A DNA stretch of 64,000 nucleotides, taken from positions 114,424 to 178,423 of the forward strand of contig CAVSVU010000018.1 in assembly GCA_963731515.1 (NCBI GenBank). Reading direction: 5' to 3'. Under the pieces are notes generated by a model that was given only the letters and a program-made list of their open reading frames with translations, did not search any database and was not told where the DNA came from. A program made the position numbers and the translations under genes. Source of the DNA: an uncultured Actinomycetes bacterium (GTDB lineage Bacteria > Actinomycetota > Thermoleophilia > Gaiellales > JAICJC01). This document shows, in pieces, positions 1 to 64,000 of this stretch; the stretch's first letter is position 1, and each line of letters begins with the position of its first letter.

Positions 1-1
1 G

Positions 2-2278
2 TGGCCGACGGACACGACGACGCTCACGCTCAACGACCTGAGCACCGACCCGGGCGTCTTCGACCCGCAGTTCTCGTGGACGCCGGTCGCCGGCGCCGCC
101 TACTACAAGGTCGACGTCAGCTCCGACCCCGACTTCCCCAGCGGCTCCATCGTCTGCTGCGACGGCGAGACTGTCGCCACGTCGATGACGCCGACGACGC
201 TGCTCCCGTCCTCGCAGGCCTACTACTGGCGGGTGACGCCGTACGACGCCTCCAACCAGGCCGGCACGTCCACCGTGTGGTCGGACAACAACGGCGACCC
301 GCAGACGTTCACGATCACGTTCGACACGGCCGGGCCGTCGATCCCGAACCTGTCCATGCGCGACTCGAGCTTCGATCCGATCGCCTGGAGCTCGGGCGGG
401 ATGGACACCGACACGCCGATCGTCGGCTGGAGCGACGTCCCCGGCGCCGCGTTCTACGAGGTGCAGGTGTCGCCCTACTCGAACTCGGCCTGCGACTGGG
501 CGACGAAGACCTGGGACGTCGACACCGTCACGACGGCGTGGACGCCGCTCGGTGACAGCCACAATGCCATCGGCGACCCGGTACCGCAGAGCCAGGCCAA
601 CCTCGCCACCGACCTGCCCGCCCTGAGCGGCGCCTGGTGCGTGCGCGTCAAGGCCCACCGCAGCGAGGACACGAGCCACAACTCGGTGTACGGCGCGTGG
701 TCGTACGTCGGCGACGGCAGCGGCCCGTCCTTCACCTTCACCGGCTACCCGTCCGGCAGCCCGTGCCAGTCGTGCACGAACGGCTACCTGGGGTCGGCCG
801 ACTACCTGCTGCCGCAGACCGGCGCATCCAGCGCCGACATGCCCGTGTTCACCTGGAACCCGATCCAGGGCGCCCAGAGCTACTACGTGGTCGTCTCGAC
901 CGACCAGTCGTTCACGAACATCGTCGACTACGCGTTCACGAAGGTGCCGGCGTACGCGCCCCGCGCCGGCCTGACCGGCGTCACGAACTACCCGAACGGC
1001 ACGTACTACTGGGCCGTCCTGCCCGCGACCAACCTCGACGGGACGGGCGTCTCCGCCGACCCCTCGCTGGCGCCGGTGAAGTCGTTCACGAAGCAGGTGA
1101 CCGCGCCGACGCTCTCGCCGGTGACGATCTCCGGCCTCGGCCCGGTGCTCCAGTGGTCGCCGGTCCAGGGCGCCATCGACTACCACGTGCAGATCTCCGA
1201 CACGAGCGACTTCAGCAAGCTGACGCCGCCGGACGGGATCGACCAGAAAGTGGCCGAGACGTCCTACACGGCCGGCTCGACGCTGCCCGCCAACAAGACC
1301 ATCTACTGGCGGGTCGAGGCCGAGGCCGAGGGCAACTTCGGCTCGACGATCGGCCTCGGCCGCTCGCCGCGGGGCCAGTTCTCGACCACGCTCGGCGTGC
1401 CCAGCTTCACCGCGCCGACGAACTTCCCCAACGCCAACTCGGGCAGCACGATCCCGGTGTGGCAGTGGAACCCGGTCACGGGCGCCGCGTCCTATGACGT
1501 GCACCTCACGTGCGCCGTGGGCGCGAGCTGCTCGGACGGCAACTTCGACACCACCGCAGCCGTCATGACGGCCTCGACCGGCACGCAGCCGCTGCAGTGG
1601 CAGGTGCGGGCCGAGTTCCCGACGGTGCAGTTCGGCGTGCCCGGCCAGGCAGTCCCCGGCAACTACACGAGCCAGCAGAACTACACCGCCACCATCCCGG
1701 CGCCGGCAGGTCTCTCGTCGGTGGCCTCGGGCGCGCACACCTTCTCGATGGCGTGGTCGCCCGTGAACGGGATGAAGGACTACAAGGTGGAGGTGTCGAC
1801 CTCGCCGGCGACCAACTCGGACGGCTCGTTCGTGAGCACGGTCGAGCAGATCACGACCTACACGCCCAACGCGGCGCCGCGGATCATGAACCTGTTCACC
1901 CAGCCGAACGCCTACACCAACGGCGGCACCCTGTACTGGCACGTGGCTGCCCTGGACGCCGGCGACAACGTCGGCGCCTACAGCGCCACGCAGACGTTCA
2001 AGCTGCCGGCGAAGATCATCGTCGCCAGCCCGAGCTCCTACGTGGCGCACGGGATGACGACGACGATCACGATCACGACCAAGGACTCCAAGAACCACGC
2101 CATCGCGGGCGCCACGGTGAAGATCTCCGGCGGCGGCATCACGGCCGTGTCCAAGAAGTCCACGTCGGCCGGCAAGGTGACGTTCAAGGTGCACCCCAAG
2201 AAGAGCGGGGGCAAGCTGACCATCACCGCCACCAAGACCGGTCTGCAGAACGGCACGCTGACCCTGCCCGTCTTCTAG
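2..2278 (+). CDS. Large secreted/surface protein with tandem FN3/Ig-like beta-sandwich repeats (5' truncated by window)
   Basis: Frame open from position 2 into the 185..2278 ORF. Recurrent units 'P-x-F-x-W-x-P-V-x-G-A-x-x-Y-x-V-x-V-S ... Y-Y-W-R-V-x-A'. Ser/Thr-rich, with a basic C-terminal Ig-like domain. Confidence 0.7.
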   Translation, partial: WPTDTTTLTLNDLSTDPGVFDPQFSWTPVAGAAYYKVDVSSDPDFPSGSIVCCDGETVATSMTPTTLLPSSQAYYWRVTPYDASNQAGTSTVWSDNNGDPQTFTITFDTAGPSIPNLSMRDSSFDPIAWSSGGMDTDTPIVGWSDVPGAAFYEVQVSPYSNSACDWATKTWDVDTVTTAWTPLGDSHNAIGDPVPQSQANLATDLPALSGAWCVRVKAHRSEDTSHNSVYGAWSYVGDGSGPSFTFTGYPSGSPCQSCTNGYLGSADYLLPQTGASSADMPVFTWNPIQGAQSYYVVVSTDQSFTNIVDYAFTKVPAYAPRAGLTGVTNYPNGTYYWAVLPATNLDGTGVSADPSLAPVKSFTKQVTAPTLSPVTISGLGPVLQWSPVQGAIDYHVQISDTSDFSKLTPPDGIDQKVAETSYTAGSTLPANKTIYWRVEAEAEGNFGSTIGLGRSPRGQFSTTLGVPSFTAPTNFPNANSGSTIPVWQWNPVTGAASYDVHLTCAVGASCSDGNFDTTAAVMTASTGTQPLQWQVRAEFPTVQFGVPGQAVPGNYTSQQNYTATIPAPAGLSSVASGAHTFSMAWSPVNGMKDYKVEVSTSPATNSDGSFVSTVEQITTYTPNAAPRIMNLFTQPNAYTNGGTLYWHVAALDAGDNVGAYSATQTFKLPAKIIVASPSSYVAHGMTTTITITTKDSKNHAIAGATVKISGGGITAVSKKSTSAGKVTFKVHPKKSGGKLTITATKTGLQNGTLTLPVF

Positions 2279-2308
2279 GCCCCATCCCGACGGGACCCCG
2301 CCCGGCGC

Positions 2309-3280
2309 TCAGTCGTCGGGCGGGGTCGCCGCCGGGCTCCGCCGGCGGGCGGCGAGGGGTGCCGCCCACGGCGCCGCGAGCCGGCCGACGAGCACGGCCA
2401 GCAGGGCCAGGATGGCGATCGGGATCACGTAGCCGGCGCCGACGATGACGCCGCTGACGACCGCGGTGGCCGCATCGGCGCCGCGGGCTCCGGCCTTCCA
2501 GATCGCCGTCGCGTGCTGCGGCGGCGCCGGCCGTGCGCCGGCCTCGTGGACGGCGATCGAGATCGTCGACATCGCGGTGCGGTCGTGCAGGTAGTTGAGC
2601 TCGCCCTGGATCTCCTCCATCTGCAGCTCGACGCCCTGCAGGACGCCCTGCACCCGGATCGTGTCGGAGACGCTCACAGCGCGGCGCATGAGGGCGCGCA
2701 GCGCCCGCTGCTGCGACTCGAGGTTGCCGAGCCGGGCGCCGAGGTTGACGAGCTGGCGGGTGACGTCGCGCCCGGACACGACCTCGTTGGTGGGCCGCCC
2801 CAGCCCCTCGACGGCCACCCGTGCGCGATTGAAGGCGTGCGCCGGGACGCGCATGACGAGCGTTCCGTCGTGCACCTTCGTCCCGAACGACGTGCTGCGG
2901 CTGACATAGCCCCCGAACCGGAGCGCGATCTGGTTGGCCGCGTCCATCGCCTTCCCGAACCGGCCGTGGCGGACGCGCAGGTCGAGGGTGGCCGTCTTGA
3001 TGACGGCCGAGGGGACGGGCACCGACGCATCCACGCGCACGCCGGTCGAGCCCGCCGACGCGGCGCTCCCGGAACCTTGCGCCGCCCCCGCCGGGGCGGC
3101 TGCGGCGCGGAGGATCTTGCCGTTCGCAGGTGCGAGGGCGGCGGCCTTTGGCGCGGCCCCGCCGCCCGATCCGCCTGTGGACGACCCCGAGCCGCCGGCA
3201 CACCCCGCCGCGGCGCCGGCGAGCCCCGAGAGCACCACCGTCGCCGCCGTCACAACCGCCGCTCGCCGCATCACCGTCAT
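2309..3280 (-). CDS. DUF4349-family lipoprotein/membrane protein
   Basis: Signal peptide with AAGC lipobox-like site, 'VIKTATLDLRV...GGYV...LVMRVP...GRDVT' core, coiled coil and C-terminal TM helix. Confidence 0.7.
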   Translation of the reverse strand: MTVMRRAAVVTAATVVLSGLAGAAAGCAGGSGSSTGGSGGGAAPKAAALAPANGKILRAAAAPAGAAQGSGSAASAGSTGVRVDASVPVPSAVIKTATLDLRVRHGRFGKAMDAANQIALRFGGYVSRSTSFGTKVHDGTLVMRVPAHAFNRARVAVEGLGRPTNEVVSGRDVTRQLVNLGARLGNLESQQRALRALMRRAVSVSDTIRVQGVLQGVELQMEEIQGELNYLHDRTAMSTISIAVHEAGARPAPPQHATAIWKAGARGADAATAVVSGVIVGAGYVIPIAILALLAVLVGRLAAPWAAPLAARRRSPAATPPDD

Positions 3281-3308
3281 CGCGCCACCCCTTCGCAGTC
3301 GATGTCAC

Positions 3309-4406
3309 TCAGACGCGGGAAGCGGCCCGGCGGTTCCCCGATGCTGGTGTCTTCGCCGTGACGCGGCTGCGAGCGGCCCCGATAGCCGCCTCGACGGCCT
3401 GCCGGTCGGGGCCGCACACGAGGATCCACTCCGTGTTGCGCAGGTGGGACACCCGGCCCACCCGCTCGCCGGCGGGGTTGTGGATCCCGATCTGCGCGCC
3501 CACGTAGCGCTTGAAGTCGACGTGCAGCACGCCCACGTGGCCACGTCCGCGCAGGCGTTCCGCGACGGCGGCCGGATCGTGGAAGCCCTCGTCCGAGAGC
3601 GAGACGACGATCCACGGCGTCGGCAGCCGGCCGAGCAGGTCGTCGAGCGCCGTCCAGGCATCGCGGCGCGAGTTGTAGGCGCTCTTGCGCGTGCGGCAGT
3701 CCGACCGCTTGCACGCCACGCCGTAGTGCTCGGGCCGGTCGCCGCGGACGAGCGTCTCCCACACGTGGTAGTTGCCCAGGTAGGAGTGCTGGTTGTACGG
3801 CGGATCGACGTACGCCAGGTCGATCCCGGCAAGGGCGGGCGCGAGCTCGTTCGCGTCCGCACAGGTGACCGTGCCGGCCGGCCCCGCGATCGGCTCCGGC
3901 TCGCGCAGCTGGAGCGGGTTGGACGCGCGCGGCGCCCACCGCTTCAGGTAGGCCATCTGCACGCCGCAGGTGGAGTCGACCCGGTCGGCGGCCTCGACCA
4001 GGCTCGTCAGGAGCAGGCCCCGCTCGACGGGATCGAGCTCGAGCCGGTCGATCCCCGCCCGCGCGGCGTCGATGCGCATGCCGTTCTCCGGCCGGAAGTA
4101 CCGCGATGCCCGGCAGAACGTCTCGGTCACGTAGCCGTCGACGGGCGGGAGCACCGCGAGCTCGGCCAGCAGGCGGCGCAGGCGAGCGCGGTCGACCGGG
4201 GCGCCGGCGGCGATGTAGGCCAGGCCGAACGCCTCCGAGAACGCGGTGACGTCGTTCGAGACGACGGCCAGGCCGCGGCGGCGCAGCTCCTGGCCGACCC
4301 GGGTCGTCCCCGCGAAGAGATCGACGGCCGATCGGGCCGGCAGGGCCGACGCCAGCGCGCCGATGACGGGCACCAGCGTCCGCTTCGACCCCAGGTACTT
4401 GATCAC
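3309..4406 (-). CDS. DNA adenine methyltransferase (D12/FokI-like class), apparently orphan
   Basis: N-terminal 'KYLGSK', motif I 'DLFAGT', motif IV 'YVDPPYN'. Confidence 0.85.
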   Translation of the reverse strand: MIKYLGSKRTLVPVIGALASALPARSAVDLFAGTTRVGQELRRRGLAVVSNDVTAFSEAFGLAYIAAGAPVDRARLRRLLAELAVLPPVDGYVTETFCRASRYFRPENGMRIDAARAGIDRLELDPVERGLLLTSLVEAADRVDSTCGVQMAYLKRWAPRASNPLQLREPEPIAGPAGTVTCADANELAPALAGIDLAYVDPPYNQHSYLGNYHVWETLVRGDRPEHYGVACKRSDCRTRKSAYNSRRDAWTALDDLLGRLPTPWIVVSLSDEGFHDPAAVAERLRGRGHVGVLHVDFKRYVGAQIGIHNPAGERVGRVSHLRNTEWILVCGPDRQAVEAAIGAARSRVTAKTPASGNRRAASRV

Positions 4407-4442
4407 GGCCAGAACCTAGCCAGCCGCCCGGCCGGCGGGGGG

Positions 4443-5229
4443 TCAGGGCGTCGGGTTGGCGGGGTTGGTCGAGCTCGGCGTCGACTTGGCGAGCAGCTTG
4501 AACTGGGTGATCTGCTGCTCGAGCTGCCTGCGCTGCGCCTTGGTCAGGTTCGGGCTCAGCGCCACGTAGCGCTCGAGCGCCGTCGCCACGGTCGCGTAGC
4601 CCTGCGTGGCGTAGGCATCGCGGGCCAGCAGCAGCTGGTAGGAGGCGTTGCGCGGCGAGAGCTTGACGAGCTTCTGGCGGAAGCCCATCGCCTGGGCGAA
4701 GTCGGAGACGGCGCTCGACTCGAGGGTCGAGGCGACCGTGGTCGCCGGCTGGGCGAGGGTGGTCATCAGCGGATGCGTCAGCGCCGGCGCCAGCTTCAGC
4801 GAGCTGGCCGCGGTGGCGGTGCCGACCTGGGTGTAGGCCGCGGCGGCCGCCTGGGCCTGCTGCACCTTGGCTCGCCTCGGTCTGGCCGCGCTGCTCGAGC
4901 AGCGTCGCGGCGGCCGAGAGCGCGGTCTGGTTGTCCGGCTTCAGGCCCACGTAGGTCTGGAACGACGAGATCGCCTGGTCGGTCTGCCCGTCGGCCTGGT
5001 AGGCCCGGGCCAGCTGCAGCCACGCGTTGGCGTCCTTCGGGTGGGACTGCACCCGCGAGCTCAGGTCGGAGATCGACGTGCCGCTCGAGCCGCCCGTGTT
5101 GAACAGGTCGCCGAGGTTGATGCCGCTCGCGCCCTGGCCGATGCCCAGCGCGACGAATCCCAGCCCGAACATGAAGGCCAGGAAGATGAAGACCGGCTTC
5201 TGGGTGCGACGGATGCGTTCGAAGAGCAC
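4443..5229 (-). CDS. Membrane-anchored tetratricopeptide-repeat protein (apparent +1 frameshift near 4870)
   Basis: N-terminal TM helix, then 'PKDANAWLQLARAYQADGQTDQAISSF' TPR. Continues in another frame as ORF 4443..4865 with a further TPR ('SPRNASYQLLLARDAY'). Confidence 0.7.
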
Positions 5230-5233
5230 TGGA

Positions 5234-6434
5234 TCAGCCCGGCTGCGCCTGGATCATCTTCGCCCGTGCGGCGGTGGCGCCGGGGATGTCCCGCTCGCCA
5301 CGTCTGTAGCGTATCTCGCCGGCCACCATCGCAAGTGCGACCCGCTCGGGCGACCCGCCGTAGACGGCGGCCGTGACCGGGTCGTCCCAGGGCAGGAAGG
5401 CCGAGCCGGTCATGTCGAGCACGATCAGGTCGGCCGCCTTCCCGGGGGTGAGCGAGCCGATGGCCCCCGAGAGCCCGATCGCATCGGCCGCCCGCGCCGT
5501 CGCGAGCTCGAGCGCGGTCTGGGCCGAGAGCGCGTCCGCGCGGCCGGTGCGGGCCCGCTGGAGCATGACCGCGGTGCGCATCTCGGCCCACATGTCGAAG
5601 TCGATCGCCGACGAGGGCGAGTCGGTGCCGAGCCCCACCCGCACGCCGGCGTCCAGGAGGTCGGTCAGCGGGGCGATGCCGCACCCGAGCAGGGCGTTCG
5701 AGCGGGGGCAGTGCGCGACCGGGACGTCCAGCTCGGCCAGGAGGGCGATGTCGGCCTCGTTCGCGAGCACCGCGTGGATCGCGACGGTGTCGGGGCCGAG
5801 GACGTCGCGGAAGGCGTCCAGGTGCTCGGTCTCGCGGGTCGACTCGAGCAGGTGGGTCGCGACGGGCAGCCCCCGGCGGCGGGCGAGGGCGACCAGCATG
5901 GCGTAGTCGGAGTGCGTGACCGTGAACGGGGCGTGCGGCGAGACGCCGGCGGTCACGAGCTCCGAGACGGGCAGCGCGTCGAGCGCCGCCTCGATCCGGC
6001 CCTCGAGCCCCTCCCAGACGCTGAACCCCTCCAGGTAGACGATCGCCCGCAGGCCCGCCTCACCGGCCGCCTGTGCCACGGTGCCGGCGTAGCAGCAGTC
6101 CGCGACGGTGGTGACGCCGCCGGCCAGGCAGGCGGCCGCGCCGGCCCGGGCCTGGTCGAGCAGGTCGGTCTCCGACTGGGTGTCCTTGCGGCGGATGTGG
6201 TCGGCGATCCAGGGCGAGAACGGCATCCCGTCGCCGAACCCCGCCATGGCGGTGTACTCGAGGTGCGTGTGCGCGTTCACGAGGCCGGGCAGGATCACGG
6301 CGTCCGCGAACCGCTCGTCCTCGTCGCCGTTCGCCGGGCCGGACCGCGACGATGCGGTCGTCCTCCACCTCGACGCAGCCGTCGGCGATCGGCGGGCCGT
6401 CCACCGGGACGACCCAGTCGGCCCCGAGGATCAC
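5234..6434 (-). CDS. Metal-dependent amidohydrolase (MTA/SAH or guanine deaminase-like; apparent +1 frameshift near 6335)
   Basis: 'ILPGLVNAHTH', 'PHAPFTV', 'HCPRSN', 'GLGTDS', 'GSLTPGKAADL'. N-terminal part lies in ORF 6060..6434. Confidence 0.85.
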
Positions 6435-7195
6435 GCGAAGGGCTCGGACAGGATGTCGGAGATGCCCCGCTTGGGCTCGACGGCCTTCACGAGGAAGTAG
6501 GAGAACCAGTAGAGCACCAGCATCGGCAGGTACTCGGCGGTCATGGTGACGGGGTCGGTGCCCGGCAGCAGGGCGGCGATGACGGCCAGGACGACGACCG
6601 CCTCGCGCCAGCGCCGCTTCATCATCGACGAGCGCAGGATGCCGACCCGGCCCAGCATCATCATCACGACCGGCAGCTCGAACACGATCCCCATCGCCAG
6701 CTCGGTGTACGCCACGAAGTGGATGTAGTCGCTGGCCCGCGGCAGGTAGGTGATGACGTCGCTGTTGTAGTTCACGAGGAATCGCAGGGCGGCCGGCACG
6801 ACGATGAACCAGCCGAACACGACGCCGATCAGGAACAGGCCCGGGATCATCAGGAGCATCGGCTTGATCGTGCGCTGCGACTCCTCGGAGAACGCCGGGA
6901 TCACGTAGGCGTAGAACTGGTAGCTCAGGATCGGCAGGGCGATCAGGAGGCCGCCGTAGACCGAGATCGTGATCGCGTTGAAGAAGGCCTCGCCCGGCGC
7001 GAACGCCACCAGCTGGCGATGGTGCGCCGGGAGCGCGCTCGTCAGCAGGTGGTAGATGCGGTGGTTCTCGTAGTAGCAGGCGGCGACGGCCACCACGAGC
7101 ACCGAGATCGAGACGATCAGACGTGTGCGCAGCTCATCCAGATGCTCGACGAGGGTCAGCTCGTCGTCCGGCCTTGCGCGCCGAATCCGCCCCAT
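6431..7195 (-). CDS. tatC: Twin-arginine translocase subunit TatC
   Basis: 'LVEHLDELRTRL', 'FELPV', 'PGTDPVTM', six TM helices. Confidence 0.95.
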   Translation of the reverse strand: MGRIRRARPDDELTLVEHLDELRTRLIVSISVLVVAVAACYYENHRIYHLLTSALPAHHRQLVAFAPGEAFFNAITISVYGGLLIALPILSYQFYAYVIPAFSEESQRTIKPMLLMIPGLFLIGVVFGWFIVVPAALRFLVNYNSDVITYLPRASDYIHFVAYTELAMGIVFELPVVMMMLGRVGILRSSMMKRRWREAVVVLAVIAALLPGTDPVTMTAEYLPMLVLYWFSYFLVKAVEPKRGISDILSEPFA

Positions 7196-7201
7196 TGCGG
7201 A

Positions 7202-7477
7202 TTACTCGCTCGCGCGAGGAGTCTGTTCGGGCGGTACGTACGCCGGTGGCGGCGTGTACGACTGCGGCGGCGTGTAGTTCGGCTGCGGCGGGTTGAGCGC
7301 CGACGCCTGATTCGTGGAGCCGCTGTCATGATCGTCGTTGCCCGTGATCCCGTCCTTGAACTCGCGGATCCCCTTGCCCAGCGAGCGGCCCGCCTCGGGC
7401 AACCGCTTGGGGCCAAGGAAGAGCAGCGCGACGACCAGGACGAGGATGACTTCGGGGATACCGAGTTGGAACGGCAT
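7202..7477 (-). CDS. tatA: Twin-arginine translocase subunit TatA
   Basis: 'GIPEVILVLVVALLFLGPKRLPEAGRSLGKGIREFK'. Confidence 0.95.
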   Translation of the reverse strand: MPFQLGIPEVILVLVVALLFLGPKRLPEAGRSLGKGIREFKDGITGNDDHDSGSTNQASALNPPQPNYTPPQSYTPPPAYVPPEQTPRASE

Positions 7478-7588
7478 TGTGCCTCCAGGGTAGCAGACCT
7501 CCGGAACGGGGAAAACCCCCGTTGGCTACACTTCGACGGCGTGTCCAATTCGGTTTGGATGCCGTTTTTCCCCGAAACCAAGGGACTC

Positions 7589-8357
<769 letters not shown>

Positions 8358-8365
<8 letters not shown>

Positions 8366-9779
8366 GACCGAGCTCACCCCCAAGGAGGCCCAGGCCACGG
8401 CGCTGGGCGACTACAAGTTCGGCTTCCACGACGACATGGTGCCGTTCTTCCGCACCCAGCGGGGCCTGAACGAGGAGATCGTGCGCGAGATCTCGGCCTA
8501 CAAGTCCGAGCCGGAGTGGATGACGGAGTTCCGGGTCAAGGCCTACCGCCACTTCGTGGAGCGCGAGCTGCCGAAGTGGGGCGGCGACCTCGGCCGGATC
8601 GACTTCGACAACATCTACTACTACCTGAAGCCCGTCGAGGAGCAGGCCCGCAGCTGGGACGACCTCCCGGACGGGATGCGGGAGACGTGGGACAAGCTGG
8701 GCATCCCCGAGGCCGAGAAGAAGTACCTGGCCGGCGTGGGCGCCCAGTACGAGTCCGAGGTCGTCTACCACAACCTGCAGAAGGACCTGGCCGACCAGGG
8801 CGTGCTGTTCGCGGACACCGACACCGGCCTGCGCGAGCACGAGGACCTCTTCCGCGAGCTCTTCGGCACGGTCATCCCGTACAACGACAACAAGTTCGCG
8901 GCGCTCAACTCGGCCGTCTGGTCGGGCGGCTCGTTCATCTACGTGCCGCCGGGCGTCAAGGTCGAGCTGCCGCTGCAGGCCTACTTCCGGATCAACGCCG
9001 AGAACATGGGCCAGTTCGAGCGCACGCTGATCATCGTCGACCGCGACGCCTACGTGCACTACGTCGAGGGCTGCACCGCGCCGATCTACTCGACCGACTC
9101 GCTGCACTCGGCCGTGGTCGAGATCATCGTCCGCGAGGGCGGGCGCTGCCGCTACACGACGATCCAGAACTGGTCGACGAACGTCTACAACCTCGTCACC
9201 AAGCGGGCCGTCGCCGAGAAGAACGCCACGATGGAGTGGGTCGACGGCAACCTCGGCTCGCAGCTCACCATGAAGTACCCGGCCGTCCTGCTCAAGGGCG
9301 AGGGCGCGCACGGCGAGGTGCTCTCGATCGCGTTCGCCGGCAAGGGCCAGCACCAGGATGCGGGCGGCAAGATCACCCACATGGCGCCGAACACGTCGTC
9401 GGTGATCACGTCGAAGTCGATCTCCAAGGACGGCGGCCGCAGCTCCTACCGCGGCCTCCTGCAGGTGAACGACGGCGCCGTCGGCTCGCGCTCCAAGGTG
9501 GTCTGCGACGCGCTCATCCTCGACGACGAGAGCCGCACCGACACCTACCCGTACATCGACATCAAGGAGAACGCGGTCGACATCGGCCACGAGGCGACCG
9601 TCTCCAAGATCGGCGACGAGCAGCTCTTCTACCTGATGAGCCGCGGCCTGACCGAGGCCGAGGCCTCGGCGATGGTCGTCTCGGGCTTCATCGAGCCGAT
9701 CACCAAGGAGCTCCCGCTGGAGTACGCCGTCGAGATGAACCGGCTGATCCAGCTGCAGATGGAGGGGTCGGTAGGCTGA
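8358..9779 (+). CDS. sufB: Fe-S cluster assembly protein SufB
   Basis: 'GQFERTLII', 'YVEGCTAP', 'HEATVSKI', 'LQMEGSVG'. TTG start overlaps the sufC stop region. Confidence 0.95.
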
Positions 9780-10927
9780 TGGCGGGTGTGACGGTGTCGG
9801 AGCCCGCCTGGCTCGCGGGCAAGCGCGCGGCTGCGCAGGCGACGTACGACGCGCTGCCGGTGCCGTCGAACCGCGAGGAGGCGTGGCGGTTCACGAACCT
9901 GCGCGGCTTCGACCCGGAGGCCTTTGCCGCCCACCCGGGCGCGTTCGCGCTGGACGGCGAGGCGGGCGGGGCCACGTTCGTGCGCCTGACGGACGCCGTC
10001 GACTCGCACCCGGAGATCCTCGAGCGCCATCTGGGCTCGGTCGTCGCGGACGGCGAGAAGTTCTCCGCCGCAAACGCTGCCCGCTGGTCCGACGGCGTGC
10101 TCCTCCACGTCCCCGCGGGCGTCGCGGTGGAAGCGCCGCTGCGGTCGGTGCTCGAGCTGGTCGAGGAGGGGTCCGCCCTCTACCACCGCGTCCTCGTCGT
10201 GCTCGAGCGGGGCGCGAAGGCGACGTTCGTCGAGGAGTACCGCTCCGAGGTGCCCGGCTATCTGAACGTCGTGGTGGAGCTCGTGGTCGCAGACGAAGCC
10301 CACCTGGAGTACGTCACGATCCAGCACCACCACCCCGAGACGCACCAGTTCGGCACCCACCGCGCCACGGTCGGCCGCGACGCCGAGCTCGACTGGGTGG
10401 CCGCGGCGCTCGGCGGGACGCGGGCCAAGTCGCGCATGGAGAGCCTGCTCGCCGGCCCCGGCGCGCACGTCAAGGTCACCGGCGCCTACTACCTGACCGG
10501 GCGCGAGCACATCGACTACGACACCACCCAGGAGCATGCCGCCCCGAACACGACCTCCGACCTCGCTTTCAAGGGCGTCCTGGCGGATCGCTCGCGGGCG
10601 GTCTGGCGCGGGGTCATCCGGGTGGACAAGGGCGCGCAGAAGACCGACGCCTACCAGGAGAACCGCAATCTCCTGCTCTCCCCCGACGCGCAGGCGACGC
10701 CGATCCCCGGCCTCGAGATCGAGGCCAACGACGTGCGCTGCACCCACGGCGCGACCGTCGGCCAGGTGGACAGCGCCCAGATCTTCTACCTGATGTCCCG
10801 CGGGCTCGACCGGGCATCCGCCCAGCGGATGATCGTGCGCGGCTTCTTCGAGGATGTGCTCGACCGCATCGGCTCGACGCAGGCCCGCGAGCGGCTGGCC
10901 GCGGCGCTCGAGTCGCGCATCGGCTGA
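9779..10927 (+). CDS. sufD: Fe-S cluster assembly protein SufD
   Basis: 'EEAWRFT', 'AQKTDAYQ', 'PGLEIEANDVRCTHGATVG'. Confidence 0.93.
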   Translation: MAGVTVSEPAWLAGKRAAAQATYDALPVPSNREEAWRFTNLRGFDPEAFAAHPGAFALDGEAGGATFVRLTDAVDSHPEILERHLGSVVADGEKFSAANAARWSDGVLLHVPAGVAVEAPLRSVLELVEEGSALYHRVLVVLERGAKATFVEEYRSEVPGYLNVVVELVVADEAHLEYVTIQHHHPETHQFGTHRATVGRDAELDWVAAALGGTRAKSRMESLLAGPGAHVKVTGAYYLTGREHIDYDTTQEHAAPNTTSDLAFKGVLADRSRAVWRGVIRVDKGAQKTDAYQENRNLLLSPDAQATPIPGLEIEANDVRCTHGATVGQVDSAQIFYLMSRGLDRASAQRMIVRGFFEDVLDRIGSTQARERLAAALESRIG

Positions 10928-10958
10928 CCGCCCGACCGGGCGCGCATACACTCACCGT

Positions 10959-12203
10959 ATGGCGGTGCGGACAGAGACGCCGCTCGACGCGGCCCGGATC
11001 AAGCTCGACTTCCCCATCCTGGGCAAGCCGGTGCACGGCAAGCCGCTCGTCTACCTCGACTCCGCCGCGTCGTCGCAGAAGCCGCGTGCGGTGATCGACA
11101 CGATCACCGACGTCTACGAGAACTCCTACGCCGCGGTGCACCGGGCGGTGTACGCGCTGGGCGAGGCCGCCACCGAGCGCTACGAGGGCGCCCGCGACAC
11201 CGTGGCTGCGCTCCTGAACGCCCGTTCGCGGCGCGAGATCGTCTTCGTGCGCAACGCCACCGAGGGCCTGAACCTGGTCGCGTACGCCTACGGCGACAGG
11301 TTCGTCGGCGCGGGCGACGTCATCGTCACGACCGAGATGGAGCACCACTCCAACCTCGTCCCGTGGCAGATGCTCGCCCGCCGCCGCGGCGCGACGGTGC
11401 GCTATCTGGCGCTCACGAGCGACGGCCGCCTCGACCCGGAGTCGCTCGAGGAGCTCGCGGATCTCGAGAACGTGAAGCTCGTCGCGGCCACGCACGTGTC
11501 CAACTCGCTCGCGACCGTGAACGACATCCCGGCGCTCGCGGCGTGGGCGCACGAGCGGGGCGCGGTGATGGTCTGCGACGGCGCCCAGGCGGCGCCGCAC
11601 ATGCCCGTCGACGTGCGCGCGCTCGGCTGCGACTTCTACGCGATCTCCGGGCACAAGATGTGCGGCCCCGGCGCCGGGGCGCTGTGGGGTCGGGAGGAGC
11701 TCTTCGAGCGGATGGACCCGTTCATGACCGGCGGCGGCCAGATCGGGAAGGTCGAGCTCGACAACACGACCTGGAACGAGCTGCCGTACAAGTTCGAGCC
11801 GGGCGTGCCGCCGCTGGCCGAGGTGGTCGGCTTCGGCGCCGCGATCGACTACGTCACCGGGATCGGCCTCGAGGCCATCCACGCCCACGAGCAGGCCCTC
11901 GTGCGCTACGGCTGGGACGTGCTTTCGGCCATCCCCGGCGTGACCGTGTACGGGCCGCCGCCGCCCGACCGGGCCGGCATCCTCTCGTTCACCGTCGCGG
12001 ACGTGCACCCGCACGACGTCGCCCAGGTGCTCGACTCCGAGGCGATCTGCGTGCGCGCCGGGCACCACTGCACCCAGCCGGCGATGCGCCGCTTCGGGCT
12101 GATCGCGACCGCCCGCGCGAGCGTCTACCTCTACAACACGGTGGAGGACTTCGACCGGCTGGTGTCGGGTATCGAGAAGGTCAAGCGCACGTTCAGCGTG
12201 TAG
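10959..12203 (+). CDS. sufS: Cysteine desulfurase SufS
   Basis: 'YLDSAASSQKP', 'EHHSN', 'SGHKM', 'RAGHHC'. Confidence 0.95.
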   Translation: MAVRTETPLDAARIKLDFPILGKPVHGKPLVYLDSAASSQKPRAVIDTITDVYENSYAAVHRAVYALGEAATERYEGARDTVAALLNARSRREIVFVRNATEGLNLVAYAYGDRFVGAGDVIVTTEMEHHSNLVPWQMLARRRGATVRYLALTSDGRLDPESLEELADLENVKLVAATHVSNSLATVNDIPALAAWAHERGAVMVCDGAQAAPHMPVDVRALGCDFYAISGHKMCGPGAGALWGREELFERMDPFMTGGGQIGKVELDNTTWNELPYKFEPGVPPLAEVVGFGAAIDYVTGIGLEAIHAHEQALVRYGWDVLSAIPGVTVYGPPPPDRAGILSFTVADVHPHDVAQVLDSEAICVRAGHHCTQPAMRRFGLIATARASVYLYNTVEDFDRLVSGIEKVKRTFSV

Positions 12204-12216
12204 GCGCCGCGCAAAC

Positions 12217-12231
12217 CGGGGTCTGACCCCG
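12217..12231. repeat. REP-like palindrome CGGGGTCTGACCCCG
   Basis: 7-bp inverted repeat around a central T, intergenic between sufS and sufU. Confidence 0.6.
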
Positions 12232-12262
12232 AACGTCGGCCGGTACACTTTCTCCACAGACC

Positions 12263-12667
12263 ATGGACGACTTCTACCGCGAGAACATCCTCGACCACTA
12301 CCGCAACCCGCGCAACAGCGGGCATCTCGACGCGCCGTCGGCCACGGCCGAGGGCGTGAACCCGCTCTGCGGCGACGAGCTGTCGGTGGAGCTCGACATC
12401 GAGGACGACGTCGTCCGCGAGGTGCGCTTCAACGGCCGCGGATGCGCCATCAGCCAGGCGGCGGCGTCGATGATCTCGGACGTCGTCATGGGCAAGACGG
12501 TCACGGAGGTCGGCGCGCTCGGGCGCGACGACGTCCTGGAGGAGCTGGGGATCCCGCTGACGCCGATCCGGCTCAAGTGCGCCCTGCTCTCCGTGAACGT
12601 GCTCAAGGTCGCCCTCGGGCGCACCCCGGGAGATGACGACCGCGAGATCGAGTGGAGATCGCAGTAG
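12263..12667 (+). CDS. sufU: SufU/NifU-N Fe-S scaffold or sulfur-transfer protein
   Basis: 'NPLCGD', 'GCAISQA', 'RLKCA'. Confidence 0.92.
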   Translation: MDDFYRENILDHYRNPRNSGHLDAPSATAEGVNPLCGDELSVELDIEDDVVREVRFNGRGCAISQAAASMISDVVMGKTVTEVGALGRDDVLEELGIPLTPIRLKCALLSVNVLKVALGRTPGDDDREIEWRSQ

Positions 12668-12954
12668 GGCCGATCGAGGCGATCCCCGAGGGGGGCGTCA
12701 AGATCGTCCAGTCAGGCTCGCTCTTCGTCGGTGTCTACCGCATCGACGGCACCCTGTACGCGATCGAGGACCGCTGCAGCCACGACGACGGCCCGCTGTG
12801 CGAGGGCGAGCGGGAGGGCTTCTGCGTCGTCTGCCCCCGTCACGGCGCCCGCTTCGACCTGCGCACCGGCGCCGTCCTGTCGCTGCCCGCCACCGAGGAC
12901 GTGGAGGCCTTCGAGGTCGTCGTCCGGGACGGCGAGGCGTTCGTCGTCGCATAG
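12652..12954 (+). CDS. Rieske-type ferredoxin
   Basis: 'CSH...CPRH' Rieske motif. Confidence 0.9.
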   Translation: MEIAVGPIEAIPEGGVKIVQSGSLFVGVYRIDGTLYAIEDRCSHDDGPLCEGEREGFCVVCPRHGARFDLRTGAVLSLPATEDVEAFEVVVRDGEAFVVA

Positions 12955-12964
12955 ACTTCGTCGC

Positions 12965-13705
12965 ATGGAGCAGCTGTCCGAGGCCACGCAGGAGTACCTT
13001 GAGAGCATCTACTGGCTGTACGAGGCCGGCATCGACCGCACCCAGGCGAACCTCGCCCGGGCCCTGCAGGTGTCGCAGCCCTCGGCCAGCGAGATGCTGC
13101 GGCGCCTGACCGACGACGGCCTCGTCAGCCGTGACGACCACAAGCTGATCCAGTTCACCGACCGCGGCCGCGACGTGGCCGCCCGGATCGTGGCCCGGCA
13201 CCGCACCGTCGAGGCCTACCTGGTGAAGGTGATGGGCATCCCGTGGGACGAGGTGCACGAGGAGGCCCACGCGATGGAGCACTCCATCTCCCCCCGGCTC
13301 GAGACGAAGATGCTCGAGATGATCGGCGAGGTGCGGACGTGCCCGCACGGCCATCCGATCGGCGACTACCCGCGCGAGCCGGGCGAGGCGCTGCCGGCCG
13401 TGCCGGTCGGCAGCGAGCTGATCGTCCTGCGGCTCGAGAACGAGGCCGAGGAGATGCTCCACTACCTGAAGCAGCACGGCGTCGAGCCGGGCCGCCGCTA
13501 CACGGTCAGCGAGCGCCGCGGCCACGGCGACGAGGCGGTCACCGAGCTCGTCGACATCGACGCCGGCACCACCCACGAGGTGGACGACCGGCTCGCCCGC
13601 ACCGTCTCGGTGGTGGTCTCGAGCCGCGGCGACGGGGCCGTCTCGGACGTCGTCGAGGCCGGCGCCGAGCTGCAGCTGCTCGGGCCGACCCGCTGGGGCA
13701 TGTAG
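12965..13705 (+). CDS. DtxR/IdeR/MntR-family metal-dependent regulator with FeoA-like C-terminal domain
   Basis: 'QEYLESIY', wHTH, 'RHRTVEAYL', 'HEEAHAMEH', 'CPHGHPI'. Confidence 0.9.
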   Translation: MEQLSEATQEYLESIYWLYEAGIDRTQANLARALQVSQPSASEMLRRLTDDGLVSRDDHKLIQFTDRGRDVAARIVARHRTVEAYLVKVMGIPWDEVHEEAHAMEHSISPRLETKMLEMIGEVRTCPHGHPIGDYPREPGEALPAVPVGSELIVLRLENEAEEMLHYLKQHGVEPGRRYTVSERRGHGDEAVTELVDIDAGTTHEVDDRLARTVSVVVSSRGDGAVSDVVEAGAELQLLGPTRWGM

Positions 13706-13754
13706 GAACCTGCCGCCCCTTTCGGACGTCGTCATCGGTTGCTACGATGTCGAT

Positions 13755-13980
13755 ACCGCGGAAAGGAGGTGGTCCGACTTGTTAGACGGTTCAAGACGGG
13801 CGAGTGGAGGTGCTCGCGGGTAGGGGCGAATCCCTGAACCCACGGGGAATCGCTGCAGCCGGCGTTGGGATAGCCTCCGCCACCTCCTAGGTGCGCGGGC
13901 TCGGCAATCGCCGCTACCCAATCCACGCGATATCACCGACGGCGGGGCGTACGGGCCAAGGCCTGTGCGCCCCGCTGGTG
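13755..13980 (+). ncRNA. Candidate structured small RNA or small-ORF mRNA of unknown family
   Basis: Extended -10 TGCTACGAT at 13740-13748, internal complementary segments and a strong 3' hairpin at 13942-13975. No long ORF. Confidence 0.5.
13942..13975 (+). terminator. GC-rich hairpin, possible terminator (no U-tract)
   Basis: GCGGGGCGTACGGGC pairs with GCCTGTGCGCCCCGC (two G-U pairs) around a CAAG loop. Confidence 0.5.
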
Positions 13981-14036
13981 CGTTAAGGAGCCGGCGACTG
14001 TCGTTGAGCGCGCAAGGATCGTGCTAGCGTGCGCCC

Positions 14037-14702
14037 ATGCCGGTGCTGCGGATCATCATCGCGAGCACGCGCCCCGGCCGGGCCGGGCTCCCGGTCGCGA
14101 GCTGGTTCATCGAGGTCGCCCGCGCCCACGGCGGGTTCGACGTCGAGGTGACCGACCTCGCCGAGCTGGCCCTGCCGTTCATGGACGAGCCGAAGCATCC
14201 CCGCCTGCGCGAGTACACCCACGCGCACACGCGCGCGTGGAGCGAGACCGTCGCCGCGTCCGACGCCTTCGTGTTCGTCATGCCGGAATACAACTTCGGC
14301 ATCACCGCGCCGCTCAAGAACGCGATCGACTACCTCCACCACGAGTGGCACGACAAGCCGGTCGGGTTCGTCAGCTACGGCGGCATCGCGGCCGGCACCC
14401 GGGCGGTGCAGATGACGAAGCAGATCGTGTCGGCGGTGAAGATGCTGCCCGTCTACGAGGCGGTCTACATCCCGTTCGTCGCCGGCCGGATCGAGGACGG
14501 GCGCTTCACGCCGACGGACGCGACGCAGGCCGCGGCGGGCGCGCTCCTGGACGAGCTCGTCCGGGTCGAGCCGGCGCTGCACACGCTGCGCGCGCGGCAT
14601 CCGCTCAGCGGGTATAGGCCTCGGCCATCGAGGCCGGGTCGATGCCGAGCTCGCTCCGCATCGGGCCGATGTCGCACTCGGTGCCCGCGAGCAGCATCGT
14701 GA
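14037..14702 (+). CDS. NADPH-dependent FMN reductase (3' end uncertain; overlaps the convergent gene)
   Basis: 'IASTRPGR', 'PEYNFG', 'LKNAIDYL', 'KPVGFVSYGG'. Confidence 0.9.
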   Translation: MPVLRIIIASTRPGRAGLPVASWFIEVARAHGGFDVEVTDLAELALPFMDEPKHPRLREYTHAHTRAWSETVAASDAFVFVMPEYNFGITAPLKNAIDYLHHEWHDKPVGFVSYGGIAAGTRAVQMTKQIVSAVKMLPVYEAVYIPFVAGRIEDGRFTPTDATQAAAGALLDELVRVEPALHTLRARHPLSGYRPRPSRPGRCRARSASGRCRTRCPRAAS

Positions 14703-15447
14703 TCTGATCGGGCGTGACCCGCAGCGGCGGGGGCAGATGACGCAGCAGGATGCGTGCCTGCGCGCGCATGAGCCCGGCCGGCACGTGCACCTTGGGATGC
14801 GGCCTGCGGCCGGTGTCGCGGGCGATCTCGTCCAGCAGGTCGTCGAACGCGAAGACCTGCGGGCCGCCCAGCTGGTAGCGCTTGCCGATCGTCTCGGGGC
14901 GTTCGAGCGCGCGCGCGAAGGCGGCGGCCACGTCGCCCGCCCACACCGGCTGGTGGCGGTAGCGGCCGTCGCCGATCACGGGGGTCAGCGGCATCCGCAC
15001 CAGCCGCTCGAACTCGGCGAACGCGCCGCCGCCGCGGGCGAACACGAAGCTCGGCTCGAACACCGTCCAGTCGAGGCCGCTCGCGGTCACCGCCTGCGCG
15101 CCCTTCCACTTGCTGCCCCAGTAGCCGGTCAGCGGTGCGTGCTCCTCGGTCACGCCGAGCGCGCTCATGTGCAGGAAGCGGCGCACGCCGTTCGCTTCCG
15201 CTGCCGCGACGGCGTTGGCGGGGCCCTGCGCGTTCACCGCCTCGAACTGCTCCGGGCTCCCGTCGAGGATCGCGACCAGGTGGACGATCGCGTCGGCGCC
15301 CTGCGCCGCCCCCTCGAGCGAGGAGGGGTCGGTGACGTCGCCGCCGGTGCGGCGCGAGAACCGCACCACGTCGTGGCCGTCGGACTCGAGCCGTTCGGCG
15401 ACGCGGGTGCCGATGAAGCCGCTCGCTCCGGTGACGAGCACCCTCAC
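14605..15447 (-). CDS. NAD-dependent epimerase/dehydratase (NDUFA9-like atypical SDR)
   Basis: 'VLVTGASGFIG', 'HMSALG', 'YWGSK'. GTG start overlaps the dcd stop. Confidence 0.88.
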   Translation of the reverse strand: MRVLVTGASGFIGTRVAERLESDGHDVVRFSRRTGGDVTDPSSLEGAAQGADAIVHLVAILDGSPEQFEAVNAQGPANAVAAAEANGVRRFLHMSALGVTEEHAPLTGYWGSKWKGAQAVTASGLDWTVFEPSFVFARGGGAFAEFERLVRMPLTPVIGDGRYRHQPVWAGDVAAAFARALERPETIGKRYQLGGPQVFAFDDLLDEIARDTGRRPHPKVHVPAGLMRAQARILLRHLPPPLRVTPDQITMLLAGTECDIGPMRSELGIDPASMAEAYTR

Positions 15448-16022
15448 TGCTTGTAGCCGGGCTCGAAGTTGAGGTAGTACTTGCTCGGCGTCGGCTCGGC
15501 CTGGCCCTGGTACTTGCTCCCCAGCCGCCCGGAGCCGTACGGGTGCTCGGCGGGGGTCGTGAGGGTGTGGAAGCTGAGCTGGCCGATCCGCATGCCCGGG
15601 TAGACCGTGATCGGGAGGTTGGCCATGTTCGCGAGCTCGAGGGTGATGTGGCCGTCGAAGCCGGCGTCGATGATCCCGGCCGTCTGGTGGACGACCAGGC
15701 CCAGCCGGCCGAGCGAGCTCTTGCCGTCGAGCGACGCGACGATGTCCGCCGGCAGCGTCACCCGCTCGGCGACGACGGCGAGCACGAACTCGCCGGGGTG
15801 GAGGATGAACGGCTCGTCGTCCGAGACGGTGACGAGCTCGGTGAGGTCGTCCATCGGCCGCTTCACGTCGATGTAGGCGTAGCGCGAGTTGCGGAAGACG
15901 CGGAACGCGCTGCCCACCCGGACGTCGATGCTGCCCGGCTGCACCATGGCGTCGTCGAACGGATCGATCCCGATCCGGCCGGCGGCCACCTCCTCGCGGA
16001 TCGACCGGTCGGACAGCACCAT
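15444..16022 (-). CDS. dcd: dCTP deaminase
   Basis: 'QPGSIDVR', 'GKSSLGRLGL', 'TAGIIDAGFDGHITLE', 'SKYQGQ'. Confidence 0.95.
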   Translation of the reverse strand: MVLSDRSIREEVAAGRIGIDPFDDAMVQPGSIDVRVGSAFRVFRNSRYAYIDVKRPMDDLTELVTVSDDEPFILHPGEFVLAVVAERVTLPADIVASLDGKSSLGRLGLVVHQTAGIIDAGFDGHITLELANMANLPITVYPGMRIGQLSFHTLTTPAEHPYGSGRLGSKYQGQAEPTPSKYYLNFEPGYKQ

Positions 16023-16125
16023 TCGCGGGATTGTACCGAGTGCCGTCTGCTATTTTTGCGGGAGAGAGCGGTGACCGGCGCCGGCAGGCCCGCTGCGGAA
16101 TTCTGCACGAGGGGGAGGGTGAGCC

Positions 16126-17478
16126 ATGCCACGCACGGTCGATCTGCGCACCGAGATTCCAGGCCCGAAGTCGCGCGAGATCATCGCGCGCAAGGAGCGT
16201 GTGGTGGCTGACGCGAAGAGCCTGCTCGCGCCGTTCGTCATCGATCGCGCCCACGGGTGCGTCATCACGGACGTCGACGGGAACACGTTCCTCGACTGGT
16301 CGGGCGGCATCGGCTGCCTGAACGTCGGCCACACGAACGCGGCGGTGTCCGAGGCGCTGCACGCCCAGGTGGAGCGGTTCCTGCACACCGACTTCACGAT
16401 CGTGCCCTACGAGTCGTACGTCGAGCTGGCCGAGCGGATCACCGCCCGCAGCCCGATCGCCGGACCGAACAAGGCGGCGTTCTTCAACTCGGGCGCCGAG
16501 GCGGTCGAGAACGCGGTCAAGATCGCCCGCCACGCCACCGGCCGGCCGGCCGTGATCGCGTTCGAGGGCGCGTTCCACGGCCGCACGCTGATGGCCATGT
16601 CGCTCACGTCGAAGCAGCACCCGTACAAGGCCGGCATGGGCCCGTTCGCCCCCGAGGTCTACCGGGCGCCGTTCCCGAACCCGTACCGCTGGGAGGGCGA
16701 CGACCCGGCCGGCGAGGCGCTCGACGCGCTCCGCCGCATGCTGGTCACCCACGTCGCCCCCGAGGCCGTGGCCGCGATCGTCTTCGAGCCCGTCCAGGGC
16801 GAGGGCGGGTTCGTCGTGCCGCCCGTCGAGTGGGTGCGCGGGCTGCGCGAGCTCGCGAGCGAGCACGGGATCATCCTCGTCTGCGACGAGGTGCAGTCCG
16901 GCTACGGCCGCACCGGCAAGATGTTCGCCGTCGAGCACTTCGGCATCGAGCCCGACCTGATCACCATCGCGAAGTCGATGGCGGCCGGCGTCCCCATCTC
17001 GGGGGTCTTCGGCCGGGCCGAGCTGATGGACGCCGCGCCGGACAGCTCGATCGGCGGCACCTTCGTGGGCTCGCCGCTCGGCTGCGCCGCCGGCCTGGCC
17101 GTCCTCGACGAGATCGACGACAAGGGGCTGCTCGCACGCGGCACCGAGATCGGCGAGCGCATCCGCAGCCGCTTCGACGAGTGGGCGGCGCGGCACGACA
17201 ACATCGGCGAGGTGCGCGGCCTGGGGCCGATGCTCGCGATCGAGTTCGTGACCGACCGGGCCTCGAAGACGCCGGCGCCCGACATCGCCACGGCCGTCCA
17301 CGAGCACGCCGTCCAGTCGGGGCTGCTCCTGCTCAAGGCGGGCATCCACGGCAACTGCGTCCGCGTGCTGGTCTCGCTGGTCGCGACGGACGACCAGATC
17401 GCCGAGGCGCTCGACATTTTCGGCGCGGCCATCGAGCAGGCTGTGGGTGCGCCGAACCTCGCCACCACAGCCGGATAG
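16126..17478 (+). CDS. gabT: 4-aminobutyrate aminotransferase (class III PLP)
   Basis: 'NSGAEAVENAVK', 'EPVQGEGG', 'DEVQSGYGRTG', 'AKSMA', 'GGTFVG'. Confidence 0.88.
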   Translation: MPRTVDLRTEIPGPKSREIIARKERVVADAKSLLAPFVIDRAHGCVITDVDGNTFLDWSGGIGCLNVGHTNAAVSEALHAQVERFLHTDFTIVPYESYVELAERITARSPIAGPNKAAFFNSGAEAVENAVKIARHATGRPAVIAFEGAFHGRTLMAMSLTSKQHPYKAGMGPFAPEVYRAPFPNPYRWEGDDPAGEALDALRRMLVTHVAPEAVAAIVFEPVQGEGGFVVPPVEWVRGLRELASEHGIILVCDEVQSGYGRTGKMFAVEHFGIEPDLITIAKSMAAGVPISGVFGRAELMDAAPDSSIGGTFVGSPLGCAAGLAVLDEIDDKGLLARGTEIGERIRSRFDEWAARHDNIGEVRGLGPMLAIEFVTDRASKTPAPDIATAVHEHAVQSGLLLLKAGIHGNCVRVLVSLVATDDQIAEALDIFGAAIEQAVGAPNLATTAG

Positions 17479-17607
17479 CCCCCTCCGGACGGTAATTGTT
17501 AAGAGAATTCACCGGACTTAAGGAGTCCGGAAGGGTTCCGTTAACGGCGAACCGCTCCGCGAGGCGCAGGGGTACGGTCTCCCCACTCGAGGCGCAAGGA
17601 GGGGTCC

Positions 17608-18081
17608 GTGAGGTTTCGTGTGGCAGGGATGACGCTCGTGGTGATGCTCGCACTGCTCGTCCCGACCACCGCATCGGCCTTCACGTCGGTACCCGCCTTC
17701 CGCTCCGCCCTGCAGCGGCGCATCAACACCTTCCGTGCCGAGTACGGCCGGGCGCCCATCCACCTGAACGTGCGGCTCGAGCGGGCCGCGCAGGCGCACT
17801 CGAACGACATGGCGCAGCACAATGACTTCTCGCACTCGAGCTCGAGCGGCACCAGCTGGGCGGCCCGGATCCGCTACTGGGGCTACCGGGGCGGCTGGAT
17901 CGGCGAGAACCTCGCCGTCGGCAACGTCACCGCCCGCACCGTCATGGCGATGTGGAAGGCGAGCCCGCCCCACCGCGCCAACCTGCTGAACGGCCACTTC
18001 GGAGCCGTCGGCATCGGCGCCCACGCCGGCAAGTACGCCGGCCGCGCCGCCTACTACGTCACGTCCGATTTCGGCGGCTGA
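17608..18081 (+). CDS. Secreted CAP/SCP-domain protein
   Basis: Signal peptide, 'AQAHSNDMA...FSH', 'GENLA', 'W-x-x-SPPHRANLL'. Confidence 0.88.
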   Translation: MRFRVAGMTLVVMLALLVPTTASAFTSVPAFRSALQRRINTFRAEYGRAPIHLNVRLERAAQAHSNDMAQHNDFSHSSSSGTSWAARIRYWGYRGGWIGENLAVGNVTARTVMAMWKASPPHRANLLNGHFGAVGIGAHAGKYAGRAAYYVTSDFGG

Positions 18082-18206
18082 GCCGCCCACCTCGGCCATA
18101 CCAGTCTCTTCCAGCCGCTGCCTTCTCGTGAGGTGCTCAAGCGCGGCCGCGACCGACCGAATACACGGGAGGATAATTCGCAGTTCATCTATAGCACAGG
18201 GCAGGA

Positions 18207-18629
18207 ATGGCAGAGTTTCACGTCAAACGGATCACGCTCGCCAGCGGCAAGGTGGTGGAGCTGGTCTATCTCCAGACAGGGTGGGCCGAGACGACCCCTG
18301 TCGAGGCCGACGCGACCGCGGAACCGCGGCTTCGCGTCCGCCGCATCGAGCTCTGCCCGCAGTGCGGCTCCGACCGGGTGCACCCGCTCGACTGGCGCGA
18401 GGTCGAGGACATGCGCTGGGAGCTGGACGTGCGCTGCCCGGACTGCCGCTGGAGCGGCGGTGACGTGTACGAGCAGCCCGAGGTGGAGCGCTACGACGAC
18501 GTGCTGCTCGCGGGCGCGGGCGACCTGACCGAGGAGCTCGAACGCATCACGCGCGAGAACATGGCCGAGCACCTCGAGCGCTTCCGCGCCGCCCTCGATG
18601 CGGACGCGATCACCCCGTTCGACTTCTGA
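18207..18629 (+). CDS. Hypothetical zinc-ribbon protein
   Basis: CPQC...CPDC pair, acidic C-terminus ending in PFDF, GC3-biased codons. Confidence 0.75.
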   Translation: MAEFHVKRITLASGKVVELVYLQTGWAETTPVEADATAEPRLRVRRIELCPQCGSDRVHPLDWREVEDMRWELDVRCPDCRWSGGDVYEQPEVERYDDVLLAGAGDLTEELERITRENMAEHLERFRAALDADAITPFDF

Positions 18630-18634
18630 GCCCA

Positions 18635-18658
18635 TGAATACCCGGTGCCAGGCACCGG
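18635..18658. repeat. REP-like palindrome (TGAATAC)CCGGTGCCAGGCACCGG, copy 1
   Basis: 8-bp inverted repeat between convergent genes. Near-identical copy at 40015-40038. Confidence 0.7.
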
Positions 18659-18666
18659 ATATCACG

Positions 18667-19737
18667 CTAGTGGCGCAGGTGCTGCTGCTCGCGGTGGCGC
18701 TCGAGCGCGGCCTCGATCAGCCTGTCGAGCAGCTGGGGGTAGGTGACGCCGGTGGCCTCGAACAGCTTGGCGTAGACGCTCGTCTCGGTGAAGCCGGGAA
18801 TCGTGTTGATCTCGTTCACGACGACGTCGCCCGCGTCGGTGATGAACATGTCGATCCGGGCCATGCCCTCGCACTGGCAGGCCTTGAAGGAGTCCAGCGC
18901 CACCCGCTGCACCTCCTCCGCGAGCTCCGGTGCGATGTCGGCCGGCGCCTCGAGGTCCATGCCGCCGGGCTCGTACTTGGCGGCGTAGTCGTACCACTCC
19001 GAGTTCACGTGCAGGCGGCCGGGGACGCTGACGAGCGGGTCGTACGTGCCGAGCACGCCGCACTCGACCTCCATCCCGTGCACCATCGCCTCGATCAGCA
19101 CCTTGGAGTCGTGCTGGAAGGCCAGGTCGAGCGCGGGTGCGAGGCCGTCGATGTCGGTCACCTTGCTGATGCCGACGCTCGAGCCCAGCCGGGCCGGCTT
19201 GACGAAGCACGGCAGCGTGATCTCGGCGGCCGCGAGCATCGCCTCGACGTCCGTGTCGAGCACCGTATGGGCCTCGAGCGTGACGCTGCGGGCGGTGGCG
19301 ATGCCGTTCGCGCCCAGCACGACCTTCACCATCGCCTTGTCCATCGTGAGCGCCGACGCGAGGACGCCGGAGCCGACGTACGGGACGCCGAGCATCTCCA
19401 GCATCCCCTGCAGCGTCCCGTCCTCGCCGTAGGGGCCGTGCAGCATGGGCACGACGACGTCGATCTGGCCGACCGCGCGGGCCTGGCTGAGCGTCCCGCC
19501 GGCGCGGGGGATGACGCTGCGCGAGTTCGAGCCCGGGTCGAGCGCGAGCCGCTCGCCCTCGGCGGCAGGCGCCTCCAGCTGCCAGGAGCCGTCGCGGTCG
19601 ATGGTGACGCCGACCACGTCGTAGCGGTCGGGGTCGAGTGCCGCGGCGACGGACGCGCCCGATGCGAGCGAGATCTCGTGCTCCGAGCTGCGGCCGCCGG
19701 AGAGGACGGCCACCCGCAGGCGGACGACCTCGCTCAC
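18667..19737 (-). CDS. ddl: D-alanine--D-alanine ligase
   Basis: 'GGRSSEHEIS', 'LHGPYGEDG', 'VKPARLGSSVG', 'YDYAAKY', 'NEINTIPG'. Confidence 0.95.
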   Translation of the reverse strand: MSEVVRLRVAVLSGGRSSEHEISLASGASVAAALDPDRYDVVGVTIDRDGSWQLEAPAAEGERLALDPGSNSRSVIPRAGGTLSQARAVGQIDVVVPMLHGPYGEDGTLQGMLEMLGVPYVGSGVLASALTMDKAMVKVVLGANGIATARSVTLEAHTVLDTDVEAMLAAAEITLPCFVKPARLGSSVGISKVTDIDGLAPALDLAFQHDSKVLIEAMVHGMEVECGVLGTYDPLVSVPGRLHVNSEWYDYAAKYEPGGMDLEAPADIAPELAEEVQRVALDSFKACQCEGMARIDMFITDAGDVVVNEINTIPGFTETSVYAKLFEATGVTYPQLLDRLIEAALERHREQQHLRH

Positions 19738-21641
19738 GTCGAGGGCGGCGGGCCGCCGCAGGTCGGGTCGCTGGGCCGGAACTTGGTCACGGTGATGGTC
19801 ACGGTCGAGCCGCGCGGCGCCGTCGGGCCGTTCGGGCTCTGCGCCTGGACGATGTTGTTCTTGCTCTGGTCGTTGCACTCGGGCTGCTGGATCACCGAGA
19901 TCTTGAACCCGGCCGAGCTGAGCTCCTGCTTGGCCTGGCCGACGGGGTCGCCGACGACGGCCGGGAGGGTCGTCTGGCCGGGACCGCTCGAGATGAAGAC
20001 GGTGACGTTCGTCTGCTGGGCGACCCGGGTGACGCCGCCCAGGCTGGTCGCGAACGCCGTTCCCGTCTCCGCCGAGCTGGAGCGGTTCTGGCAGTTGGCC
20101 TTGAGCGTGACCTTCTGCAGCGCCTTCTTGGCGTCGTCGCATGAATCCCCGATGACCGAGGGCACCTGCACGAACCCGCTCGCGATCTTCAGGATGACGG
20201 TCGAGCCGGTGTCCGCCGTCATGCCCTCCTTCGGCGTGCTGCCGATGACGACGTTCTGCGCTGCCTTGGGTGAGTCGATCGCGACGGGTGTTCCCGCCAC
20301 GAGATGGGCTCCCTGGAGCGCTGTTTGCGCTGACAGCAGCGACAGCCCCTTCACCTTCGGCACCGTGACGCTCTTCGGACCGTTGCCGACGCGCAGCGTC
20401 ACGACGGCGCCGTTGGACACGCCGGATCCCGGTGTGGGATCCGTGCTCACGACCTTGTTCAGCTGGGTGAAGCTCGACTTCGTGGGCACGCAGCGCCCGG
20501 TGAGCCCGTCCGCCTTCAGCGTCGACTTCGCCTGGTTGCACGTCTGGCCGATCACCGACTGCGGCACGGTCTTGTCGCTTCCGGAGAGCATCGAGTAGAC
20601 GACGAACCCGGCCACGGCCGCGAGGGCGAGCAGGAGAAGGACGAGCACCCAGGGCCAGGCGCTGCGGCGCGGGGCCGGCCGGTCGGGCGGCGGAGGCGGC
20701 GGCTGGCGCATGACGCTGGTCGCACCGTCGGCCGCTCCCCCGATGACGCGGGTGGCCTCGCCGGCGGCGATCACGCGCGTCGCCTGCTGGGTGTCTGCCG
20801 ACGCCGACTGGCCGCGGCTGACGCGCGCGAGCTCCTCGGACATCTGCTTCGCCGACGAGAACCGCAGCGCCGGGTCCTTGGCCAGCGCCCGCATCACCAC
20901 CTGCTCCATCGCCGGCGAGACGAGCCGGTTTCGCCGGTTCAGCGGCGGCGGCGTGTCCGCGACCTGCTTCATCGCGATGTCGACGGCCGACTCGCCCGTG
21001 AACGGCAGGTCGCCGCACAGCATCTCGTAGAGCACGACGCCCATCGAGTAGATGTCCGACTCCGGCCCGACGGCGAGGCCCCGGGCCTGCTCCGGGGACA
21101 GGTACTGGGCGGTGCCCACGATCGAGCCCACCTCGGTCATCTGCTGCGTGTTGGCGGCGCGGGCGATGCCGAAGTCCGTCACCTTGAGCCGGCCCTCGTC
21201 GGTCAGCACCATGTTGTGCGGCTTCACGTCGCGGTGGATCACCCCCTGGCGGTGGGCGGCCTCGAGCGCCGCCAGCGCCTGGGTGGCGTAGTTGATCGCC
21301 TCCGGCTCGGGCAGCGGCGCCCGCCGGGTGATCTCCTCCTTCAGCGTCGGCCCGTCCAGGTACTCCATGGCGATGTAGGACGTCCCCATCGCCTCGCCGC
21401 GGTCGTAGACGGTGACGATGTTGGGGTGGCGCAGGCTGGCGGCCGCCGCCGCCTCGCGCCGGAACCGCTCGACGAAGGCGGCGTCGCGGGCGTAGCGGTC
21501 GGACAGGACCTTGATCGCGACCTTGCGCCCGAGCGACTGGTCGGTGGCGAGGTAGACGTCCGCCATGCCGCCGGAGCCGATCTGGCGCTCGATCACGTAG
21601 CGGCCGTCGAACAGCTGCCCGATGAGGGAGAAGGCGCTCAC
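19734..21641 (-). CDS. pknB: PASTA-domain Ser/Thr protein kinase PknB/Stk1
   Basis: 'GSGGMADVY', 'HRDVKPHN', 'DFGIARA', TM helix, then four PASTA-like repeats. Confidence 0.93.
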   Translation of the reverse strand: MSAFSLIGQLFDGRYVIERQIGSGGMADVYLATDQSLGRKVAIKVLSDRYARDAAFVERFRREAAAAASLRHPNIVTVYDRGEAMGTSYIAMEYLDGPTLKEEITRRAPLPEPEAINYATQALAALEAAHRQGVIHRDVKPHNMVLTDEGRLKVTDFGIARAANTQQMTEVGSIVGTAQYLSPEQARGLAVGPESDIYSMGVVLYEMLCGDLPFTGESAVDIAMKQVADTPPPLNRRNRLVSPAMEQVVMRALAKDPALRFSSAKQMSEELARVSRGQSASADTQQATRVIAAGEATRVIGGAADGATSVMRQPPPPPPDRPAPRRSAWPWVLVLLLLALAAVAGFVVYSMLSGSDKTVPQSVIGQTCNQAKSTLKADGLTGRCVPTKSSFTQLNKVVSTDPTPGSGVSNGAVVTLRVGNGPKSVTVPKVKGLSLLSAQTALQGAHLVAGTPVAIDSPKAAQNVVIGSTPKEGMTADTGSTVILKIASGFVQVPSVIGDSCDDAKKALQKVTLKANCQNRSSSAETGTAFATSLGGVTRVAQQTNVTVFISSGPGQTTLPAVVGDPVGQAKQELSSAGFKISVIQQPECNDQSKNNIVQAQSPNGPTAPRGSTVTITVTKFRPSDPTCGGPPPST

Positions 21642-21648
21642 GAAGCCG

Positions 21649-23112
21649 CTACTTTGCCACGCCCGGCCCGAGGTACGCCTCGATCACCTTGGCGGCGATG
21701 GGCGCGGCGATCTGCCCGCCGAACTCCGGCGTGCGCTCCACGACGACCGCGACGGCGATCTTGGGATGCTCGGCGGGCGCGAATGCGATGAACCAGGCGG
21801 TGTTGAGCCCGTTCACGCCCGTCTCGGCCGTCCCGGTCTTGCCGGCGACGTTCAGGCCGAGCACGTTCGCGGCCGTGCCGGTGCCCTCGTCGACCACGTT
21901 GCGCATGTCGTTCGTGAGCTCCGCGGCCGACTGCGGTGACATCACCCGCTCGACCTGCTGGGGCCTGCCGGTGTAGACGGTGCGGCCGCCGGGGGTGACC
22001 ACCTTGTCGACCAGGTTGGGCGCCATGCGCACGCCGCCGTTCGCGACCGTCGCCGCCACCGTGGCCATCTGCAGCGGGGTCACCCCCAGCCGCTCCTGGC
22101 CGATCGCCACCCTGCCGACGTCGATGGGCGCGCCCGGCGGGAGCATGCGGCCGTTCGAGTAGACGCCGCTCGGGTTCATCTCGTCGGTGGGGTACGAGAG
22201 CGGAGGCAGCCGGTAGAACCCGTACTTCAGCATCGTGTCGTCGAGCCTGGTCTGCCCCACCTTCTGGCCGAGCTGGGCGAAGTAGGTGTTGACCGAGTTG
22301 GTGAGCGCGGTGTTCAGGTCGATCGTGCCGAAGCTCTCGGTGCCGGCGTTGCAGAGCTGGTGGCCCTCGTCGACGATGCAGTGACCGCCCGCGTCGATCT
22401 CGAGCTGCTGCGGGCCGAACCCGGCGTTGAGCGCCGCGGTCGCGGTCACGATCTTGAACGTCGAGCCCGGGGCGTAGAGCCCCTGCGTGGCCCGGTTCAG
22501 GAGCGGCGCTCCGCCCTTCGCGGTGAGCCGGGAGAAGTTCTGGTCGACCTTGGTCGGATCGAAGCTCGGCGAGGAGTACATCGCCACCACCCGGCCCGTG
22601 CTGGGCTCCATCGCCACCACGGCCCCGGTCAGGCCCTGGCCCTCGAGCCCCTGCTGCGCGGCCTTCTGGGCGGGCACCGACAGGCTGGTGATGACGTTGT
22701 CGCCGGTGACGGTCTCGCCCCGCAGCGTCGAGCCGATGTTCGAGATGACGGTGGCGAGGTCGGAGTTCGACGCCGTCAGGTACGGGTTCTCGCTCAGCTC
22801 GAGGGCGGTGCGGCCGTCGCCGACCGTGTTGTACCCGACGGCATGCGCGAAGAGCGGTCCGAACGGATAGCGGCGGGTGTAGAGCGTGAGCCCGTTGTGG
22901 TGCACCGCCTTGTTGTGGGCGAGGACGGTGTGCCCGTTGGCGGCCAGGATCAGCCCGCGCCGGATCTGCAGCTGGCGGTAGACGAGCCGGGCGTTGTCGC
23001 GGCGGTCGGCCAGCGACGAGGCCGCCCAGATCTGCCAGTAGGCGGTCATCGTGATCAGGAGGGCGATCCCGACGGCCACCAGCCGGAAGAGGGTGTTGAT
23101 CTGGCGGTTCAC
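21649..23112 (-). CDS. pbpA: Penicillin-binding protein PbpA (class B transpeptidase)
   Basis: 'PGSTFK' SxxK, 'SVN' SxN, 'KTGTAE'. Confidence 0.92.
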   Translation of the reverse strand: MNRQINTLFRLVAVGIALLITMTAYWQIWAASSLADRRDNARLVYRQLQIRRGLILAANGHTVLAHNKAVHHNGLTLYTRRYPFGPLFAHAVGYNTVGDGRTALELSENPYLTASNSDLATVISNIGSTLRGETVTGDNVITSLSVPAQKAAQQGLEGQGLTGAVVAMEPSTGRVVAMYSSPSFDPTKVDQNFSRLTAKGGAPLLNRATQGLYAPGSTFKIVTATAALNAGFGPQQLEIDAGGHCIVDEGHQLCNAGTESFGTIDLNTALTNSVNTYFAQLGQKVGQTRLDDTMLKYGFYRLPPLSYPTDEMNPSGVYSNGRMLPPGAPIDVGRVAIGQERLGVTPLQMATVAATVANGGVRMAPNLVDKVVTPGGRTVYTGRPQQVERVMSPQSAAELTNDMRNVVDEGTGTAANVLGLNVAGKTGTAETGVNGLNTAWFIAFAPAEHPKIAVAVVVERTPEFGGQIAAPIAAKVIEAYLGPGVAK

Positions 23113-24398
23113 GTCGTCCGCCGCGTCGCGGCCCGGTCGGACACCATCAGGAGCAGCGCCAGGACGAGGAAGTTGGACACGATCGACGACCCGCCGTAGC
23201 TCACGAACGGCAGCGTCACGCCGGTCAGGGGGATCAGCCGGGTGATGCCGCCGACGATCAGGAACGCCTGCAGCGTGAACGAGAACGTGAGCCCGCAGGC
23301 GAGCAGCTTCGAGAAGCTGTCGTCGGCGAGCGTCGCGATCTTGAAGCCGCGGTAGGCGAAGAGCAGGTAGATCAGGAGCAGCCCCGCAGCGCCGGCGAGG
23401 CCGGTCTCGTCCGACCAGGCGGCGTAGATGCCGTCGGTCTGGACGGCCGGGATGATCGTCTGGCCGTGGCCGATCACCTGCAGGCTGCGACCGAGCCCGG
23501 TGCCGAAGACGCCGCCGTCGGCGATGGACTCGACCGACTGCACCACCTGGTAGCCGGTCGTGTGCGCATGCGACCAGGGGTCGATCCAGATCGAGAAGCG
23601 CTCGCGCACGTGCGGGATCGCCTCGTAGACGAACAGCGAGCCGACCGCGAACGTCGCCAGGCCGAGCACCGTGTACAGATGCCGCCCGGTGGCGACGTAG
23701 ATCATCGCCAGGAAGATGCCGAAGAGGAGCAGCGCCGAGCCGAGGTCGTTCATGACGGCCAGGACGCCGAGCGAGATCGCCGCCATCAGCGCGAGCGGGC
23801 CGAGGTGGCGGGCCGCGGGGATGTCGACCCCGAGCACCCGCCGGCGGGCGTACGTCAGCACCTCGCGGTTCTCGCGCAGGTAGCCGGCCAGCGAGATGAC
23901 CAGCAGGAGCTTCACGAACTCGCCCGGCTGCACCTGCACGCCGCCGATGCGGATCCACAGCCGGGCGCCGTTGACCGTCGTCCCGGCGACCATGGTGAAC
24001 AGCAGCAGGCCGACCGCGACGGTTGCGAGCGAGTACTTGTAGGCCTCCAGGCGGCGGTGGTCGCCCAGGACGAAGATCAGCCCCAGGAAGCCGATCAGCC
24101 CGATGACGATCCACACCGACTGGTCGCGGGCGAGCGTCGGCTGGAGCCGGTAGATCTCGGTCAGCCCGAGCCCGGAGAGGAGCGCCGCGAGCGGCAGCAG
24201 CCACGGGTCGGCGTTGGGCAGCCCCGCCCGCACGCCGATGTGGGCGACGGCGAACAGGGCCAGGAAGACGCCGGCGTAGACGAGCGAGGTGCTCGAGATC
24301 TGGTTCTGGCGGGCGGTGTAGACCGACGCGAAGCCGATCGCGGTCAGCATCCCCACGAGTACGAGGTTCGTGAGCTCGCGCAGGCGGACGGATCTCAC
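23109..24398 (-). CDS. rodA: SEDS-family protein RodA/FtsW
   Basis: 'GARLWI...QPGEFVK', 'DLGSALL', 'IPLTGVTLPFVSYGGSS'. Confidence 0.93.
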   Translation of the reverse strand: MRSVRLRELTNLVLVGMLTAIGFASVYTARQNQISSTSLVYAGVFLALFAVAHIGVRAGLPNADPWLLPLAALLSGLGLTEIYRLQPTLARDQSVWIVIGLIGFLGLIFVLGDHRRLEAYKYSLATVAVGLLLFTMVAGTTVNGARLWIRIGGVQVQPGEFVKLLLVISLAGYLRENREVLTYARRRVLGVDIPAARHLGPLALMAAISLGVLAVMNDLGSALLLFGIFLAMIYVATGRHLYTVLGLATFAVGSLFVYEAIPHVRERFSIWIDPWSHAHTTGYQVVQSVESIADGGVFGTGLGRSLQVIGHGQTIIPAVQTDGIYAAWSDETGLAGAAGLLLIYLLFAYRGFKIATLADDSFSKLLACGLTFSFTLQAFLIVGGITRLIPLTGVTLPFVSYGGSSIVSNFLVLALLLMVSDRAATRRTT

Positions 24399-25517
24399 GG
24401 GCTCGCCACCTCGTAGGGGCGCAGCGTCGACATCGCGGAGGAGTCGCTGCGCAGCGTGTGGTCGAAGAGCGTCTTCCGCTGCCTGGGAGTGAGCGTCGCG
24501 TAGCTGACCGTCGACTCGTAGACGACGTGGTAGAGGTGGACGCCGAACGGCAGGTCGACGGGGACGCCCTGGTAGACGGCGACCCGGCCGGTGGCCGTGT
24601 CCGCGCCGATGAAGTGGCTCTCGCGCAGGCCGGCGACGGCCGCGACGGCCAGCCCGAGCGTCAGCACGCCGGCGCCGATGAACGCGACGATCGTGCGCGC
24701 CCGCGGGCCTCCGCCGTCGTCTCGGTCATCGTCGATCCCGGAGGGCAGGATGTGCGTGCGGCCCGCTTCGGCCGGCTCGGCGTCAGCCTCGGCGGCGATC
24801 TCGCCGACGCGGAACACGATCGCGGTCACGTTGTCCTCGCCGCCGCCCGCGAGCGCGGCCCGGACGAGGTCGCGCGCGATCGCCGCGGCCGCCCCGCCGC
24901 CGGCGAGGATGTCGGCGATCGTCGCCTCGGGCACCATGGTGTTCAGGCCGTCGCTGCAGAGCAGGAACACGTCGCCGTCCTGCGCGTGCACCGCGAACGT
25001 ATCGACCTCGACCGACTCGTCCGTCCCCAGCGCCCGGGTGATCACGCTGCGCTGGGGGTGGCGCTCGGCGTCGGTCTCGGACAGCTCGCCCTTGCGCACC
25101 AGCTCGCCGACGAGCGAGTGGTCGTCGGAGAGCCGCTGCAGGCTGCCGTCGCGGAGCAGGTAGGCGCGGCTGTCGCCGACGTGGGCGAAGGCGATGGTGC
25201 CCGTGTCGTCGATGAGCGCCGCGGTCACCGTCGTCCCCATTCCCGGCCGCGTCCGGGTCGGAGCGTGACCGCTCGAGGATGAGGCGGTTGGCCGTGCGGA
25301 TGGTCTCGCGCAGCACGTCGGTCGGCGTATCGCCGATCAGGTCGGCCTGGGCGAAGGCCTCGGCGCACATGCGCGACGCGATCTCGCCCGCCTGCGCGCC
25401 GCCCATGCCGTCGGCGACCATGAACAGGGGCGAGCGCATCAGATAGGAGTCCTCGTTCGAGCGGCGGACGTTGCCGGTCTGGGTGACGCCGGCGGAGTCG
25501 ACGATCCCGAGGCTCAT
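24395..25517 (-). CDS. pstP: PP2C-family Ser/Thr phosphatase PstP/Stp1 (apparent +1 frameshift near 25243)
   Basis: 'RRSNED', 'VADGMGG', then in a shifted frame 'MGTT', 'HVGDSRAY', 'LCSDGL', 'GGEDN' and a TM helix. Confidence 0.9.
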
Positions 25518-25978
25518 GCGTCGGCCCGGTATGTGAGCTGGGTCTGGCCGATGGTGACGACGTCGCCGGCGACGAGGCGGCGGACGCCGACCAGCCGGTC
25601 GCCGTTCACGTAGGTGCCGTTCGTCGAGCGCAGGTCCTCGACGATGTCGCCGTCCTGGGCGCGGCCGAAGCGGGCGTGCCGGCCCGAGGCATACCCGTCC
25701 GAGCCGAGCGGGATGTCGAGCTCGGCGTCGCGGCCCGCGACCAGGTCGCGGCCGATCTCGATGCTCGTCCCGGCCACGAGCTCGGGGCTCTGGACGACCA
25801 CGAGCCGGCCGGCCGACCGGGCCGGCTCGGACCTGGCGGCGGGCTTCACCGGGCGCAGCACCATGCTCTCCTGGCCGGCGGTCATGTCGCGGGAGGCGAC
25901 CCGGATCACGCGCCAGATGAAGAGGTACAGGAGGACGACGAAGCCCACCTGGAGGAGCAGCAGGAGCTGCTTAACCAA
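25514..25978 (-). CDS. fhaB: Membrane-anchored FHA-domain protein (FhaB/FipA-like)
   Basis: N-terminal TM helix, 'GR', 'SGRHA', 'DLRSTNGT'. Confidence 0.85.
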   Translation of the reverse strand: MVKQLLLLLQVGFVVLLYLFIWRVIRVASRDMTAGQESMVLRPVKPAARSEPARSAGRLVVVQSPELVAGTSIEIGRDLVAGRDAELDIPLGSDGYASGRHARFGRAQDGDIVEDLRSTNGTYVNGDRLVGVRRLVAGDVVTIGQTQLTYRADA

Positions 25979-26822
25979 GGCGACGCTCGAACGTGAGCCT
26001 GGTCGTGCCCACGCCGATCACGTCTCCGTTCATGAGCGACGTCTCGCCCACCCGCTGGCCGTTCACCTCGGTGCCGTTGGTCGATCCCAGGTCGACCAGC
26101 GAGAAGCCCTCGCCCAGGCGGCGGATCTCGGCGTGGCGACGCGACACGTTGGGGTCGTCGACGACGACGTCGCACCCGCTGGAGCGGCCGATGACCGTGA
26201 CGCCCTGGTCGAGCGACAGGTCGCGGCCGTCCCACAGGAGCACCGCCTGCTCTCGCGGCGGCGGCGCGGGCTCGGGCTCCGGCTCCGGCTCGGGCTCCGG
26301 CTCGGGCGCGTAGACCATGGTCGCGCTGGTCAGGGGCGGGTCGGGGATCGGAGGCATCACGGGCGGCACGTCGAGCGGCGCGGCTGGCGCAGGTGGCGCC
26401 GGCGGCACGTCGGGCACGGCGACCGTCGCGGACGGGCCGGGCTGGCCATCCGGGGCGTCCTCGGCACCGACGGCGATGCCGAACATCCCGACGGTCAGGT
26501 CGGGCTCGGACTCGAGCGTGACGACGGGGCGGGTCGCGGTGCTGTAGCCCTCGCGGCGGGCGTGCTCGACGAGATACTCCGCGAGCTCGTTGCACATCTG
26601 CGTCTCGTAGGCCGCGAACTGCTCGCGATCGGCCGGGTTCAGGTAGACGGTGTACGTGTTCGGGACGTAGACGCGGTGAATCGAGATCGTGCGGTGGTCG
26701 TCCATCTCCTTGGCGAGCTTGCGGGCCAGCTCGACGGGTTGCACCGACGATCGGAACGTGCGACCGAAGAGGCCTTCGACAAGGCCCCCGATCTTCCGTT
26801 CGATGTCGCGGAAAACGCTCAC
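25971..26822 (-). CDS. fhaA: FhaA-like protein (DUF3662 + Pro-rich linker + FHA)
   Basis: 'FRSSVQPVELARKLAKEMD', 'VPNTYTV', (PE)n linker, 'IGR...VSRRHAE...DLGSTNGT'. Confidence 0.88.
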   Translation of the reverse strand: MSVFRDIERKIGGLVEGLFGRTFRSSVQPVELARKLAKEMDDHRTISIHRVYVPNTYTVYLNPADREQFAAYETQMCNELAEYLVEHARREGYSTATRPVVTLESEPDLTVGMFGIAVGAEDAPDGQPGPSATVAVPDVPPAPPAPAAPLDVPPVMPPIPDPPLTSATMVYAPEPEPEPEPEPEPAPPPREQAVLLWDGRDLSLDQGVTVIGRSSGCDVVVDDPNVSRRHAEIRRLGEGFSLVDLGSTNGTEVNGQRVGETSLMNGDVIGVGTTRLTFERRLG

Positions 26823-26850
26823 GGTGGGCAGCCGAGACGGGATGTTCGGG

Positions 26851-28494
26851 TCAGCCGCCACGCTCGGGATGTGGTCCGGCGACTGCCCAGACGGCGGGGA
26901 TTATAGCTGTGAGGACCGCCGCGATCTCCGCACCGAGGCCCCCCGCGCCGCTCGCGAGCAGCTGGGGGATCCCGATGGCTGCAAGCCCGAAACCGAGGCC
27001 CCAGAGGCACACCGCCTGCACGCGCCGCTCGCTCCACCAGGCGAACGGCAGCAGCACGGCGAACGCGGCCATCGCGACGACCGTGGCGGCCAGCGCCGGG
27101 TCGCGGTCGATCACGTGCAGGTAGGCGAAGGGGCTGTTCGCGCCGGCCAGGCCCGCGGAGAGGCGCGCGGTCGCCCAGCCGCCGCACACCGCGGCCACGA
27201 TCGCGCCCGCGGCAGCCTCGGCCGCCCGCCGCCCTCGCGTCGGCGCGGTCGCGGCGACGAGGACGATTGCGGTCCCCATCCCCACGAGCGCCAGCGGGAC
27301 GGCGGCGAGCGGCGCCAGGCAGCGGCGGCCCGGGTTGCGGCGTGACGACCAGATCCAGGCGGCGGCGAGGCCGATCCAGAGGAGCCCGGCCGCCTCGGCG
27401 AAGTTCCAGAACGCGGGCACGGCGATGACCGCGCCGGCGGTCGCCGCCGCGAGCGGGCGCCGCCACGCCAGCGCGCCGAGGAGCACGGCCAGCGGGATCG
27501 TCCACGACGGCGGGTACATCGGGAACGCGGTCAGCGTGAACGCCAGGGCGAACCCGGCCAGGAGCGCCGACGTCGCCGGTGCGGCGCGGTCGCGCAGCCG
27601 CTCGAACGGGAGCGCGACGCGGCGGCGGACGGGCGCCGCCTCGGGCGCGAACCCCGGGGCCGCGGCGACGGACGGCGCCGCGATCGCGGCCAGCAGCTGG
27701 TCGCGCAGCCCGGCCGCGTCCGGCCGGCGGTTGGGATCGGGATGCATCGCGCGCTCGAGCGCACGGGAGAGGTCGCGGGGGAGGTCGGGCCGCAGCCGGT
27801 GCAGGGGCGCAGCCTTCTGGCTCTGGTTGTCGAGCAGCTCGCCCAGGCTGCGGGCGCGGTAGGGGTTGCGCCCGGTCAGCGTGGCGTACAGCGTCAGCCC
27901 CGCCGACCACACGTCGGTCGCCCCGGTTGCGCGCCGCCCGGCCGCCTGCTCGGGCGCCATGTACGACAGCGTGCCGAGCAGCCGCTCGTCGACGGTGGGC
28001 TCGCGGGCGTCCTCGTCGCGGGCGATCCCGAAGTCGGTCAGATGCACGCCGCCGTCGTTCGAGACCAGGATGTTGGCCGGCTTCACGTCGCGGTGGACCA
28101 CTCCGCGCTCGTGCGCGTGCGCGAGCGCGTCACAGACGGCGGCGACCGCGCGGACGGCCTGCTCGTCGGAGAGGCCGCTGCGGTCGAAGCGCTCGCCCAC
28201 CACGAGCTGGGAGATGAGGTAGGCGTGCTCCTCGTCGTGGGCCACGCCGACCACCTCGTGGATGTTGGGGTGGTCGAGCTTCTGCGCGGTGCGGGCCTCG
28301 CGGTCGGCGCGGGGGGCGAGGCCGTCGTCGCGGCTGAAGACCTTCACCGCCACCGCCTCGCCGGACGCGCTGTCGTGGCCCGTGTAGACCGAGCCGAACC
28401 CGCCCTTGCCGAGGACGTCGGTCAGCCGGTAGCGGCCGGCGACGATTCGGCCTTCGAGGCTCGCGGGGTCGGTTGCGGGAGCCGGCTGCGCCAC
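26851..28494 (-). CDS. Ser/Thr protein kinase with multi-TM C-terminus
   Basis: 'GKGGFGSV', 'VAVK', 'HRDVKPAN', 'DFG', 'YMAPE', followed by hydrophobic helices. Confidence 0.88.
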   Translation of the reverse strand: MAQPAPATDPASLEGRIVAGRYRLTDVLGKGGFGSVYTGHDSASGEAVAVKVFSRDDGLAPRADREARTAQKLDHPNIHEVVGVAHDEEHAYLISQLVVGERFDRSGLSDEQAVRAVAAVCDALAHAHERGVVHRDVKPANILVSNDGGVHLTDFGIARDEDAREPTVDERLLGTLSYMAPEQAAGRRATGATDVWSAGLTLYATLTGRNPYRARSLGELLDNQSQKAAPLHRLRPDLPRDLSRALERAMHPDPNRRPDAAGLRDQLLAAIAAPSVAAAPGFAPEAAPVRRRVALPFERLRDRAAPATSALLAGFALAFTLTAFPMYPPSWTIPLAVLLGALAWRRPLAAATAGAVIAVPAFWNFAEAAGLLWIGLAAAWIWSSRRNPGRRCLAPLAAVPLALVGMGTAIVLVAATAPTRGRRAAEAAAGAIVAAVCGGWATARLSAGLAGANSPFAYLHVIDRDPALAATVVAMAAFAVLLPFAWWSERRVQAVCLWGLGFGLAAIGIPQLLASGAGGLGAEIAAVLTAIIPAVWAVAGPHPERGG

Positions 28495-28565
28495 GGGGCA
28501 CAGATTGGCGGGAACTGCCTGGATTCCTCCAATTCCGCATCCGGACGCGGTGGTAGGGTCCCGCC

Positions 28566-29854
28566 GTGCCTCCTGACGACTTCTTCGACGACGACTGGGA
28601 GGAGCCGAGCAGAACCGAGGACACCGCCGTCACCCGCTCCGGCGGCGACGGCGAGGAGCGGACGCGAGGCGGTGCCCCCCAGCCCGAGCAGGGCGCCGGC
28701 GCGCGCCAGCCGCGTCCGGCGCAGCGGCGGCCCGCGCGGGGCGGCCGGCGTGCGGCGCAGATGCCGCAAATGCCGAAGATGCCGAAGATGCCGAAGATGC
28801 CCGGCCTTCCCGGGGGTGGGACGGCCTCGCTGCCGGATCTCGAGTACCGCCGTCTGGCCGGCCTCGCCGTCGGGATCCTGGCGGTCATCGTCGTGCTGGT
28901 GCTGCTGGCGCGCAGCTGCTCGGGGTCTTCCGCCAAGAGCGCGAACGAGAACTACGTCGCGGACCTGACCCAGAAGGTGCTCAAGCCGTCGGACAACGTC
29001 GCGGCCGACTTCCACCAGACGCTCGACCTGCGCGCCGCCAGCCTCGCCCAGCTGCAGGGGCGGATCGACGGGGACCTCAAGAGCATGCAGCAGGTGCGGT
29101 CGGCGGCCGCGGCGCTCAAGCCGACGAAGCAGCTCGAGCCATATCAGCCCGCCCTCCTGCAGGCGCTCCAGCTGCGGGTCACGGGCCTGAGCTGCTTCTC
29201 GCAGAACCTCAAGACGGCGTGGAATCTGAACAGGCCGCTCGCGTCCGGCACAGCAGCTCTACCAGTGCATGGGCCAGCTGCTCTCGTCCGACTACGTGTA
29301 CGCCGACTTCTTCGCCGACGGCGCCAACAGCGCGCTCAAGGAGCTCGGCGCCGCCGGCGTGCCGACGTCGCAGTTCCTGCGCACGTCCGACATCGAGCTG
29401 GTGACGCCGGCCGGGATCGGGCAGACGATCCAGGCGCTCCACCCGGGCGCGGTCAAGGGCCTGCACGGCACCCAGGTGGTGTCCGTCGTCGCCTCGCCGC
29501 AGGTGAAGACGCTCGAGCCGGGGCCGCAGAACAAGGTCGTCGGCAACAGCCAGCTCGTGTTCGTCGCGACGATCAAGAACAGCGGCAACTTCACCGAGGT
29601 CGGCGTGAACGTCCAGCTGAAGCTGAAGCGCGCGAACGGCAGCGGCAAGCCGATCGTGAAGACCGAGCAGATCTCGCGCATCGCCAAGGGCGCGAACGCG
29701 ACGGTGCGCTTCACCGGCCTGTTCGCGTCGCCGCAGACCTCGCCCGTCTACTCGGCGCCGTACACGCTCACCGTCACGTCGGAGAAGGTGCCGGGTGAGC
29801 AGGAACACGAGCAACAACGTCGCCAGCTACACCGTGTTCTTCACCCTGCAGTGA
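28566..29854 (+). CDS. Membrane-anchored extracellular protein with C-terminal CARDB/Ig-like domain (apparent +1 frameshifts near 29250 and 29800)
   Basis: Acidic N-terminus, TM helix, helical region, then 'FVATIKNSGNFTEVGVNV...VPGE(Q)NTSNN' after frame correction. Confidence 0.65.
28761..28802 (+). repeat. 9-bp tandem repeat (ATGCCGAAG)n encoding MPQMPKMPKMPKMP
   Basis: atgccgcaa atgccgaag atgccgaag atgccgaag atgccc. Confidence 0.85.
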
Positions 29855-30330
29855 CGACCGCCGCCGAGGCACGTGACATCGCCATCGCCGCTGCGGCCGC
29901 GTCCGCGGTGCTGCTGCTCTGCGTCGTCTACCTGGCGGTGACCCTGCGGCGGATGCGCCGGTCACAGCGGCTGATCGTCGGCACGGACAGCCACGACCTG
30001 GTCGAGTACGCGATGTCGCTGCTCGCCCGCGTCGAGCACGTCGAGGGCCGCGCCGAGGCGATGGAGGCGGCCGCGGCGGCGATCGGCAAGCGGGTCGACC
30101 GGTGCCTCGAGCGGCGTTCGATGCTGCGGTACGATGCGATCGAGGGTGCGGGCGGCAGGCAGTCGGTCACCATCGCCCTGATGGATGCCTCCCGGTCGGG
30201 CCTGATCCTGTCGGCGATCCAGGGGCGAGACTATGCCCGCATCTACGTCAAGGAGATCCGTGACGGGCTCAGCGACGTCGAGCTCTCGCCCGAGGAGATG
30301 CGCGCGCTGGAGCAGGCGACGACGTCCTGA
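29851..30330 (+). CDS. DUF4446-family protein
   Basis: N-terminal TM helix, 'LRYDAIEGAGGRQSVTIALMD...GRDYARIYVK...LSPEE'. Confidence 0.8.
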   Translation: MTTAAEARDIAIAAAAASAVLLLCVVYLAVTLRRMRRSQRLIVGTDSHDLVEYAMSLLARVEHVEGRAEAMEAAAAAIGKRVDRCLERRSMLRYDAIEGAGGRQSVTIALMDASRSGLILSAIQGRDYARIYVKEIRDGLSDVELSPEEMRALEQATTS

Positions 30331-30339
30331 GGCCGCCCG

Positions 30340-30750
30340 GTGAGCGACGTCGTCGTGCGGGAGGGACGCGCCGACGACGGCCCGGCTCTGCGCCGGCTGC
30401 TCGCCGAGGCCATGGGCGAGCCCGACGCCGACCCGGCCGCGGTCGACCCGGACGATCCGGGCGACGTGGTCTTCGTGGCCGAGCTGGGCGGACATCCGGC
30501 CGGCTATGCCGCCGCCCGGGTGGACGGGACGGTGCTCGTCGTCGACCGGGTCATGGTCGCCCCGGCCGACCGCGGCCGCCACGTCGGCCACCGCCTGCTG
30601 GACTGGCTCGAGGGCTACGGCGTCAGCAGGGGGCTCGTGCAGGTGCGCATCGCCGTCGAGAACGAGAACCGGGCCGCGCGGGACTTCTACGCCCGGCGCG
30701 GGTATGCCGAGCGCGCCGACGGCGTCGAGCGCGACCTGCCGCACGTCTGA
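30340..30750 (+). CDS. GNAT-family acetyltransferase
   Basis: 'VAPADRGRHVGHRLL', 'NRAARDFYARRGY'. Confidence 0.85.
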   Translation: MSDVVVREGRADDGPALRRLLAEAMGEPDADPAAVDPDDPGDVVFVAELGGHPAGYAAARVDGTVLVVDRVMVAPADRGRHVGHRLLDWLEGYGVSRGLVQVRIAVENENRAARDFYARRGYAERADGVERDLPHV

Positions 30751-30773
30751 GCGGATCCTGTACCGTCCGCGCC

Positions 30774-31394
30774 ATGGCCAAGATCCGACTGATCCCGCAG
30801 ACGCGCGAGTTCTACACGCTCTTCGACCGCGCGGGGCAGAACCTCGTCGCGACCGCACAGCTCCTGCTCGACCTGATGGAGCACTACCCCGACCGGCGCG
30901 ACGTGGTCGACCAGATCAAGGACCGCGAGCACGAGGGGGACGCGGTCACGCACGAGATCGTCCAGCTCGTCAACAAGACGTTCGTCACGCCGATCGATGG
31001 CGAGGACATCTACGACCTGGCGACGGCGCTCGACGACGTGTGCGACTTCATGGATCAGGTGGCCGACGAGCTCAACCTGTACGGCGTCGACGAGATGCCG
31101 CCCGAGGCGATCGAGCAGGCCGGCGTGATCCTGAAGGCGGTCGGCAAGCTCGCCGACGCGATCAGCCGGCTGGACGGCCTGAAGGACGTGAGCGATCTGC
31201 TGGTCGAGATCCACACGCTCGAGGACGACGGCGACCGGATCGTCCGCGCCGCGATCGCCCGCCTCTTCCGCGACGGCCACGATCCGCTCGTGGTCATCCG
31301 CTGGAAGGACATCCACGAGCATCTGGAGCAGGCGGTCGACAGCTGTGAGCGGTCGGCCCACGTGCTCGAGAGCATCTACCTGAAGAACCGTTGA
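30774..31394 (+). CDS. DUF47 phosphate transport regulator
   Basis: 'EHEGDAVTHEI...FVTPIDGEDI...LDDVCD', adjacent to pit. Confidence 0.9.
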   Translation: MAKIRLIPQTREFYTLFDRAGQNLVATAQLLLDLMEHYPDRRDVVDQIKDREHEGDAVTHEIVQLVNKTFVTPIDGEDIYDLATALDDVCDFMDQVADELNLYGVDEMPPEAIEQAGVILKAVGKLADAISRLDGLKDVSDLLVEIHTLEDDGDRIVRAAIARLFRDGHDPLVVIRWKDIHEHLEQAVDSCERSAHVLESIYLKNR

Positions 31395-32392
31395 GCGACG
31401 CCGCCCTGGTCGTCATCGTCGCGATCGCGCTGGCGTTCGACTTCACGAACGGCTTCCACGACACCGCGAACGCCGTGGCGACCTCGGTGTCGACCAGGGC
31501 GCTCTCGCCGCGTGTGGCCGTGCTGATCGCCGCCGTGATGAACTTCCTCGGCGCGTTCAGCTCGACCAAGGTGGCAAAGACGGTCGGCGGCGGCCTGATC
31601 AACACGTCGCCGGGCTTCGTGACCGCCCACCTGCTGTTCGCCGCGCTGGCCGGGGCGATCGTCTGGAACCTCATCACCTGGCGGCTGGGCCTGCCGTCGT
31701 CCTCCACCCACGCCCTCGTCGGCGGCCTGCTCGGCGCCGCGCTGGCGCGGGGCGGATCGGACCCCGTCGACTGGTCGAACCTGTGGAACAAGACCATCTG
31801 GCCCGGCCTCGTCAGCCCGGTCATCGGGTTCCTGCTCGCCGGCTTCCTGATGGTGCTGATCCTGTGGACGTTCCGGCGCGTGCGGCCGGCGCCGCTCAAC
31901 CGTGGCTTCCGCGTCGTCCAGATCGCGTCGGGCAGCTTCCTGGCCTTCGCGCACGGGACGAACGACGCGCAGAAGACGATGGGCGTGATCGCCCTGGCGC
32001 TGTACGCGGCCGGCCATACCAACTCGCCGACGAACATCCCCGACTGGGTGATCGCGGCGGCGGCCGCCTCGATGGCGGCCGGCACCTACATCGGCGGCTG
32101 GCGCATCATGCGCACGATGGGAACGCGCATCTTCAAGCTGCGCCCGCCTCAGGGCTTCGCGTCCCAGGCGACGGCGAGCTCGGTGCTCTACACGGTCGCC
32201 ACGCGGTACGGGTTCCCCGTCTCGACGACGCACGTGATCTCCGGGTCGGTGATGGGCGCCGGCGCGACCACGAAGGTGTCGGCGGTGCGCTGGGGCGTGG
32301 CGGCGGACATGGTCGGCGCCTGGATGCTCACGATCCCGGCCGCGGCGCTCGTCTCGGCCTCGATCTACGGCCTGCTCAGCCTCGTCTTCTGA
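31391..32392 (+). CDS. pit: Inorganic phosphate transporter (PiT family)
   Basis: 'NGFHDTANAVAT', 'PSSSTHALVGG', 'HGTNDAQK', 'PVSTTH'. Confidence 0.93.
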   Translation: MSDAALVVIVAIALAFDFTNGFHDTANAVATSVSTRALSPRVAVLIAAVMNFLGAFSSTKVAKTVGGGLINTSPGFVTAHLLFAALAGAIVWNLITWRLGLPSSSTHALVGGLLGAALARGGSDPVDWSNLWNKTIWPGLVSPVIGFLLAGFLMVLILWTFRRVRPAPLNRGFRVVQIASGSFLAFAHGTNDAQKTMGVIALALYAAGHTNSPTNIPDWVIAAAAASMAAGTYIGGWRIMRTMGTRIFKLRPPQGFASQATASSVLYTVATRYGFPVSTTHVISGSVMGAGATTKVSAVRWGVAADMVGAWMLTIPAAALVSASIYGLLSLVF

Positions 32393-32480
32393 GCAGTCCG
32401 GATCTCCAGAAAGTGGGAGAACGGAATACCGCGTTGCGGGGATGGTGCCGGACCGCACACGCCGGTTAGGCTGTCGGCTC

Positions 32481-34526
32481 ATGGGCGATGTGGGCACCTC
32501 CTTGACCTTTGCGCTGGCCGCTGCGCGGCATGAGGCGATCGACGGGGAGGCGATCCAGGGTGACTCGACCGCGTGCCGCGTCCTCGGCGAGCTCCTCGGC
32601 CTCGACGCCGCGTGGATCCTGGCCGCCGGGGGGCCGCCCGCCATCGTCCTCGCCCGGTGGGAGCGCCGAGGCCTGCGGCCGCACCGGCTGGGCGCGGCCC
32701 GGATCGCGTCGATCCTGGCCGAGTGCCCCGAGGGTTGCACCGGCCGGCGCGACGGCCGCTACGCCGTCGTCGTCGCCCCGATCGAGGCGGGCGGCGAGCG
32801 GGTCGGGACGCTGGTCGGGTCCGTGCGTTCCGCCCACGAGTTCTCCGCCGAGGAGCTGGGCGCCGCAGAGCTGATCGCGGCGGGAGCCGCCGCCGGGTTC
32901 GCGGCGCCCGCGACCCGGCCCCCGTCGCGGCCGAACGGCGCGGCGATGCGCCCGCTCGAGCATCTCGAGATGCTGCACTCGCTGTCGGTGCGGCTGGCCC
33001 GGGCTCGCAGCGAGCGCGAGGTCGGCCAGGCGGTCGTGACCGAGCTGACGACGCTGATCGACCACCACGCCTGCCGCTTCTACCTCCTGGCCGCCTCCGG
33101 CGACGTCGTCGTCCCCATCGCCCACGAGGGCGTCATCGCCGAGTACGAGGACGACCGCACCGCCGACCTCGTCTGCCGGGTCGGCGAGGGTGTCGCCGGC
33201 CGCGCGGTGGTGGACGCCCGCGCCCGCCGGATCCCCGACGCGTCGATCGACGACTACGCCATCGACGTGCCGGGCAGCGACCCGATCGACGAGTCGATGA
33301 TCGTCGCGCCGATCCTCTCCGACGGCGAGCCGATCGGCGCGATCGTGCTCTCCAAGCTCGGCCTCGACCAGTTCGACGACACCGACCTGCACGTGCTCGA
33401 GGTCGTGGCCGGCAAGGCCGCCGCGGCCTGCGAGAACGTCCGTCTGTACGCGGGCATGCGCGAGGCCGCGGAGGTGTCCGAGGCGCTGCTCGACCTGGGC
33501 GCGGCCCTCGCGCTCCAGGGCAGCGTCGACGCCGTCGCCGAGATGCTCGCGCGGGCCGTCGACCGGCTGGTCGTGTCGGCCGCGATCTCGGTGTGGCTGC
33601 GGTCCGGCTCGGACATGAAGCTCGCCGCGCACGCCGGCTACACGCCGGCCGAGGTGCGGCGGCTGACCGAGGCCGGCCTCACCGCCGCGGACGACCTCTT
33701 CGCCGGGAACCTGGACTCCCGCGCGCTCACGGTGTGCCCGCCCGGGCGGGCCGGCGCGCTCGCGGCTCACCTGGACTGCGTCGCGCCGGGCACGACGTTC
33801 GCGGTCGTCCCGGTCGGCGAGCGGGCTGCGAACCGGGCCGCGATCGTCGTCCAGCGCGGGGTGCGGCGGGGCGCTCCCGACCGGCGCGACGAGACCATGC
33901 TGCTCGGGATCGCCGACCAGGCGCTGCTGGCGATGGTCAACCGCACCCTCTACGCCGAGCTCGAGGAGTCGTTCCTGGCGACCGTCGCGGCGCTCGGCAC
34001 GGCGCTCGGGACGAAGGACGAGTACACGAGCGACCACGCGCAGGCGCTCGTCGGCCTGGCGACCGGCGTCGCTCGGCGGCTGGCCGTGGCCGGCTCCGAG
34101 CTGCGCGACATCACGGTCGCCGCGGCGCTCCACGACGTCGGCAAGATCGGTATCCCGGCGGCGATCCTGACGAAGCCCGGGCCGCTCACCGTGGAGGAGT
34201 GGGCCGTGATGCGCCGCCACCCCGAGCTGGGCGGGAAGATCATGGAGCCGGTGCCTGCGCTCGACGGCGCCCGCAGGCTCGTCGTCGCCTGCCACGAGCA
34301 CTGGGACGGCAGCGGCTACCCGCTCGGCCTCGCGGGCGAGAGCATCCCGATCGGCGCCCGCATCATCCTCGCCTGCGACGCGTTCCACGCGATGACGTCC
34401 GACCGCGTCTACCGCGCGGCGATGCCCGTCGCCGACGCTCTCGCCGAGCTGCGCCGCTGCGCCGGCACGCACTTCGATCCCGAGGTCGCGGCCGCGCTCA
34501 TCGAGGTCGTCTCCGAGCCGGCCTGA
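32481..34526 (+). CDS. GAF-domain HD-GYP phosphodiesterase
   Basis: Tandem GAF-like regions, 'HDVGKIGIP', 'HEHWDGSGYP', 'DAFHAMTSDRVYR'. Confidence 0.88.
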   Translation: MGDVGTSLTFALAAARHEAIDGEAIQGDSTACRVLGELLGLDAAWILAAGGPPAIVLARWERRGLRPHRLGAARIASILAECPEGCTGRRDGRYAVVVAPIEAGGERVGTLVGSVRSAHEFSAEELGAAELIAAGAAAGFAAPATRPPSRPNGAAMRPLEHLEMLHSLSVRLARARSEREVGQAVVTELTTLIDHHACRFYLLAASGDVVVPIAHEGVIAEYEDDRTADLVCRVGEGVAGRAVVDARARRIPDASIDDYAIDVPGSDPIDESMIVAPILSDGEPIGAIVLSKLGLDQFDDTDLHVLEVVAGKAAAACENVRLYAGMREAAEVSEALLDLGAALALQGSVDAVAEMLARAVDRLVVSAAISVWLRSGSDMKLAAHAGYTPAEVRRLTEAGLTAADDLFAGNLDSRALTVCPPGRAGALAAHLDCVAPGTTFAVVPVGERAANRAAIVVQRGVRRGAPDRRDETMLLGIADQALLAMVNRTLYAELEESFLATVAALGTALGTKDEYTSDHAQALVGLATGVARRLAVAGSELRDITVAAALHDVGKIGIPAAILTKPGPLTVEEWAVMRRHPELGGKIMEPVPALDGARRLVVACHEHWDGSGYPLGLAGESIPIGARIILACDAFHAMTSDRVYRAAMPVADALAELRRCAGTHFDPEVAAALIEVVSEPA

Positions 34527-34550
34527 GCCATCACCCACGAGCCTTTCCGG

Positions 34551-35015
34551 ATGGATGTGCGGCGGGTGCCGGCCGACGCCGCGGCCGCGCGGCTGCTGAT
34601 GGCCGAGTACATGGACGAGATCGAACGGCGCCTGGGCGCCCCGTTCGACCGTGCCCGGTATCCCGATCCGGCGCCGGCCGAGCTCGAGCCGCCGCGGGGC
34701 CTCCTGCTGGTCGTCTTCGACGGCGACGATCCGGTGGCGTGCGGGGCGGTGCGCGTCATCGGCCCGGGCGTCGCCGAGATCAAGCGCATGTACGTGGCTC
34801 CGCGGGCGCGTGGGCGGGGCCTGGGGCGGACGCTGCTCGCCGCGCTCGAGGACGGCGCCGTCGAGCTCGGCTGCCGCACCGCCAGGCTCGACACCATGGC
34901 GGCGATGGCCGAGGCGGGCGCGCTCTATCGCAGTGCCGGCTACGAGCCGATCGCCGACTACAACGGCAATCCGCTCGCGACGGTCTGGATGGAGCGCGCC
35001 CTGCCCGGCGTCTAG
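34551..35015 (+). CDS. GNAT-family acetyltransferase
   Basis: 'AEIKRMYVAPRARGRGLG', 'LYRSAGY'. Confidence 0.88.
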   Translation: MDVRRVPADAAAARLLMAEYMDEIERRLGAPFDRARYPDPAPAELEPPRGLLLVVFDGDDPVACGAVRVIGPGVAEIKRMYVAPRARGRGLGRTLLAALEDGAVELGCRTARLDTMAAMAEAGALYRSAGYEPIADYNGNPLATVWMERALPGV

Positions 35016-35447
35016 GCGGGCGTCCGCGTCTCGAGCCGCCCCTGGCGATGGGCCTCGCGCACGTGCTTGCGGCCCTCCCGCGAGAGCATCGTCTGCACGA
35101 TCGCGACGCCGCCGCGGTTCACCCGCACCTCGGAGTCGCGCATCTCGCCGACGAGCCGGATCCTGCGGCCGTCCGGAGCGGCGGTGCCGGTCCAGTCCTT
35201 CACCCGGCCGCGGCCGACCCGGCGCAGGTCGTCCGTGTCGACGATCACGCCGTCGGGGACGAGCAGCTTGAGGGCCGAGCGGTTGAGGTCGAGCGCGATC
35301 TCGATCTCGCCGCTCGGGGATCTCGGGCAGCAGGAGGTCGAGGACGACGCTCGAGCTCGATGCCCGGACGTCGAACCGGCGGGCGGTCGTCCACGGCCCG
35401 GTGCGGCGGATCGAGTCGTTGTGCGCGCGGATGTTCTCGGTGGTCAT
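35012..35447 (-). CDS. Hypothetical protein (apparent +1 frameshift near 35317)
   Basis: MTTENIRAHNDSIRRTGPWT... joins ORF 35012..35248 if one C is removed from a C run. Divergent from the PadR gene. Confidence 0.6.
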
Positions 35448-35486
35448 GGGGTCTCCCTTCGTGAGATCCGTATAGTATCTAGATAA

Positions 35487-35505
35487 CTAGTTGGTGTCAA
35501 ACTAG
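35487..35505. promoter_or_regulatory. Candidate PadR operator CTAGTT-N7-AACTAG in an AT-rich divergent intergenic region
   Basis: Perfect inverted repeat between the PadR gene and its divergent neighbour. Confidence 0.5.
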
Positions 35506-35536
35506 ATCCGATCGAACTACTATGATCCGGGTGTCC

Positions 35537-36139
35537 ATGCCCGCTCGCACGCCCGCCTCCCCGCTTGCCCTGGCCGTGCTCAGCCTGCTCGAGGTCGGCC
35601 CCCTCCACCCCTACGGGCTCCAGCGCCTGATCCGGCTGTGGGGCAAGGACGCCGTCGTGAACGTGGGCCAGCGTGCCAGCCTCTACAAGACCATCCAGCG
35701 GCTCGAGCGGGCCGGCCTGATCGCGGTGCGGCGCACCGAGCGCGACCAGAGCTTCCCGGAGCGGACCGTCTACGAGCTCACCGCCGAGGGCCGCCGTCAG
35801 GGCCGCGAGTGGCTGGAGGACATGCTGGCGACCCCCCGCAACGAGTTCCCCCGCTTCCCGGCCGCGCTCTCGTTCGCGATGCTGCTCGGGCCGCGCGACC
35901 TGCTCCCGCTGCTCGAGCGCCGCTCGGAGGCGCTCCGCGCGCGGCTGGGCGAGCTCGAACGCGAGCTCGGCGAGTACGCCCACCTGCCGCGCGTGACGCT
36001 GATCGAGTCCGAGTACCAGCGCGCCGTGGTCGCCGCCGAGCTCGCCTGGGTGGACGCGGTCGCCGCCGACCTGCGCTCCGGCGAGCTGACCTGGAGCCAC
36101 GAGGAGCTCGCGACCCTTGCCGCTGCCAGTGTCAGCTAG
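35537..36139 (+). CDS. PadR-family transcriptional regulator
   Basis: 'LAVLSLL...PLHPYGL', 'SLYKTIQRLERAGLI', 'ERTVYELTAEGR'. Confidence 0.9.
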   Translation: MPARTPASPLALAVLSLLEVGPLHPYGLQRLIRLWGKDAVVNVGQRASLYKTIQRLERAGLIAVRRTERDQSFPERTVYELTAEGRRQGREWLEDMLATPRNEFPRFPAALSFAMLLGPRDLLPLLERRSEALRARLGELERELGEYAHLPRVTLIESEYQRAVVAAELAWVDAVAADLRSGELTWSHEELATLAAASVS

Positions 36140-38040
36140 CTGGCTTCCGCGGCGTGGCGCTCCCACTCGCGGTAGAGGTAGGCGATCTCCTCCTGCAGCC
36201 GCTGGTGCTCGCGGCCGTCGTCGACGAGCGCCGCGTCGTCGGCGTACCCGTCCGGCTGGGAGAGGCGGGCCTCGATCGCGCCCAGGCGCTCCTCGGCCGC
36301 CGCGATCTCGCCCTCCAGCCTGCGCGCCTCCCGCGCCGCGCGCTGCGACGTGCGCCGCGGCGACCGGTTCGCCGGCTCGGGCTTGCGCGCCCTCGCGGGC
36401 GCGGCCGGCTTCGGCCTCGCCGGCTTCGGAGCGGCGGCGACCTCGCGCGGGCGGGCCGCCTCGGTGGCGCGGGCGTAGTCGCCGAACGCGCCCTCTCGGG
36501 CGATGAGGCGGCCGTCGGCGATGGCGAGCGTCCGCGTGGCGAGGGCCTCGATCAGGGCGCGGTCGTGCGAGACCAGGAGCAGCGTCCCCGGAAAGCCCAG
36601 GAGCGCGTCCTCGAGCGCCTCGCGGCTCTCGATGTCCAGGTGGTTCGTCGGCTCGTCGAGCAGGAGGAAGTTCGCGCCCGAGACGACCGTGCGCGCGAGG
36701 GCCAGCCGGCGGCGCTCGCCGCCGGAGAGCGCAGAGACGGGCTTCTCGACGTCCTCGCCGGAGAACAGGAACAGCCCGAGCAGGTCGCGCGCGGCCGGCC
36801 CGGTCAGCCCCGTCCCCGACGTGATCGCGTCGACGGCGCGGTAGGCGTCGGGCAGCTCGAGCGACTGCTGGGAGTAGTACCCCGGCTCCGTGCCGTGGCC
36901 GAGCCTGATCTTGCCGGCGGCCGCCTCCCGGCGGCCGAGGAGCGTCTCGATGAGCGTCGTCTTGCCCGAGCCGTTGGGGCCGATCAGGGCCACCCGCTGG
37001 CCGCGCTCGATCGCGAAGTCCGCGCCCGCGATGAGCGTGCGGCCGGCCACCGCGACGTCGAGCCCCTCCGCCTCCACGACGATCCGGCCGCTGCGCTTGG
37101 GCGCCGGAAAGCGGAAGCCGAGCGTTCGCTGCGTCGTCGGCCGGTCGACGCGCTCGATCCGGGCCATCGCCTTCAGCTTGCTCTGCGCCTGGCGTGACTT
37201 CGTCCCGTACCGGAAGCGGTCCACGAACCGCTGCAGGTGGGCCAGCTCCTCCTGCTGGCGCTCGAACGCGTCGGCCTGGGCGGACAGCCGCTCGGCCTTG
37301 AGCCGGCGCCAGTGCGAGTAGCCGCCCTTGTCGAAGCGGCCCTTGCCGCGGTCGATCTCGAGCACGCCGTTCGCGACCGCCTCCAGGAACCAGCGGTCGT
37401 GCGAGACGAAGACGACGCCCGCATCCAGCCCGTCCAGGTGCTCCTCGAGCCACTCGATCGCGTCGGTGTCCAGGTGGTTCGTGGGCTCGTCCAGGAGGAG
37501 CAGCTGCGGCTCCGCGGCCAGGGCGCGCGTGAGCGACGCCCGGGTGAGCTCCCCGCCCGAGAACGTGCGCAGCTGACGGTCGAGGTCGGCGGGCGTGAAG
37601 CCGAGCCCGCGCGACACCGCCTCGAGCCGGGCCCGCCACGCGTAGCCGCCGGCGCGCTCGAAGGCGCGCTGGGCCGAGTCGTAGCGGCCCATCACGGCGG
37701 CGCCGGTCTCGCCCGCGGCCATCCGCCGCTCGAGCTCGGCGAGCTCCGCCTCGAGCCGGCGGGCGTCGGCGGCGCCGGCGCCCACGTACTCGCCCAGCGT
37801 CACGTCGCCCGCGAGCGGCGGGCGCTGGTCGTGCAGGGCCACCCGCGTGCCGGCGGGGAGCGAGATCTCGCCCCGGTCGGGCTCGAGCTCGCCGGCCAGG
37901 ATGCGCAGGAGCGTGGTCTTGCCGGCGCCGTTTCGCCCCACCAGCGCGACCCGGTCGCGGGGGCGGACGATGGCGGAGACGTCGGAGAGGATCTCGTCCG
38001 CTCCGAAGGACAGCGCGACGCTCGAGAGGTGCAGGGTCAC
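36136..38040 (-). CDS. ABC-F family ATP-binding protein
   Basis: Two ABC domains (GRNGAGKTT, GPNGSGKTT), two 'LLDEPTNHLD', no TM helices, C-terminal coiled coil. Confidence 0.92.
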   Translation of the reverse strand: MTLHLSSVALSFGADEILSDVSAIVRPRDRVALVGRNGAGKTTLLRILAGELEPDRGEISLPAGTRVALHDQRPPLAGDVTLGEYVGAGAADARRLEAELAELERRMAAGETGAAVMGRYDSAQRAFERAGGYAWRARLEAVSRGLGFTPADLDRQLRTFSGGELTRASLTRALAAEPQLLLLDEPTNHLDTDAIEWLEEHLDGLDAGVVFVSHDRWFLEAVANGVLEIDRGKGRFDKGGYSHWRRLKAERLSAQADAFERQQEELAHLQRFVDRFRYGTKSRQAQSKLKAMARIERVDRPTTQRTLGFRFPAPKRSGRIVVEAEGLDVAVAGRTLIAGADFAIERGQRVALIGPNGSGKTTLIETLLGRREAAAGKIRLGHGTEPGYYSQQSLELPDAYRAVDAITSGTGLTGPAARDLLGLFLFSGEDVEKPVSALSGGERRRLALARTVVSGANFLLLDEPTNHLDIESREALEDALLGFPGTLLLVSHDRALIEALATRTLAIADGRLIAREGAFGDYARATEAARPREVAAAPKPARPKPAAPARARKPEPANRSPRRTSQRAAREARRLEGEIAAAEERLGAIEARLSQPDGYADDAALVDDGREHQRLQEEIAYLYREWERHAAEAS

Positions 38041-38058
38041 TCCCGTATCATGACCGCG

Positions 38059-38769
38059 ATGATCGGGCTCTTCCCCACCTGCCTGGGCGATGCCGTGCAT
38101 CCCCGGGCGGTGCGGGACGCGGCCCGGGTGCTGCGCGCGGCGGGGGTCGAGCCGGCGTCGATCCCGGGGGCGACGTGCTGCGGGCAGCCCGCCTGGAACG
38201 GCGGGTTCGTCGCCGACGCGCGCCGGGTCGCCCGGCGCACGCTGCGTGCCCTCGCCGACCTCGACGCCGTCGTCGTCCCATCCGGCTCGTGCGCGGCGAT
38301 GATGCGCCTGCACTGGCGCGAGCTCTTCGCCGACGACCGCGACGCGGCCCTGGCCGCGCGCGTCGCACCGCGCGTGTTCGAGCTCTCGCAGTACCTGGTG
38401 GAGGAGCTGCGCGCGGCGCCGATCGGATCGCCCACCGGCCGGGCGGTCGCCTACCACGACTCCTGCCACATGCTCCGCGAGCTGCGCCTGCACGATCCGC
38501 CCCGGCAGCTGCTGCGGGCCGTCGCAGACCTGCACGAGCTGCCGCGCAGCGACCGCTGCTGCGGCTTCGGCGGCGCCTTCTCGGTCCGGTACCCGGACGT
38601 ATCGACGGCGATGGCCGACGACAAGCTGGCGACGGCGCGGGCCGCCGGCGCCGAGACCGTCGTCAGCGCCGACCCCGGCTGCATCATGCACATCGAGGGC
38701 CGGGCCGCCCGCACCGGCGCCCCCGTCAGGGTCGTCCACCTGGCGAGCGTGCTGGCGGACGCCCTGTGA
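38059..38769 (+). CDS. lutA: LutA/LldE-family Fe-S oxidoreductase (CCG domains)
   Basis: 'FPTCL', 'TCCGQP', 'PSGSC', 'YHDSCH', 'CCGFGGAFSV'. Confidence 0.9.
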   Translation: MIGLFPTCLGDAVHPRAVRDAARVLRAAGVEPASIPGATCCGQPAWNGGFVADARRVARRTLRALADLDAVVVPSGSCAAMMRLHWRELFADDRDAALAARVAPRVFELSQYLVEELRAAPIGSPTGRAVAYHDSCHMLRELRLHDPPRQLLRAVADLHELPRSDRCCGFGGAFSVRYPDVSTAMADDKLATARAAGAETVVSADPGCIMHIEGRAARTGAPVRVVHLASVLADAL

Positions 38770-40101
38770 GCGGATTCGCGCGGCGGTCCGCGGCGGCGCT
38801 GGCCGACCCGGTGCGGCACGAGAACGTGCGCCGCTTCTCCGAGCGGGCGCACGACAACCGCACCGCGTCGGTCGAGCGGGTCGACTTCGAGGCGCTGCGG
38901 GACGCGGGCGAGCGGATCCGGTCCGAGTCGGTCGCCGACATGCCGGCCCTGATCGACGCGTTCCAGGCCAACCTGGAGCGGGCCGGGGCCATCGTCCACC
39001 GCTCGCCGACGGGCGCCGACGCGGCCGCCTACGTGACGGAGGTGGTGCTCCGCCACGGGCGCGAGGTCGTGAAGGGCAAGTCGATGGCCTCCGAGGAGAT
39101 CGGCCTCAACGAGCGGCTGGCCGCGGCCGGGGTGGACGTCGTCGAGACCGACCTCGGCGAGTTCATCGTGCAGACGGCGGGCGAGCCGCCCGAGCACATC
39201 ATCATCCCGGCGATCCACAAGAGCCGCGACGACGTCCGCCGCCTGTTCGAGCCGCTGGCCGGCCATCCGATCGGCGACGAGCCGGCCGACCTGACCGACT
39301 TCGCCCGCGCCCACCTGCGCGAGCGGTTCCTGCGCGCGCCCGTGGGGATCACCGGCGTCAACTTCGGCGTCGCCGAGACCGGGACGATCGTGCTGGTCGA
39401 GAACGAGGGCAACGGGCGCATGTGCTCGGGCGTGCCGCGGGTGCACATCGCGGTGATGGGGATGGAGCGGGTCGTGCCCCGCCTGGCCGACCTGGCGACG
39501 CTCCTGCCGCTCCTGATCCGGTCGGGCACCGGCCAGAAGATCACCTCGTACGTGTCGATGATCGGCGGCCCGCGCCGCGCCGGCGAGGCCGACGGGCCGG
39601 ACGAGCTGCACGTCGTGATCCTCGACAACGGCCGCTCGCGCGTGCGCGAGACACCGTACGCGAGCGTCCTGCGCTGCATCCGCTGCGGGGCCTGCCAGAA
39701 CGTGTGCCCGGTCTACCGCCACGTCGGCGGCACCGCGTACGGGTGGGTGTACGGCGGGCCGATCGGCGCCGTGCTCTCGCCGCTCCTGCACCCGCAGGGC
39801 GGCCTCGACGAGCTGTCCCAGGCATCGTCGCTGTGCGCCGCCTGCGACGACGTCTGCCCCGTGCGGATCCCGCTCCACGAGCTGCTCCTGGGCCTGCGCC
39901 GCGACCGTGCGCAGACGTCGGCGGGCGGGATGGAGAGGCTCGCATTCCGGCTCTGGAGCCTGGCCTGGAGCCGGCCCTGGCTCTACCGCCTCTCGACCCG
40001 GGCGGCCCGCCGCCTGAATATCCGGTGCCAGGCACCGGTTCGTGCATCTCCCGGTCGTCGGGCGATGGGCACGGACACGCGACGTCGTGGTGAAGCGGTG
40101 A
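38766..40101 (+). CDS. lutB: LutB/LldF-family 4Fe-4S protein (apparent +1 frameshift near 40040)
   Basis: 'KGKSMASEEI', 'ETDLGE', 'NEGNGR', 'CIRCGACQNVCP', 'CAACDDVCP'. The likely true C-terminus 'HLPVVGRWARTRDVVVKR*' is in the +1 frame. Confidence 0.9.
40015..40038. repeat. REP-like palindrome copy 2, inside the lutB 3' coding region
   Basis: TGAATATCCGGTGCCAGGCACCGG, 23/24 identical to 18635-18658. Confidence 0.7.
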
Positions 40102-40481
40102 TCGAGCAGTTCAGCGCAGAGCTCGAGGCGCTGGGCGGGCACGTCCACCACGGCCGGGACGCCCTCGAGGGACTGCGCGGCGACGGCGTCTCGGTGACGC
40201 CGTGCCTGGCCCTGATCGCCGACACCGGGACGGCTGTCGTCTCGGCCCGGCTGTCGGGCGGGCGCCGGGCCGGCCTGGTCGACCCGGTGCACGTGATCGA
40301 GGCCCGGGCCGACCAGCTCGTTCCCGACCTCGCGGCCGCCCTCGAGCGGATCGGGCCCGAGCTGACCCGGGCCTCGGCCGTGACCCTCGTCACCGGCCCC
40401 AGCCGCACCGCCGACATCGAGCAGACGCTGATCCGCGGCGTGCACGGCCCGAAGGACGTCCACGTGGTGTTCGTCGATTGA
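40098..40481 (+). CDS. lutC: LutC/LUD-domain protein (short)
   Basis: 'IADTGT', 'TGPSRTADIEQTLIRGVHGP'. Confidence 0.88.
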   Translation: MIEQFSAELEALGGHVHHGRDALEGLRGDGVSVTPCLALIADTGTAVVSARLSGGRRAGLVDPVHVIEARADQLVPDLAAALERIGPELTRASAVTLVTGPSRTADIEQTLIRGVHGPKDVHVVFVD

Positions 40482-41521
40482 GCGCGACGGAGTTCCTGTA
40501 CCTGTCCCAGGAGGACGTCGTCGCCGCCGGCGGCTCGGACATGGCGGCGATGGTGGAGGTGATCGAGCGCGCGTTCGCCGTCAAGGCGGCGGGCGAGGTG
40601 CGGATGCCGCCGAAGGTGATGATCACCTGGGCGGACGAGCCCGGCACCGAGGAGCTGCACGGCCGGATCATGGCGATGCCCGCGTACATCGGCGGCGAGT
40701 TCGACGTCGCCGGGCTCAAGTGGATCCCGAGCGTCCCGGACAACCCCGCCCGCAACGGCCTGCCGCGGGCGAACGCCCTCGTGCTCCTGACCGACCGCGG
40801 GACGGGCCTACCGCTGGCGGTGATGGACGGGACGGTGGTCTCGGCCATGCGGACGGGTGCGGCGACGGGCGTCGCCCTGCGCCACCTGGCCGACCCGGCA
40901 GCCGAGGTCGCCTGCCTGCTGGGAGCGGGCGTCCTCGCCCACACGCAGCTGGCCGCGCTGCGCGTCGTCCTGCCCGGGCTGCGCGAGGTGCGGGTGTTCG
41001 ACCCGGCCACGGAGCGGTGCCGGCGGTTCTGCGAGCGCGCCCGTGCCCGGGGCGGCCGGGACGTCCGTCCCGCGGCGTCCGCCGAGGAGGCCGTTCGCGG
41101 AGCCGGGGTCGTCGTGCCGGCGACGATGGCGGTCGAGCCCAGCTTCGCCGCGGAGTGGGTGGCCGCCGGCGCCACGGTCGTGCTCGTGTCGAGCCTGGAC
41201 GCGCCACTCGACCTGCAGGCGGTCACGGAGCTCCTGGTGGTGGACGACTGGGAGCACGAGTCGACCCACGCCGGCCGCTATGCCGAGCGGCTGGTGGCAG
41301 CCGGGCTCGTCCCCGCCGACGGCTCGCGGGCCGTGGAGCTCGCCGACGTCGTCGCCGGGCGCCATCCCGGGCGCACGGGCGCCGGGCAGCGGATCGTCGT
41401 CTCGGCCGTGGGCCTGGCGATGGACGACGTGGCCGCCGCCTGGCACGTGCTGGCGGGCGCCCGCGCCCGCGGCCTGGGCACGCCGCTGCGGCTGCGGACC
41501 GGGCCGCCGGTGTGGGAGTGA
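40478..41521 (+). CDS. Ornithine cyclodeaminase/mu-crystallin family protein (SbnB-like)
   Basis: 'RIMAMPAY', 'GLKWIPSVPDNP..GLPRA', 'SAMRTGA', 'GAGVLA'. Confidence 0.85.
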   Translation: MSATEFLYLSQEDVVAAGGSDMAAMVEVIERAFAVKAAGEVRMPPKVMITWADEPGTEELHGRIMAMPAYIGGEFDVAGLKWIPSVPDNPARNGLPRANALVLLTDRGTGLPLAVMDGTVVSAMRTGAATGVALRHLADPAAEVACLLGAGVLAHTQLAALRVVLPGLREVRVFDPATERCRRFCERARARGGRDVRPAASAEEAVRGAGVVVPATMAVEPSFAAEWVAAGATVVLVSSLDAPLDLQAVTELLVVDDWEHESTHAGRYAERLVAAGLVPADGSRAVELADVVAGRHPGRTGAGQRIVVSAVGLAMDDVAAAWHVLAGARARGLGTPLRLRTGPPVWE

Positions 41522-41575
41522 TCCGGATGGTGGTTCCCTTTGCCCCCGTCCCGGTGCTCCCATAAGATGCGCTCG

Positions 41576-42617
41576 GTGTCGGCGTTTGCAAAAGTCGGGA
41601 TCTGCACGCTGATCGCGGGCGCGATCGGCGCTGTCCTCGCAGCATGGTGGCTCCCCGACTGGTTCCCGCCCGCCGCCGGCGTCGAGGCACACCGCCAGGA
41701 CACGCTCTATCTGTGGCTGCTCGTCGTCAGCTCCCTGATCTTCGCGGTCGTCGTCGGCTTCCTGGGCTACTCGATGTGGAAGTTCCGGGCGCGGCCCGGC
41801 GACATGTCAGACGGCGCGCCGATCCACGGCCACACCGGTCTCGAGATCATCTGGACGGTGATCCCGATCGTCATCGTGCTCGGCTTCGCCGTCGCGGCCA
41901 CGATCGTGCTCAACCGCAACGAGGACCTGAAGAAGGGCCACATGGTGGTGAACGTGACCGGCAAGCAGTTCGCATGGTCGTTCACCTATCCGAAGCGCGG
42001 CCATCTGCACACCGGCATCCTGGCGCTCCCCGCCGGGCGCCAGGTCGAGTTCCGCCTGCACGCGCCGCCGACCGACGTCATCCACAGCTTCAAGATCCCG
42101 GCGCTCCGCGTCGGCGAGGACGTCGTCCCCGGCACGCCCACGACCGTCGTCGCCACCCCGACCCGGGTCGGCACCTACGTGATCGTGTGCGCGGAGCTCT
42201 GCGGCATCGGCCACAGCCAGATGCGCAACATCCTCGTCGTCATGAAACCCGCCGAACTGGAACCGCTGGCTGGCCCAGCAGAAGAAGCTCGCCAAGGCCC
42301 CGCCGCCGGCGCCGTCCGGCGGGACGACCGACGCGGCCGCGACGTTCAAGTCGGCCGGCTGCAGCGGCTGCCACACCTTCAAGCCCGACGGCGCCACCGG
42401 CACCGTCGGCCCCGACCTCGACGACCTGACCGCGTCGGCCGCCAAGTTCGGGCAGGGCGAGACGGCCGCCCAGTACGTGCGCGAGTCGATCGTCGACCCG
42501 GGTAAGGTCGTCGTCAGCGGGTACCAGAACGGCGTCATGCCCACCACGTTCGGCACCTCACTGACATCCGCGCAGATCAGCGCGCTCGTGTCCTACCTCC
42601 TGAAAGGCGGCGGCTGA
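41576..42617 (+). CDS. ctaC: Cytochrome c oxidase subunit II with fused C-terminal cytochrome c (caa3-type; apparent +1 frameshift near 42255)
   Basis: 'LEIIWT', 'DVIHSF', CuA 'CAELCGIGHSQM'. After frame correction, 'CSGCH...YVRESIVDP...VMP'. Confidence 0.88.
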
Positions 42618-45037
42618 TGGTTGCACATGCCTCCGAGCTTCACGGCCACGAACTCCACGCGGAAGGTCACGGAGGCGGGCCGAAACGGAGCGTATGGCTG
42701 CGCGGCAGCTGGGTGCGGGCGTTCTGGGTCTCGGCCGTCATGGGGCTCGGCGCCGCCGGGCTGGTGATGGCGATCCGCCACCAGACCGGCTTTTCCCCCG
42801 CCTACGACGAGGGCGTCGTGGACACGTTCCTGCTCGCGTTCGCCGGCCTCGGCTTCACGATCGGGATCGGCTGCTGGGACTACTGGTGGGGCTACCTGAT
42901 CGGCAACCCCACGCCGACGCACGAGGACCACTCCAACCACGGCGCCTACTCGTGGCGGGACTACTTCAAGGTCAACACCGACCACAAGGTGATCGGCGTC
43001 CAGTACCTCGTGACGACGTTCATCTTCTTCATCATCGGGGGCATGCTGGCAGAGGGCGTGCGCGCCGAGCTGGCGACGCCGGGCCTGCAGTACTTCTCGC
43101 CCGCCACCTACAACGCGCTCTTCTCGGTGCACGCGGCGCTGATGATCTTCCTGTTCGTGATCCCCGCGTTCGCCGGCCTGGGCAACTTCGTCATCCCGAT
43201 CATGATCGGCGCGCAGGACATGGCCTTCCCGCGCCTGAACGCGCTCTCGTTCTGGATGCTGCCGGTGGCGGGCATGTGCATGGTGTCGTCGTTCCTGGTG
43301 GGGCCGTTCGACGCCGGCTGGACGAACTACGCCAGCCTCTCCGTGCACGGGCCTCCCGGCCAGACGTTCTGGGTCATGGGCGTGCAGTTCGCCGGCGCGT
43401 CGTCGATCGCGACGGCCGTCAACTTCCTCGTCACCATCGTGACCATGCGGGCGCCGGGCATGAGCTTCTGGCGGATGCCGCTGCTCGTGTGGGCCAACCT
43501 GGCCACCTCGACGCTGGTGGTGCTGGGCACGCCGTTCATCGCGGGCGCGCAGTTCCAGGTGCTGTTCGACCGGATCATGGGCATGCACTTCTTCGACCCG
43601 ACCCACGGCGGCAACATCATCGTGTACCAGCACGTGTTCTGGTTCTACTCCCACCCGGCCGTGTACATCATGATGCTGCCCGGGTTCGGGATCATCTCCG
43701 AGGTGCTCGCGATCCACTCGCGCAAGCCGATCTTCGGCTACAAGCTGATCGCGATCTCGACCGTGGCGATCGGCGTGCTCGGCTTCACCGTGTGGGCGCA
43801 CCACATGTTCACGTCGGGGATGGCCCCATGGCTGCGGGTGCCCATGATGTTCACCACCATGGCGATCGCCGTGCCGACCGGGATCAAGATCTTCTCCTGG
43901 GTGGCGACGCTGTGGCGGGGGGTGATCCACCTGACGACGCCCATGCTGTTCGCCTGCGGATTCCTGTTCACGTTCGTGATCGGCGGCCTGTCGGGCATCT
44001 TCCTGGCCGTCATCCCCGTGGACATCAACCTGACGGACACCTACTTCGTCGTCGCGCACATCCACTACGTGCTGTTCGGCGGGTCGGTGTTCACGATCTA
44101 CGCGGGCATCTACCACTGGTATCCGAAGATGACCGGGCGGATGTACGACGAGAGCCTCGGCAAGCTGCACTTCTGGCTCACGTTCGTCTTCTTCAACGCG
44201 ACCTTCATGCCCATGCACTGGCTGGGAATGGAGGGGATGATGCGGCGGATCGCGGACTACCCGCAGAAGTGGGCCGACCTGAACTTCGTCATCTCGATCT
44301 TCGCGTTCGCGCTCGGGGCCTCCACGCTCGTGTTCCTCTACAACATGGCGCACAGCTGGTGGAAGGGCGCCCCGGCGCCGGCGAACCCCTGGCGGGCGCT
44401 CACGCTCGAGTGGCAGATCACGTCGCCGCCGCCGATCTTCAACTTCGACGAGCCGCCGCAGATCGTCGGCAGCCCCTACGCCTACGGCGTCCCCGGCGCT
44501 CGCCACGCCATCGTGACGGTGCACGTGCCGCCCGCGCCGGAGGAGATCCCCGTGCCGGTCGCGCTGGCCCAGGCCACGCCCACCCAGAGGGAGGCGATCA
44601 TGAGCGCGCTGAAGCACATCCTGGTGGTCGCCAACCAGACGGTCGCGGGCGAGGGCCTGATCGCGGCCGTGCGCAGCCGCGCTGCCACCGACCCGGTCCG
44701 GGTGACCGTCATCTGCCCGCAGAACGACCCGTCCGACACGTGGGTCGTCGACGAGGCCGCCGTGGCGGCCGCGACGCGGGCGCGGCTCGACGCCACATTG
44801 ACCGCGCTGCGGTCGGCCGGCATCGAGGCCACCGGGTACGTCGTCGACCGCGACCCGTTCACGGCCGTGCTCGACGTCGTCGAGTCCGACCCGCCCGCCG
44901 AGATCATCGTCTCGACGCTCCCGCGCACGCGGTCGGGCTGGATGCGGCGTGACCTGGTCGAGCGGCTGCGCGACCGGACGCAGCTGCCGGTCGAGCACGT
45001 GGTCGTCGACGAGCCGTCGGAGTCCACGCGCGCGTGA
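42617..45037 (+). CDS. ctaD: Cytochrome c oxidase subunit I (A2-type YSHP), as read fused to a C-terminal USP-like domain (44600-45037)
   Basis: 'TDHKVIG', 'DMAFPRLN', 'FWFYSHPAVY', 'VWAHHM', 'VAHIHY', 'MMRR'. C-terminal 'HILVVANQT...IIVSTLP...VEHVVV'. Confidence 0.93.
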   Translation: MVAHASELHGHELHAEGHGGGPKRSVWLRGSWVRAFWVSAVMGLGAAGLVMAIRHQTGFSPAYDEGVVDTFLLAFAGLGFTIGIGCWDYWWGYLIGNPTPTHEDHSNHGAYSWRDYFKVNTDHKVIGVQYLVTTFIFFIIGGMLAEGVRAELATPGLQYFSPATYNALFSVHAALMIFLFVIPAFAGLGNFVIPIMIGAQDMAFPRLNALSFWMLPVAGMCMVSSFLVGPFDAGWTNYASLSVHGPPGQTFWVMGVQFAGASSIATAVNFLVTIVTMRAPGMSFWRMPLLVWANLATSTLVVLGTPFIAGAQFQVLFDRIMGMHFFDPTHGGNIIVYQHVFWFYSHPAVYIMMLPGFGIISEVLAIHSRKPIFGYKLIAISTVAIGVLGFTVWAHHMFTSGMAPWLRVPMMFTTMAIAVPTGIKIFSWVATLWRGVIHLTTPMLFACGFLFTFVIGGLSGIFLAVIPVDINLTDTYFVVAHIHYVLFGGSVFTIYAGIYHWYPKMTGRMYDESLGKLHFWLTFVFFNATFMPMHWLGMEGMMRRIADYPQKWADLNFVISIFAFALGASTLVFLYNMAHSWWKGAPAPANPWRALTLEWQITSPPPIFNFDEPPQIVGSPYAYGVPGARHAIVTVHVPPAPEEIPVPVALAQATPTQREAIMSALKHILVVANQTVAGEGLIAAVRSRAATDPVRVTVICPQNDPSDTWVVDEAAVAAATRARLDATLTALRSAGIEATGYVVDRDPFTAVLDVVESDPPAEIIVSTLPRTRSGWMRRDLVERLRDRTQLPVEHVVVDEPSESTRA

Positions 45038-45063
45038 CCAACGCTCGCCGTCCGGCTCGCGTT

Positions 45064-45134
45064 CGTGGGGGAAACCAGGTTTCCCCCACGGCCCCCCTTC
45101 TTCTGAAAGCGTGGGGAACCTCCCGGTTCCCCAC
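45064..45134. repeat. Tandem REP-like hairpins between ctaD and ctaE
   Basis: CGTGGGGGAAACC-A-GGTTTCCCCCACG (45064-45090) and GTGGGGAACC-TCCC-GGTTCCCCAC (45111-45134). Confidence 0.7.
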
Positions 45135-45170
45135 ACCCCTCCCCGCTCCCGCAGCGACTGGAGTCACCGC

Positions 45171-45788
45171 GTGAGCGCCCACGCGGCCACGATCGACGGG
45201 CACGGGAACGGCGGCGAGGCCGCCCCGGTCTCGGCGTACCACGACAGCCTGCTGCGATCGCCGCTGTTCCTGGGCATGATCATGTTCCTGGGGTCGGAGA
45301 TCATGCTGTTCGGGTCGTTCTTCACGGTCTTCTTCTACCTGCGCTTCACGCACAGCCCGTGGCCGCCGACCGGCATCGACGTGCCCAAGACGCCGACCGG
45401 GATCAACACGACGATCCTGATCTCGTCGTCGTTCACGATGCACTGGGCGCTCGTGTCGGTCAAGCGCAACCGCCGCTTCGGACTCGTCTGCGGCCTGGCG
45501 CTGACGCTCCTCATGGGGCTCACGTTCCTGGCCCTGCAGGTGCACGAGTACCTGCACCTCGGCTTCACGCCGTCGACCGACGCCTTCACGTCGGGGTTCT
45601 TCTCGCTCACGGGCCTGCACGGCTTCCACGTGTTCGTGGGCGCCACCCTGCTCACGATCGCGCTCACCCGCTCGATCCGCGGCCACTACTCCGCCGGCGA
45701 ACATATCGGCCTCGAGGTCACCGGCCTCTACTGGCACTTCGTCGACGTCGTCTGGATCGTGCTCTACACCGTCGTCTACCTCCTCTAG
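45171..45788 (+). CDS. ctaE: Cytochrome c oxidase subunit III
   Basis: 'FLGSEIMLFGSFF', 'NTTILISSS', 'TGLHGFHV', 'YWHFVDVVW'. Confidence 0.93.
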   Translation: MSAHAATIDGHGNGGEAAPVSAYHDSLLRSPLFLGMIMFLGSEIMLFGSFFTVFFYLRFTHSPWPPTGIDVPKTPTGINTTILISSSFTMHWALVSVKRNRRFGLVCGLALTLLMGLTFLALQVHEYLHLGFTPSTDAFTSGFFSLTGLHGFHVFVGATLLTIALTRSIRGHYSAGEHIGLEVTGLYWHFVDVVWIVLYTVVYLL

Positions 45789-47020
45789 TGCGACGTCCCC
45801 TTCAGGACTCGGGCGTGCGCCCCGGGCCGTGGCTCCGGCTCACGGCTGTGGGCGCGTCCGTGGCCACGGCCCTGGTCGTGGCCAGCGGCGCCCTGCATTT
45901 CGGCGGCGCCCACCGCGCGCTCGCCCTGGTCGCGCTCGCGCCGATGCTGGCGATGGCCCTGGCGGCCTGGTTCGCCCATCCGCACCTGCGCCTGCCGTGG
46001 ATCGGCGCGCTCGCCCTCCTCCTCGCCGAGATCGCCCTGGGCGGCGTGGTCGCGCTGGCGTCCCCCATCCCGGCCCTACACTGGCTCCACGTCGGCGTGG
46101 CCGCGCTGGCGCTGGCAGCTGCGGTGGCGGGCACGGCCGCGACGCTCCGGGGGGAGCCCGTCCCGGCGGCCCCGTGGCGGGACTACCTGACGCTGACCAA
46201 GCCGCGGGTGATGTCGCTGCTGCTCTGGACGGGGGCCTGCGGGATGTTCGTCGGCGAGCAGGGCGTGCCGCCGGCCGGCAGGTTCGCCGCCGCGATGATC
46301 GGGCTCGCCCTCGCCTGCGGCGGCGCCAGCGCCCTCAACCACCTGCTCGACCGCGACATCGACCAGGAGATGACGCGGACGGCCGCACGCCCGGTCGCGT
46401 CGGGCCGCGTGGCCGCGCCGCGGGCGCTCGAGTTCGGGCTCGCCCTCTCGGCCGCGTCGTTCGTGCTCCTGTCGACCCTCGTGAACCCGCTGACGGCAGC
46501 GGTGGCCCTGGCGGGGAACCTGTTCTACGTGCTCGTCTACACCCGCTGGCTGAAGCGCTCGACCGTGCAGAACATCGTCATCGGCGGAGCCGCCGGCGCC
46601 GTGCCGCCGCTCGTCGGGTGGGCGGCCGCGACCGGGCGCCTCTCGGTGGGCGCGCTCGTGCTCTTCGTGATCGTGTTCGTGTGGACGCCGCCCCACTTCT
46701 GGGCGCTGGCCATGCTGATCAAGCGCGACTACGCGGCGGCCGGCGTGCCGATGCTGCCCGTCGTGCGCGGCGACCAGGCGGCGGCCCGCCAGATCCTGGC
46801 CTACTCGCTGGGGCTGGTTGCCGTCACCGCGCTCCCGGCCGCCGCCGGCATCGTCGGGCCGCTCTACCTCGCCGTCGCAGCCGTCGCCGGTGCCTGGTTC
46901 GTGTGGCTGGCCTGGCGGCTCGAGCGCGACCCGGTGCCGCGGCGGGCCGGGGCGCTCTTCCACTACTCGATGGTGTACCTGGCCGTGCTGTTCGTCGCCA
47001 TGGCCGCCGCGGCAGCCTGA
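45788..47020 (+). CDS. ctaB: Heme o synthase (protoheme IX farnesyltransferase) with N-terminal 4-TM CtaA-like extension
   Basis: 'LTKPRVMSLL', 'DRDIDQEMTRTAARP', 'NIVIGGAAGA', 'WTPPHFWAL'. Start may instead be GTG 45815. Confidence 0.9.
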   Translation: MRRPLQDSGVRPGPWLRLTAVGASVATALVVASGALHFGGAHRALALVALAPMLAMALAAWFAHPHLRLPWIGALALLLAEIALGGVVALASPIPALHWLHVGVAALALAAAVAGTAATLRGEPVPAAPWRDYLTLTKPRVMSLLLWTGACGMFVGEQGVPPAGRFAAAMIGLALACGGASALNHLLDRDIDQEMTRTAARPVASGRVAAPRALEFGLALSAASFVLLSTLVNPLTAAVALAGNLFYVLVYTRWLKRSTVQNIVIGGAAGAVPPLVGWAAATGRLSVGALVLFVIVFVWTPPHFWALAMLIKRDYAAAGVPMLPVVRGDQAAARQILAYSLGLVAVTALPAAAGIVGPLYLAVAAVAGAWFVWLAWRLERDPVPRRAGALFHYSMVYLAVLFVAMAAAAA

Positions 47021-47027
47021 CCGGCGC

Positions 47028-47249
47028 CTACTCCGCCAGGTCGCGGTACTCCCTGACGGCGTCGCGGATCCACTGCGCGCCGAAGATGATCGCCACCATG
47101 CCGCCGATCGACACGAGCGCGAGCCGCCAGATGCGCGCGTCGGGCACGAGCCCCGCCAGCACGAGCGCGATCCCGATCGAGGTCGCGAACGGGAGCGCCG
47201 ACGGCGCCGGCAGGTGGAAGCCGCCGCTGGTGTTGTCCTGATCAGCCAT
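47028..47249 (-). CDS. Small 2-TM protein, cytochrome c oxidase subunit IV (CtaF)-like
   Basis: 'FHLPAPSALP' followed by two TM helices, last gene of the second oxidase operon. Confidence 0.65.
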   Translation of the reverse strand: MADQDNTSGGFHLPAPSALPFATSIGIALVLAGLVPDARIWRLALVSIGGMVAIIFGAQWIRDAVREYRDLAE

Positions 47250-47358
47250 ATCGCACCAGCACTCCGACGAGCAGGGTCGCGGCGAACATCAGCAGCGAGA
47301 AGATGCCCAGCTTGAGACCGAGGACGAGGTTGCGCCGTGCGGTGGGCTTGTCGAGCAT
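47242..47358 (-). CDS. 38-aa single-TM protein, possible accessory oxidase subunit
   Basis: MLDKPTARRNLVLGLKLGIFSLLMFAATLLVGVLVRYG. ATG 5 nt after the ctaD-2 stop, own stop overlaps the next gene. Absent from the ORF track. Confidence 0.65.
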   Translation of the reverse strand: MLDKPTARRNLVLGLKLGIFSLLMFAATLLVGVLVRYG

Positions 47359-47363
47359 CGGCG

Positions 47364-49001
47364 TCAGTCTCCCGCGGCCGCGGCGGCCGCCTCACGGCGC
47401 AGATCGTACAGCGGCCGCTCGCTGCGGATCGGCGGCAGGTCGTCGAAGTTGTGCGGCGGCGGCGGCGAGCTCGTGTACCACTCGAGGCTGTTCGCGCCCC
47501 AGGGATCGGCGGGCGCGATCCGGCCCACCCGCAGCGAGTGGAGGCAGTTCCAGAGCACCATCAGGATGCCGGTGGCGAGCACGAACGCGCCGATCGTCGA
47601 GATCAGGTTGGCCGTGTCCCAGGCGTGGTTCGTGTACGTGCTGACGCGGCGGGGCATGCCCGAGAGGCCGAGGTCGTGCATGGGGAAGAACGTCATGTTG
47701 AACCCGACGAAGATGATCCAGAAGGCCCGGATCGCGAGCGCCCGGTCGAGCATCCGCCCGCTCATCTTCGGATACCAGAAGTGGACGCCGCCGAGCACGG
47801 CGAACACGGGCACCGTGCCGAGCACGTAGTGGAAGTGGGCGACCACGAAGTAGCTGTCGGTCACGTACAGGTCGATCGGGAAGGCCGCCAGGAAGATGCC
47901 CGAGAGCCCGCCGATCATGAACAGCCCGATGAACGAGACCGCGTACAGCATCGGCGGCTCGAACCGGATCCGGCCCATCCACATCGTGCCGATCCAGTTG
48001 AAGATCTTGACGCCGGTGGGGACGGCGATCGCCATCGACGCGATCATGAACCAGATCTGGAGCGGGGTCGAGAAGCCGACCGCGAACATGTGGTGGCCCC
48101 ACACCAGGAATCCCAGGAACGCGATCGCGACGATCGAGTAGACGAGCGCCTTGTAGCCGAACAGCGGCTTGCGCGAGAACACCGGGATGATCTCGGAGAT
48201 CATCCCGAACCCGGGCAGCGCCATCACGTACACGACCGGGTGCGAGTAGAACCAGAACAGGTGCTGGTAGAGGATCGGCCCGTGGGTGGCGGGCTGGTAG
48301 AAGCTCGTGCCGTAGTTGCGGTCGAGCAGCAGCATCGTCAGCGCCCCCGCCAGCACCGGGCCGGCGATCACGATCATCACGGCGTAGATGTCGATCGCCC
48401 ACGTGAAGAGCGGCATGCGCGTGAGCCGCATTCCCGGCGCCCGCATGTTGTGGATCGTGCAGATGAAGTTGATCGCGCCGATCAGCGACGAGATGCCGAG
48501 GATGTGCAGGCCGACGATCCACAGGTCGAGCCCGTGCCCGGGCGAGATGACCGAGAGGGGCGGGTAGGCCGTCCAGCCCGCGTCGGCGGCGCCTCCGCCC
48601 CAGACGAAGCTCGAGTACATCACGAGGCCGCCGAACAGGAGCAGCCAGTAGGAGGCGGCGTTCAGGCGCGGGAAGGCCATGTCGCGGGCACCGATCTGGA
48701 GCGGCACCAGGTAGTTCCCGAATGCGGCCATGACCGGCACGACGAACAGGAAGATCATCGTCGTCCCGTGCATCGTGAACAGGCGGTCGTAGGACTCCGC
48801 CGACACCACCTGGTTGTTCGCGTGCTCGAGCTGGAGCCGGATCGCGAGCGCCATCAGCCCGCCCACCGCGAAGAAGAAGAAGGTGGTGTAGAGGTACATG
48901 ATCCCGATCCGCTTGTGGTCGACCGTGGTCACCCACGACCACAGGCCGGAGGCGGGCCGGGCGGCGCCGGCGTGCGGAGCGGGTGTGGCTTCGGTCACCA
49001 T
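47364..49001 (-). CDS. ctaD: Second cytochrome c oxidase subunit I (A2-type YSHP)
   Basis: 'TVDHKRIG', 'HGTTMIF', 'FWFYSHPVVY', 'VWGHHM', 'VAHFHY', 'MPRR'. Confidence 0.95.
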   Translation of the reverse strand: MVTEATPAPHAGAARPASGLWSWVTTVDHKRIGIMYLYTTFFFFAVGGLMALAIRLQLEHANNQVVSAESYDRLFTMHGTTMIFLFVVPVMAAFGNYLVPLQIGARDMAFPRLNAASYWLLLFGGLVMYSSFVWGGGAADAGWTAYPPLSVISPGHGLDLWIVGLHILGISSLIGAINFICTIHNMRAPGMRLTRMPLFTWAIDIYAVMIVIAGPVLAGALTMLLLDRNYGTSFYQPATHGPILYQHLFWFYSHPVVYVMALPGFGMISEIIPVFSRKPLFGYKALVYSIVAIAFLGFLVWGHHMFAVGFSTPLQIWFMIASMAIAVPTGVKIFNWIGTMWMGRIRFEPPMLYAVSFIGLFMIGGLSGIFLAAFPIDLYVTDSYFVVAHFHYVLGTVPVFAVLGGVHFWYPKMSGRMLDRALAIRAFWIIFVGFNMTFFPMHDLGLSGMPRRVSTYTNHAWDTANLISTIGAFVLATGILMVLWNCLHSLRVGRIAPADPWGANSLEWYTSSPPPPHNFDDLPPIRSERPLYDLRREAAAAAAGD

Positions 49002-49005
49002 CGGG

Positions 49006-49755
49006 TCATGTCCTCTGGAGCTTCGCGGTGTAGGCGTTCCAGTCCGCCCGCGAGACCACCTTCACCGTGATGAGCATCGTGGCGTGGCCGATGCCGCAGA
49101 ACTCCGCGCACTGGCCCTTGAAGGTGCCGATCTGGTCCGCCTGGAACCAGGTCGTGTCGGTCTGGCCGGGAATCGCGTCGATCTTCGGGCCGAGCGCCGG
49201 CACCCACCAGTCGTGGTTGACGTCGATGGAGCGCACCTCGAGCTTCACCGGCGTGTCCACCGGCACCACCAGGGTGCTCGGGGTGCTCGGCGCCCTGCCG
49301 GAGGCTCCCGAGTTCGCGCCGTAGAGGTACGAGAACGAGAACTGCTGCGCCTTCACGTTGACGATGATCGAGTTCGACGGAGCGTCCTTCACGTTGCCGA
49401 TGTGGTCGAGCGTGTAGGCGGAGAGCGCCACCAGCACGAGCACGGGCGCGAGCGTCCAGCCCAGCTCCAGCCGGGTGGAGCCGTGCACCTGGGGCGGCTC
49501 GATATCCGGCTCGCCGGGGCGGACGCGGAACCGCAGCGCCGAGTAGAGCAACCAGCCGCCGACGAGCACGAAGATCGTCACCGTCACGCCGAGGACGGCC
49601 CGGTAGATGCTGTCCATCGCGTGCGACGCCGGCCCCGCGGGGTGCTGGAAGGTGGCCGTGTCCGCCGCCGCGGGCGCCGCCCCGAGCAAAAGCAACGTGA
49701 CCGCCGTGAACGCGGCCAGGACGAGCGGGCGCTGTCGGAGCGTGGGCACCTTCAC
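49006..49755 (-). CDS. ctaC: Second cytochrome c oxidase subunit II (no cytochrome c fusion)
   Basis: 'LELGWT', 'DVNHDWW', CuA 'CAEFCGIGHATM'. Confidence 0.92.
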   Translation of the reverse strand: MKVPTLRQRPLVLAAFTAVTLLLLGAAPAAADTATFQHPAGPASHAMDSIYRAVLGVTVTIFVLVGGWLLYSALRFRVRPGEPDIEPPQVHGSTRLELGWTLAPVLVLVALSAYTLDHIGNVKDAPSNSIIVNVKAQQFSFSYLYGANSGASGRAPSTPSTLVVPVDTPVKLEVRSIDVNHDWWVPALGPKIDAIPGQTDTTWFQADQIGTFKGQCAEFCGIGHATMLITVKVVSRADWNAYTAKLQRT

Positions 49756-49816
49756 GGGACGCGGCGCATTCTACAAGCGATTCCGGCCTGTCCCGCCGAC
49801 GACCGTCGAATCGTGT

Positions 49817-50800
49817 CTAGGTCGCTTTCGGCGGCTCCGGAGGGCGCGCCCCGGACGGGCGCGGGTCGGGCTTCGCGCGCGGTGGCGTCGCCCCCTCGCT
49901 GAACGCCGCGCCGAGGCCCGCCACGGCTCCCATCGCGTCGGCGGCCCCCGTCGGCAGCAGCAGCAGCTTGTTCGCGTCGCCGGCGGCGACGGCGGGGAGG
50001 GCCTCGAGGTATTTGTATCCGAGCATGTCGGCCGGGGCGATCCCCGATTCCCTGACCGTCTCGAAGATCTTCCCGAGCGCCTCGGCCTCGCCCTCGGCCC
50101 GCAGCGCCCGGGCCTCCTTCTCGCCCGTGGCGCGAAGGACGTTCGACTGCTGGTCTGCCTCGGCGTTCAGGATCGCGGCCGCACGCAGGCCCTCGGCGCG
50201 CAGGATCGCGGCCTGCTTCTCGCCCTCCGCCATCAGGATCGCGGCGCGCTTGGCCCGGTCGGCGCGCATCTGCTGCTCCATCGCCTCCTGGATCGTGCGC
50301 GGCGGGTCGATGCTCTTGAGCTCGACGCGCGTCACCCGCACGCCCCACTTCTCGGTCGCCTCGTCGAGCACGATGCGCAGCTGCGAGTTGATCTGGTCGC
50401 GGCTCGTCAGCGTCTCCTCGAGCGTCATCGACCCGACCACGTTTCGCAGCGTCGTCACGGCGAGCTGCTCCATGGCCTGCAGCATGTTCGCCACCTCGTA
50501 GGTGGCCTTCACCGCGTCGGTGACCTGGTAGTAGACGACCGTGTCGACCCCGATCGTGACGTTGTCCTGCGTGATCACGGGCTGGGGCGGGAAGGCCTGC
50601 ACCGTCTCCTTCATGTCCACGGTCACCCGGATGCGGTCGAGCATCGGCACGAGGACGTGCACGCCCGGGCCGAGCGTGCGCTGGTAGCGGCCCATCCGCT
50701 GGACGACGCCGACGGTGCTCTGCTGGATGACGCGCACCGCGCGTCCGACGATGACCAGCGCGAGGATGACTACCGCCAGGACTGCGATCAGCTCAACCAT
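49817..50800 (-). CDS. SPFH/band 7 (stomatin-like) protein
   Basis: 'PPQPVITQDNV', 'TTLRNVVG', 'KWGVRVTRVE', 'MEQQMRADR'. Confidence 0.92.
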   Translation of the reverse strand: MVELIAVLAVVILALVIVGRAVRVIQQSTVGVVQRMGRYQRTLGPGVHVLVPMLDRIRVTVDMKETVQAFPPQPVITQDNVTIGVDTVVYYQVTDAVKATYEVANMLQAMEQLAVTTLRNVVGSMTLEETLTSRDQINSQLRIVLDEATEKWGVRVTRVELKSIDPPRTIQEAMEQQMRADRAKRAAILMAEGEKQAAILRAEGLRAAAILNAEADQQSNVLRATGEKEARALRAEGEAEALGKIFETVRESGIAPADMLGYKYLEALPAVAAGDANKLLLLPTGAADAMGAVAGLGAAFSEGATPPRAKPDPRPSGARPPEPPKAT

Positions 50801-51272
50801 CGGGTTCTCCCTGCTCGAGCGCGGAGTCGCCGCGCGGCGACGGCGCGGGGATCACAAGCGCGGTGACCCCCTCGACCTTGACGACCTCGACCCGGCTTCC
50901 CAGCGGGATCGCCTCCTCGTCGTAGTAGCAGCGGGCGGTCCACGTCTCGCCGCCCACCTTGACCTGTCCGGGCTCGAGCCCGGCGATCGCGCGGGTGACG
51001 ACCCCGACCCGGCCCGGCATCGCGTCGACGCCCGTGCGGATGCCCGTCGCCTTGCCCGCTGCCCGCTTCAGCGCCGGGCGGGTGAGGAGGAGGCCGCCGC
51101 CGGAGAGGACCGCGAAGGCGAGCAGCTGGATCGGCAGGTCCAGGCCGGCAGCGGCGATCGCGGCGGTGATGATCGCGGCGAGGCCGAAGTAGATGGCGAC
51201 GAAGGCCGAGGTGGTGGCTTCGGCGACCAGCAGGACGACTCCGATCACCACCCAGACCACCCAGGCTTCCAT
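50793..51272 (-). CDS. NfeD-family membrane protein
   Basis: TM helices then 'GQVKVGGETWTAR...VEVVKVEG', adjacent to SPFH gene. Confidence 0.9.
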   Translation of the reverse strand: MEAWVVWVVIGVVLLVAEATTSAFVAIYFGLAAIITAAIAAAGLDLPIQLLAFAVLSGGGLLLTRPALKRAAGKATGIRTGVDAMPGRVGVVTRAIAGLEPGQVKVGGETWTARCYYDEEAIPLGSRVEVVKVEGVTALVIPAPSPRGDSALEQGEPDG

Positions 51273-51309
51273 ACCTGTCAACAGTAGTGCGCAATACTGC
51301 GCTCTGTCC

Positions 51310-52476
51310 ATGGAGCTCGAGCAGATCACGACGGGTGCGGCGCTCGGCCCGCTGCTCGACCAGGCGCGGGCGGAGGGCAGCTGCGCGGTCGACACGGAGT
51401 TTGTCTGGGAGCGCACCTACGCGCCCGCGCTGTGCCTGGTGCAGCTGGCAACGGCCGAGCGGCTCGCGGTCATCGACCCCCTGGCCGGCGCGCCGCTCGA
51501 TCCCGTCGCCGAGCTCATGGCCGATCCGGCCGTCGAGAAGGTGATGCACGCGCCGTCCGGCGACCTGGCCGCGTTCGTGCTCCACCACGACGTGCGGCCG
51601 CGCAACGTGTTCGACACCCAGGTGGCCGCCGGGTTCGCCGGATACGGCGGCTCGCCCTCGCTCGAGCGCCTGCTCGAGCAGGCCGTCGGCGTCCGCCTGC
51701 GCCACGACGAGGGATTCACGGACTGGTCGCGGCGTCCGCTCACGCCGGTGCAGGTCGAGTACGCGGCCGACGACGTCCGCCACCTGCTTGGCGCCGCCGA
51801 GGCGCTGCGGGCGCGGCTGGCCGACCAGGGCAGGCAGGCGTGGGTGGACGAGGAGATGCAGCAGCGCTACGGCGACGGCGCGACGCTCGTGCAGGACCCC
51901 GAGTTGGCCTTCCGCCGGGTGAGCGGGCGCGGGCGGCTGCGGGGCGAGCAGGTATCCGCCCTGGCGGCGGCCGCCGCGTGGCGCGAGCGCGAGGCCCGTC
52001 GCCGCGACCTGCCCGCGTCGTGGCTGATCAAGGACGCGACCCTGATCGAGATCGCCCGCCGGCGCCCGAGCACGCCCCGCGACGCCGAGTCGATCCGGGG
52101 GCTGCAGCTGCGCAAGGGCGCACAGCTCGACGGCCTCCTCGCCGCCGTGGCGGGTGCCGGCGCGCCTCCGGCCGGGGCGTCCGAGGGCGACCTGCCCGGC
52201 GAGGTGCGGCGGCGGGTGCGGGTGGTGCTGCCGCTCGCGAGCGCCGTGCTCCAGGCCCGCTGCGCCGAGGCCGGCGTCGCGTCCGAGCTGGTCGCCACCC
52301 GGGCCGAGCTCGAAGCCCTGATCGCCGGCCAGGCGATGGGCGCCGACGGCGGCCATCCGCTGCTCTCGGGCTGGCGCCGCGAGCTGGCCGGCGAGTCCCT
52401 GCTGCGCCTGCTCCGGGGCGAGATCGCCCTCCGCGTCCTGCCTCGCGCGCCCCACGTGGCCGAGCAGGTGCGGTGA
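51310..52476 (+). CDS. rnd: Ribonuclease D (DEDDy exonuclease + HRDC)
   Basis: 'VDTEFVWERTY', 'CLVQLA', 'FDTQVAA', 'TDWSRRPL', 'YAADDV', 'WREREARRRD'. Confidence 0.92.
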   Translation: MELEQITTGAALGPLLDQARAEGSCAVDTEFVWERTYAPALCLVQLATAERLAVIDPLAGAPLDPVAELMADPAVEKVMHAPSGDLAAFVLHHDVRPRNVFDTQVAAGFAGYGGSPSLERLLEQAVGVRLRHDEGFTDWSRRPLTPVQVEYAADDVRHLLGAAEALRARLADQGRQAWVDEEMQQRYGDGATLVQDPELAFRRVSGRGRLRGEQVSALAAAAAWREREARRRDLPASWLIKDATLIEIARRRPSTPRDAESIRGLQLRKGAQLDGLLAAVAGAGAPPAGASEGDLPGEVRRRVRVVLPLASAVLQARCAEAGVASELVATRAELEALIAGQAMGADGGHPLLSGWRRELAGESLLRLLRGEIALRVLPRAPHVAEQVR

Positions 52477-52540
52477 AGAGCGCGTAAACGTTTCCGCCCG
52501 CGGGCCGTGCCCGCGGGGGTCGTCGCTACCCTATCGGGCA

Positions 52541-53080
52541 GTGGTCGGCGCGTCGGTAGCGGGGCCGCTGGTCTCGGTACTGGCGGTCGTCTTGGTGGTG
52601 GCGGGAGCGGGCAAGCTGCGCGCACCGGCCGCCGCTGCCGACGCCCTGCGCTCGGCCGGACTGCCCGCCGGGGCCCTGCGGGCGCGCCTGGTCGGGGTGG
52701 CCGAGGTCGGGGCCGGCCTCGTCGTCCTCGCGTCGCCCAGCCGGCCCGCCCTCGCGGTCATGGCCGCGCTCTACGCCGTTCTGGGCGCCTTCGCGCTGCG
52801 CCTGCTGCTCGTCGCGGAGCCGGCCGCCTCGTGCGGGTGCTTCGGCGCCGACGCGCCCCCCTCGCCCCTCCATGCGGCGTTCGACGCCGGCGCGCTCGTC
52901 GTCGCCGCCGCGGCCGCGATCGACCCGCCGCCCGGGCTGCCCGAGCTGGCCGCGCGTGCCCCGGTCGCGGGCGTCGCCCTCGTGGCCGGCTGCTGTGCCG
53001 CCGCCTATGCCGTCACGCTCGTCCTCGGCCGCCTGCCACAGGCCGCGGCGGCCTACCGCCCGCGCCGGAGCGCCGCGTGA
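52541..53080 (+). CDS. MauE/DoxX-family membrane protein
   Basis: 'AGAGKL', 'AEVGAG', 'SCGCFG' motif, about five TM helices. Confidence 0.85.
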   Translation: MVGASVAGPLVSVLAVVLVVAGAGKLRAPAAAADALRSAGLPAGALRARLVGVAEVGAGLVVLASPSRPALAVMAALYAVLGAFALRLLLVAEPAASCGCFGADAPPSPLHAAFDAGALVVAAAAAIDPPPGLPELAARAPVAGVALVAGCCAAAYAVTLVLGRLPQAAAAYRPRRSAA

Positions 53081-53712
53081 CCGACCGGCTCGTCTCGGCC
53101 GCCTCGCGCCTGCTCGAGCGGCGCACGTCGCGGCGCGGCATCCTCGTGCGCGTCGCCATCGGCGGCTCGGCGCTGGCGGTGGCGCCGCTGCGCTACCTGC
53201 TCCGCCCGGGGAGCGCCGAGGCGGTCATCACCTGTCGCGACTGCCGCCCCGGCGCGCTCTGCTGCGACGGCTGGACCGAGTTCTGCTGCACCATCACCGG
53301 CGGGTCGAACACCTGCCCGCCGTACACCTTCATGGGCGGCTGGTGGAAGTGCACCAACTATCGCGGCACGAAGCTCTGTGGCTCCGAAGGCGTGCGCTAC
53401 TACATCGACTGCAACCGGCTGCCGGGGCAGTCCTGCCCGCACGGGTGCTCGTGCGCGGAGGGGCTGTGCCAGCACCGCTCGACCTGCTGCAACGTCTTCC
53501 GCTACGGGCAGTGCAACACCCAGATCGGCAAGGTGACCGAGGTCGTCTGCCGCATGATCACCTGCCAGAACCCGGGCCGCCTGTTCCCGGGCCAGTGCTC
53601 CCGGCACGTCCTCGTCGACGACCGCACCTGCGGCCACGAGGCGGCCTGCCTGGTGAAGGGCGCGGCCGCGCCGCCCTACACCGGCCTGCGCGCGGGCGGG
53701 GGTGCGCTGTGA
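53077..53712 (+). CDS. Tat-exported 22-cysteine protein, distantly MauA (amine dehydrogenase light chain)-like
   Basis: Tat motif 'TSRRGIL', AEA cleavage site, 'GGSNTCPPYT..GWWKC...RYYIDC' core. Confidence 0.8.
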   Translation: MTDRLVSAASRLLERRTSRRGILVRVAIGGSALAVAPLRYLLRPGSAEAVITCRDCRPGALCCDGWTEFCCTITGGSNTCPPYTFMGGWWKCTNYRGTKLCGSEGVRYYIDCNRLPGQSCPHGCSCAEGLCQHRSTCCNVFRYGQCNTQIGKVTEVVCRMITCQNPGRLFPGQCSRHVLVDDRTCGHEAACLVKGAAAPPYTGLRAGGGAL

Positions 53713-54380
53713 CGGCCGTCGTCACCGTCGAGACGCTGCTGCTCGTGCTGCTCGTGCTGCTGGTCGGGGGGCTCCTGCGCAGCCACGCAGAGATCCTGCG
53801 CCGCCTGGACGAGCTGCAGCCGGGCGGGACGGCGACGGCGGCCCCGGCGCGCACGTCGACGGCCGCGCACGACGTCTCCGGCGTGACGCTCGCGGGCGAC
53901 GCGATGCACGTCGGCGTGACCCGGCCCGGGACGGCAACGCTGCTCGCGTTCCTGACATCGGGCTGCAGCACCTGTGCCGGGTTCTGGGAGGCGTTCGCCG
54001 ATCCGCGCACCCGGCTGCCCGAGGGCGTCGGCCTCGTGGTCGTCACGAAGGATGCGAGCCACGAGAGCCCGGCGCGGCTGCGGGAGCTGGCGCCGTCCGG
54101 CGTGCGCGTCGTCATGTCGAGCAGCGCGTGGGTCGACTACGACGTCCCGGCGAGCCCGTACTTCGTGCACGTCGACGGCCGGGGCGAGCTGGCCGGCGAG
54201 GGCACGGCGCAGCGCTTCGACCAGGTGCTCTCCCTGCTCAACGACGCCGCCGACGACGCCGGCGAGGGCTCGGAGGAGCGCGCCGTCCGGGTCGAGCGCG
54301 AGCTGGCCGCCGCCGGCATCGGCCCCGATCATCCCAGCCTCCGTCCCGCATCGGTGCGGCATGGTGACGGCGCCGGCTGA
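53709..54380 (+). CDS. MauD-like membrane-anchored thioredoxin-fold protein
   Basis: N-terminal TM helix, 'FLTSGCSTC' CxxC, 'VPASPYF' cis-Pro loop. Confidence 0.82.
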   Translation: MTAVVTVETLLLVLLVLLVGGLLRSHAEILRRLDELQPGGTATAAPARTSTAAHDVSGVTLAGDAMHVGVTRPGTATLLAFLTSGCSTCAGFWEAFADPRTRLPEGVGLVVVTKDASHESPARLRELAPSGVRVVMSSSAWVDYDVPASPYFVHVDGRGELAGEGTAQRFDQVLSLLNDAADDAGEGSEERAVRVERELAAAGIGPDHPSLRPASVRHGDGAG

Positions 54381-55029
54381 GCTCGCCGTGGCCGTGCCGC
54401 TCGCGGTCGTCGCCGGGCTGCGCTCGCTGTGGTCGCCCTGAGGGGAGTCGATGCTCGGGAGCATCACTCCGCTCGGTGAGCGGAGCCGGGGAAGGCGATG
54501 GGGCGTCACGGTCACGGCCTTCGCGCTGGCCGCGGCGGCGGCCGGGGCGGGCGCCGGCGCGCTCCTCGGCGCGGCGGGCGGTCTCGCCGGCATCCCCGCC
54601 ACGATTCGGGTCGGCCTGCTCGGCGCGGCGGTGGCGGTCGCGATCGCGGTCGATCTCGTGCCCGGGGTGCGCCTGCCCGGCCCGCATCGGCAGGTGAACG
54701 AGGCCTGGCTGCACCGCTACCGCGGCTGGGTGTACGGGGCCGGGTTCGGGCTCCAGCTCGGCCTCGGCGTCACTACGATCGTCTCGACCGCCGCGGTGTA
54801 CGCGACCGGCGCCGCCGCGTTCCTGGCCGGATCGGCCGCGGCCGGCGCAGCCGTGGGCGCGGCCTTCGGGCTCGCCCGGGCGGCCACCCTGCTCGCCGCA
54901 GGCCGAGTCGACGAGCCGCGCGCGCTCGCGACCCTCGACCGGCGCCTGCACGCGTGGGAGCGTCCGGCCAGGGTCGTTGCGCTCCTCGCCGAGGCGGCGC
55001 TGATCGCGCTTGCGGTGGCGGTCGCATGA
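54361..55029 (+). CDS. MauF-like membrane protein with in-frame TGA at 54439-54441 (candidate selenoprotein)
   Basis: MVTAPAELAVAVPLAVVAGLRSLWSP-(TGA)-GESMLGSITPLGER... is in frame with ORF 54451..55029. 'HRQV...WVYGAGFGLQLGLG' motif. Confidence 0.75.
54444..54470 (+). promoter_or_regulatory. Candidate bacterial SECIS hairpin
   Basis: GGAGT-C-GATGCT-[CGGG]-AGCATC-ACTCC: 11-bp stem with one bulge, starting 2 nt after the TGA. Confidence 0.55.
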
Positions 55030-55469
55030 GGCTCGCGGCCCACGGCATCGCGCTCGACCTCCCGGCCGGCTGGGACGGGCGTATCTGGACGCGTTCGGGC
55101 GGCGGCCCCGTCGTGCACGCCGCCAACGTCGCCCTGCCCGCGACCGACGGCGACTTCGCGACCCGCGCCACCGAGGCGCTGCCCGCGGACGGCGTGGTGG
55201 TGGTGCTGGTCGACTACGGGCCCGGCGACGCCGGCACCCCGCTCTTCGCGGCCCCCGCCCCGGCCCGGATCGACCCGGCCGAGCTGTCTCCGTCGACGCT
55301 GCTCCACCGCCGCCCCGGCCAGCGCGGGCTGCAGCATTTCTTCACGACCGCCGGGAGGGCGATGTGCCTTTACGTCGTGGTCGGCTCGGCCGCACACGCG
55401 TCCGACCTCGCCGCCGGCGTCAGCCGGGTGCTCGAGACGCTCCAGGTTGAGATGGTGCCGACCGGCTGA
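55026..55469 (+). CDS. Hypothetical protein, last gene of the mau-like operon
   Basis: ATGA overlap with the preceding stop. MRLAAHGIALDLPAGWDGRI...FFTTAGRAMCLYVVVGS. Confidence 0.75.
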   Translation: MRLAAHGIALDLPAGWDGRIWTRSGGGPVVHAANVALPATDGDFATRATEALPADGVVVVLVDYGPGDAGTPLFAAPAPARIDPAELSPSTLLHRRPGQRGLQHFFTTAGRAMCLYVVVGSAAHASDLAAGVSRVLETLQVEMVPTG

Positions 55470-56612
55470 TCACTGGAAGGTGAACTGGTCGGCGGGGGAG
55501 GTCGCGGAGGTCCCCCGCGACGTCGTGACGACCACGTCGACCGTGCCCGTGCCGGCCGGGCTCGTCGCCGTGATCGTCGTCGGCGAGTGGACGACCACGT
55601 GCGTCGCGGCTGCCGAGCCGAACCGGACCTTCGCGCCGGCCACGAAGCCGCGCCCCGTGATGGTCACCGCCGTGCCGCCGGCCGACGCGCCCTGGGCCGG
55701 GGAGACACGGGTGACCGCCGTCGCCTTGACCGGCTGCCAGTCGGGGATCTCGTTCCCGCGCAGCCCGGTCAGGACGGTCGCCGCCCCGCCGCCGGCCGGC
55801 ATGACGTCGATGGTCTGGCCCGCCGAGGTGGCGCGCGCGAACAGCACCCGGTTGCCGTCCGGCGACCAGGCCGGCTGGAACTCGGCCGCCGAGTCGGTGG
55901 TCAGCCGGTGGAGCGCGCGTGACCCGACGGTGATCGTCCACACGTCGAACGAGCCCGCGCGGTTGCTGGCGAATGCGATCCGCGACCCGTCGGGCGACCA
56001 GGCCGGCTGCACGTTCCGGGCCGTGCCGCTCGTCAGGACGGTGATCGTCCCGCCCCCGGCGGGCACGACGCAGATCTGGTAGTGGCCGTTGCGGGGGGCG
56101 TCGAACGCGATGCGGGCGCCGTCCGGCGACCACACCGGGAGGCTGTCGACGCCGGAGCGGTGCGTCACGCGCACCAGATGCCCGGACCCGTTCGCGTTCG
56201 TGGTGTAGATCTCCCAGTCGCCGGTGCGGTTGCTGGCGAAGGCCAGCGTGCGGCCGTTCGGCGACCAGCTCGGGAAGGCGTCCTTGCCGGGGTTCGTCGT
56301 GATCCGGCGCAGGTCGCGCCCGGCGGTGTTCATCGTGTAGATGTCGTAGTTGCCGCGGCGGTCGCTCGTGAAGGCGATGCGGCGGCCGTCGGGCGAGAAC
56401 GACGCCGCGAAGTCGTCGGCGGCGCTCGTGGTCAGGCGCACGGCCGGGCTGCCCTTGGCCGGGCGCTTCACGTAGATGTCCCAGTTGTCCGCGCGGTCGC
56501 GGTCGAAGGCGATCATCCCGTTCCCGTGCAGCTGCGCGCCCGCCGCCGGGACGGCCGTGAGCAGGGAGGCGACGAGCCCTGCCGCCACACCCCGGATCGT
56601 CGCTCGCATCAT
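55470..56612 (-). CDS. Secreted TolB-like PD40 beta-propeller protein with C-terminal IPT/TIG domain
   Basis: Repeated 'WSPDG-x-RIAF-x-S-x-R' units and 'TRVSPAQGASAGGTAVTITGRGF'. Confidence 0.88.
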   Translation of the reverse strand: MMRATIRGVAAGLVASLLTAVPAAGAQLHGNGMIAFDRDRADNWDIYVKRPAKGSPAVRLTTSAADDFAASFSPDGRRIAFTSDRRGNYDIYTMNTAGRDLRRITTNPGKDAFPSWSPNGRTLAFASNRTGDWEIYTTNANGSGHLVRVTHRSGVDSLPVWSPDGARIAFDAPRNGHYQICVVPAGGGTITVLTSGTARNVQPAWSPDGSRIAFASNRAGSFDVWTITVGSRALHRLTTDSAAEFQPAWSPDGNRVLFARATSAGQTIDVMPAGGGAATVLTGLRGNEIPDWQPVKATAVTRVSPAQGASAGGTAVTITGRGFVAGAKVRFGSAAATHVVVHSPTTITATSPAGTGTVDVVVTTSRGTSATSPADQFTFQ

Positions 56613-56717
56613 CCCGTCCTTCACCTTGCCCGCCCGCGTCGCGCTTCCTGGTGAGCCAATCGTAAACATTTCCCGTCGCGCTAAGCATGACCTGCCTCCC
56701 TGCCGATCATCCGGAAC

Positions 56718-58353
56718 GTGCCCCGGAGCAGGCTTCTTCCGTCTCGGGTCTGGGCCCTGGTCAGCATCGCGGTCGTCGGCGTCTGCGTGGCCGGCCCGGC
56801 TCCCACGCAGGCCGATGTGCGGCCGGGCTCCGCGCTCGACTCCGCCGGCCTGGCCTCGCCGCCGCGGTCGCTGCTCTCGCTCGCGATGAGCCGCGGCCGC
56901 CGCCGGGCCGGACTACTCCGGAGCCCTGTGGGAGCCGGCCAGCCCGCTGAATTACACCGTCGCCGACCGGCCGCTGACGAACCCGATCACCCGGCTCGTC
57001 ATCCACGTCGCCGAGGGCAGCTGGGCCTCGACCTACACCTGGTTTCGCAACCCTCGCGCCGAGGCGTCCGCCCACTACGTCGTGTCCTCGACCGGCCGCG
57101 TTGCCCAGATGGTGCCCGACCGCGACATCGCCTGGCACGCGGGCAACTGGGCCTACAACGAGAGCTCGATCGGCATCGAGCACGCCGGGTTCACGAACGT
57201 CACCCGGTTCCCGGACGCCGAGTACCGCGGCTCGGCCAAGCTCGCCGCCTGGCTGGCCGACACCTACCTGATCACGCCCGACCGCAAGCACGTGATCGGG
57301 CACTACCAGGTGCCGGACCCGAACCATCCCGGGGAGTGGGGCGGCGTCGACCACCACACGGATCCCGGCCGCACCTGGAACTGGGCCCGCTACATGGCGT
57401 ACCTGCGCTCGGACGCGCAGGACACCGCTCAGCAGATCGTCGACAACGCCAGTCCTTCCGCCGTGCGCTACGACCCGTCCGTCTGGCACGTCGCGAGCAC
57501 GCAGTCCGGCCGCTACGGGGCGAACTACCTGGCCGCGGCGCCGCACGGGCCGTCGAGCCCGGTGCAGTACCGGGTGTCGGTGCCCGCGAGCGACCGCTAC
57601 GACCTGCTGATGCGCTGGCCGTGCGGGGCCGACTCCGCCAAGGCGGGCGTGGACGTCACGACCACCCGCGGCCTGCGCACCGCGACGGTCGACGAGGCCC
57701 GCGGCTGCGGCAAGTTCCAGTACGTCGGCAGCTACGACCTGGCGGCGGGCGCAGGCTGGCGGCTCCGGGTGAGCTCGGCGTCGAGCGCCCGCGGGACCAT
57801 CGTTGCCGACGCGTTCAAGCTCGTCGAGCAGACCGATCCCACGCCGCCGGCCGCGCCGTCGGTGACGACGAACCCCGCCGAGACCTCGATCGGCGTCACC
57901 TGGACGCGCGCGAGCGACAACATCGCCGTCGGCGGCTACCGCGTCGTCGTCGACTCGAAGCTCCGCTACCAGGGCACGAGCCGGACGCTGGCCGTCACCG
58001 GGCTCGCCTGCGACACCGTCCACACCGTGTCGGTGCGGGCGCTCGACATGGTGTCGAACCTCTCGCCGAAGGCGCCCGTCTGGGTGCGGACCGGGCCCTG
58101 CCCGCCGCCGCCGACGGGGCTCGTCGCGACGCCGGCCCGGAACTCGGTCGCCCTGCGGTGGACGGCTCCGGCCGCAGGGCTCACCTACCGCGTGCTCGTG
58201 AACGGCCGGCTCATCCGCACGGTATCGGGCACGACGTCGACGGTCGGCTCGCTCCACTGCGCCGTCACCCGCACGTTCTCGGTCGAGAGCGTCGATGCGA
58301 CACGCAGCATCTCCGCCCCTGTCGCGACCGACGCCACGACGCTCGGGTGTTGA
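56718..58353 (+). CDS. Secreted N-acetylmuramoyl-L-alanine amidase (Amidase_2) with accessory and FN3 domains (apparent +1 frameshift near 56892)
   Basis: After frame correction: 'LVIHVAEG', 'SAHYVV', 'AWHAGN', 'SIGIEH', 'GHYQVP', 'HTDPG', then two FN3-like domains. Confidence 0.85.
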
Positions 58354-58362
58354 GGGCCAGGT

Positions 58363-60186
58363 CTAGGGCGTCCGCAGGAGCCGGAACGTGCGCGCGCCCA
58401 GGCGGCAGGTCCCGGCGGGCACGAGGCCGGACCCGCCCAGGGCCGCGTGCGGCCTTGCGACCACCCAGCTGACGCCGGGCGGGACCGTCCCCCGGCCGAG
58501 CAGCGCCAGGTAGCGGGCGTGCCGCTCCTGCTGCGTCGGCGTCTGCTGCAGCCAGGTGCGGAAGCGCACCTTGGCGTGGACGATCTTCAGGAACAGCGAC
58601 GAGGCGGCGCTGCGCGAGAACAGGTTCAGGGCGATCGCGTCGGCGGTGGGCTCGCGGACGGCGGCCGCCGTGAGCGACTCCGCCGGCGGGAGCTGGGTGC
58701 AGGAGAGCTGGCGCGGATAGGCGTGGTGGACGGCCGCGGCCGTGGCGAGCACCGTCGAGGGGACGGCCACGGCGGCCACCGCCACCGCGACCGCGATCCC
58801 GCCGGCGCGGGCGGGGCCGCCGGCCAGCTCGACCAGGCGCTGCGCCGCGACGCCCGCGGGGACGGCGAGCGCGAGGACGAGGAACGGCAGGTAGCGCGAC
58901 CAGCGCAGCAGGGCCGGCGTGCCCAGCACCTCGGCGCCGTGGCCCAGGAGCGCGCCGCTCGCGCAGGCGACGGCCGGCACTGCGACGATCAGCGCGACTG
59001 CGAGCGTCGACATCCCCGCCGGCCTGCGGGCGATCGCGATCGTGCCGGCGGCGCCCAGCGGCAGGACGATCCCGAGCGCCACGATCGTCTGGCCGGGGGA
59101 GGGCAGGATGGGGGCGATGTGCGTGATCGAGACGAACCCGCCGTAGCGGTGGTAGTCGAGCGCGAGCGGCACGAGCCACACCGCCGCGACGACCGCGCCC
59201 GCGAGAACGGTGCGCCAGACCGCGAGGTCGCGGGCCGCGAGGGCGAGCACGACCGCCCAGGCGACGCAGAAGCCGCCTGCAAGCGGGCTGATGAGGAACG
59301 TGAAGCCGATCGCCGCGCCGGCCGCCCACAGCGCCTCGGGCCGGCCCCTGGCCAGCCCGCGCAGCATCAGCCACACCGCCAGCGGCGCCAGGCACGTTCC
59401 CAGCTCCCGCGGGATCAGCGGCGGGACGTTGCCGAGCGACGGCACGAGCACGTTCGAGAGCACGAGGTCGCCGTGGTAGGGGCCGAGGTTGACGCCGTTG
59501 GGGTGGAGCGCGGCCGCCGGGCTGTGCTGCCAGATCCAGCCGAACCCGGCCGCGGCGGTGAACAGGGCCGCCGCCCAGGCGGCGGCGGCGCGCGGCGCCC
59601 CCAGCTCGCGCGCGAGCAGCCACATCGCCAGCCAGCCGGCGGCCACACCGCCGACGTCGAGGGCGAGGATGGCCGCGTTCAGGTCGCCCGGAAGGGCCCC
59701 CAGAAGCCACGCGCCGATCGAGTGGTAGAGCCACGGATACGAGTTCGGCTCCCCCGCGTACACCCCGCCGGGCGCCGGGATGCCGGCGGCCAGCTGGCGG
59801 ATCCAGCCCTGGTGCCACAGCATGTCCTCGTGCGAGGGCCACAGGCGCGGCGTCGCCGCCAGGAACCCCGGGTAGGTGACGACGGCGGTGGTCGCCGCGG
59901 CGACGGCGAGCGGCCAGGCCGAGACCCGCCCCGGCCGCAGCGACGGGCGCCGCCATGCGACCAGCCCTGCGACCAGCACGGCGGCGATCCCCCGCAGCGC
60001 CCAGGGATGGCCGAGCAGGCCGACGCCGGCCGGCCCTTGCAGCATGGTCAGCCAGGCCAGGCCGACGGCGGCCAGGATCCCGTACGCCAGCCGCTCCGGG
60101 GCAGGCGAGGAGGGGGAGATCGCAGAGCCGCACACCCACACGGCCGCAGCCGTCACGGCCAGCGTCACCAGCGCAGACGCGATCAC
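58363..60186 (-). CDS. Polytopic membrane protein, possibly GT-C glycosyltransferase-like
   Basis: More than 10 hydrophobic segments and a first external loop 'HEDMLWH...YAGEPNSYPWLYH'. Confidence 0.6.
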   Translation of the reverse strand: MIASALVTLAVTAAAVWVCGSAISPSSPAPERLAYGILAAVGLAWLTMLQGPAGVGLLGHPWALRGIAAVLVAGLVAWRRPSLRPGRVSAWPLAVAAATTAVVTYPGFLAATPRLWPSHEDMLWHQGWIRQLAAGIPAPGGVYAGEPNSYPWLYHSIGAWLLGALPGDLNAAILALDVGGVAAGWLAMWLLARELGAPRAAAAWAAALFTAAAGFGWIWQHSPAAALHPNGVNLGPYHGDLVLSNVLVPSLGNVPPLIPRELGTCLAPLAVWLMLRGLARGRPEALWAAGAAIGFTFLISPLAGGFCVAWAVVLALAARDLAVWRTVLAGAVVAAVWLVPLALDYHRYGGFVSITHIAPILPSPGQTIVALGIVLPLGAAGTIAIARRPAGMSTLAVALIVAVPAVACASGALLGHGAEVLGTPALLRWSRYLPFLVLALAVPAGVAAQRLVELAGGPARAGGIAVAVAVAAVAVPSTVLATAAAVHHAYPRQLSCTQLPPAESLTAAAVREPTADAIALNLFSRSAASSLFLKIVHAKVRFRTWLQQTPTQQERHARYLALLGRGTVPPGVSWVVARPHAALGGSGLVPAGTCRLGARTFRLLRTP

Positions 60187-60253
60187 GTGGCCGGCCGCAT
60201 TCGGCCTGCGATTGTACCGAGTACCATGGCCGTGGGGCTCACGACCCCGCGGG

Positions 60254-60326
60254 GCCCTCGTAGCTCAGGGGATAGAGCGCGGCTCTCCTAAGGCCGGCGT
60301 CGCAGGTTCGAATCCTGCCGAGGGCA
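60254..60326 (+). tRNA. tRNA-Arg(CCT)
   Basis: Acceptor GCCCTCG/CGAGGGC, D-arm GCTC/GAGC, anticodon stem CGGCT/GGCCG with loop CT-CCT-AA, T-arm GCAGG-TTCGAAT-CCTGC. CCA not encoded. Confidence 0.95.
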
Positions 60327-60390
60327 TCGGTTCTCCGGGCGCCGCGCCACCCCGGTCGGGCGGGCACCGGGGAGTAGACTCCGATGGGCC

Positions 60391-60978
60391 ATGGTAATGC
60401 CGACGCCTGCCGAGAAGGACGGCCCGGGCGGCGACCTCGCGCCGACCGCCCGCGGCATCCTGACATCGGCCGCGCGCACGTTCGCAGACCGGGGGTCGGC
60501 CGTCAGCATGACCGAGATCGCGGCCCGCTCGGGCGTCGGCCGCGCGACGCTCTACCGCCACTTCCCGACCCGGGAGGCGCTCCTGCAGGACCTCCAGCGG
60601 GTGGCGGTCGAGAACGTCGGCGAGCGCCTCCGCGCCGCCGATCTGGGGTCACTTCCGGGCCCCGACGCCCTCGACCGGGCCGTCCGCGTCGTGCTCTCCG
60701 TCGGCCACGAGTACGCGGTCGTGGTGCGCGAGCAGGTGCCCGTGCCGCGCGACGTCGCCGACCGGCTCGTGCGCGACCCGATCCGGGAGATGCTGGGGAG
60801 GGGGCGGTCGGAGGGGTTGCTACGCACCGACTGCTCGCTCGAGTGGCTCGAGGACATGTTCGTGGGGCTCGTGCAGGCCGGGCTCCAGCAGATCGTCCGC
60901 CGGGGCGCCGACCTCGACGCGACGACGCGGTCCGTCGTCTCGGCCTACCTGGAAGGCGCGGGTGAGCGGCATGCCTGA
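60391..60978 (+). CDS. TetR/AcrR-family regulator
   Basis: 'SMTEIAARSGVGRATLYRHFPTREAL'. Confidence 0.92.
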   Translation: MVMPTPAEKDGPGGDLAPTARGILTSAARTFADRGSAVSMTEIAARSGVGRATLYRHFPTREALLQDLQRVAVENVGERLRAADLGSLPGPDALDRAVRVVLSVGHEYAVVVREQVPVPRDVADRLVRDPIREMLGRGRSEGLLRTDCSLEWLEDMFVGLVQAGLQQIVRRGADLDATTRSVVSAYLEGAGERHA

Positions 60979-61351
60979 GCGCGCCGGCATCAGCCTGCCG
61001 TCGCCGCCGGGCCGAAGCGCCCCGATCGAGCTCTGCACGTGCTGCGGCGAGCCGCTCGCGGCCGGCACCGACGTGTGCCCGAAGTGCAACACCGACGTGC
61101 GCGGCGGCGCCCGCTCCCAGGCCGCGCGGGGGTCGCTCCTGCTGGGCCTGCTCGGCCTCGCCGTGCTGCCGATCGTGTTCTCGGTCCCGGCGATCGCGCT
61201 GGCCGTCAAGGCGCGACACGACATCGCCCGCACGCCCGGCCTGCACGGCAGCGACGCGGCCGGCTGGGGGCTCGCGACGGGCATCATGGGCACCGTGCTC
61301 GGGATCTTCCTGATCCTGACGGTCGTCCTTGGGGTCTCCTCACCGAGATAG
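60971..61351 (+). CDS. Zinc-ribbon + DUF4190-like membrane protein
   Basis: CTCC...CPKC, then 'SLLLGLLG...AIALAVKARHDI...GSDAAGWGLATG'. Confidence 0.75.
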   Translation: MPERAGISLPSPPGRSAPIELCTCCGEPLAAGTDVCPKCNTDVRGGARSQAARGSLLLGLLGLAVLPIVFSVPAIALAVKARHDIARTPGLHGSDAAGWGLATGIMGTVLGIFLILTVVLGVSSPR

Positions 61352-61380
61352 GTCTCGCGGTGGAGTGTTATGGTCGTCCC

Positions 61381-62526
61381 GTGAGCCGGCCAAGACTCGC
61401 GTGGATCGAGTCGGGTTCCCGCCTGGAGTACGCATGGGTGGCGTTCGCAGTGCTGAATCTGGCCGCGATGCTCGCGATCATCGAGATCCGGTACGGGCAG
61501 GGCTGGGAGACCGTCCCGTTCCACTTCATCTACGTGTCGTTCACGATCCTGTACGGCTTCCGCGCGTGGCGAGGGCGGGCCACCCTGCTCGGGATCCTCT
61601 TCGTCACGATCACGACCGGCGCGGCCACGGCCTTCGGCATCTACCGGAACTGGGAGGAGCCGCCGGAGATCACCGAGGTGCCGCTCATGTCCCTGATGTT
61701 CGTGGCGATGGTCTACCACGTGCATCGCCGCCAGCAGGCGCAGGCGGTGGCCGAGGCGCTCGCCGCCGAGCGTAAGCGCGACCTCGAGCGCAAGTCGGAA
61801 TTCCTGTCCGACGCCTCGCACGAGCTCCTCACTCCGATCACGATCGGCCGCGGCCACATCGAGCTCCTGAACCGCAACCCCGACCCGGGGCCCGCGGATC
61901 TGAGCGAGACGTGCGAGGTGGTCCTGGGCGAGCTCGGCCGCATGGAGCGCGTGATCAACCGGCTGCTCCTGCTGGAGTCGGCCGGCGGGGCGGCGCCCTT
62001 CGAGCACGGGCGGATCGACGCCGCGGCGCTCCTCACGCAGACCTTCCAGCGTTGGCGGAACACGGCCGACCGTGACTGGCGGCTAGGCGACCTGCCTCCG
62101 GGCACGCTCGCCGTCGACCCCGATCAGCTCACTCTGGCGCTCGACGCGCTGGTCGAGAACGCTGTCCAGCACACCGAGAACGGCGGGCTGATCGAGATCG
62201 GTGCAGTGGCCGAGTCCGGGGCGTTGCGGATCCGTGTCCGCGACGGCGGCGACGGGATCCCCGAGGACGCCCGGACACGCGTGTTCGACCGCTTCTACCG
62301 CGTGGACGGCAGCCGCAGCCGTCGTAACGGCGGGGTCGGCCTGGGCCTCGCGATCGTGAAGGCGATCGCCGAGGCGCACGGCGGCAGCGTGTCCGTCCAC
62401 AGCCGTCCCGGCGCAGGGAGCATGTTCGAGCTGCGCCTGCCCGGGCTGCGCTCAGCAGGAGATGAGCCGGTACCCGCCGCCGCGGACGGTCTCGATCACC
62501 GCCTCGGCCTCGAGCTTGCGCCGTAG
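61381..62526 (+). CDS. Sensor histidine kinase
   Basis: N-terminal TM helices, 'DASHELLTP', 'LVENAVQH', 'DGGDGIP', 'FDRFYR', 'GLGLAIV'. Confidence 0.92.
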   Translation: MSRPRLAWIESGSRLEYAWVAFAVLNLAAMLAIIEIRYGQGWETVPFHFIYVSFTILYGFRAWRGRATLLGILFVTITTGAATAFGIYRNWEEPPEITEVPLMSLMFVAMVYHVHRRQQAQAVAEALAAERKRDLERKSEFLSDASHELLTPITIGRGHIELLNRNPDPGPADLSETCEVVLGELGRMERVINRLLLLESAGGAAPFEHGRIDAAALLTQTFQRWRNTADRDWRLGDLPPGTLAVDPDQLTLALDALVENAVQHTENGGLIEIGAVAESGALRIRVRDGGDGIPEDARTRVFDRFYRVDGSRSRRNGGVGLGLAIVKAIAEAHGGSVSVHSRPGAGSMFELRLPGLRSAGDEPVPAAADGLDHRLGLELAP

Positions 62527-63117
62527 GCGGGCGATGCAGACGTCGACGACGTTCGACCGCGGGTCGAACTGGTAGTCCCAGACGGCGTTCAGGATCCGCT
62601 CCCGCGAGACGACCTCCTCCGGCGTTCGCAGCAGGTACTCGAGCAGCGCGCACTCGCGCTCGGACAGCTGGACGCGGCCGCCGTCGCGGCGCATGATCCG
62701 GCGGTTGCGGGCGTCGAGCTGGAGCACCCGCCTGCTCGGTTCCCGCGGGTCGGCCGGGCCGCGGCGGCGCAGGCAGACGCGCACGCGCGCGAGGAGCTCG
62801 TCGAACGAGAACGGCTTGGCCAGGTAGTCGCTCGCGCCCGCGTCGAGCGCGGCGACCTTGGTGGCGACGCCGCTCTGGGCCGAGAGCACGAGCACCGGCA
62901 TGGGCGGGTCGGCTGCGACCGCGCGGGCGAGGACGCCGAAGCCGTCGATGCCCGGGAGCTTCAGGTCGAGCACGACCAGGTCCCATTCGCGGGCGCCGAG
63001 CTCGGCCACCGCCTCGTCTCCGCTGGCCGCGACGGCGGTCACGTACCCCTCCGCCCGGAGCCCTCGGCTGACGAACGTTGCGATCAGTGGCTCGTCTTCG
63101 ACCAGCAGAATCCGCAC
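62452..63117 (-). CDS. OmpR/PhoB-family response regulator (convergent with, and overlapping, the kinase gene)
   Basis: 'ILLVEDE', 'LDLKLP', 'DYLAKPF', 'NVVDV-x-I-x-RLRRK', 'TVRGGGY'. Confidence 0.92.
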   Translation of the reverse strand: MRILLVEDEPLIATFVSRGLRAEGYVTAVAASGDEAVAELGAREWDLVVLDLKLPGIDGFGVLARAVAADPPMPVLVLSAQSGVATKVAALDAGASDYLAKPFSFDELLARVRVCLRRRGPADPREPSRRVLQLDARNRRIMRRDGGRVQLSERECALLEYLLRTPEEVVSRERILNAVWDYQFDPRSNVVDVCIARLRRKLEAEAVIETVRGGGYRLISC

Positions 63118-63151
63118 AACGTCCGCAAGCATACGCCCGCCTTCCCGGCCC

Positions 63152-63183
63152 GGACATGACAGGGACATGACATGCGCTTGACG
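63152..63183. promoter_or_regulatory. Candidate OmpR/PhoB-family binding site (11-bp-period direct repeats)
   Basis: GGACATGACA at 63152 and 63163, with TGAC at 63157, 63168 and 63179. Confidence 0.6.
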
Positions 63184-63236
63184 CCGGAGGGTGCCGGATC
63201 GAGCATTGCAGCCGCTCGATCCGAGGGGAGGGCTCG

Positions 63237-63893
63237 ATCAGTCGTTCGACGAGGATCCTATGCACGCTCGGCGGCACCGTCGTGGTGGCCGCCCTGGTCG
63301 CGTGGTACGTGGTCGGGTACGTGATCTCCTTCCCGCCGACGGTGCCCCAGGCGAGCGCCGCCGGGGTCACGAACATCACCGTCCAGACCGTCGCCTCCTA
63401 CGGCCACGCCCCACACCCCGACTGGGTGTCCTACCTCGTCAAGAACGAGCAGGGGAACTGGGTGCACAGCACCATCTGGAAGGTGCCCGCGCACTCCCTC
63501 GTGCGGGTCACGGTCTACCAGTACGACGGCGACAGCGGGCTGCGAAACCCGTTCCTGGGCCAGCCGCGGGGAGTCGTCGGCGGCACGATGACGGTGAACG
63601 GGAAGCCGCTCCACGTCCTCGACCCGGACGACGCGTCGCACACGTTCACGATCCCCGACCTCGGCGTGAGCGTGCCGCTCAAGGGCGTCGCCGACGACGC
63701 CCCCAACCAGTGCGCCGTGACGCCGTGCACGCTGGCGCAGGCCCACAACACGATCGTCTTCGAGTTCCGGACGGGCAAGCCCGGCCTGCACCGCTGGCAG
63801 TGCTTCGTGCCGTGCGCGGCAGGATGGCTGTACGGCTTCGGCGGGCCGATGCAGACCGTCGGCTGGATGGACGGGTTCCTCAAGGTCGTGTGA
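63237..63893 (+). CDS. Membrane-anchored cupredoxin-like protein (start codon uncertain)
   Basis: TM helix, 'SHTFTIPDLG', 'FRTGKPG-x-HRWQCFVPC...GPM...WMDG'. Frame is open from 63171. A GGAGG SD precedes ATC at 63237, first GTG is 63282. Confidence 0.7.
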   Translation: MSRSTRILCTLGGTVVVAALVAWYVVGYVISFPPTVPQASAAGVTNITVQTVASYGHAPHPDWVSYLVKNEQGNWVHSTIWKVPAHSLVRVTVYQYDGDSGLRNPFLGQPRGVVGGTMTVNGKPLHVLDPDDASHTFTIPDLGVSVPLKGVADDAPNQCAVTPCTLAQAHNTIVFEFRTGKPGLHRWQCFVPCAAGWLYGFGGPMQTVGWMDGFLKVV

Positions 63894-63897
63894 CCGG

Positions 63898-64000
63898 ATG
63901 GACGACCGTTCCCACCTCATCCGGGCGGCGGCGATCTGGGCCGTCCTGGCCATCGTCGCCGACCTCGTGATGGGGTTCGCGGTCGCGCCGCATATGCCGC
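63898..64000 (+). CDS. Membrane protein, 3' truncated by window (possibly another oxidase subunit II)
   Basis: MDDRSHLIRAAAIWAVLAIVADLVMGFAVAPHMP..., starting 4 nt after the preceding stop. Confidence 0.5.
   Translation, partial: MDDRSHLIRAAAIWAVLAIVADLVMGFAVAPHMP

Follow-up and report, generated by a model that had tools for sequence, protein, structure and literature searches.

A conserved five-gene operon in soil actinobacteria joins MauD, MauE and MauF homologues to a cysteine-rich protein probably descended from MauA

What would homologues of the methylamine dehydrogenase (MADH) accessory proteins do in a genome where the dehydrogenase itself is not found? The question is raised by five genes in a 64,000-nucleotide stretch of contig CAVSVU010000018.1 (the window), from an uncultured Actinomycetes bacterium (assembly GCA_963731515.1). 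A sequence-only reading of the window had described them as a mau-like operon lacking mauB and mauG, and had suggested a possibly selenium-dependent system for disulfide maturation and export. The genes (g1 to g5) all lie on the + strand between 52541 and 55469, and every junction overlaps in the window sequence: GTGA at 53077 for g1/g2, GTGA at 53709 for g2/g3, 20 nt (54361-54380) for g3/g4 and ATGA at 55026 for g4/g5. The features are as follows.

52541..53080, + strand: g1, MauE-family membrane protein (PF07291, E 3.9e-14)
53077..53712, + strand: g2, 211-residue protein with a Tat leader and 22 Cys, remote relative of MauA/AauA (TTQ light chain)
53709..54380, + strand: g3, membrane-anchored thioredoxin-fold protein with CSTC (C86/C89), MauD homologue
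54361..55029, + strand: g4, MauF homologue of 222 residues with a predicted selenocysteine (Sec) at residue 27
54439..54441, + strand: in-frame TGA of g4 (WSP-U-GESM), matching the sole Cys of P. denitrificans MauF (WSPC79G)
54467..54485, + strand: SECIS-type hairpin with an 8-bp stem and GGU loop, -13.8 kcal/mol
55026..55469, + strand: g5, 147-residue soluble protein with a predicted Mog1/PsbP-like fold, without signal peptide

Mau accessory genes and their surroundings

The description of five overlapping same-strand genes is accurate at all four junctions, and the genes proved syntenic in related genomes. The identical compact order was present in 69 of 80 related GTDB loci, so the arrangement is not a product of chance; three loci are rearranged and eight are incomplete, seven of the latter ending within 1.4 kb. 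The five-gene operon is conserved across soil actinobacteria. In distant classes the gene order is shuffled, yet the gene set is kept together, and a comparison of neighbours across loci found no sixth gene family common to close and distant loci. These neighbours include no conserved oxidase, haem protein, flavoprotein, radical SAM enzyme or electron acceptor. A search for a sigma-70 promoter or an intrinsic terminator over 50700-56800 found neither. Our search of the openly accessible literature returned no description of the operon or of a Sec-containing MauF, and the deep-Sep supplements gave no match to either.

The accessory set is complete, with a MauE carrying CXC, a MauD-like CxxC thioredoxin and a MauF with the WSPC position. 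The g1 protein has four hydrophobic segments by hydropathy and the motif CGCFG (C98-G-C100), its family profile matches P. denitrificans MauE at E 1.6e-15, and the CGC motif occurs in all g1 sequences scanned. According to the accessible text of a preprint (bioRxiv 10.64898/2026.03.05.709764), MauE substitutes for DsbB and the CXC is required; g1 is predicted to be a DsbB-like disulfide generator. The CSTC thioredoxin encoded by g3 has one N-terminal TM helix and matches TIGR02661 (MauD) at E 7.5e-5 with 22 bits, so far under the 189-bit cut-off that we class it as a MauD homologue and not as an equivalog. Its family profile matches MauD at E 1.6e-15 with an hhalign probability of 97%, and CxxC is kept in every g3 sequence except one.

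The genes reported as missing from the operon (mauB, mauG and the amicyanin gene) were not found elsewhere in the source genome either. PF06433 (MauB) had no match in this genome, which is 91% complete, or in any of 33 other carrier genomes, whereas the positive control NC_008688 was detected at E 2e-212; tblastn likewise returned no MauB in the source genome at E <0.1. PF03150 (CCP_MauG) was absent from the source genome and present in one of the 33 carriers, on a contig other than the operon's, and the amicyanin search of the source genome gave no match.

A cysteine-rich exported product related to MauA

The leader of g2 is Tat-like (TIGR01409, 17.4 bits against a cut-off of 16.7) and resembles the extended leader of MauA (hhalign E 4.6e-4); in one family, f25, it has no clear RR motif. 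Judged by this leader, g2 is likely exported by Tat. The operon contains no export gene of its own, and the idea of an export system gives way to use of the general Tat pathway. Among 141 homologues the number of Cys is even in 128, with 12-30 per domain, and particular pairs are gained or lost together (phi 0.88 for C92-C185, 0.88 for C124-C138, 0.75 for C120-C137 and 0.64 for C71-C191). The 22 Cys of the window protein would thus likely form 11 disulfides. In other classes the domain is fused to LGFP, CWB2, SLH, DUF4214, FG-GAP or ricin domains, and a scan of 86 long homologues detected surface domains in 53; because of these fusions, g2 is likely displayed on the cell wall.

Whether g2 deserves the label "MauA-like" depends on the route taken. 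It matches nothing in Pfam, PF02975 (MauA) included, and a direct sequence search of the PDB gave nothing useful. Strong g2 matches occur in 29 of 351 Actinomycetota genomes, and PF02975 exceeded its cut-off in none of the 351, all 29 g2 carriers included. Against a single MauA, g2 scored 15.2, which is shuffle level (13 +/- 3), and the canonical MauA profile scored 19.5 against g2 where the shuffled maximum was 19.0. The link appears through PF02975-positive light chains of Thermomicrobium, with which the g2 profile scored 35-41 against shuffled maxima of 20-21, the intermediate profile being small (2-8 similar sequences). By structure comparison, eight of the nine chains at Z of at least 2 were MADH or AADH light chains. 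The g2 model compared with light chains by VIA gave Z 2.0-2.3 (rmsd 3.0-3.9, 62-81 residues aligned), a tie with a pertussis-toxin B subunit, and the top four Foldseek matches were AADH small subunits at E 0.69 or worse. We conclude that g2 probably descends, with divergence, from MauA and is not an unrelated protein; the label survives as remote homology by way of Thermomicrobium, not as a match to PF02975.

The alignment that follows from this homology places W89/W90 (53341-53346) at Trp57, where either may be the equivalent, and D111 (53407) at Asp76. At the inferred Trp108 position stands Q145 (53509); of the 141 homologues, 120 have Q there and 18 have N. The only Trp residues of the window protein are W66, W89 and W90, with none after W90, and an alternative MAFFT register likewise puts no Trp at the Trp108 position. 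Because it has no Trp108, g2 is not, on this alignment, a TTQ amine dehydrogenase, and no second MauA-like gene was found in the source genome. Together with the missing mauB and mauG, this supports the earlier suggestion that the module serves something other than a classical amine dehydrogenase. The Asp32 position is conserved in 93 of 141 homologues, and in the inferred register an invariant Arg occupies the Thr122 position.

A predicted selenocysteine in the MauF homologue

The family profile of g4 matches P. denitrificans MauF at E 2.6e-23. The protein has five hydrophobic segments and no cysteines, and its reading frame is open only if the in-frame TGA at 54439 (between WSP and GESM) is read through. 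Gene callers begin instead at the internal ATG at 54451 to give 192 residues, and most database homologues are 192-195 residues long. The codon could be located at 90 sites in 101 sequences, where it was TGA in 85, TGC in three and TGT in two; a further pattern search did not locate the site in loci L143, L144 and L146. This Sec/Cys column is invariant in 84 of 84 sequences, whereas every other Cys column reaches at most 27 of 84. On a 42-row tree the Cys/Sec label needs four changes, two of them forced by well-supported branches.

The hairpin lends further weight. Bacterial SECIS elements are constrained to a loop of 3-9 nt with a G, a stem of 4-16 bp, a distance of 16-37 nt from the UGA and an energy of -7.5 kcal/mol or lower (PMC13188914), and the g4 hairpin, with its GGU loop at a distance of 33 nt from the UGA, satisfies these constraints. 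A stem of at least 7 bp was present at 74 of 85 TGA sites, compared with 3.6% after synonymous recoding and none of five Cys sites, and 19 double-sided changes were counted in the stem, a number reached by none of 500 shuffles. From this sequence evidence, g4 is very likely a selenoprotein with Sec at the position of MauF's only Cys. No MauF or SPUG-motif family appears in the 119-family selenoprotein table of PMC13188914 (through which the families of Haft & Tolstoy 2025 were covered), and none of 22 g4 members matched the NCBIfam 20.0 selenoprotein models. The g4 family is therefore very likely a selenoprotein family that is absent from this May 2026 inventory and truncated in databases.

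The source genome encodes tRNA-Sec (selC), selA, selB and selD, the last found by tblastn (45% over 269 residues). A TGA lies inside a MauF-family match in 57 of 336 sampled Actinomycetota genomes, five of which have no intact selA; selA is in pieces in genome G354, and for genomes G367 and G311 a check showed the TGA to lie at the g4 site. With selA in 232 of 351 Actinomycetota genomes and 29 of 33 operon carriers, the enrichment is modest and we do not count it as evidence. Selenium dependence, which had been offered as a possibility for the product, is upheld, but the predicted Sec sits in the MauF homologue and not in g2. Selenocysteine in g2 was rejected, as its apparent internal TGA stops are ordinary C-terminal stops.

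The fifth gene gave no match in Pfam or NCBIfam. Its AF2 model (pLDDT 96) has Tsi3 as best Foldseek match (E 4.7e-3), and the top VIA matches fall in the Mog1/PsbP fold class at Z 7.2 or less and rmsd about 4. The family conserves the motifs QxFF and RxxC114LYVV. It is present in all 29 genomes with g2 and in one of 322 others (G233). Assignments of g5 as MauJ, amicyanin or MauB were rejected (hhalign probability at most 0.4%).

A proposed role and its place among known systems

We favor the reading, with a probability of about 0.62, that the operon is a dedicated thiol-redox line for folding one exported surface protein, g2, a predicted MauA descendant that would not make TTQ. After export by Tat, g2 would be shown on the wall, and g1 would introduce its disulfides through the CGC motif, as in experiments on other MauEs. 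The membrane-anchored thioredoxin g3 may relay or shuffle these disulfides. For g3 to isomerise wrong pairings, the Sec-bearing g4 would pass electrons across the membrane in the style of CcdA/DsbD; this direction is a proposal, and the reductive role leans on a weak DsbD_2 match below cut-off (E 0.044). Fold class and co-occurrence suggest that g5 could serve g2 as its own chaperone, binding the precursor. The weakest step is the last, in which mature g2 would be a non-enzymatic binding module using its patch of invariant Trp, Tyr, Arg, Asp and His. The residues W90 and R159 (141 of 141 homologues each), D111 and Y143 (139 each) and N78, which groups with them as invariant, look like a functional site and are awkward for a purely structural g2.

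The same residues invite an enzymatic alternative, which we consider unlikely. In it, g2 would be a redox enzyme of the cell surface that has a new cofactor made from Trp: D111 would assist the hydroxylation of W89/W90, and a cross-link to Tyr143 or a Cys would follow with no need for MauG, while g5 would act as a maturation factor or partner subunit and Sec-MauF and MauD would feed electrons. Besides the conservation of W90, D111, Y143 and R159, GGW...DCC also recurs in a second actinobacterial cassette, whose cargo is a different one with 10 Cys (weak profile scores of 21-24 against shuffled maxima of 17-18), and the available text of PMC7876137 presents the first TTQ/CTQ hydroxylation as probably autocatalytic, with participation of a conserved Asp. 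That same portion of the source has all known tryptophylquinones needing a modifying enzyme, however, and none of the candidate redox enzymes or acceptors sought is conserved beside the operon. The imperfect conservation at Asp32 also counts against the idea, and the invariant Arg at the Thr122 position could just form a salt bridge with D111. Just as doubtful is an extended claim in which g2 is the founding member of a widespread family of enzymes that derive from MauA and are shown on the wall; their new Trp cofactor would form with neither MauG nor MauB, and a Sec-MauF/MauD/MauE relay together with g5 would mature them.

It is improbable that g2 instead binds metal or selenium/sulfur at the surface, with MauE, MauD and MauF tuning its thiols or moving S/Se over the membrane. 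The very high Cys content of the domain would fit, JGI labels many g4 homologues "sulfite exporter TauE/SafE", and 10 of 100 loci have sel genes at a distance of up to about 8 kb from the operon. We attribute that adjacency to g4 being a Sec client, however, and even Cys parity with pairwise gain and loss suits disulfides better than three- or four-ligand metal sites; MauE, moreover, is a disulfide generator in the accessible text of bioRxiv 10.64898/2026.03.05.709764.

Still harder to credit is the idea that g2 is a RiPP-like product acting at the surface in antagonism or signalling, with g5 as its immunity protein. The g2-g5 pairing is strict, the T6SS immunity proteins Tsi3 and TplEi are among the best fold matches of g5, and mauE/mauD with Cys-rich precursors have been proposed as Streptomyces RiPP clusters (PMC7794033). 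Yet the family, single-copy and strongly conserved (mean column identity 52-56%), does not resemble polymorphic toxin/immunity pairs, the g2 domain is a folded, wall-anchored 150 residues, and the Mog1/PsbP fold is common to many unrelated functions. We give almost no credence to a classical TTQ amine dehydrogenase with MauB and MauG too divergent or unassembled and the TolB-like propeller at 55470-56669 as MauB stand-in: remote MauA homology, the incomplete genome and a PD40 propeller abutting g5 in 20 of 80 loci (same-strand in five) speak for it, but it is largely refuted by the lack of a second Trp for TTQ, the mauB searches had a working positive control and found none, MauG is nearly as scarce, and the propeller, convergent to g5 here and not adjacent in 60 of 80 loci, was rejected as an obligatory MauB substitute.

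The dedicated folding line would matter in several respects. It would add to the inventory a membrane selenoprotein family that gene callers routinely shorten. To our knowledge, the role of MauF in MADH assembly is not known, and our literature search found no paper explaining it; selenium at MauF's single Cys points to an active residue and makes that role directly testable. The operon suggests that MauD, MauE and MauF form a portable module for redox folding. It also suggests that abundant soil bacteria without cultured members have put the TTQ light-chain scaffold, minus the partner residue of its cofactor, to new use as a surface domain. Should W90 and D111 still be modified, this modification would represent a new cofactor derived from the protein itself.

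CcdA/DsbD electron carriers have two conserved membrane Cys. Like them, g4 is a membrane protein with its redox residue in SP(C/U) after the first helix and a weak DsbD_2 match, but it has a single conserved Cys/Sec and no second conserved Cys. In mauFBEDACJG (P. denitrificans PD1222 plasmid 1, NC_008688) and the aau clusters, as here, MauE, MauD and MauF genes stand beside that of a Tat-exported Cys-rich small protein, and g2 keeps the N-terminal half of the MADH light-chain pattern in its Trp57 and Asp76 equivalents. Unlike the mau cluster, the operon has no MauB, MauG, amicyanin or MauJ and no Trp108 in g2, and it has a MauF with predicted Sec and the extra Mog1/PsbP-like gene. Mature MauA has 12 Cys, whereas g2 has 22, a C-terminal extension and frequent wall-binding fusions in its family.

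The MauE-centred pathway of bioRxiv 10.64898/2026.03.05.709764, in its accessible text, also pairs a CGCFG MauE with a partner of the thioredoxin family where the genome has no recognisable MauA, but there MauE is a generalist with no MauF or selenium, whereas here it is locked to one substrate's operon. The decRiPPter clusters of Streptomyces (PMC7794033, in the part available) similarly have a Cys-rich precursor next to mauE, alone or accompanied by mauD, and lack other mau genes; those precursors are unrelated and under 65 residues, the motifs GWWKC and FRYGQC are absent from the supplements as available, and the present operon adds MauF, Sec and g5. The nearest listed selenoprotein is TsoB, a rhodanese/DsbD fusion (NF045694; PMC13188914), which likewise has a UGA aligned to Cys, a SECIS within the reading frame and probably a redox function in the membrane.

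Operon layout and conservation

The five genes of the operon and their junctions are as the sequence-only reading had placed them, with GTGA at 53077 and 53709, a 20-nt overlap at 54361-54380, and ATGA at 55026. The window genome, which is 91% complete, holds a single copy of each gene.

Features of the operon
52541..55469, + strand: g1 to g5, in this order
g1: MauE (PF07291, E 3.9e-14), with a CGCFG motif
g2: Cys-rich cargo, 211 aa including 22 Cys, Tat-like leader
g3: MauD-like CSTC thioredoxin, membrane-anchored
g4: MauF homologue, a membrane protein of 222 aa interrupted by an in-frame TGA
54439..54441, + strand: TGA of g4, predicted selenocysteine residue 27
54467..54485, + strand: candidate SECIS hairpin
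g5: soluble protein of 147 aa with a predicted Mog1/PsbP-like fold, no family match

Family profiles compared with the P. denitrificans cluster matched MauE (E 1.6e-15), MauD (1.6e-15), and MauF (2.6e-23). Relatives of the operon occur in Thermoleophilia (Gaiellales, Solirubrobacterales) and other Actinomycetota, and the proposed conservation of all five genes holds: among 80 GTDB loci, the best of 577 qualifying g2 matches, 69 keep the compact order, 3 are rearranged, and 8 have an incomplete set, with 7 of these 8 ending at most 1.4 kb from g2. More distant genomes, represented by 20 loci, have the genes in shuffled order but still together, the fetched stretches holding g1 in 20, g3 and g5 in 19 each, and g4 in 17; g4 of two carrier genomes, G458 and G367, sits on separate contigs. 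Clustering of 1,854 filtered neighbor ORFs from the 100 loci found no sixth gene family that close and distant loci share. Across an even phylum sample of 351 genomes, g2 is matched strongly in 29 and weakly, mostly in the leader region, in 4 more.

Upstream of the operon (45359-52476) lie genes for ribonuclease D and an NfeD/SPFH pair, together with genes that, by their translations alone, are of the cytochrome c oxidase type; all of these accompany the operon in its closest relatives only, about 10 of the 100 loci. Downstream, 55470-56669 on the minus strand encodes a TolB-like PD40 propeller that is secreted and contains an IPT/TIG domain; the stop of this gene abuts that of g5. Of the 80 loci, 20 have a similar propeller gene immediately after g5, 5 of them on the same strand, and the propeller is possibly an optional partner. 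Four loci (L111-L113 and L115) have another thioredoxin-like gene after g5.

Probable selenocysteine in the MauF homologue

The TGA of g4 aligns with the sole cysteine of P. denitrificans MauF (WSPC79G), and no second conserved Cys was found in the g4 family. The site was located 90 times in 101 sequences, as TGA in 85 and as a Cys codon in 5; in a tree of 42 of 86 rows plus outgroup, the Cys forms fall in separate parts (4 changes, 2 forced). The hairpin 3′ of the UGA has 8 bp, a GGN loop at 33 nt, and a stability of −13.8 kcal/mol (z −3.5), and it satisfies all four bSECIS constraints as worded in the legend of Figure 2 of PMC13188914. A stem of at least 7 bp is present at 74 of 85 TGA sites versus 3.6% of synonymous recodings and none of the 5 Cys sites. 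The 19 double-sided stem changes in 46 distinct sequences, a number that relatedness inflates, exceed the number in every one of 500 shuffles and in every slid control.

The window genome encodes tRNA-Sec, selA, selB, and selD. Genes for selenocysteine use also appear in the fetched flanks of 10 of 100 loci, where selA, selB, or selD lies no more than about 8 kb from the operon (L033, L037, L042, L058, L060, L067, L076, L120, L124, L128), with tRNA-Sec in six. The g4 family is matched in 71 of 336 genomes, with TGA inside the match in 57. Intact selA is found in 52 of these 57 versus 4 of 11 genomes whose match spans the site without TGA. The five exceptions (G367, locus L141; G311, locus L142; G354; G365; G249) speak against the assignment but are probably assembly gaps; TGA on the site was confirmed in G367 and G311, and selA of G354 is in frameshifted pieces. 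The 351- and 336-genome tallies include genomes flagged unpublished (G151, G195, G233, G262, G433, G449), none of them a g2 carrier; G151, G195, and G262 are within the 57. Taken together, g4 very probably carries selenocysteine. Database entries for the protein mostly have 192-195 aa and start past the TGA. No Sec-MauF-type family is among the 119 of Table 1 of PMC13188914, and no NCBIfam 20.0 model was relevant to 22 g4 members. More broadly, selA is above cutoff in 232 of the 351 evenly sampled genomes, so selenocysteine use is common in mostly uncultured classes of Actinomycetota.

Probable descent of the cargo from MauA

The AlphaFold model of g2 is confident (pLDDT 89.9), and its best structural neighbors are AADH/MADH light chains, weakly (Foldseek E 0.69): such light chains make up 8 of the 9 chains at Z 2.0-2.3, and they tie with an unrelated chain in a wide search. 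PF02975 is also suggested by language-model features (0.79), as no more than a lead, and a direct comparison of the g2 profile with MauA scores at shuffle level or barely over. Divergent light chains of a Thermomicrobium roseum plasmid, which are above the PF02975 cutoff and align with canonical MauA at 98% probability, bridge this distance. The g2 profile scores 40.6 and 35.3 against them, above shuffled maxima of 21.4 and 20.4 that include Cys-fixed shuffles, and we therefore put remote homology of g2 to MauA at about 80%; the evidence is for descent from MauA, not a new fold. The plasmid stretch itself (L132, NC_011961.1 484628-498852) carries two or more divergent light-chain genes of PF02975, every one adjoining genes of about 400 aa, two with weak PQQ_2 propeller matches; mauD/E/F/G are unannotated across its 14 kb, as is one light chain (near 7001).

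In the MADH light chain, PMC7876137 describes a Trp-Trp cross-link, a MauG requirement, and a conserved Asp. The alignment of g2 with the Thermomicrobium light chains places W89/W90 at Trp57 and D111 at Asp76, and structural range ends (g2 model 118 with MADH 128) are consistent with C158 at Cys121, a register that would put Q145 at Trp108 and R159 at Thr122. In MADH, Trp57 bears the quinone, Asp76 belongs to the active site, and Trp108 is the cross-linking partner. Whatever the register, window g2 has no Trp after W90, and TTQ, judging by its residues, therefore cannot form. MauA, MauB, amicyanin, MauJ, and MauG gave no tblastn match at E < 0.1 in the window genome. PF06433 (MauB) is absent there and from all 33 other carriers, with a positive control that does match; PF03150 (CCP/MauG) is absent there and present in 1 of 33. 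The genome-wide search for mauB and mauG thus agrees with the sequence-only reading that this is no classical amine dehydrogenase: by Trp108, MauB, and MauG, the operon is outside the TTQ enzymes.

Clustering of g2 relatives leaves 836 at 90% and 530 at 50%. Of 141 g2 domains, 128 have an even number of Cys, and pairs are gained or lost jointly, which indicates disulfides, a predicted 11 in the window protein. LGFP, CWB2, SLH, DUF4214, FG-GAP, or ricin domains occur in 53 of 86 long homologues scanned, so the g2 domain is often wall-tethered; MauE fusions account for 2 of the 86. The MauE-g2 fusions in databases (P0061, P0084, P0105, P0242, P0334) may be real or frameshift artifacts of the GTGA overlap. 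In family f25 (L088-L092, L095), most g2 homologues have no clear twin-arginine leader motif.

Proposed pathway and related systems

Proteins of the Mog1/PsbP class mostly bind other proteins. The g5 model is confident (pLDDT 96), and its nearest folds are of this class (BT_1490, Tsi3, PsbP, LpqN, EagT6; Z at most 7.2, E 4.7e-3 or worse); its ESM neighbors are DUF3805 and DcrB, and neither signal peptide nor TM helix was found. Among the 351 genomes, g5 occurs in the same 29 as g2 plus one other (G233), a result informative for its absence elsewhere, the profile having been built with sequences from 19 of the 29. Because of this fold class and strict co-occurrence, the simplest reading of g5 is a putative g2-specific chaperone.

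Alongside the observed gene content, linkage, homologies, recoding signals, Cys pairing, and surface fusions, a pathway can be proposed. Tat would export g2, MauE would oxidize it, MauD would shuffle its disulfides, Sec-MauF would supply electrons, and g5 would chaperone the cargo, whose mature form may have a binding function. A preprint (bioRxiv 10.64898/2026.03.05.709764) describes replacement of DsbB by MauE via its CXC. Of the other explanations, a new Trp-derived cofactor on g2 is unlikely; metal or S/Se handling is less likely still; and a toxin-immunity pair, with g5 as the companion of g2, is improbable. A cryptic TTQ enzyme is scarcely credible given the residues of g2.

Seven loci (L142, L144, L145, L146, L149, L151, L152) hold another actinobacterial MauD/MauF cassette, often with MauE and without g5, whose MauF carries TGA or TGC. 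Its cargo is a different 10-Cys Tat protein (YHxCGH...GGWxRCC...DCC...GYC...VFC) that keeps a Trp...Asp-Cys pattern and, in profile comparison, weakly resembles both g2 and the light chains of Thermomicrobium.

We found no publication on the g1-g5 operon or Sec-MauF in the open literature. In its proposed workings, the operon resembles the part of the mau cluster devoted to maturation, MauD/E/F. Streptomyces also has mauE/mauD beside Cys-rich precursors, which, in the portion of PMC7794033 consulted, are short and different from g2.

Follow-up and report, generated by a model that had tools for sequence, protein, structure and literature searches.

An in-frame UGA codon in a membrane protein gene of an uncultured Actinomycetes bacterium is very probably decoded as selenocysteine (Sec), judging from sequence comparisons, and the gene product would then be a Sec variant of MauF, a candidate selenoprotein that is apparently uncatalogued. 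The gene lies in a window of 64,000 nucleotides, the whole stretch of DNA that we analysed. An original prediction, made from the letters of the window, had proposed that this UGA is a Sec codon, and it is supported by the selenocysteine machinery of the host, by an exchange of Cys and TGA codons among relatives that tracks the presence of selA, and by a covarying hairpin that is specific to the TGA genes.

The gene and its in-frame UGA

The proposed reading frame runs from ATG 54361 through ...GLRSLWSP to the TGA at 54439-54441, continues into GESMLGSITPLGER... and ends at the stop codon at 55027-55029, and the sequence bears this out (Table 1). The read-through protein starts MVT and is 222 aa long, and its translation has no Cys, in agreement with the original prediction. 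Either ATG 54361 or GTG 54364 could serve as the start codon, and the gene overlaps the upstream gene by 20 nt.

Table 1. Features of the MauF-like gene, its candidate recoding signal and its operon (positions in the window)
Feature	Position	Strand	Remarks
MauE gene, CGC (CxC) motif	52541..53080	+	Pfam MauE E=3.9e-14
Tat-signal, 22-Cys protein; weakly MauA-like	53077..53712	+	
Membrane-anchored MauD-like thioredoxin-fold protein, CSTC motif	53709..54380	+	TIGR02661 E=7.5e-5, below cut-off
MauF-family membrane protein gene	54361..55029	+	222 aa with UGA read as putative Sec27; exact start uncertain
In-frame TGA in W-S-P-U-G	54439..54441	+	Aligned with Cys of MauF WSPCG and CcdA SPC
11-bp hairpin	54444..54470	+	Best naked-RNA fold; lower stem not conserved; competes with helix II
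Helix I, upper 6 bp of the first-noted hairpin	54450..54465	+	More conserved in TGA than in Cys genes; covers AUG 54451
Helix II, conserved SECIS-like hairpin	54467..54485	+	8-bp stem, GGU loop 33 nt from UGA, -12.7 kcal/mol
147-aa gene without assigned function	55026..55469	+	Kept downstream in the window's subclade

The TGA does not stem from an assembly error, as the original prediction had argued: no other letter occurs at 54439-54441 in 29 soil metagenome contigs covering 54400-54500, which come from 4 runs (4 studies) and are contigs, including those of relatives, rather than raw reads. Gene callers truncate these MauF-like genes and annotate the remainder 3' of the Sec codon. The database product for the gene studied here is 192 aa long and begins at ATG 54451, and the WSPCG/WSPUG motif is present in none of the best 120 database matches. 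The named close homologs come from Gaiellales.

The host genome (G000, 91% complete) was found to contain all of selA, selB, selC and selD. The matches to selA, selB and selD are above cut-offs, and the tRNA-Sec has a TCA anticodon. A formate dehydrogenase-like gene in the same genome (G000:C14:376712; locus L107), matched in pieces across frames, likewise contains an in-frame TGA, and the loop of the hairpin that follows, GGUCU, lies 18 nt from it. The host Sec system thus probably serves this gene as well. At 492 aa from the first matched residue, the SelB of the host is short (G000:C25:117873-119348; locus L002:1498-2973), and it matches Pfam SelB-wing_3 only, not wing_1 or wing_2, a feature that may bear on SECIS spacing. 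The host SelD is the Cys form (G000:C16:58775-59695; locus L010), unlike the SelD of G399, G521 and G661, which contains a TGA. In G454:C1 and G415:C2, selA lies within ~5 kb of the MauF-like gene.

Exchange of Cys and TGA codons among relatives

We surveyed the class to which the host belongs, in which 74 of 301 genomes matched. The two weakest of the 80 match rows were set aside, and the other 78 gave 76 loci; three of these (L093, L094 and L098) had no motif and were dropped, giving a class set of 73 loci in 71 genomes. The site codon is TGA in 40 of the 73 and TGC or TGT in the other 33, in the same alignment column. All 40 TGA loci are in selA-positive genomes. Of the 33 Cys loci, 28 belong to genomes that have no selA match and the other 5 to genomes that do. 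Position 27 is Cys or Sec throughout 73 sequences, for which the motif itself served as a selection criterion.

The survey was then widened to the phylum, where 87 of the 401 Actinomycetota genomes sampled had a profile match, a tally that includes the unpublished G301, G345 and G412, which are excluded from the selA and hairpin counts. Outside the host class most have TGA. In 73 further genomes a TGA falls within the match in 67, of which 62 have selA; the remaining 6 have no stop in the match, and 3 of these 6 have selA. The position of the TGA was confirmed directly in 33 further loci, drawn from 18 top matches and 20 chosen loci, the latter including 5 Cys loci and 3 of the five exceptions, the TGA genomes without a selA match. 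Across all loci compared, Cys aligns at the TGA site as had been predicted, with 38 Cys loci and 73 TGA loci sharing one column. The TGA is thus kept in other genomes and is not unique to the host, and the covarying hairpin that goes with it, described below, is helix II.

Kin are not independent, so that raw locus counts overstate significance, and for this reason we built a tree from an alignment that omits the codon and the 17 residues after it. The tree requires 5 label changes between Sec and Cys. Three Cys groups (L032; L066 and L073; L039, L045, L051 and L065) are nested among Sec rows. Every one of them is selA-negative, and in none does helix II persist in its register, only 2-4 of 7 pairs being left. 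A single clade of Cys rows is rejected (p-AU 4e-5). Because the tree is unrooted, a Sec-to-Cys 'reversion' in these groups is something that we infer and do not read from it directly.

A conserved hairpin downstream of the UGA

The recoding signal had been sought in an 11-bp hairpin close to the UGA. This hairpin is present, beginning 2 nt after the TGA with a loop 14 nt from the codon, but it is not the conserved SECIS-like element. As a single-sequence fold it lies within the range of chance (z = -1.57), with 15 of 200 shuffles folding as well. When it was evaluated as a SECIS across loci, 59% of cells were paired and its covariation of 0.143 was below one slid control, and a loop at 14 nt falls outside the published range of 16-37 nt.

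When registers were scanned without bias across the 40 class TGA loci, +29-35 / +41-47 came out best, with 92% paired compared with 36% in Cys loci; in the same scan the register of the first-noted hairpin gave 75% in TGA loci versus 66% in Cys loci. RNAalifold recovers the same helix as the register scan, helix II. In this helix 90% of cells are paired, 6 of 7 pairs have two-sided changes and the score is above all slid controls. Pooled over the 73 TGA loci and 38 Cys loci, pairing in helix II is 85% versus 40%, in the upper stem of the first hairpin 84% versus 62%, and in its lower stem 38% versus 48%. With the register fixed and out of sample, helix II is paired at 79% in 33 TGA loci versus 66% in Cys loci, a small gap that involves only 5 Cys loci. 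A shifted hairpin with a GGUC loop is used by about 6 TGA loci in the out-of-sample set.

Passages of PMC13188914 give the bacterial SECIS rule as a G in the first two loop positions, a spacing of 16-37 nt and a folding energy of <= -7.5 kcal/mol. Under our own strict implementation of this published rule, which is distinct from bSECISearch, 56 of 73 TGA loci pass and 17 fail; the corresponding passes are 4 of 38 among Cys loci and 525 of 3000 among background sites. The helix II of the host conforms to these criteria, and fits the bacterial consensus in the same passages (PMC13188914) with its 3-nt G-first loop, 8-bp stem and 33-nt spacing, whereas the first-noted hairpin with its 14 nt does not. 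It departs from that consensus in being preceded by a second short helix, and it differs from the host formate dehydrogenase-like gene, in which the loop is at 18 nt rather than 33 nt. Rfam has no SECIS family match at 54300-54600. When G000 was scanned for the same hairpin geometry, 7 of 73,054 TGA sites had it at the exact offset, including the MauF-like site; none of the other sites listed looked gene-like by eye, and the formate dehydrogenase site was not recovered at any of the offsets listed.

Two further observations concern the segment between the UGA and helix II. A synonymous Thr site is ACC in 39 of 45 TGA loci versus 10 of 29 Cys loci, a bias that supports helix I, counted over kin that are not independent. 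Computed folds of the naked RNA give the 11-bp hairpin, and folds in which +1 to +9 are held unpaired give helix I together with helix II. In the 11-bp hairpin, the original prediction had thus found half of a two-helix element.

In the mechanism that we propose, SelB would, in all likelihood, bind the G-containing loop of helix II and insert Sec. A ribosome on the UGA, by blocking +1 to +9, would switch the 11-bp hairpin to helix I plus helix II. The role of helix I may be to hide the internal AUG behind an SD-like UGAGG, or to shorten the distance to helix II. Under the second possibility, helix I would fold out 16 nt and place the loop of helix II effectively 17 nt from the UGA, close to the 18 nt of the host formate dehydrogenase gene.

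Relationship to MauF and CcdA

The MauF-like character claimed for the protein holds up in profile comparison (hhalign 99.5%, E 1e-22 and 3e-22, with WSPCG aligned). Its closest annotated counterparts are the MauF proteins of the mauFBEDACJG clusters of Paracoccus denitrificans PD1222 (L111) and Methylobacterium sp. DM1 (L112), which were located via MauD. Homology extends over ~180 columns in which the WSPCG, RxQV and GLxLG motifs are aligned, and the gene is likewise accompanied by MauE and MauD-like genes. Unlike MauF, the protein has the putative Sec in place of the WSPCG Cys and is without the ~55-residue N-terminal extension; unlike in the mau cluster, the partner is a 22-Cys protein that is MauA-like only weakly.

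A more distant relationship connects the protein to CcdA, to which it has a weak profile match (5VKV, E=8e-4, SPC aligned). The predicted model (pLDDT 95) shows six membrane segments, of which the first, at Sec27, and the fourth are broken, a helix pattern that fits the six-TM inverted-repeat fold of CcdA/DsbD (5VKV; Pfam DsbD_2). CcdA works with a cysteine pair, according to passages of PMC7329351, whereas the second active-site Cys, in TM4, is absent in the MauF-like family. Fold searches gave no CcdA among the matches listed, the best Z of 6.8 being to unrelated bundles. At E<=0.001 the profile matches 5,949 cluster representatives, some of which may be distant DsbD-type proteins, and a tblastn search of a Cys homolog against plasmids found nothing. 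Many homologs are long forms (L033-L096) with a C-terminal extension of 230-370 aa, in which Pfam names no domain in most of those tested. Many f4 and f2 members carry one more Cys, 13 residues beyond the Sec/Cys.

Operon context and a proposed function

The MauF-like gene is the fourth of five overlapping genes. The operon order recurs in the subclade, and the more distant homologs inspected also adjoin MauE, MauD-like and Cys-rich genes, among the matches listed. Both Cys of the MauD-like protein are invariant in 28 homologs. Neither MauB nor MauG has a match in the host genome (91% complete), and this is therefore probably not a methylamine dehydrogenase system. The BLAST match of the 22-Cys protein to MauA is confined to the signal region, and a forced MauA alignment retains one Trp near CPP and none at the second cofactor Trp. 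The protein has a feature-level likeness to PF02975 clusters, with a weak recognition score, and the Cys-rich protein has no sequence match in the PDB.

Among divergent TGA copies, L081, L083, L091 and L097 adjoin short Tat-type Cys-rich peptides, in tandem in L083, which from their sequences look like disulfide-rich secreted peptides. Elsewhere in the window, an amidase-like gene recognized by eye on the minus strand (56718-58472) is apparently split over two frames, with a shift in GC3 phase near 56750-56900. The interval 42617-49755 contains two genes resembling cytochrome c oxidase subunit I, one on each strand, neighboured by subunit II/III-like and heme O synthase-like genes (all by eye).

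From its gene neighbours and its relation to CcdA, the protein is probably a single-selenol membrane redox relay that aids folding of the Cys-rich exported protein of the operon. Sec27 would sit at the break in predicted TM1, like the first Cys of CcdA. As disulfides form and rearrange in the 22-Cys protein, it could shuttle electrons between the MauD-like/MauE pair and the cytoplasmic side; in these particulars our confidence is evenly balanced. There is no second Cys, so to replace the internal disulfide of CcdA such a relay would have to form a mixed Se-S bond with a partner or act as a dimer.

That a CcdA disulfide is impossible with a sole Cys/Sec would also be compatible with a Sec that is inserted but binds a metal or small ligand in a transporter-like protein, rather than serving a thiol-disulfide relay. 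Some database entries are named 'sulfite exporter TauE/SafE', and the selenoprotein catalogue includes, in passages of PMC13188914, Sec in metal transporters. We nevertheless consider this reading unlikely. The neighbours handle disulfides, comprising MauE, a CxxC thioredoxin and a 22-Cys substrate; MauE of other phyla has been shown to replace DsbB in E. coli, as described in passages of 10.64898/2026.03.05.709764; and the TauE family is matched by none of the 73 members at E<=0.01.

A variant of the single-selenol relay differs from it in sidedness. Here the MauD-like domain would face the cytoplasm and oxidise the Tat substrate ahead of its export in an oxidative relay, with Sec-MauF carrying the electrons out to MauE and quinone. 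The MauD-like protein has no Lys or Arg before its anchor and three Arg just after. The positive-inside rule relates charge near a membrane anchor to the cytoplasmic side, so this pattern suggests a cytoplasmic domain, and Tat exports folded proteins, which fits oxidation before export. However, the topology is deduced from charge counts only, and MauD is described in passages of 10.64898/2026.03.05.709764 as DsbA-like, with a role outside the cytoplasm. We regard this arrangement as improbable, to much the same degree as ligand binding.

Taken to its full extent, the preferred reading of a single-selenol relay would place this among the most widespread of the unannotated selenoproteins in Actinomycetota, related to CcdA and decoded by a two-helix recoding signal, a proposal in which we have limited confidence and which we offer tentatively.

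Other readings of the UGA

A route other than Sec insertion, by which the UGA would be decoded as Trp, Cys or some other amino acid, could be invoked for the five TGA genomes without a selA match. Each of these, however, carries other Sec genes (selB, selC and selD in G399; selB and selD in G519; selC and selD in G521 and G661; selB only in G462, in which the MauF-like gene also contains a TAG). Moreover, homologs show Cys and not Trp at the site, and UGA is a normal stop here because all five operon genes end in TGA. We therefore judge a non-Sec route highly improbable. That the UGA is a true stop, marking a pseudogene or followed by a restart at ATG 54451, is the least credible reading of all: although 107 of the best 120 database matches begin at the downstream Met, a GAGG 7 nt upstream of ATG 54451 could permit internal starts and an ATG is found at +13 in 69 of 73 TGA loci, the same ATG encodes an internal Met in 31 of 38 Cys loci, the segment upstream of the UGA is conserved and Cys homologs continue through it, the TGA is exchanged for TAA or TAG in none of the 111 loci, and a restart would remove TM1 and the only invariant Cys.

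Comparison with known selenoproteins and implications

We compared the protein with catalogued selenoprotein families. Table 1 of the 2026 catalogue of 119 families (PMC13188914), the part considered here, lists neither MauF nor CcdA. Among catalogued selenoproteins only TsoB (rhodanese/DsbD fusion-like, NF045694) is named with DsbD; by description it has two Sec in a UxxxxU motif together with a rhodanese domain, unlike the single-Sec MauF-like protein. NF045694 matches none of the 73 members at E<=0.01, nor does any other selenoprotein model in NCBIfam 20.0 match any of them at that threshold. The available passages of the BSepDB paper (PMC13326102) contain no mention of Mau, DsbD or CcdA/TauE, and the same holds for these terms in passages of the deep-Sep paper (PMC12013277). 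No Sec-MauF family is among those named in passages of an Actinomarina preprint or described in passages of PMC13449736. A search of openly accessible literature listed no description of Sec-MauF and no tested biochemical function for MauF.

Sec-MauF would thus add a membrane selenoprotein family that is missing from the 119-family catalogue of 2026. It raises the question of how a relative of CcdA operates with one redox residue. Sec is usually the catalytic residue of the proteins that contain it, and its presence here therefore points to the WSPCG Cys as the working residue of MauF. The Sec form would make the chemistry of MauF directly testable.
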